The notes: generated by a model from the letters alone, not told the origin. Positions 1-19,687 are shown, numbered from the stretch's first letter. The stretch: DNA of 19,687 nt from Candidatus Altiarchaeota archaeon (GCA_043800705.1 JAZDMS010000041.1:1-19687); one strand, 5' to 3'. Numbers and translations: made by a program.

Positions 1-702
1 GAACGATGCGGGCTTCACGATGAACCTGTTTCTGGATACGTCGGGGAGGTTGACACCTTCGACCTTGACGACCTCCATTCCGGCATCCCTGAGGAAGGCC
101 TTGAAGTCTTCTGGGCAGAAGATGTGCAGGTGCCCTCTTGAGGGAACCGGCGCCTTCTTCCAGAGGGCCTTGAAGAACATACCCTTCACGGCGGGGAAGA
201 CGAGGTCCATGAGGAGGTTTTTGGTGCTGTATGCGTGGGGTATCGAGATGTAGGCCGTCCCGGTCGGCTTGAGGACCCGCCCTATCTCCGAGAGTATCAT
301 CCTGTAGCCTGCGACGTGCTCTACCACGTCGGTGCTGATGCAGAAGTCGAAGGTCCCGTCCGCGTACGGCAGGTGTTCGGCGTTGGCCTGGGAGGCATTG
401 GTCATGCCTTTAAGAGAGCAATGCTTCACTGAGTTGTAGGCGAGGTCGACCGAGTTCATCAGGGCGCCCCGTTCGGCGAGCATGTTCGATATGCGGCCTC
501 CGCCGCATCCCACATCCAGACCAAGCTGGCCGCTGAAGTCTTCGCCCGAGAGGATCCTCTGGAGCTCGACGAAGTACCCGTCCTCGGTGTAGACGATGTG
601 TTTCTCCCCGTGTTGCACGTATTCGCTGTCTGTCGTGTCCCAGAGGCGAACGAGGCCGAGCCTTCCGATCCCTTTAAGCATCGTGTCCGGAAGACAGGTC
701 AT
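1..702 (-). CDS. Class I SAM-dependent methyltransferase (3' end runs off the window)
   Basis: Not in the ORF track; translated by hand from ATG 702: MTCLPDTMLKG...GLDVGCGGGRIS...ANAEHLPYADGTFDFCISTDVVEHV...EIGRVLKPTG. Motif I and later Methyltransf_11-type motifs are present. SD-like GAGGT lies 6 nt upstream. Open to position 1. Confidence 0.9.
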   Translation of the reverse strand, partial: MTCLPDTMLKGIGRLGLVRLWDTTDSEYVQHGEKHIVYTEDGYFVELQRILSGEDFSGQLGLDVGCGGGRISNMLAERGALMNSVDLAYNSVKHCSLKGMTNASQANAEHLPYADGTFDFCISTDVVEHVAGYRMILSEIGRVLKPTGTAYISIPHAYSTKNLLMDLVFPAVKGMFFKALWKKAPVPSRGHLHIFCPEDFKAFLRDAGMEVVKVEGVNLPDVSRNRFIVKPASF

Positions 703-735
703 GGAAATACCTCGTCTTCATTGCTTAAGTACATC

Positions 736-2457
736 TCAGCCGACCTCGTATATCCAGTATTCCGGGCTCTTCGTCCGGTACTTCAGCGTCCCGTTTAGGA
801 CCGTGAGGTTGACGTCCCGGAGACGGAGGTCCTCGAAGTGGACTGCGTAATGCGTGACGCCGTATTCGCGCATCGTGGAGTATATCGTCTCCCAGCCCTC
901 CTTGGGGGTCGGCATCGTCTTCCTGCCGGTCATGTAGTTTATCATCACATGCTGCCGGGACATTATGATCGCGTCTTCTTTCGTGTTCGCGAGGATCCAC
1001 GAAGCCGCCTCGTTGTCTACGCTGTGATTTGCCTGGTCCGAATAGACCGCCCATGATTCGATGACGAGGAAGGCCGCGACCAATGCCATGAGCCGCCTTC
1101 TGCCACCGATCCGGTGTATCCCGTATGCGCCAAGCAGGAGGATCGGTGCGTACATCAGCGAGTGGGCGAAGCTTACGCGATAGCCGAGGAGCACGAGGGA
1201 GAGTAGCATGCTCGACCAGAAGAGGAATGGGGCCAGTTTCCGCCAATTCCTCAGCGCGAAATAGACAGATGCCAGCATCAGCGGAGGGGAAAGCAGCCCC
1301 ATCATATTGTTGCCCCATGCCAGGGGGTTGAACAATTCAAGGGGCTGGTACCGGTTGTACGCAGCCGAATACGGGACCGGCATAAACGTCTTCCAGACCG
1401 CGCCACCCTTTATCATGACCATGTTTGCGGGGAAGAGGAGGTACGCCAGGTAGTCCGACATCTTCGGTGGATCCAGCCTGAAATACTGCTCGAGGTCCGT
1501 CAGCACCATCACATGCCTGGACGACTGATAGAACGGGTCGCCGTACAATGCGAAATTGCGGTACAGCCAGGGCGAGACCACCAAAGCCGCCACAAGGACG
1601 AATGCGACGGCCCTGCCGTCCGCGTATTTCAGGACGCGACCCCGTTCGGTGAAAAGCTGATATGACGCATAGGAGACGAGGAAGACGAGCCCCATGGAGT
1701 GCGTCAGATACAGCATGCCTGCAAGGACGCCCAGGTACACGTGATGGGCCTTCACCTGCCAGAGATAAAGGAAGCAGAGTATCAGGTATGCGGTTATGTT
1801 GTAAGCGTGGACCCTGAAGCCTGAACTCAAGACGTAGGGATTGAGGCATACGAGCGCCAAGGATGAGAGGAATGCGGTCTTCTGCCCGAAGAGATGCCCG
1901 GCTGCCAGGTACAAGGCTGCCGCCAGGCAGGCGGTGAAGGTCATGGAGTAGAGGACCGCAACCTCGTAGGAGTAGCCGAGGAGGGAGAATGCCAGGCCCA
2001 TGTTCACGTTGTTCAGTGGCGGCCTGTAGGTTATCGGCTGCGGGAATCTTACGGGTTCGAAGTAGTTGTCGACGAAATTCACCGCCATCCAGTCGTCCGT
2101 GAGGAACGACTTGGCCGCGACCATCTGGAAGATCCCGTCGGTGTCATATGCCTGGGGCGCAGCCAACGACTGGGCCGCGAAACACGCTATGACCGCGGTG
2201 GCGAAGACCATTTTCAAATCCTTGGAGAAGGAAAATGTCTGGCCCCTGAGGAAGACAACAACCGACGCCGGCAGGATGACTGACGCCGCAGCCAACGGCA
2301 ATCCAAGCATCCTGCAGGCAAGCGCGCCAGCCCCATACAACGCGGCGCTCGCGGCCGCTGCCAGGGCTAGCCGCTCGTCGTCGGCAAACCTTCCGCGCAG
2401 GACGAGGTATCCGGGGGCGATGAACAGGAGCAGCAGGATGGCGTACTCTATCACCAT
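736..2457 (-). CDS. Multi-pass GT-C fold glycosyltransferase (ArnT/PMT/GT39-like)
   Basis: Many hydrophobic segments; acidic external loop YDTDG; YRPPL; PWLYRNFALYGDP; soluble C-terminal domain. Start moved from 2562 to ATG 2457 (MVIEYAILLL) because an AT-rich TATA-like box lies at 2481-2490. Confidence 0.8.
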   Translation of the reverse strand: MVIEYAILLLLFIAPGYLVLRGRFADDERLALAAAASAALYGAGALACRMLGLPLAAASVILPASVVVFLRGQTFSFSKDLKMVFATAVIACFAAQSLAAPQAYDTDGIFQMVAAKSFLTDDWMAVNFVDNYFEPVRFPQPITYRPPLNNVNMGLAFSLLGYSYEVAVLYSMTFTACLAAALYLAAGHLFGQKTAFLSSLALVCLNPYVLSSGFRVHAYNITAYLILCFLYLWQVKAHHVYLGVLAGMLYLTHSMGLVFLVSYASYQLFTERGRVLKYADGRAVAFVLVAALVVSPWLYRNFALYGDPFYQSSRHVMVLTDLEQYFRLDPPKMSDYLAYLLFPANMVMIKGGAVWKTFMPVPYSAAYNRYQPLELFNPLAWGNNMMGLLSPPLMLASVYFALRNWRKLAPFLFWSSMLLSLVLLGYRVSFAHSLMYAPILLLGAYGIHRIGGRRRLMALVAAFLVIESWAVYSDQANHSVDNEAASWILANTKEDAIIMSRQHVMINYMTGRKTMPTPKEGWETIYSTMREYGVTHYAVHFEDLRLRDVNLTVLNGTLKYRTKSPEYWIYEVG

Positions 2458-2719
2458 AATACCCCTTATAAGCGGGTCCGCCTTAAATATCGGCCCGCAA
2501 AGTCCACGCCAGAGGGAGATGCCAAGAGGAGAAGAGGATGAAGAGGGGATGGCGCACCGCATGTGCCAGCCTGCAAAGCCGTGAAGGACCGCGGGATACG
2601 GGGAGCTGCCGTAGAGGCCATCATCCCGGAAATGAGAACGATATTTGCCGCGGCCGTGAAAAACGGGACAGAGTTGCGCATTTGACTATTTAATCCGCCC
2701 TTCTCTTTAGTTTAGCGCC

Positions 2720-3388
2720 ATGGAAGGCGACGAGTTGCGTTCCGCCTATGAGAGGCGGCTTGGGGGGGATGCGCCTGCGAGGCAGCGCATATGGGGGACG
2801 CTCTGCAGCTGTTTCTTCCAGAAGTATGTTCCCTCCGACGCGAAGGTGCTGGATATCGGCGCAGGCTTCTGCGAATTCATCAACAACATCAGGGCTGCCC
2901 AGAAGACCGCGGTCGACCTCAACCCCGACACACGAAGGATGGCGGCCGCCGACGTGTCGGTGGTGACGTCTCCTGCGACCGACCTGTCAAGGATTGGGGA
3001 TTCCAGCATCGACGTCGTCTTCAGCAGCAACCTCCTGGAGCACCTGCCCAGACCCGACATAGTCAAGGCGCTGAATGAGATGCGCAGGGTGCTGAAGCCC
3101 GGCGGGCAGCTCCTTCTGATGGTGCCCAACATAAGGTACTGCAGCCGCGACTACTGGATGTTCTTCGACCATGTCACTCCCCTTGACGACCGCGCCCTCG
3201 TCGAGGTGCTTGAGCTAAACGGCTTCAGGGTCGAGGAGGACATACCGAGATTCCTGCCGTACACCACAAAAAGCCGCCTGCCGAAAGCCCCCCTGCTTGT
3301 CAAACTCTATCTGCGTCTGAGGTTCCTTTGGACGATCTTCGGCCAGCAGGCTTTCATAAGGGCACAAAAGGCCGGGAAGGACGCATAA
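2720..3388 (+). CDS. Class I SAM-dependent methyltransferase
   Basis: VLDIGAGFCEF motif I; DVVFSSNLLEHL; EMRRVLKPGG; TATA-like TATTTAAT about 27-33 nt upstream. Confidence 0.9.
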   Translation: MEGDELRSAYERRLGGDAPARQRIWGTLCSCFFQKYVPSDAKVLDIGAGFCEFINNIRAAQKTAVDLNPDTRRMAAADVSVVTSPATDLSRIGDSSIDVVFSSNLLEHLPRPDIVKALNEMRRVLKPGGQLLLMVPNIRYCSRDYWMFFDHVTPLDDRALVEVLELNGFRVEEDIPRFLPYTTKSRLPKAPLLVKLYLRLRFLWTIFGQQAFIRAQKAGKDA

Positions 3389-3424
3389 TTTATATTTGAT
3401 GATACGATATTGTAGGTATCTGAT

Positions 3425-4450
3425 ATGAAAAGCCTAATCAACCACCTCAGGTTCGTGAGGAAATACCCCAAGGTAATACCCCGCCTGATGTGGGGGACGG
3501 CCCTCGGCCACCTTGGAATCGACAGGATACGTAACACGCAGCTGGCGCTTTCGTTCGGCTGCAACCACACCTGCAAGATGTGCTCCAGCAACCTCTTCCT
3601 AAAGAGCGAAAAGGAGTTCACGCTCGAGGAATGGTGCAAGACCGCAGACGAGCTCCACGACCTCGGCTGCGTACACTACGACCTGACCGGAGGAGAACCC
3701 ACACTCAAGGGATTGGACTACCTTTGCAAGCTGGTGGGTCACATCAACCGGAGGCGAGACTGCATCGTCGACATCGCAACGAACGGGAGCAAGATAGAGG
3801 CCTCATGGTTCAAGAAGCTCAGAGAGGCCGGTTTGGACTCCATCTTCTTCGACCTTCAGTCGGACAACCCCGATGAGCATGACGAGATAGTCGGCGACCC
3901 GGGCAACTTCAAGAGGATAATGGATTTGATCCCCCAGGCGAAGGCCAGCGGCCTAAACGTCTGCATAAATACGTGCCTTTCAAAGGACAACTTCGAGAAG
4001 GTGAAGGGCCTTCTGCGGATGTGCGAGAAGGGAGATATGGTGCTTTTGATCAACCTCGCCGCGCCGACCGGCAGGCTTGCCGGGAAGGATGTGAGGCTGA
4101 TGGCGTTTAAGGACGACTACTACAGGCTTCTGAAGTCCAGTTCCAACATCAGGAGCGATACGACTTTCAACTACAGGGGTGCGAACCTCTGCCCCGGAGG
4201 CATAGAGAAGGTTTACATCACCGCATACGGGGACGTCATGCAATGCACATTTTGCCAGGTCGCATTCGGGAATCTTAGGCAGAAGCCGCTTAAGGCGATT
4301 TACGACATCATGAGGAAGAATCCGTTCATACGGGAAAGGAGCATATGCAAGCACAGCTTCAATGACCGATTCAGGGACGAATGGATCGAGAAGTACATGG
4401 ACGTCAACAACCCGCCGACCCGCCTTTACGAATCCGGCCTTGAGGCTTAG
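3425..4450 (+). CDS. Radical SAM protein with C-terminal SPASM/twitch-like domain
   Basis: CNHTCKMC (CxxxCxxC); TGGEP; IATNG; C-terminal CPGG...YITAYGDVMQC..C...FGNL. Confidence 0.92.
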   Translation: MKSLINHLRFVRKYPKVIPRLMWGTALGHLGIDRIRNTQLALSFGCNHTCKMCSSNLFLKSEKEFTLEEWCKTADELHDLGCVHYDLTGGEPTLKGLDYLCKLVGHINRRRDCIVDIATNGSKIEASWFKKLREAGLDSIFFDLQSDNPDEHDEIVGDPGNFKRIMDLIPQAKASGLNVCINTCLSKDNFEKVKGLLRMCEKGDMVLLINLAAPTGRLAGKDVRLMAFKDDYYRLLKSSSNIRSDTTFNYRGANLCPGGIEKVYITAYGDVMQCTFCQVAFGNLRQKPLKAIYDIMRKNPFIRERSICKHSFNDRFRDEWIEKYMDVNNPPTRLYESGLEA

Positions 4451-4456
4451 GATGAG

Positions 4457-5170
4457 TCAGGTTTTTCTCCGGTAGCCCAGTCTCAACCTGAACAGGCTGA
4501 CGTACCTGAGCCCCATCCGCAGCATGTTGAATTTAGGCTGGCCGGCCCTCCTGTCGAAATAGGTTGTGGGGACCTCGCTTAACCTGAACCCAGCCAGGTG
4601 GGCCTTTATCGCGAATTCCGGGCTTATTGCGAAGTCTCCGGACTCTATCTTTGCCTTTTCGAGGATTTTCCTCCTGAAGCCCCTGTATGCGTTGGTTGCG
4701 TCATGGATCGGCAATCCGAATATCAGCCGCGCAAGCTTCGTATACGTCGACCCGTACATGGCCTTGTCTATCCCGAGCTCGCCCCTCGAGCCTCCGCTCA
4801 TGTAGCGCGAGGCGACGACCATGTCGAAGCCTTCATCGAGCTTTTTGACGATTTCCCTTATCGATACGAGATTGTCGGAGCGGTCTGCCATGACCCACAC
4901 CACATACTCCCCCTTTGCCGCCCTGGAGCCCTCGATGAGGGCGTATCCCATGCCGTTATCCCCCTTCCTGCGATGGATGCAGGATATCCTGGGATTCGAT
5001 GCCGCCAGGTTGTCGCACAGGTCGGCGGTTCCGTCGCTCGAATTGTCGTCGACAAGGATGATCTCGGAGGGGCCGTCGCCGAGGGCTTCGAGTATGTCGT
5101 TTACGAGCGGATGGAGGTTGTCTTCTTCGTTGTAGGCTGGCACCACGACCGACAGCTTCAAAGGATCCAT
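4457..5170 (-). CDS. GT2 glycosyltransferase, polyprenol/dolichol-phosphate sugar synthase-like (DPM1/ArnC-like)
   Basis: LSVVVPAYNEE; VDDNSSDGT; MAD metal-binding motif; DMVVASRY; EVPTTYFDRRAGQPK. ATG 5170 preferred over GTG 5176. Confidence 0.9.
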   Translation of the reverse strand: MDPLKLSVVVPAYNEEDNLHPLVNDILEALGDGPSEIILVDDNSSDGTADLCDNLAASNPRISCIHRRKGDNGMGYALIEGSRAAKGEYVVWVMADRSDNLVSIREIVKKLDEGFDMVVASRYMSGGSRGELGIDKAMYGSTYTKLARLIFGLPIHDATNAYRGFRRKILEKAKIESGDFAISPEFAIKAHLAGFRLSEVPTTYFDRRAGQPKFNMLRMGLRYVSLFRLRLGYRRKT

Positions 5171-5172
5171 TG

Positions 5173-6297
5173 TCACTTCTCCAATAGATTCCTTTCGGCA
5201 AGCTCATTGAGCGCCTTCTGGCTCATGTCGACTGCATCCTGCTTCCTCCCCCACTGCACGAGGCCAGCCAGGCCATCCTCGAAGGATATCGTCGGCTTGT
5301 AGCCCACCTTCTTGATCTTTGAAATATCCGCAAAACAGTGGCGGATGTCGCCAGCCCTGAACTTGTTTTTTATCTCGGGTTTGATCTTCTTCCCGTAGAG
5401 TCTGGCGAATGTTTCCGCGATGTGCAGGACTGACGTCGGCCTCCCGCTGCCGACGTTGAACATCTCGTAGTCCGCCTTCGAGCTCTCCAAGGCTATCATG
5501 TTCGCCCGGACTATGTCCCTTACGTCGATGAAGTCGCGGGTCTGCAGGCCGTCTTCGTATATTACGGGGGGGTTGTCGTTCTTTATGTTCGACTGGAAGA
5601 TGGCGCAGACCCCTGTGTAGGGGTTGCTGAGAGACTGCCTCGGGCCGAATACGTTGAAGTACCTGAGGGCGACGGACGGGATACCGTAAGCCTTGCCGAC
5701 GGAGAGGAACAACTCCTCGTGGTCGCGCTTCCCTATCGCGTAGACGGAGGTCGGCCTAAGGGGTTTCTCCTCTGGGGTGGGTATCGGTTTCGCGGGTTTT
5801 CCGCATGTCGGGCATTTCATCCCCCACTCGTGGCCCTCAAGCTGCTTCGGGGGGCGGAAGTCGGGTGTGATCCTCCCGCACGAATCGCATTCGTACGCGC
5901 CCTCCCCGTATATGCTCATAGAGGATGCGACTATCATGCGCCTTATGCCATGGCTGCCGTTGACGATCTCGTCCAGCAGGACTGCGGCGCCGAGCGAGTT
6001 GACGCTCGTATAGTGCTCTATCTGATACATCGACTGGCCGACGCCGACGGCCGCGGCCTCGTGGAATACGACATCCACGTCTTGGAGGGCCTTCTTCAGG
6101 GACGGCCTGTCCCTGACGTCGCCTTCTATGAATTCCGCCTTCGGGTTGAGGTAGTCCGGCCTCTTCCGCCCTATGCCGTGTACTTGGGGGTCGAGGCAGT
6201 CGAGTATCCTCACACTGTGGCCCCTTTCCACAAGCCCGTCGACTATGTGTGAGCCTATGAATCCCGCCCCGCCGGTGACCAGTATGCTCTTTTTCAT
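5173..6297 (-). CDS. NAD-dependent NDP-sugar epimerase/dehydratase (extended SDR, WbiB-like) with a four-Cys insert
   Basis: TGGAGFIG; ASSMSIYGEG; YAIGK (YxxxK); LRYFNVFGPRQ; insert CDSC...CPTC. ATGA overlap with the upstream gene. Confidence 0.92.
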   Translation of the reverse strand: MKKSILVTGGAGFIGSHIVDGLVERGHSVRILDCLDPQVHGIGRKRPDYLNPKAEFIEGDVRDRPSLKKALQDVDVVFHEAAAVGVGQSMYQIEHYTSVNSLGAAVLLDEIVNGSHGIRRMIVASSMSIYGEGAYECDSCGRITPDFRPPKQLEGHEWGMKCPTCGKPAKPIPTPEEKPLRPTSVYAIGKRDHEELFLSVGKAYGIPSVALRYFNVFGPRQSLSNPYTGVCAIFQSNIKNDNPPVIYEDGLQTRDFIDVRDIVRANMIALESSKADYEMFNVGSGRPTSVLHIAETFARLYGKKIKPEIKNKFRAGDIRHCFADISKIKKVGYKPTISFEDGLAGLVQWGRKQDAVDMSQKALNELAERNLLEK

Positions 6298-7301
6298 TTG
6301 AAAAGGCCTATGTGCTGGCTTGTCCAGTCAGCTATCCTCCTGACGCCTTCCCTGACGCCGACTTTCGGCTTCCAGCCGACGGCCTTCTTTATCTTTCTCG
6401 TATCGCTGACGTATACCTTCTGGTCGCCCATCCGCCAGTCGCCGTATCCGACTTCTGATCTCTTGCCTGTGACGTCCTCTATGATTCCGAGAAGCTCGTC
6501 GAGGGAGGTGGTGAACTCGGTCCCGCCGCCGAGGTTGTATGCCTGGCCGCTGGTCTTTTTGATGTTCAGGGCCAGCTTCTCGAAGGCCGAGTTCTGGTCC
6601 GTGACGTATAGTATGTCCCTGACCTGCTTGCCGTCTCCGTATATCGTGATGGGTTTGCCTGTGACCGCGGCGATGATGAACCAAGCCACCCAGCCCTGGT
6701 CCTCGTTTCCGAATTGCCTCGTCCCGTAGATGCAGCTCATCCTCGGCTTCGCGACCTTGAGGCCGAAGCTCTCCTTATACGTGTCGAGTATGAATTCCGC
6801 GTTTATCTTGCTGCCGCCGTAAGGGCAGTTCGTCTCCAGCGGATATGATTCGTCTATTCCTCTGATCTTCTTGTACATGTACCTAGTCTTGCCTTTGACG
6901 ACTGGCAGTTCGAGGTCGCCGTAGACCTTGTTGGTAGAACAGAACACGACGGCGGGGTCGCACCCGGATTTCCGGACGGCCTCGCAGAGGTTGAAGGTGC
7001 CGACCGCGTTGGTGTTGAAGTCGAGGCGGGGGTCCGTGAGGGATGTGGTGACCGCGACCTGTGCGGCGCAGTGGTATACTATGTCCAGGCCGTCCATGAG
7101 ACCGTCGAACGCCGTCGGGTCCGATACGTCGGCCTTTCTGAAGTCGACGCCCGGATATTCCTTTTCGAGGAATTCGATGTTGTATCTGGTCCGCGACAGG
7201 TTGTCGACGACGGTGACCTTGTCGCCCTTCCTGAGGTGATGTTCGGCCAGGTGGGAGCCGATGAAGCCCGCGCCGCCTGTGACAAGGATGCTGCGTTCCA
7301 T
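6294..7301 (-). CDS. rfbE: CDP-paratose 2-epimerase (CDP-tyvelose epimerase)-like SDR
   Basis: TGGAGFIG; AAQVAVTTSLTDPRLDF; STNKVYG; PYGGSK; RMSCIYGTRQFGNEDQGWVAWF, typical of the RfbE family. The actual substrate is uncertain. Confidence 0.8.
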   Translation of the reverse strand: MERSILVTGGAGFIGSHLAEHHLRKGDKVTVVDNLSRTRYNIEFLEKEYPGVDFRKADVSDPTAFDGLMDGLDIVYHCAAQVAVTTSLTDPRLDFNTNAVGTFNLCEAVRKSGCDPAVVFCSTNKVYGDLELPVVKGKTRYMYKKIRGIDESYPLETNCPYGGSKINAEFILDTYKESFGLKVAKPRMSCIYGTRQFGNEDQGWVAWFIIAAVTGKPITIYGDGKQVRDILYVTDQNSAFEKLALNIKKTSGQAYNLGGGTEFTTSLDELLGIIEDVTGKRSEVGYGDWRMGDQKVYVSDTRKIKKAVGWKPKVGVREGVRRIADWTSQHIGLFK

Positions 7302-7315
7302 GGAGTAATGATTAT

Positions 7316-8251
7316 CTACAGTACATTATAAATCTTTCTGACCCACTCCACGGTCTCCTTGAGGCCTTCCTCGAATGTTTTTTTCGGCCTCCATCCCAGC
7401 TCCTTTCTGGCTTTTGAGGTGTCCGATTCCGTGTGTTCGACGTCGCCTTTCTGGTCAGGGACGTACTTGATAGTCCCTGTTCCGACCTGGGCTATGATTC
7501 TCTCGGCCAGTTCCTTGACTGTGATCGTCGTCCCGCCGCCGACGTTGTATATTCCGCTGCCTTTGGCCATGGCCTTGACCGTCGCATCGACGGCGTCGGA
7601 GACGTGGGTGAAGTCCCTGCTCTTGGAGCCGTCGCCGTATACTTCCAACTGGCCGCCCTCCAATGCGGTCCTGGTGAACTTGTGGATTGCCAGGTCAGGG
7701 CGAATCCGGGGGCCATAGACGGTGAAGTACCTGAGGCCTACGGAGTCAATGCCGTGCAGTTCCCCGTATACCCTGAAGTAGTGTTCGCATGCGAGCTTGC
7801 TGACCCCATAAGGGGATATGGGATCCGTCGGGTGCCCCTCATCGAACGGGAGACGGACGACCTTCCCGTAGACGGAAGACGATGACGCATACACGACCTT
7901 TTTGACATCCGACCCGCGCACAGCCTCCAGCAGGTTCAGCGTCCCCTGGACGTTGACCTCGCTAGTCTTCAACGGGTCTTGGACGGATGCCCTCACACCG
8001 GCCTGCGCGGCCTCGTGTATGACGTACTCCGGGTTTTCTGTTTTCAGTATCCGGTCCACGGCCTTCGCATCCCGGATATCCGCCTTGACCAGCCTGCAAT
8101 CTAACCCTTTAAGGTTCTCCTTCTTCACCTCGGGGCTGTAGTAGGGGTCGAGGTTGTCCAGGCACAAGACCTCATGGCCTTCCGATACCAGCCGCTCACA
8201 GAGGTGGCTGCCGATGAACCCTGCGCCGCCGGTGACGAGCACTTTTGCCAT
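7316..8251 (-). CDS. NAD-dependent UDP-sugar 4-epimerase (UDP-glucuronate/UDP-glucose 4-epimerase-like)
   Basis: TGGAGFIG; HEAAQAGVRAS; YASSSSVYG; SPYGVSK; LRYFTVYGPRIRPDLAI. Confidence 0.9.
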   Translation of the reverse strand: MAKVLVTGGAGFIGSHLCERLVSEGHEVLCLDNLDPYYSPEVKKENLKGLDCRLVKADIRDAKAVDRILKTENPEYVIHEAAQAGVRASVQDPLKTSEVNVQGTLNLLEAVRGSDVKKVVYASSSSVYGKVVRLPFDEGHPTDPISPYGVSKLACEHYFRVYGELHGIDSVGLRYFTVYGPRIRPDLAIHKFTRTALEGGQLEVYGDGSKSRDFTHVSDAVDATVKAMAKGSGIYNVGGGTTITVKELAERIIAQVGTGTIKYVPDQKGDVEHTESDTSKARKELGWRPKKTFEEGLKETVEWVRKIYNVL

Positions 8252-8297
8252 CGAATATACCTTGATTTATTGCAAATAAACGATGTTAACGGTAAGG

Positions 8298-9605
8298 TCA
8301 GGGGAACTCCTGCCCGAACTCCGCCTGGTATCCTGCGCCGAGTTCCTTCCTCCATTTATCCCAGTCCTGCAGGTGCTTGCCCCTTGCCTCTTTGAGGAGG
8401 TATTCCCACAGCTTCGGCGCCTCGATTCCCGACTGTCTTGCCAAGAGGTCGATGTTCGCCTTCAGGTATTCGTATTCCGGCGGCTGCCTGGAGTAATGTT
8501 CGACTATCCTATCAAGGCGTATGGTGGCGCGTGGCAGGGTATTCTTCCGGAGCATATCCTCAATATCCGCCAGTTTGGCGTTGGTTCTCGGCTTCAGCCT
8601 CAATTCCTCATACTGCGCCTCGGTGAGTGCCCCTTTCGGGATGCGCAAGCCCCCCGGAGTCCGCCTCAGTGCGAGCCCGAACAGCACCAGGCCTGCATCG
8701 GCATTGGCGTTAACCCATCCCCGCAGGGATTTTTCCGGGGCATTGACTCTTTCTGCGAACTCCTTCACAGTGTAATGGGACGATAGTGTCTCCATCCTTT
8801 GCTTGAAGTGGCTCCTTATTTCCGCAGCCTCCTCTGGGCTGAATAGGAACTGGTTGGTTCCCTTCTCAGTCTCCCGGTCTATCTCCCTGCCCATGCCGGA
8901 GGCCAGCATCACCCCGAACCTGGGCCCTCTTTCCGCGACATACAGCTCCATCGCCCTCTTCATAATCCCGCATTCCTGGGCGAGTTCGAGCGTGAACCTG
9001 TGTCCGCGATATTGCTTCGGGAGCCTGGCACGCCGCGCCTCCCAATAGAGCATCCTGCCCCACTCGCGCAGCCTGGGCTCGTCGTCCAACAGGTCTTTGG
9101 GGATGTAGTAGTGTATGTCGCTCCTGGGCTTGTGCCTGATGATCCTCACCCCGCAGACTAATTTTTCGGAAGGTTTTTCATCCCCGAATATGTCGTCCAG
9201 CCATTCGTGTATTGAGGTCGCATTCCCCACGCCGAATATCTCCTTCATTTTCTCCCGGCTCATCAATTCCCCGATACTCCCGGCAGTGACGTGGTCGTCG
9301 CCGATGGCGCCCTTTACACAGTAGTGTCCTTGGACGGCCTGAAGTTGCGCCAGAGTCAGGTACCGTTTTGAGCCGACGAGGATTCTCCCAACCCCAGCGT
9401 CTGGGTGGCGGTCGACGAACTGGTGGAGCGCGCTGACATTGACACCCAACGTATCCTGCACGAGCTTCGACGGGCAGATGACCAGCTTCCTTCCCCCCGC
9501 CGCATCCGACAACTTCATAAGCTCGGGTATGTCGGGCATGTTCTGGGACGATGTGGTGATCCGTCCGCCAGGGTCAATCGTTACCACCACATCCACATCA
9601 ACCAT
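8298..9605 (-). CDS. Hypothetical protein with putative tandem MerR/Xis-like winged-HTH repeats
   Basis: 435-aa ORF filling the gap between two recognisable genes. Four HTH-like segments seen by eye, the clearest being YTVKEFAERVNAPEKSLRGWV...RRTPGGLRIP. Confidence 0.7.
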   Translation of the reverse strand: MVDVDVVVTIDPGGRITTSSQNMPDIPELMKLSDAAGGRKLVICPSKLVQDTLGVNVSALHQFVDRHPDAGVGRILVGSKRYLTLAQLQAVQGHYCVKGAIGDDHVTAGSIGELMSREKMKEIFGVGNATSIHEWLDDIFGDEKPSEKLVCGVRIIRHKPRSDIHYYIPKDLLDDEPRLREWGRMLYWEARRARLPKQYRGHRFTLELAQECGIMKRAMELYVAERGPRFGVMLASGMGREIDRETEKGTNQFLFSPEEAAEIRSHFKQRMETLSSHYTVKEFAERVNAPEKSLRGWVNANADAGLVLFGLALRRTPGGLRIPKGALTEAQYEELRLKPRTNAKLADIEDMLRKNTLPRATIRLDRIVEHYSRQPPEYEYLKANIDLLARQSGIEAPKLWEYLLKEARGKHLQDWDKWRKELGAGYQAEFGQEFP

Positions 9606-9678
9606 CTGAGGACACCATTTACCTACTGGAACGGCGAGAATTAAAGATAGGACGGCATATCCGGCCGTGCAATACCGG

Positions 9679-11190
9679 CTATGCAGCCCAGCACCTGCCC
9701 CAAATATTGCCGCTGTCGTAGTCTATGACCGCCTTCCTGCCGGTGAAGCTGTCGCATACGGCCTTGTCTGAGAGGCTTTGTGCGTCCCAGTTTATGGACG
9801 TGCAGCATACGTAGTCCGCGCGATATTGCGATAGTACCCGTTCCATGTCGCTGCCGTCCGGCCTCGGTATCCCGCCGCCCATAGTCCCGAGGCGCAGGCA
9901 CTGTCTGCCGCTGAAGTAGAGGCACTCTTGGACGTTGAACGGCATGATTATCCGGCTGCCTGCCGGAAGGGACGCCATCTCGTCCCAGAACGGGGCGTAC
10001 CCCGCCCGGATGTTTCGATATGTGTACGAGTATGCGTATGAGGCGCCGAGCATGCAGATGAGAAGGAGAGCGGCAAGGACGACTGCAGGGGAGCGCATCG
10101 GCGCCCCCTTGAAGGATTTCTCGAATTTTATGTCGATCTTGCCTACGCCTTCCGAGATGGCTATGATCAGGAAGGGCGCCAGGGGAGTGAACATCCGCGC
10201 GGAGACGCTGCTTGAAAAAGGGACCAGCGATCCCAAGAACAGGATGAGGGGAAGCATGGCCCGCCTGTGCCCCACCATGTGAGCCGCCCCGTATGCTGCG
10301 GCCAGGGTGAATCCGAGGGCTGCCAGGAACCAGAACAGGAGAGGCATCATCCCGTACGGGTAGGTCTTCAGGGCGACGTCTATCTTGTGCGCGAGCTCGT
10401 CGCCGGAGTTCGGGGCTCCGATCCAGAAGTCGAAGAAGAGGGTCACCCACCGGCTTGGGTTCGGCAGGTCCCGGATGGAGTCGACGAATGGCCTGCCCTG
10501 GATCGCTTCTACGTCCTTCGGATAGTACCCCCCGGAGACCTTCGGCCAGATGGGATTTCCGAAGACTGCATAGTTCCTCGCATACCACGGAGAGGCGAGG
10601 ACGACGGCGATGACGAAGAACAGCAGGCCTTTTTTCCAGTTCTTTGCGAAAAGGTGGAGGGACAATGCGGCCACGACCACGAAGCCGTGATAGTGGGTGA
10701 GGGCGCACAGGGCGGACGCGCCTGCCGCATACGCGAAGTCCCGGGAATCCGCGGACTCCAGGAAGCTGTAGTAGAAGTGTAGTGCGCAGACCGCGAGGAA
10801 GAACATCAGGGTCTCGAAGTATCCTATGCCGCAGTAATAGACGTGAAACGGCAGGAACGCGAGGACTGCAGCGGCCGTAAAAGACTGCTTCGGATAGAAC
10901 CTGGAGGCGAACCGGTGGAACATCAGGAGGCCCGCGACCCCGAAGACCAGCGGAGACAGCGTGAGTATGCCGGTCGCCGTGTAGATGATCGCGGTCAATA
11001 TGTGAAAGAGCGGCGGATACCAGAGGGGAACGACTCCGACGACGCCGACGGCCGGCGGGGCAATGTGGTCGGCGAGGTACTTCGACGCGTAGAAGTTTAG
11101 GCCGCCGTCGCCGGTCACGGGAGCAGTGAGCCAGAAGATGATCCGCACGAGAATGCCAAGCCCGACAATGGCCTGAGTCTTTCGGTCCAT
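9679..11190 (-). CDS. Multi-pass GT-C fold glycosyltransferase (ArnT/PMT/GT39-like)
   Basis: Polytopic membrane protein; TGDGG loop after the first TM helix; WYPPLFH; PWYARNYAVFGNP (shared pattern with 736-2457). Confidence 0.82.
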   Translation of the reverse strand: MDRKTQAIVGLGILVRIIFWLTAPVTGDGGLNFYASKYLADHIAPPAVGVVGVVPLWYPPLFHILTAIIYTATGILTLSPLVFGVAGLLMFHRFASRFYPKQSFTAAAVLAFLPFHVYYCGIGYFETLMFFLAVCALHFYYSFLESADSRDFAYAAGASALCALTHYHGFVVVAALSLHLFAKNWKKGLLFFVIAVVLASPWYARNYAVFGNPIWPKVSGGYYPKDVEAIQGRPFVDSIRDLPNPSRWVTLFFDFWIGAPNSGDELAHKIDVALKTYPYGMMPLLFWFLAALGFTLAAAYGAAHMVGHRRAMLPLILFLGSLVPFSSSVSARMFTPLAPFLIIAISEGVGKIDIKFEKSFKGAPMRSPAVVLAALLLICMLGASYAYSYTYRNIRAGYAPFWDEMASLPAGSRIIMPFNVQECLYFSGRQCLRLGTMGGGIPRPDGSDMERVLSQYRADYVCCTSINWDAQSLSDKAVCDSFTGRKAVIDYDSGNIWGRCWAA

Positions 11191-11222
11191 CAGATACTGA
11201 TTGCCCGCGCCTGCCTAAAAAG

Positions 11223-11576
11223 TCATTGCCCGCTTCCGAGCCCAATTAGTATGACGCCCAGGACGATACAGCTGATGCCCGCCCACTTGACCCGGTTCAT
11301 CTGCTCCCCCAGGTATTTGATGCTCAAGAGGCATACCCAGATGTAGCCGGTGGATACGAGGGGGAATAGGACCGTGAGTTCGCCGCCTTTGATGCCGATG
11401 ACGTAGAATATGGTCGACAGGCCGTAGACGACCACCCCCAGCATCAGGTCGTAGTTCCTCATCAGGGAGTTGAGGTTCAGTTCGAGCTTGTTGGCGCCCT
11501 TCTTGAACTGGAGGGAGCCGAACGAGCCCATGAACGCGGCGAACAGGACGGTCGCGACGGCCCAGATTTCAGTCAT
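11223..11576 (-). CDS. Small 4-TM DMT/EamA-family protein (ArnE/ArnF-like)
   Basis: 117 aa, four hydrophobic helices; GELTVLFPLVSTGYIW; LGEQM...KWAGI. Confidence 0.85.
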   Translation of the reverse strand: MTEIWAVATVLFAAFMGSFGSLQFKKGANKLELNLNSLMRNYDLMLGVVVYGLSTIFYVIGIKGGELTVLFPLVSTGYIWVCLLSIKYLGEQMNRVKWAGISCIVLGVILIGLGSGQ

Positions 11577-11944
11577 TTTCTCTCACCCCTGCTTCCCAAC
11601 CCTATCAGCGAGACGCCCAACACGACCATGAAGATGCCCATCCACTTTATCCCGTTCATAACGTCCTGGCCTGCGAACACTATCGGCGACGCGATAGCGA
11701 CCCATATGAAGTTCATGCCGTAGATCGGGTAGAGGACGGAAAGCTCCCCGTACTTGAGGGCGACGATCAGCACCGCGGCGCTGAGCCCGTACAGACCGTA
11801 ACCCAGGATAAGGGGGATGTTGGTGACGATGGAGAGGGGATCCGGGGTGAGCGAATTGGTCCCCGCCTTTATCAGAAGCTGTCCCGATGCGGCTGTCAGC
11901 GTGCTCAGAAAAACCAGCGCCATCGCCCACTTCTTGGTCGTCAC
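11573..11944 (-). CDS. Small 4-TM DMT/EamA-family protein (ArnE/ArnF-like)
   Basis: 123 aa; GQLLIK; GELSVLYPIYGMNFIW; GTG start with SD-like GAGGGG; ATGA overlap with its paralogue. Confidence 0.85.
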   Translation of the reverse strand: MTTKKWAMALVFLSTLTAASGQLLIKAGTNSLTPDPLSIVTNIPLILGYGLYGLSAAVLIVALKYGELSVLYPIYGMNFIWVAIASPIVFAGQDVMNGIKWMGIFMVVLGVSLIGLGSRGERK

Positions 11945-12031
11945 AGTGAAAATCCCCTCAAAAGCCCGTGTTTTTTACCGTGGAGTATATAATAAGAGCA
12001 ACTTAATATAACATGCTTTGAGGTGGTTTAG
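11945..12031. promoter_or_regulatory. Divergent promoter region between the DMT pair and tal-gmhA
   Basis: AT-rich boxes GTATATAATAA and CTTAATATAA in a GC-rich background; SD GAGGTGG before tal. Confidence 0.55.
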
Positions 12032-12691
12032 GTGAAGTTTTTCATAGACACTGCGGACATTGACGAGATAAAGACTGCGAAATCGTGGGGGATACTCGAC
12101 GGAGTGACGACCAACCCGTCGCTGGTAGCCAAGGAGAACTGCGACTTCAAGACCCGCGCGAAGGAGATAATCTCCATCGTCGAAGGCCCCGTAAGCCTCG
12201 AGGCCGTCACGCCCGACTCGGAAGGCATGGTGAAGGAGGCCATGGAGCTTGCGAAGATGGGCAAGAACGTCGTCATAAAGATACCGATGACCCCCGAAGG
12301 CATCAAGGCCGTGAAGGTCCTCAGCCATGAGGGCATCAAGACAAACGTCACCCTCATATTCAGCGCAAACCAGGCGCTAATTGCAGCCAAGGCCGGCGCC
12401 ACATACGTCAGCCCGTTCATCGGCCGCCTCGACGACCAGGGCTGGGACGGCATGCAGCTGGTGGCCGACATCCTCGAGGTGTTCGACAACTACGGCCTCA
12501 GGACCGAGGTCATAGCGGCCAGCGTCAGGGACCCCATACACGTCCACGACTGCGCGAGGATAGGCTGCCACGTCGCGACCATACCTTTCGCAGTCCTCAA
12601 GAAGATGTTCAGCCACACCCTAACCGACATCGGAGTCCAAAAATTCAACGAGGACTGGAAGAAGGTCGAAGCCAGATGCAAGACAAAATAA
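12032..12691 (+). CDS. tal: Transaldolase (short TalC/FSA-family type)
   Basis: FFIDTAD; GVTTNPSL; VIKIP Schiff-base Lys; Glu in VSLEAV and Phe in YVSPFIGR, the residues that mark transaldolase rather than fructose-6-P aldolase (Gln/Tyr). Confidence 0.93.
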
Positions 12692-13233
12692 AGGAGCAGA
12701 TCGAGGCCAGCATCGAGGCGAAAAGGAGGCTCTCCGCCAATGACATCGAGGAGGCCGCGAAAGTGATGGCTGCCGCGCTGAAATGCGGCCATAAAATACT
12801 CCTGTGCGGCAACGGCGGAAGCGCCGCTGACTGCCAGCACATCGCAGGCGAACTCGTCGGCCGCTTCAAGAAGGAAAGAGCAGCGTGGCCTGCCGTCGCG
12901 CTGTCGACGGACACATCCATCCTGACGGCTTTGGCGAACGACTACGGGCAGGAGATAATATTCTCCAGGCAGGTGGAGGCTTTAGGGCAGGAGGGAGATG
13001 TTCTCGTCGCCATATCGACGAGCGGGACGTCGCCAAACATCATAAAGGCGGTCGAGGCTGCGAAGAAGAAAAAGATGAAAATCATCGGGTTCACCGGCCT
13101 CAAAGGCGCCAAACTGAAAGGCCTCAGCGACGTCTGCATAATGGCCGCCTCCGACGACACACCGAGGATCCAGGAATGCCACATCACAGCGGCGCACATA
13201 ATATGCGGACTCGTCGAGGACTCACTTGCCTGA
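12676..13233 (+). CDS. gmhA: D-sedoheptulose-7-phosphate isomerase
   Basis: [16 protein letters not shown]; TALANDYG; FSRQVEALG; ISTSGTSPN; TPRIQECH. Confidence 0.95.
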
Positions 13234-14718
13234 GGCCTCCCACTTCCTGAGCGCCTGGGGGCCGTAGACCAGTGAAAGGTAGTTTTCGCACACCTTCTTT
13301 GCTGAAAACAGGCTCACGCAAAGTTCCCTGCCGCGCTCCCCCATCCGCCTCGCCTTCTTAGGATCAGTGAGTGTCTCAACTGCCTTTTCTGCCATGGCCT
13401 CTGTGTCTCCGAACTCAACCAGGTATCCTGTTTCGCCGTCCTTCACGAACGAGGGTATGCCCCCGACCCTGTGGGCCACCACCGGCACCCTCATGAGCAG
13501 GGCCTCTATCCCCTGCCCCCCGAGCCCCTCCCCCCGGGACGCCATCAGATCCAGGTCAGCGATGGACAGAAGGTCCCGTATCTCCTCCTGATTTCCGGCC
13601 TCCTCGATTATGAAATTATTCCTAAGGCCCCTTTTTTCTACGTCGGCCCTCAGCCCGCTGATGAAATTATCATCCTGGAAGGTGCCCTTCAATATGAACT
13701 TGAAGTCGCCGCCCATCCTGTCGCGCATGGCCTGCGCAACGGCGGGCAGGAGGTCCTGGCCCTTCACAGGGGTAATCCTCGCATGGACCACAACCACCTT
13801 GGTCCCATCCCCCAAGCCGTACCTTTTCCTTAGCCCTGCCTTTGTCTCGCCTGACACCTTTTCCGGGTCGAAGAATTCCGAATCCATCGGCCTGCCTATC
13901 ACAATCGAATCGCGGCCTCCGAATTCCCCCAGGGAGGCCTCCCCGACGCCGACTAGCCCATACGAGATGAAACCGGTCTGCCCCCTCTCGCCGGCTATTT
14001 CGTAAATCGTCTCCCTCTTTGTCTTGTAAAAGCGGCTTAGGAACCTTACGGCAACGTCGAGGCCGAAAGAGAAAATGCCGGGAACTCCCCCATCGGCCCA
14101 GTGCTCTTGGAAGATTCTCCGAAGCCTTCCGAAGTCGCCCCCCCTGACGACGCCGCCGTCTGCGCCATCCTGGTTCTTCGGCTTATGCTGGCTGTGGAAG
14201 GTTATCGCAAGGCCTGTCCCGCGCTTTGAGAGCTGCCTGGCGACGCTTACATTCATGGGATTGTTGGGATTGTGGAGGTGGACGATGTCCGCTTCGACCT
14301 CTTCGGCCAGCTTCAAGATCCTCCTCGAATGCAAAAAAGGGTTCGAGCCGATGTGACGTATGGGGTGTATCGTTATGTCGCCCTTCCATCCGCCATCCTT
14401 CAGCGGGACGACGGTTTCGTCGCCTTTGTCTGCGAGGCAGGCGACATGGATGTGGATTGGATAATACCTCGCCAGGCTCCTGTCCAGCTGGCTGATGTGG
14501 ATCTCCAGACCCCCCGCAACGAGCGACCCTTCATGGTCGTTGGTTATCCCGTATCGGTCGCATACGCGAAGGACGGTCAACCCCTGGAGGAACTCCTGCT
14601 TGTGGCCCATGACCTCGACGAAGGACCTGCCCTCCGGCAGGATGGTGAAGTCCTTCTGCATGCCGGGGAACACCGGCTGAAGAAGGACCCTGTCCCCGGT
14701 TTCCCTCGTCCTCTGCAT
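13222..14718 (-). CDS. GT4 (GT-B fold) glycosyltransferase, divergent N-terminal domain
   Basis: ADIVHLHN; ARITPVKG; ASRGEGLGGQGIEA (EX7E); PVVAHRVGGIP..VKDGETGYLV. Start set at ATG 14718 because the track start 14805 overlaps gmhB. Confidence 0.88.
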   Translation of the reverse strand: MQRTRETGDRVLLQPVFPGMQKDFTILPEGRSFVEVMGHKQEFLQGLTVLRVCDRYGITNDHEGSLVAGGLEIHISQLDRSLARYYPIHIHVACLADKGDETVVPLKDGGWKGDITIHPIRHIGSNPFLHSRRILKLAEEVEADIVHLHNPNNPMNVSVARQLSKRGTGLAITFHSQHKPKNQDGADGGVVRGGDFGRLRRIFQEHWADGGVPGIFSFGLDVAVRFLSRFYKTKRETIYEIAGERGQTGFISYGLVGVGEASLGEFGGRDSIVIGRPMDSEFFDPEKVSGETKAGLRKRYGLGDGTKVVVVHARITPVKGQDLLPAVAQAMRDRMGGDFKFILKGTFQDDNFISGLRADVEKRGLRNNFIIEEAGNQEEIRDLLSIADLDLMASRGEGLGGQGIEALLMRVPVVAHRVGGIPSFVKDGETGYLVEFGDTEAMAEKAVETLTDPKKARRMGERGRELCVSLFSAKKVCENYLSLVYGPQALRKWEASGK

Positions 14719-14752
14719 GGTTAATAACCTGCCGCCCAAATTAAAATACGCA
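14719..14752. promoter_or_regulatory. Compact 34-bp divergent promoter (GT4 / gmhB)
   Basis: GGTTAATAACC lies about 24-34 nt before the gmhB ATG; AAATTAAAAT (ATTTTAATTT on minus) lies about 20-29 nt before the GT4 ATG. Confidence 0.5.
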
Positions 14753-15283
14753 ATGAACAAGGCGGTTTTCCTCGACCGTGACGGGACCATCAACAAGCAC
14801 ACCACAGGGTATGTAACGTCTTGGAAGATGTTCAGGTTCCTGCCGAATTCGCTGGAGGCGCTTAGGGAGCTGGCCAGGACGGACTACAAGGTCATCGTCG
14901 TCACGAACCAGAGCGCAGTCGCGAGAGGACTGATGAGCAGGGAGAACCTCGAAGACATACACGAGCGGATGCTCTCACATGTCGAGGAGGCCGGAGGCCG
15001 CATCGACGCGATCTACGTCTGCGCCCACCACCCAGACGAGAGGTGCGCCTGCAGGAAGCCGCTGACCGGCCTCCTTGAGTTGGCGAAGGAGACGTTCGAC
15101 CTGGACCTGAAAAAGTCATGGATGGTGGGAGACAACACGAAAGACGCCGTAACAGGGAAAAAAACGGGCTGTAGGACGATACTTGTCGAGACAGGCTACG
15201 GCGGAAAGGACGGCCTACACAAGATCTCCCCAGATTATTGGGTGAAGGACCTGAAGGAGGCGGTTGAAGTAATCCGTGGTTAA
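14753..15283 (+). CDS. gmhB: D-glycero-D-manno-heptose 1,7-bisphosphate phosphatase (HAD IIIA)
   Basis: KAVFLDRDGTIN; VVTNQS; CAHHPDERCACRKP zinc loop; WMVGD. gmhA is nearby. Start at ATG 14753. Confidence 0.9.
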   Translation: MNKAVFLDRDGTINKHTTGYVTSWKMFRFLPNSLEALRELARTDYKVIVVTNQSAVARGLMSRENLEDIHERMLSHVEEAGGRIDAIYVCAHHPDERCACRKPLTGLLELAKETFDLDLKKSWMVGDNTKDAVTGKKTGCRTILVETGYGGKDGLHKISPDYWVKDLKEAVEVIRG

Positions 15284-15810
15284 CTTTTCCCCTGAATTAC
15301 CTCGAATAGTCTAGTGACAGCGCCCGGGACATCGTACATCTCCCCCGAGACGGGAGGCTGATAATTTGGTGTGAAAATTGTCACAGGAGGGTCTCCGCGG
15401 CCTTTGAATGCCTTTGCCAGCAGCTCCTTAACCCCTTCTCCTGTTCTTATATGTAATGGTGTTGCTACCACAACCGCCGGACATCCCCTGGTTTTTTCAT
15501 AGAGGTGATCCAAGCCCCTCTGGCTCATATTCCCCGTACTCACAGTAGAGTATTTACCGTCTAGGAACATATCCAAACCCAAGGGTTCGAAGATGAAGCC
15601 GACCTCAAGTTGACGCATATTCGCTTCTTCAGCCAGCCTCAACGCCTGCAGCTGGCTTTGCCCAAGTCCTGTACCACACATGACAGGTATCCGGGAGACT
15701 CTCTTCGCATTTCTGACATTCGATGTACACAGTTCATCTACGAAATAAGGCATCAAATCAAGGGGTAATTCACCCACCACCCACTGGATGCGCTGAGGGA
15801 TAGGAACCAT
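15280..15810 (-). CDS. Hypothetical protein with PTS EIIB-like/LMW-PTP-fold Cys loop
   Basis: IPVMCGTGLGQSQLQALRL motif; fills the gmhB-Lon gap; shares a TTAA stop overlap with gmhB; visibly more AT-rich than neighbours. Confidence 0.6.
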   Translation of the reverse strand: MVPIPQRIQWVVGELPLDLMPYFVDELCTSNVRNAKRVSRIPVMCGTGLGQSQLQALRLAEEANMRQLEVGFIFEPLGLDMFLDGKYSTVSTGNMSQRGLDHLYEKTRGCPAVVVATPLHIRTGEGVKELLAKAFKGRGDPPVTIFTPNYQPPVSGEMYDVPGAVTRLFEVIQGKS

Positions 15811-15851
15811 CAGATACAATCTTTATAGTCGTATATCCTAAAAGCTAGGTG

Positions 15852-17237
15852 ATGGCTAAGGTTAATGATCCTCACATCCCGGTTTCCCTTGACTGTATCA
15901 AGACGACAGCCGACATCAGGATACCGAAGGACATACTCGACCAGGTCATCGGCCAGCCGAAGGCCGTGAAGAAGGTCAGGCTCGCGATGAAGCAGCGCCG
16001 CCATCTCCTTCTGGTCGGGCCCCCTGGCGTCGGAAAAAGCATGCTTGCGCAGGGCCTCGCCAACCACCTGGAGCGGCCGACCGAGCAGATCAACGTCGTC
16101 AACAATCCAATGAACATGAACAAGCCGTTCGTCGAAGTGCTGAAGAACTACGGAGAAATCAAGCTCATTGATCCCACCGATGTTCCGGCCTATGTCGCAG
16201 AACAGCTCGGATTCAAGTGCCCCGTCTGCGGCGGGATGGGGAAGTATACAGTCAGCATCTGCGAAAAATGCGGGGAGAACAAGTTCAAGAGGATCACCAG
16301 GCGCGACGAGCTGAGGTCCAGCCGCTACGGCGCAGACGGCATAGAGCACGTGACCCTGTATCAGCGGAAAGGGGCTAGGGTCTCGATAGTCGGCGAAGAC
16401 CCGGAGACAAGGGCCCCGGACAAAAACAAGAGGCAAACGATCGTGCCCGCCAACAGGAAGAACTTCATACACGCGACGGGAGCAAGCGAGGTCGAACTTC
16501 TCGGGGACGTCCGCCACGACCCGTACGGCATGCACCCCGAGATCGGGACTCCGGCCTACCTGAGGGTCATCCCCGGCGCCATCCACGAAGCCCACCAGGG
16601 TGTCCTCTTCATAGACGAGCTGCCCCACCTCGGAGAGCTGCAGAACTACATACTCACCGCCATGCAAGAGAGGAAGTTCCCGATAACCGGCAGGAATCCG
16701 CAAAGCGGCGGGGCTTCGGTCAAGGTCGAGGACGTCCCATGCGACTTCATATTCATCGGCGCATGCAACATCAAAGATGTCCAGGACATACTCTCCCCCC
16801 TGCGTTCCAGGATCATCGGCAACGGATACGAGATTCTCCTCGAGACGACGATGGAAGACAACCCCGTAAACCAGGCATATGTGGCGCAGTTCGTCACCCA
16901 GGAGATAGAGAATGACAGGAAAATCCCCCATGCGACGGTCGAGTCAGTGGAGGCCATAATCGAGGAGTCCTCGAAGAGGGCTCGGATGATAGACGACCAG
17001 CGCAACTGCCTGTCGCTTCGCCTTCGTGACCTCGGCGGCGTCGTGCGCCTGGCAGGCGACTTCGCGACCGACGAAAAGTCGGAATACATAGAGATAGCCC
17101 ATATTCGGCAGGCGATAGAAGAGTCGAAGCCGATCGAGTACCAGCTGCAGGAACGCTACGGCAGCATATGGAAAGGCATAGAGAAGGACCAGGTCATCAA
17201 CCCCGAATACGGCAAGACGGGCACAAGCTACCTATAG
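15852..17237 (+). CDS. LonB-like AAA+ ATPase lacking the TM anchor and the protease domain
   Basis: DQVIGQ; Walker A GPPGVGKS; LLGDVRHDP; GAIHEAHQGVLFIDE (Walker B); PCDF; PLRSRI; LRLRDLGG. TATA CTTTATAG at 15821-15828. Confidence 0.88.
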   Translation: MAKVNDPHIPVSLDCIKTTADIRIPKDILDQVIGQPKAVKKVRLAMKQRRHLLLVGPPGVGKSMLAQGLANHLERPTEQINVVNNPMNMNKPFVEVLKNYGEIKLIDPTDVPAYVAEQLGFKCPVCGGMGKYTVSICEKCGENKFKRITRRDELRSSRYGADGIEHVTLYQRKGARVSIVGEDPETRAPDKNKRQTIVPANRKNFIHATGASEVELLGDVRHDPYGMHPEIGTPAYLRVIPGAIHEAHQGVLFIDELPHLGELQNYILTAMQERKFPITGRNPQSGGASVKVEDVPCDFIFIGACNIKDVQDILSPLRSRIIGNGYEILLETTMEDNPVNQAYVAQFVTQEIENDRKIPHATVESVEAIIEESSKRARMIDDQRNCLSLRLRDLGGVVRLAGDFATDEKSEYIEIAHIRQAIEESKPIEYQLQERYGSIWKGIEKDQVINPEYGKTGTSYL

Positions 17238-17242
17238 CCAAC

Positions 17243-17740
17243 ATGATATCCTACGCGGACCTCGAGAAGGCCTTTCGGCAGGAGCGCGCGGCACCCACCC
17301 TCCAGAAGCTGCCCGCCGACTTCTACGCAGACGCCAAATCCCTCCTGGAGAACCCCGACGTCGGCGACTTCAAGGAAAGCATCAGCCAATACCTCGAAAA
17401 GACGTTCTACATCAGGGCCAACAAGATAGTCCACTACGCCGGCAGGGCGGCACAGGACACAAAGCCCCCGGATAACATCCTCCAGGCCGAAGAGCCCCTC
17501 TACAAAGACCTCCTGGACGCGGTCGCCAGGCACAAGGCCGCATTATTGGATGCGAAGAGTGTGACTGTGCGCAGGGAGGCCCGGCCGCAGGTGAAGGTGA
17601 GGATACTCCAGGCGCTCCCCGCCATCGCGGGTTCTGACTCCAAGGAATACGGGCCCTTCAGGGAAGACGACGTCGTCGAACTGCCCGAAGACAGCGCAGC
17701 CCTCCTCATACAGAGGAAGATCGCGGAGAGGATGGGCTAA
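17243..17740 (+). CDS. DNA replication GINS family protein (Gins15/Gins51 type)
   Basis: ER...LQKLPADFY; RANKIV; C-terminal B domain VRILQALPAIAGSDSKEYGPFREDDVVELP...A.LLI. Lies upstream of rpl44e-rps27e as is common in archaea. Start at ATG 17243. Confidence 0.88.
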   Translation: MISYADLEKAFRQERAAPTLQKLPADFYADAKSLLENPDVGDFKESISQYLEKTFYIRANKIVHYAGRAAQDTKPPDNILQAEEPLYKDLLDAVARHKAALLDAKSVTVRREARPQVKVRILQALPAIAGSDSKEYGPFREDDVVELPEDSAALLIQRKIAERMG

Positions 17741-17770
17741 ATAGGCCTGCCGTAGAATGATTATCCGACC

Positions 17771-18331
17771 ATGGTGCGACTATCCAGACTGATAATCGAA
17801 GGGCAGCAGTTCGCAGGCAAGACCACCATAGCCAATAACCTGGCCAGGAGGTACCTCTGGGGCAATCCGTTCCTGTTCAAGCTCTCCGGGCCTTCGTCCG
17901 GAAATAAGGACAGATCGTTCAAAGGATATGTCGAGAACGTCCTCTTGGACTATTCGAACCTGTTTAGGCACTTGTCTGCCAACAGCATCATCTGCGACAA
18001 GTTCCACATAAGCGAACAGGTTTACGGGAAGGTATACAGGGGCTATGAGCACGACCCAGAGTTTATAGAGTCGGTGGAATCCATACTCCACACCCTCGGA
18101 TTCAAGCTGATACACCTCGAGATGGATGACAGACTCATCGAGGACAGGCTCGCCCTGAAGGAGGTCGAATTCCAGTGCAAACGCCAAAGCCTGCCGTCAC
18201 CGCCGGAGCAGAGGAGGATAAAGAGGCTCTATGAGAGATACGTGAACCGATCGAGGCTAGATGTCATAAGAGTCGACGTATCGGGAAAAAGCGTCCTTGA
18301 GACCGTTCAGGAGATAATGACCCAGCTTTAG
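17771..18331 (+). CDS. P-loop nucleoside-monophosphate kinase-like protein (thymidylate kinase-like, divergent)
   Basis: LIIEGQQFAGKTT; IICDKFHISEQVYG; LIHL...IEDRL. Confidence 0.75.
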   Translation: MVRLSRLIIEGQQFAGKTTIANNLARRYLWGNPFLFKLSGPSSGNKDRSFKGYVENVLLDYSNLFRHLSANSIICDKFHISEQVYGKVYRGYEHDPEFIESVESILHTLGFKLIHLEMDDRLIEDRLALKEVEFQCKRQSLPSPPEQRRIKRLYERYVNRSRLDVIRVDVSGKSVLETVQEIMTQL

Positions 18332-18340
18332 GGATCCTGC

Positions 18341-18359
18341 AAAAACGAACCTTTTTATA
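18341..18359 (+). promoter_or_regulatory. BRE/TATA promoter of rpl44e-rps27e
   Basis: Purine-rich AAAAACGAAC followed by TTTTTATA, ending 30 nt before the ATG. Confidence 0.7.
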
Positions 18360-18389
18360 CTGTCATGCCCTATTTCATAGACACAACTC

Positions 18390-18677
18390 ATGAAAATCCC
18401 CGACAAGATTAGAACCAACTGTCCGTCATGCAACAAGCACCAGCTCCACAACGTCAAGGTTGCCAGGAAGGGCAAGGAGCGGAGCATGAACAGGGGCAGG
18501 AGGAAGTTCGAAGAGGTCAAGAGAGGATACGGCGGAATGCCGAGGACCCCGAAAAAGCCCTGCTACAAGGTCGGCAAGCGGACTGTGCTGCTTCTGGAAT
18601 GCACCGTATGCAAGAAGAAACACCAGAGGGCGTACTCGGCCAGGACCAAGAAGACAGTGGAGATCGGACAACAATGA
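18390..18677 (+). CDS. rpl44e: 50S ribosomal protein L44e (eL42)
   Basis: MKIP..IRTNCPSCNKHQLH.V; GYGG; LECTVCKKKH. Confidence 0.96.
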   Translation: MKIPDKIRTNCPSCNKHQLHNVKVARKGKERSMNRGRRKFEEVKRGYGGMPRTPKKPCYKVGKRTVLLLECTVCKKKHQRAYSARTKKTVEIGQQ

Positions 18678-18871
18678 CAAACGATAGGAAGACAAGAAGC
18701 AGGTTCCTGAAGGTCAAATGCAACGACTGCGGCAACGAGCAGGTATTGTTCGGAGCTGCGGCGACTAAAAGCCTCAAATGCCTCGTATGCGAGAAGCCGA
18801 TGGCAAGGAGCACGGGCGGCAAGACAAAGGTAACTGCACAGATCACAACAGTCCTGGACAAAGACCTGTAA
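18674..18871 (+). CDS. rps27e: 30S ribosomal protein S27e
   Basis: SRFLKVKCNDCGNEQVLF...CLVC...STGGK; ATG 18674 overlaps the rpl44e stop (ATGA). Confidence 0.96.
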   Translation: MTNDRKTRSRFLKVKCNDCGNEQVLFGAAATKSLKCLVCEKPMARSTGGKTKVTAQITTVLDKDL

Positions 18872-18887
18872 AGGTTGAAGCCGAGCC

Positions 18888-18911
18888 CATACCGCACCTA
18901 CGTGCGGTATG
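18888..18911. repeat. Perfect 10-bp inverted repeat downstream of rps27e
   Basis: CATACCGCAC-CTAC-GTGCGGTATG. Confidence 0.8.
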
Positions 18912-18998
18912 TCTTGCAAACACTTGATGATTATAGCATCACAATCAAAGGAGATGAGGCAGGATAGAAACCTGTCATGATTTTACCCCGTGTTTGCA

Positions 18999-19421
18999 AT
19001 GGCCTACGAATACCTGGAACATACGGCGGATCTCAAGATAAAAGCCACGGGGAAGACCCTCGAGGAAGCACTGTCAGAATCCGCGAGAGCCGTCTTCGAG
19101 GCCATAGCCGGCAAAAGCAGGATAGAACCCAAGCTCGAGAGGGAGATGACGATAATCGTCCGCGAACCCGAGACCCTCGTACACGACTTCCTAGGCAGGC
19201 TGATATACCTTTTCTCCACCGAACACATCCTTTTCTCCGAGTTCAATCTAGTCCTTAAGGAGGCGATCGGATACAAACTCATAGTAAAGGCGAGGGGGGA
19301 ACCCTACGACCCGAAAAAACACAAGCTCATCAAGGAAGTGAAGGCCGTCACCTACCACGACATGAGGATTCTGCAGGTGGAAGACGGCACATGGAAGATT
19401 GAGGTCGTCTGCGACACCTGA
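18999..19421 (+). CDS. Archease (RtcB cofactor)
   Basis: YEYLEHTAD...G.TLEEA at the N-terminus; EVKAVTYH...VVCDT at the C-terminus. Start at ATG 18999. Confidence 0.95.
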   Translation: MAYEYLEHTADLKIKATGKTLEEALSESARAVFEAIAGKSRIEPKLEREMTIIVREPETLVHDFLGRLIYLFSTEHILFSEFNLVLKEAIGYKLIVKARGEPYDPKKHKLIKEVKAVTYHDMRILQVEDGTWKIEVVCDT

Positions 19422-19439
19422 AATCAGGTAACCATTGCA

Positions 19440-19447
19440 TTTTTATA
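19440..19447 (+). promoter_or_regulatory. TATA box with no long downstream CDS
   Basis: TTTTTATA, identical to the rpl44e TATA box; implies a start near 19470. Confidence 0.55.
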
Positions 19448-19467
19448 CACCAATATCGTATTTTGTC

Positions 19468-19591
19468 TTGTTGGGGTGGTGGCTGGATGGTTTATTTCTC
19501 TCACCCCCCTAGAGAGGATTTAGGTTAACCGACTCCCAAAAAGAAGGCCACCCCAACAACCTTCTTATCTCGATGGGATTTTTTCCTTTTT
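19468..19591 (+). ncRNA. Candidate structured small RNA, possibly with a 13-aa mini-ORF
   Basis: Perfect 12-bp pairing of 19468-19479 with 19548-19559; internal hairpins; upstream TATA; T-tracts at 19579-19591. Confidence 0.4.
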
Positions 19592-19686
19592 GCCGGCCTA
19601 ACTGCCCTCTTTTTCTGGGCCAATGCAAATGCTGCCGCTGTCGCCATAGCTAGTACTACGAGGTCGTAAAGCCTGAAAAGTTCAGG
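19525..19686 (-). CDS. 3' end of a gene starting beyond the window; C-terminal TM helix plus basic tail
   Basis: Hand translation: ...PELFRLYDLVVLAMATAAAFALAQKKRAVRPAKRKKSHRDKKVVGVAFFLGVG*. Confidence 0.55.
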   Translation of the reverse strand, partial: PELFRLYDLVVLAMATAAAFALAQKKRAVRPAKRKKSHRDKKVVGVAFFLGVG

Positions 19687-19687
19687 A

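Follow-up and report, generated by a model that had tools for sequence, protein, structure and literature searches.

A putative single-chain DNA-binding protein with four winged-helix units in a duplicated two-unit block, from a small archaeal family

Winged helices of the MerR and excisionase type act as symmetric dimers (MerR) or, in the case of BldC, Xis and RdfS, as head-to-tail multimers held together non-covalently, and pSK1 Par and RacA act in plasmid partition and chromosome anchoring, respectively. In one known case, that of TraN, two such domains work within a single chain. BldC forms head-to-tail multimers on direct repeats, with four subunits per 36-mer and distortion of the DNA (PMC5859096). 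TraN is a single chain whose two MerR-like winged helices sit in neighbouring major grooves of an asymmetric site, acting as a promoter repressor (PMC6158623), and RdfS and Xis are reported to bind cooperatively in a filament-like manner (PMC11963761). No description of covalent arrays of the MerR/HTH_17 fold was found in full-text searches of the literature. The archaeal protein described here, P0001, is read as a regulator or architectural protein that would bind DNA through four winged helix-turn-helix (wHTH) modules on a single chain, a reading to which a probability of roughly 0.6 is given. Binding of P0001 to DNA is suggested by its predicted fold, by basic charge and by analogy with the systems above.

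P0001 is encoded in a window of 19,687 nucleotides (the whole stretch of DNA that was analysed) from a Candidatus Altiarchaeota archaeon. The same window also encodes Gins51, ribosomal protein S27e and archease, pointing to an archaeal host, and contains no Rfam families or tRNAs. A search for sequencing runs listed one DNA run, with a 0.07 share of the words, and no RNA run. The features of the locus are collected in Table 1. The P0001 gene is the sole long open reading frame having homologues at its position, and the plus-strand frames overlying it are shadows in a region of 58% GC. Its start codon is backed by N-terminal conservation with the orthologue P0002 and by a GGTG motif located 8 nt 5' of the ATG. 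An alignment with the sequence 5' of P0002 covers about 45 nt ahead of the ATG and takes in the blocks TTCCAGT and AATGGTGT, and the downstream regions of the two genes do not align. From this comparison, the gene and its own control region seem to have travelled together. A sigma-70 promoter scan, which is uninformative for an archaeon, gave 0 sites.

Table 1. Features of P0001 and its flanks, in window coordinates; residue ranges and secondary structure refer to the predicted protein
Feature	Position	Strand	Remarks
P0001, whole ORF, 435 aa + stop	8298..9605	minus	ORF scan; homologues without stops in 4 genomes and in metagenomes
Upstream intergenic region of P0001	9606..9678	minus	putative promoter and ribosome-binding roles
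Hairpin directly past the stop of the upstream gene	9668-9652	minus	
AT-rich TATA-like box	9646-9639	minus	~37 nt 5' of the P0001 ATG
GGTG	9616-9613	minus	putative ribosome-binding site
N-terminal element, residues 1-40	9486..9605	minus	beta-hairpin (2-10, 16-23) and helix 27-35; family-conserved, invariant G14
Unit A1, residues 41-101	9303..9485	minus	strand 41-45, HTH 46-53/57-66, hairpin 75-84, helix 85-95
Unit B1, residues 104-175	9081..9296	minus	strand 105-107; helices 108-114, 117-124, 129-140
Unit B1, continued			strands 147-150, 153-158, 165-169, then helix 170-174; IPK motif at end
Inter-half connector, residues 176-201	9003..9080	minus	long basic helix 176-193
Unit A2, residues 202-276	8778..9002	minus	strand 203-204, HTH 205-212/216-225, long helix 257-276
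Unit B2, residues 277-340	8586..8777	minus	strand 277-279, HTH 280-287/291-301, hairpin 314-323, IPK, helix 329-336
C-terminal helical tail, residues 341-435	8301..8585	minus	five helices, pLDDT 38-73
Upstream flank	9679..11190	minus	503-aa membrane protein, weak PMT_2 (GT-C type glycosyltransferase) match
Downstream flank	7316..8251	minus	NAD-dependent epimerase/dehydratase, 311 aa

At the scale of the locus, P0001 has the PMT_2-like gene on one side and three epimerase/dehydratase genes, accompanied by a GT2 gene, on the other, and is co-directional with them, separated from its flanks by gaps of 73 and 46 bp. The junction was spanned by contigs of three congeners, and in all three it is free of P0001, the orthologue of the 503-aa protein gene being followed directly by an epimerase gene (gaps of 52 bp in G001, 46 bp in G004 and 9 bp in G002); a fourth congener, G003, falls outside this count, its contig ending inside the gene. 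Because the flanking genes adjoin directly in 3/3 congeners, P0001 is regarded as an accessory insertion, and the alternative, that the gene has been lost three times, is less likely. An insertion into a glycosylation cluster, with no integrase nearby, had been proposed from the sequence, and both points held: the flanks are adjacent in the congeners examined, and the Pfam scan of 21 open reading frames of the window gave no integrase family. The insertion shows that unrelated single genes are acquired by glycan gene clusters in this lineage.

It could be supposed that P0001 is a dedicated transcriptional regulator of the surrounding cluster (GT-C-like, epimerase, GT2), acquired by this strain. 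Such a role would agree with the shared direction and short gaps that join it to the sugar genes and with the upstream signals that it has of its own. However, these same flanks do without it in the three congeners, the ~45 nt ahead of the ATG seem to have travelled with the gene, and its relatives lie in other contexts. P0002, on a contig of 3.4 kb, adjoins a gene for a Cys-rich protein and a small ORF, with no sugar genes. P0005, a paralogue found in the same genome as P0001 (contig 19), is flanked by genes for an ABCE1-like protein and a cupin, and other copies adjoin a proteasome subunit, an H+-pyrophosphatase (H+-PPase) or uncharacterised genes. No neighbours are shared among P0001 and the paralogous loci, and there is no conserved partner gene. 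A dedicated part in the cluster is thus held to be quite unlikely. Since the setting differs at every paralogous locus and includes no constant partner, P0001 is read as a stand-alone gene.

The protein itself was modelled with AlphaFold2 on an alignment of 8 sequences, and unit B2 was also folded alone (pLDDT 71.8) from a similarly shallow one (structure alignments of 8 and 9 sequences). The whole model has a mean pLDDT of 79.4 and a pTM of 0.53, which leaves the relative placement of the units uncertain. In this model, all four units consist of a short strand, two helices, a beta-hairpin and a further helix, and they are packed against each other with almost no flexible linkers. The I-P-K motif closes both B units, and an insertion of 7-9 residues precedes the recognition helix of B1 in P0001 and P0002. 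The wing of A2 is predicted as a hairpin (232-255) within a long loop of low confidence (227-252). The recognition helices end in the aromatics F, W, Y and W, which are retained in the family consensus; an aromatic residue at this place is typical of MerR/HTH_17. Between the two halves, the connector (residues 176-201) has a net charge of +5 and a pI of 11.3, and conservation in the family peaks at the end of B1 together with the basic helix (165-205), a segment holding 7 of the 9 invariant columns of the 8-sequence alignment (P169, D175, W182, R192, L195, P196 and F204). A helical tail, which had been expected after the units, is also present in the model at low confidence. This tail is common to P0002 only, and partly to P0007, with other tails in other members, and it gave merely generic helical matches in structure comparison. 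The borders of the units were placed by this model; B1, for which a start at residue 113 had been proposed, begins at 104.

An arrangement of the four units as a duplicated pair, (AB)(AB), was the central proposal of the sequence-only reading, which matched A1 with A2 and B1 with B2 by eye. A single-sequence self-BLASTP of P0001 returned the identity match only, with no repeat. Smith-Waterman alignment of the units as first delimited, compared with 500 shuffles, gave z 2.0 for A1/A2, a score equalled by 25/500 shuffles, and z -0.2 for B1/B2, equalled by 287/500. For comparison at the level of profiles, sub-alignments of the units were taken from the 8-sequence family alignment. The like pairs were matched with a probability of 94.0% for A1~A2 (E 1.4e-7, 63 columns) and 95.2% for B1~B2 (E 2.5e-8, 53 columns). 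The cross pairs were weaker, at 84.8% for A2~B2 (E 6.6e-6, 62 columns), 73.8% for A1~B1 (E 2.9e-5, 18 columns), 64.6% for A1~B2 (E 6.3e-5, 52 columns) and 5.1% for B1~A2 (E 0.0077, 16 columns). When columns were shuffled, none of the 60 shuffles made for each unit pair equalled the observed profile score. The B1~B2 match was obtained again by hhalign with independent alignments built from DNA references (95.4%, E 1.7e-8).

The two halves were also compared as wholes (residues 38-200 with 198-345), using 10 rows of a 13-sequence alignment from which two rows and a short one had been dropped. They are colinear and in register, residues 46-176 pairing with 205-331 over 112 columns (98.2%, E 3.9e-14), and the residue pairings are those that had been made by eye. 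Controls gave 29.6% for an off-register alignment and 0.2% for a reversed one, and none of 40 shuffles reached the score of 86.5 (null mean 9.9, maximum 15.8). The internal repeat, for which a profile search had been advised, is therefore clear at that level, and the (AB)(AB) block duplication in P0001 is confirmed by these profiles. The order A1-B1-connector-A2-B2 is common to every full-length member of the family, and the duplication is accordingly older than the family.

The fold of the units was assigned mainly by structure comparison. The model of B2 alone scored best with Tn916 Xis (4.5), followed by BmrR (4.4), BldC (4.4), Par (4.2) and RdfS (3.9); 13 of the 50 matches listed are titled MerR, excisionase or Xis, and many further ones are presumably of MerR type. 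The A-type units end in a MerR-like "wing + helix" in their structure matches. The early suggestion that A-type endings would resemble MerR and B-type endings excisionases is in agreement with these results. For B1, the structure comparison gave no separate match at the level of the fold, and the support for this unit comes from sequence profiles: its profile, searched against the sequences of the PDB, found RacA (E 0.0063) and the small terminase of lambda (1j9i, E 0.16), and HTH_17 is recognized at the place aligned with B1 in two paralogues (residues 209-230 of P0008, and 184-204 of a 569-aa protein from genome G011, the latter with 41.6 bits). The profile of B2 gave chance-level matches in the same search, for example PhoQ (E 0.32). 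Altogether, in the models, the fold type is shown to be a wHTH of the MerR/HTH_17 type for three of the four units. The proposal of four MerR/Xis-like units is consequently upheld in its arrangement and for the fold of three units, with profile evidence for B1. Of the AlphaFold and Foldseek check that had been advised with it, the modelling delivered four wHTH units, and Foldseek searches of the PDB yielded nothing at E <= 0.001, either for the whole model or for B2 alone, where the best row (E 0.18) is of the same kind of fold. A search of BFVD likewise had nothing at E <= 0.001, its best match being an HTH protein of a Rhodococcus phage (E 0.01).

Sequence libraries place P0001 through its relatives. 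P0001 has no match in Pfam, PHROGs, NCBIfam or PADLOC; it does not reach the Pfam gathering score for HTH_17 (PF12728) or MerR (PF00376, PF13411), and one Pfam scan gave no family at E <= 0.1 for it, another only HTH_Tnp_1 and DUF6757 (each E 0.1). Two paralogues exceed these cut-offs, given here in brackets: the 569-aa protein of G011 for HTH_17 (41.6 bits; 27), MerR (39; 28.2) and MerR_1 (31.2; 21.6), and P0008 for HTH_17 (30.6 bits; 27). In both, HTH matches lie at all four aligned units (85-108, 209-230, 304-331 and 360-385 in P0008; 57-86, 184-204, 268-289 and 328-353 in the G011 protein). PHROGs and NCBIfam gave generic excisionase/HTH matches for one relative only. Because the score of P0001 itself is below the cut-off, its membership in HTH_17/MerR rests on homology to these paralogues, and the elements by which the fold is recognized (strand, two-helix HTH, hairpin wing and helix) are present in its model.

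Chains of several winged helices may also serve as protein- or RNA-binding scaffolds, as in RPC62, UFL1, the cullins or SelB with its four winged helices, and P0001 could be thought of in the same way. The tight packing of its units would suit such a role, as would the acidic to neutral charge of two of them (B1 net -4, A2 net -1), and the best rows of the whole-model Foldseek search are multi-winged-helix proteins, namely RPC62 (E 0.044), UFL1 (E 0.12) and SelB (E 0.97). However, these rows are non-significant (probability <= 0.2, TM about 0.14), the matches of individual domains are to DNA-bound MerR, Xis, Par, RacA and BldC domains, and the paralogues retain the HTH signatures of DNA-binding families. 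The proteins are also basic overall, with a pI of 8.7-9.8 in 7/8 members tested and of 7.8 in the short form P0006 (208 aa). A scaffold of this kind is considered improbable, and a DNA-binding chain is preferred.

P0001 had been taken for an orphan, a description that does not stand, a small family with a same-genome paralogue having been found. Its closest homologue is P0002, which is 57% identical in a stretch covering 81% of the query and 44% identical over the full BLASTP alignment. Six further relatives (E 4e-33 to 8e-4) were detected among 1.84 billion representatives, where the proteins at E <= 0.001 number 7, all of them of the P0001 family. The search for paralogues that the sequence-only reading had recommended was rewarded by P0005 and by paralogues in other genomes too. 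Members carry 4 to 6 units, with 4 in P0001, 5 in P0008 and the 569-aa G011 protein and 6 in P0009 (689 aa), the last of which was found in a search of the core family alignment among longer proteins only. The extra units are visible as insertions in the alignment and as unit-HMM matches on segments outside the training set (E 5.6e-4, 6e-4 and 1.5e-5); stronger unit-HMM matches are circular, their segments being part of that set.

The distribution of the family was surveyed by profile searches of 61 genomes of the phylum (which here equals the class). It is present in 4/61 (G000, G004, G011 and G020, with 2, 1, 3 and 2 copies), which belong to one taxonomic family and to 2 of 31 genera, and in 0/13 of the genomes that are >= 90% complete. 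A single-protein search alone detected it in 3/61 genomes; a single-protein search for relatives found none in genome contigs and, in metagenome contigs, only the 3.4-kb contig of P0002 itself. The sole named database record that was found for the family is a "hypothetical protein" from a MAG. As judged from these searches, the P0001 family is small, unannotated, lineage-restricted and accessory.

Such patchiness, together with the clean insertion of a single gene, may recall a mobile-element remnant or a domesticated gene, in which P0001 would be a recombination directionality factor, a small-terminase-like protein or a partition (centromere-binding) protein. Among its best fold relatives are pSK1 Par, RacA, Xis, RdfS and small terminases, and one of the G011 copies is split over two frames, both of which would fit such a history. 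Against it, the scan of the 21 window ORFs and of the paralogous loci detected no mobile-element family, such as an integrase, a terminase or ParA, and the insertion showed no flanking direct repeats, inverted repeats or target-site duplication. Moreover, tblastn searches of 50,697 phage and 72,556 plasmid records gave no match, no relative was found in viral contigs searched with P0001 and P0004, and the composition of the gene (GC 0.579, GC3 0.736) is close to that of its neighbours (0.75-0.80). An origin or present role of this type is held to be very unlikely. A place in anti-phage defence (mad1 of the MADS system in PADLOC) was considered and rejected, P0001 having no PADLOC match, its relatives matching no more of the 60-position mad1 model than the generic HTH (positions ~3-28, in places to 51) and the neighbourhoods scanned against Pfam containing no defence genes.

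A single-chain DNA-binding protein thus remains the preferred reading of P0001, and its mode of action can be sketched. A two-module A-B block was duplicated, and its halves are joined by the conserved basic helix. Each module would insert its recognition helix into the major groove, so that one molecule might occupy about four successive groove positions. Because four BldC subunits cover 36 bp, the expected site would be ~35-45 bp long, or else there may be two separate bipartite sites; the analysis yielded no candidate target motif. In one covalent chain, the protein would take the part of the head-to-tail multimers of BldC and Xis, and of the two-domain "internal dimer" of TraN. The conserved connector could fix the geometry of the halves or add contacts to DNA, and the variable tail may supply each paralogue with its own partners or oligomeric state. 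Expressed from its own promoter, it would probably regulate transcription or shape DNA locally, having no dedicated part in the sugar pathway. A bolder and rather doubtful version sees in P0001 a "pre-assembled filament" that reads a repeat of ~9-10 bp per unit, head-to-tail, in the manner of a BldC protomer, with the connector setting the pitch and added units lengthening the site. If this were true, the family would consist of DNA-shaping regulators of long sites that evolve by module duplication, their tails recruiting different partners.

In a fixed four-unit chain with alternating types, nature would have tried out the hard-wiring of a nucleoprotein filament. P0001 would be a good structural target, with a model that is fairly confident for eight sequences, and through it a little-studied archaeal lineage gains an unannotated family of putative DNA-binding proteins. 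Its practical value will stay modest as long as the DNA target is missing.

Compared with known systems, P0001 agrees in the fold of its single units with BldC of Streptomyces (PDB 6amk, 6ama), the MerR-like founding member of the BldC family, and the two have no detectable sequence similarity. BldC is a single bacterial domain of 68 residues that multimerises non-covalently on DNA, and its family is one of stand-alone wHTHs of ~70 residues, whereas P0001 is a covalent chain of four divergent units of two types, archaeal, with a connector, an N-terminal hairpin and a helical tail. TraN of pIP501 (PDB 4p0y, 4p0z, 4pm3) has two domains and is bacterial, plasmid-borne and encoded in a conjugation operon, in contrast to the four archaeal units of P0001. 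In a TraN-like chain, the two wHTH domains pack by way of their wings and turn both recognition helices to one side of the DNA. pSK1 Par and RacA (PDB 8csh, 5i41/5i44) possess one wHTH per chain and a coiled coil, where P0001 has four units, and no ParA or segregation context was seen around P0001 and its paralogues in the Pfam scan. The fold of the B-type and A-type units is also that of Tn916 Xis (1y6u), Pukovnik Xis (4j2n), HK022 Xis (1pm6) and RdfS (8dgl). These excisionases and recombination directionality factors are single small domains encoded beside an integrase, unlike P0001, which has 435 aa in four units plus extras, with no integrase in its window or near its paralogues and no flanking direct repeats.

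The canonical MerR regulators (BmrR, SoxR, CueR, CadR, MtaN, HiNmlR) have an N-terminal wHTH and a "wing + helix" like those of the A-type units, and matches to their chains cover the first ~50-60 residues only. No MerR C-terminal or effector family and no antiparallel dimerisation coiled coil was detected in P0001 with the Pfam and NCBIfam libraries or by structure comparison, and a tandem chain would take the place of the symmetric MerR dimer. Several HTH_17/MerR-type units per chain also occur in uncharacterised bacterial proteins of the ESM Atlas, mostly from Bacteroidota and Actinomycetota. In the structure neighbours of P0001 there, 9/10 rows are clusters with >= 90% HTH_17 members, a lead only at TM <= 0.34, and no sequence relationship to these clusters was detected. 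The fold itself is well known, and covalent HTH_17-type arrays, as far as this lead goes, exist uncharacterised in many bacteria. What is particular to the P0001 family is the alternation of two unit types by block duplication, the connector, the confinement to one archaeal family and a divergence beyond the reach of Pfam.

The approximately 45 nt that precede the start codon of the gene for P0001, the protein of four winged-HTH units (window 9606-9650, minus strand), can be aligned with the region upstream of its 57%-identical orthologue P0002 (L028, about 1660-1704). The blocks TTCCAGT and AATGGTGT are common to both, the latter containing a GGTG ribosome-binding-like site. No alignment was found when the downstream regions of the two genes were compared, and this one-sided similarity suggests a conserved control region that moved together with the gene. 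The 503-aa PMT_2-like gene is followed, 10 nt past its stop codon and immediately upstream of the P0001 promoter-like box, by a GC-rich hairpin that may be a terminator-like element bordering the P0001 insertion.

Features in the window
Feature	Window position	Strand	Description
GC-rich hairpin	9652-9668	minus	5-bp stem, 7-nt loop, then T-rich run
179-aa ORF	15280-15819	minus	between HAD phosphatase gene and AAA+ ATPase gene; no match in Pfam

The glycosylation cluster that holds this insertion is rearranged among congeners, with the number and order of epimerase, GT2 and PMT_2-like genes varying between window 4457-11190 and loci L034, L035 and L036. Genes for the transaldolase, the SIS and HAD proteins and the small membrane proteins keep their linkage, and the cluster looks like a variable surface-glycan island.

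Elsewhere in the family, co-directional ORFs of about 200 aa (L003, 254-1456; L004, 825-1433), none with a Pfam match, precede the gene for P0004 and that for its near-identical counterpart in genome G020 (on L003). Both ORFs of L003 carry an LxHLDCP motif and look like paralogues of one another; no gene resembling these ORFs was found beside P0001. In genome G011, one family copy (contig C59, 6025-6995; L027) is broken across two reading frames, with profile matches at 6025-6570 and 6366-6995, and the ORF called there comprises A2, B2 and the tail only. Either the copy is a pseudogene disrupted by a frameshift, or the split stems from an error in the assembly.

Several family members (P0005, P0008, P0009 and L024:2175-3884) are matched by the PADLOC model mad1 of the MADS defence system, which is 60 positions long (lowest E-value 1.8e-15). 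These matches were rejected as a sign of MADS defence, because they are confined to the HTH and no defence gene was found in the context surrounding these members; mad1 thus behaves as a generic HTH_17-like detector.
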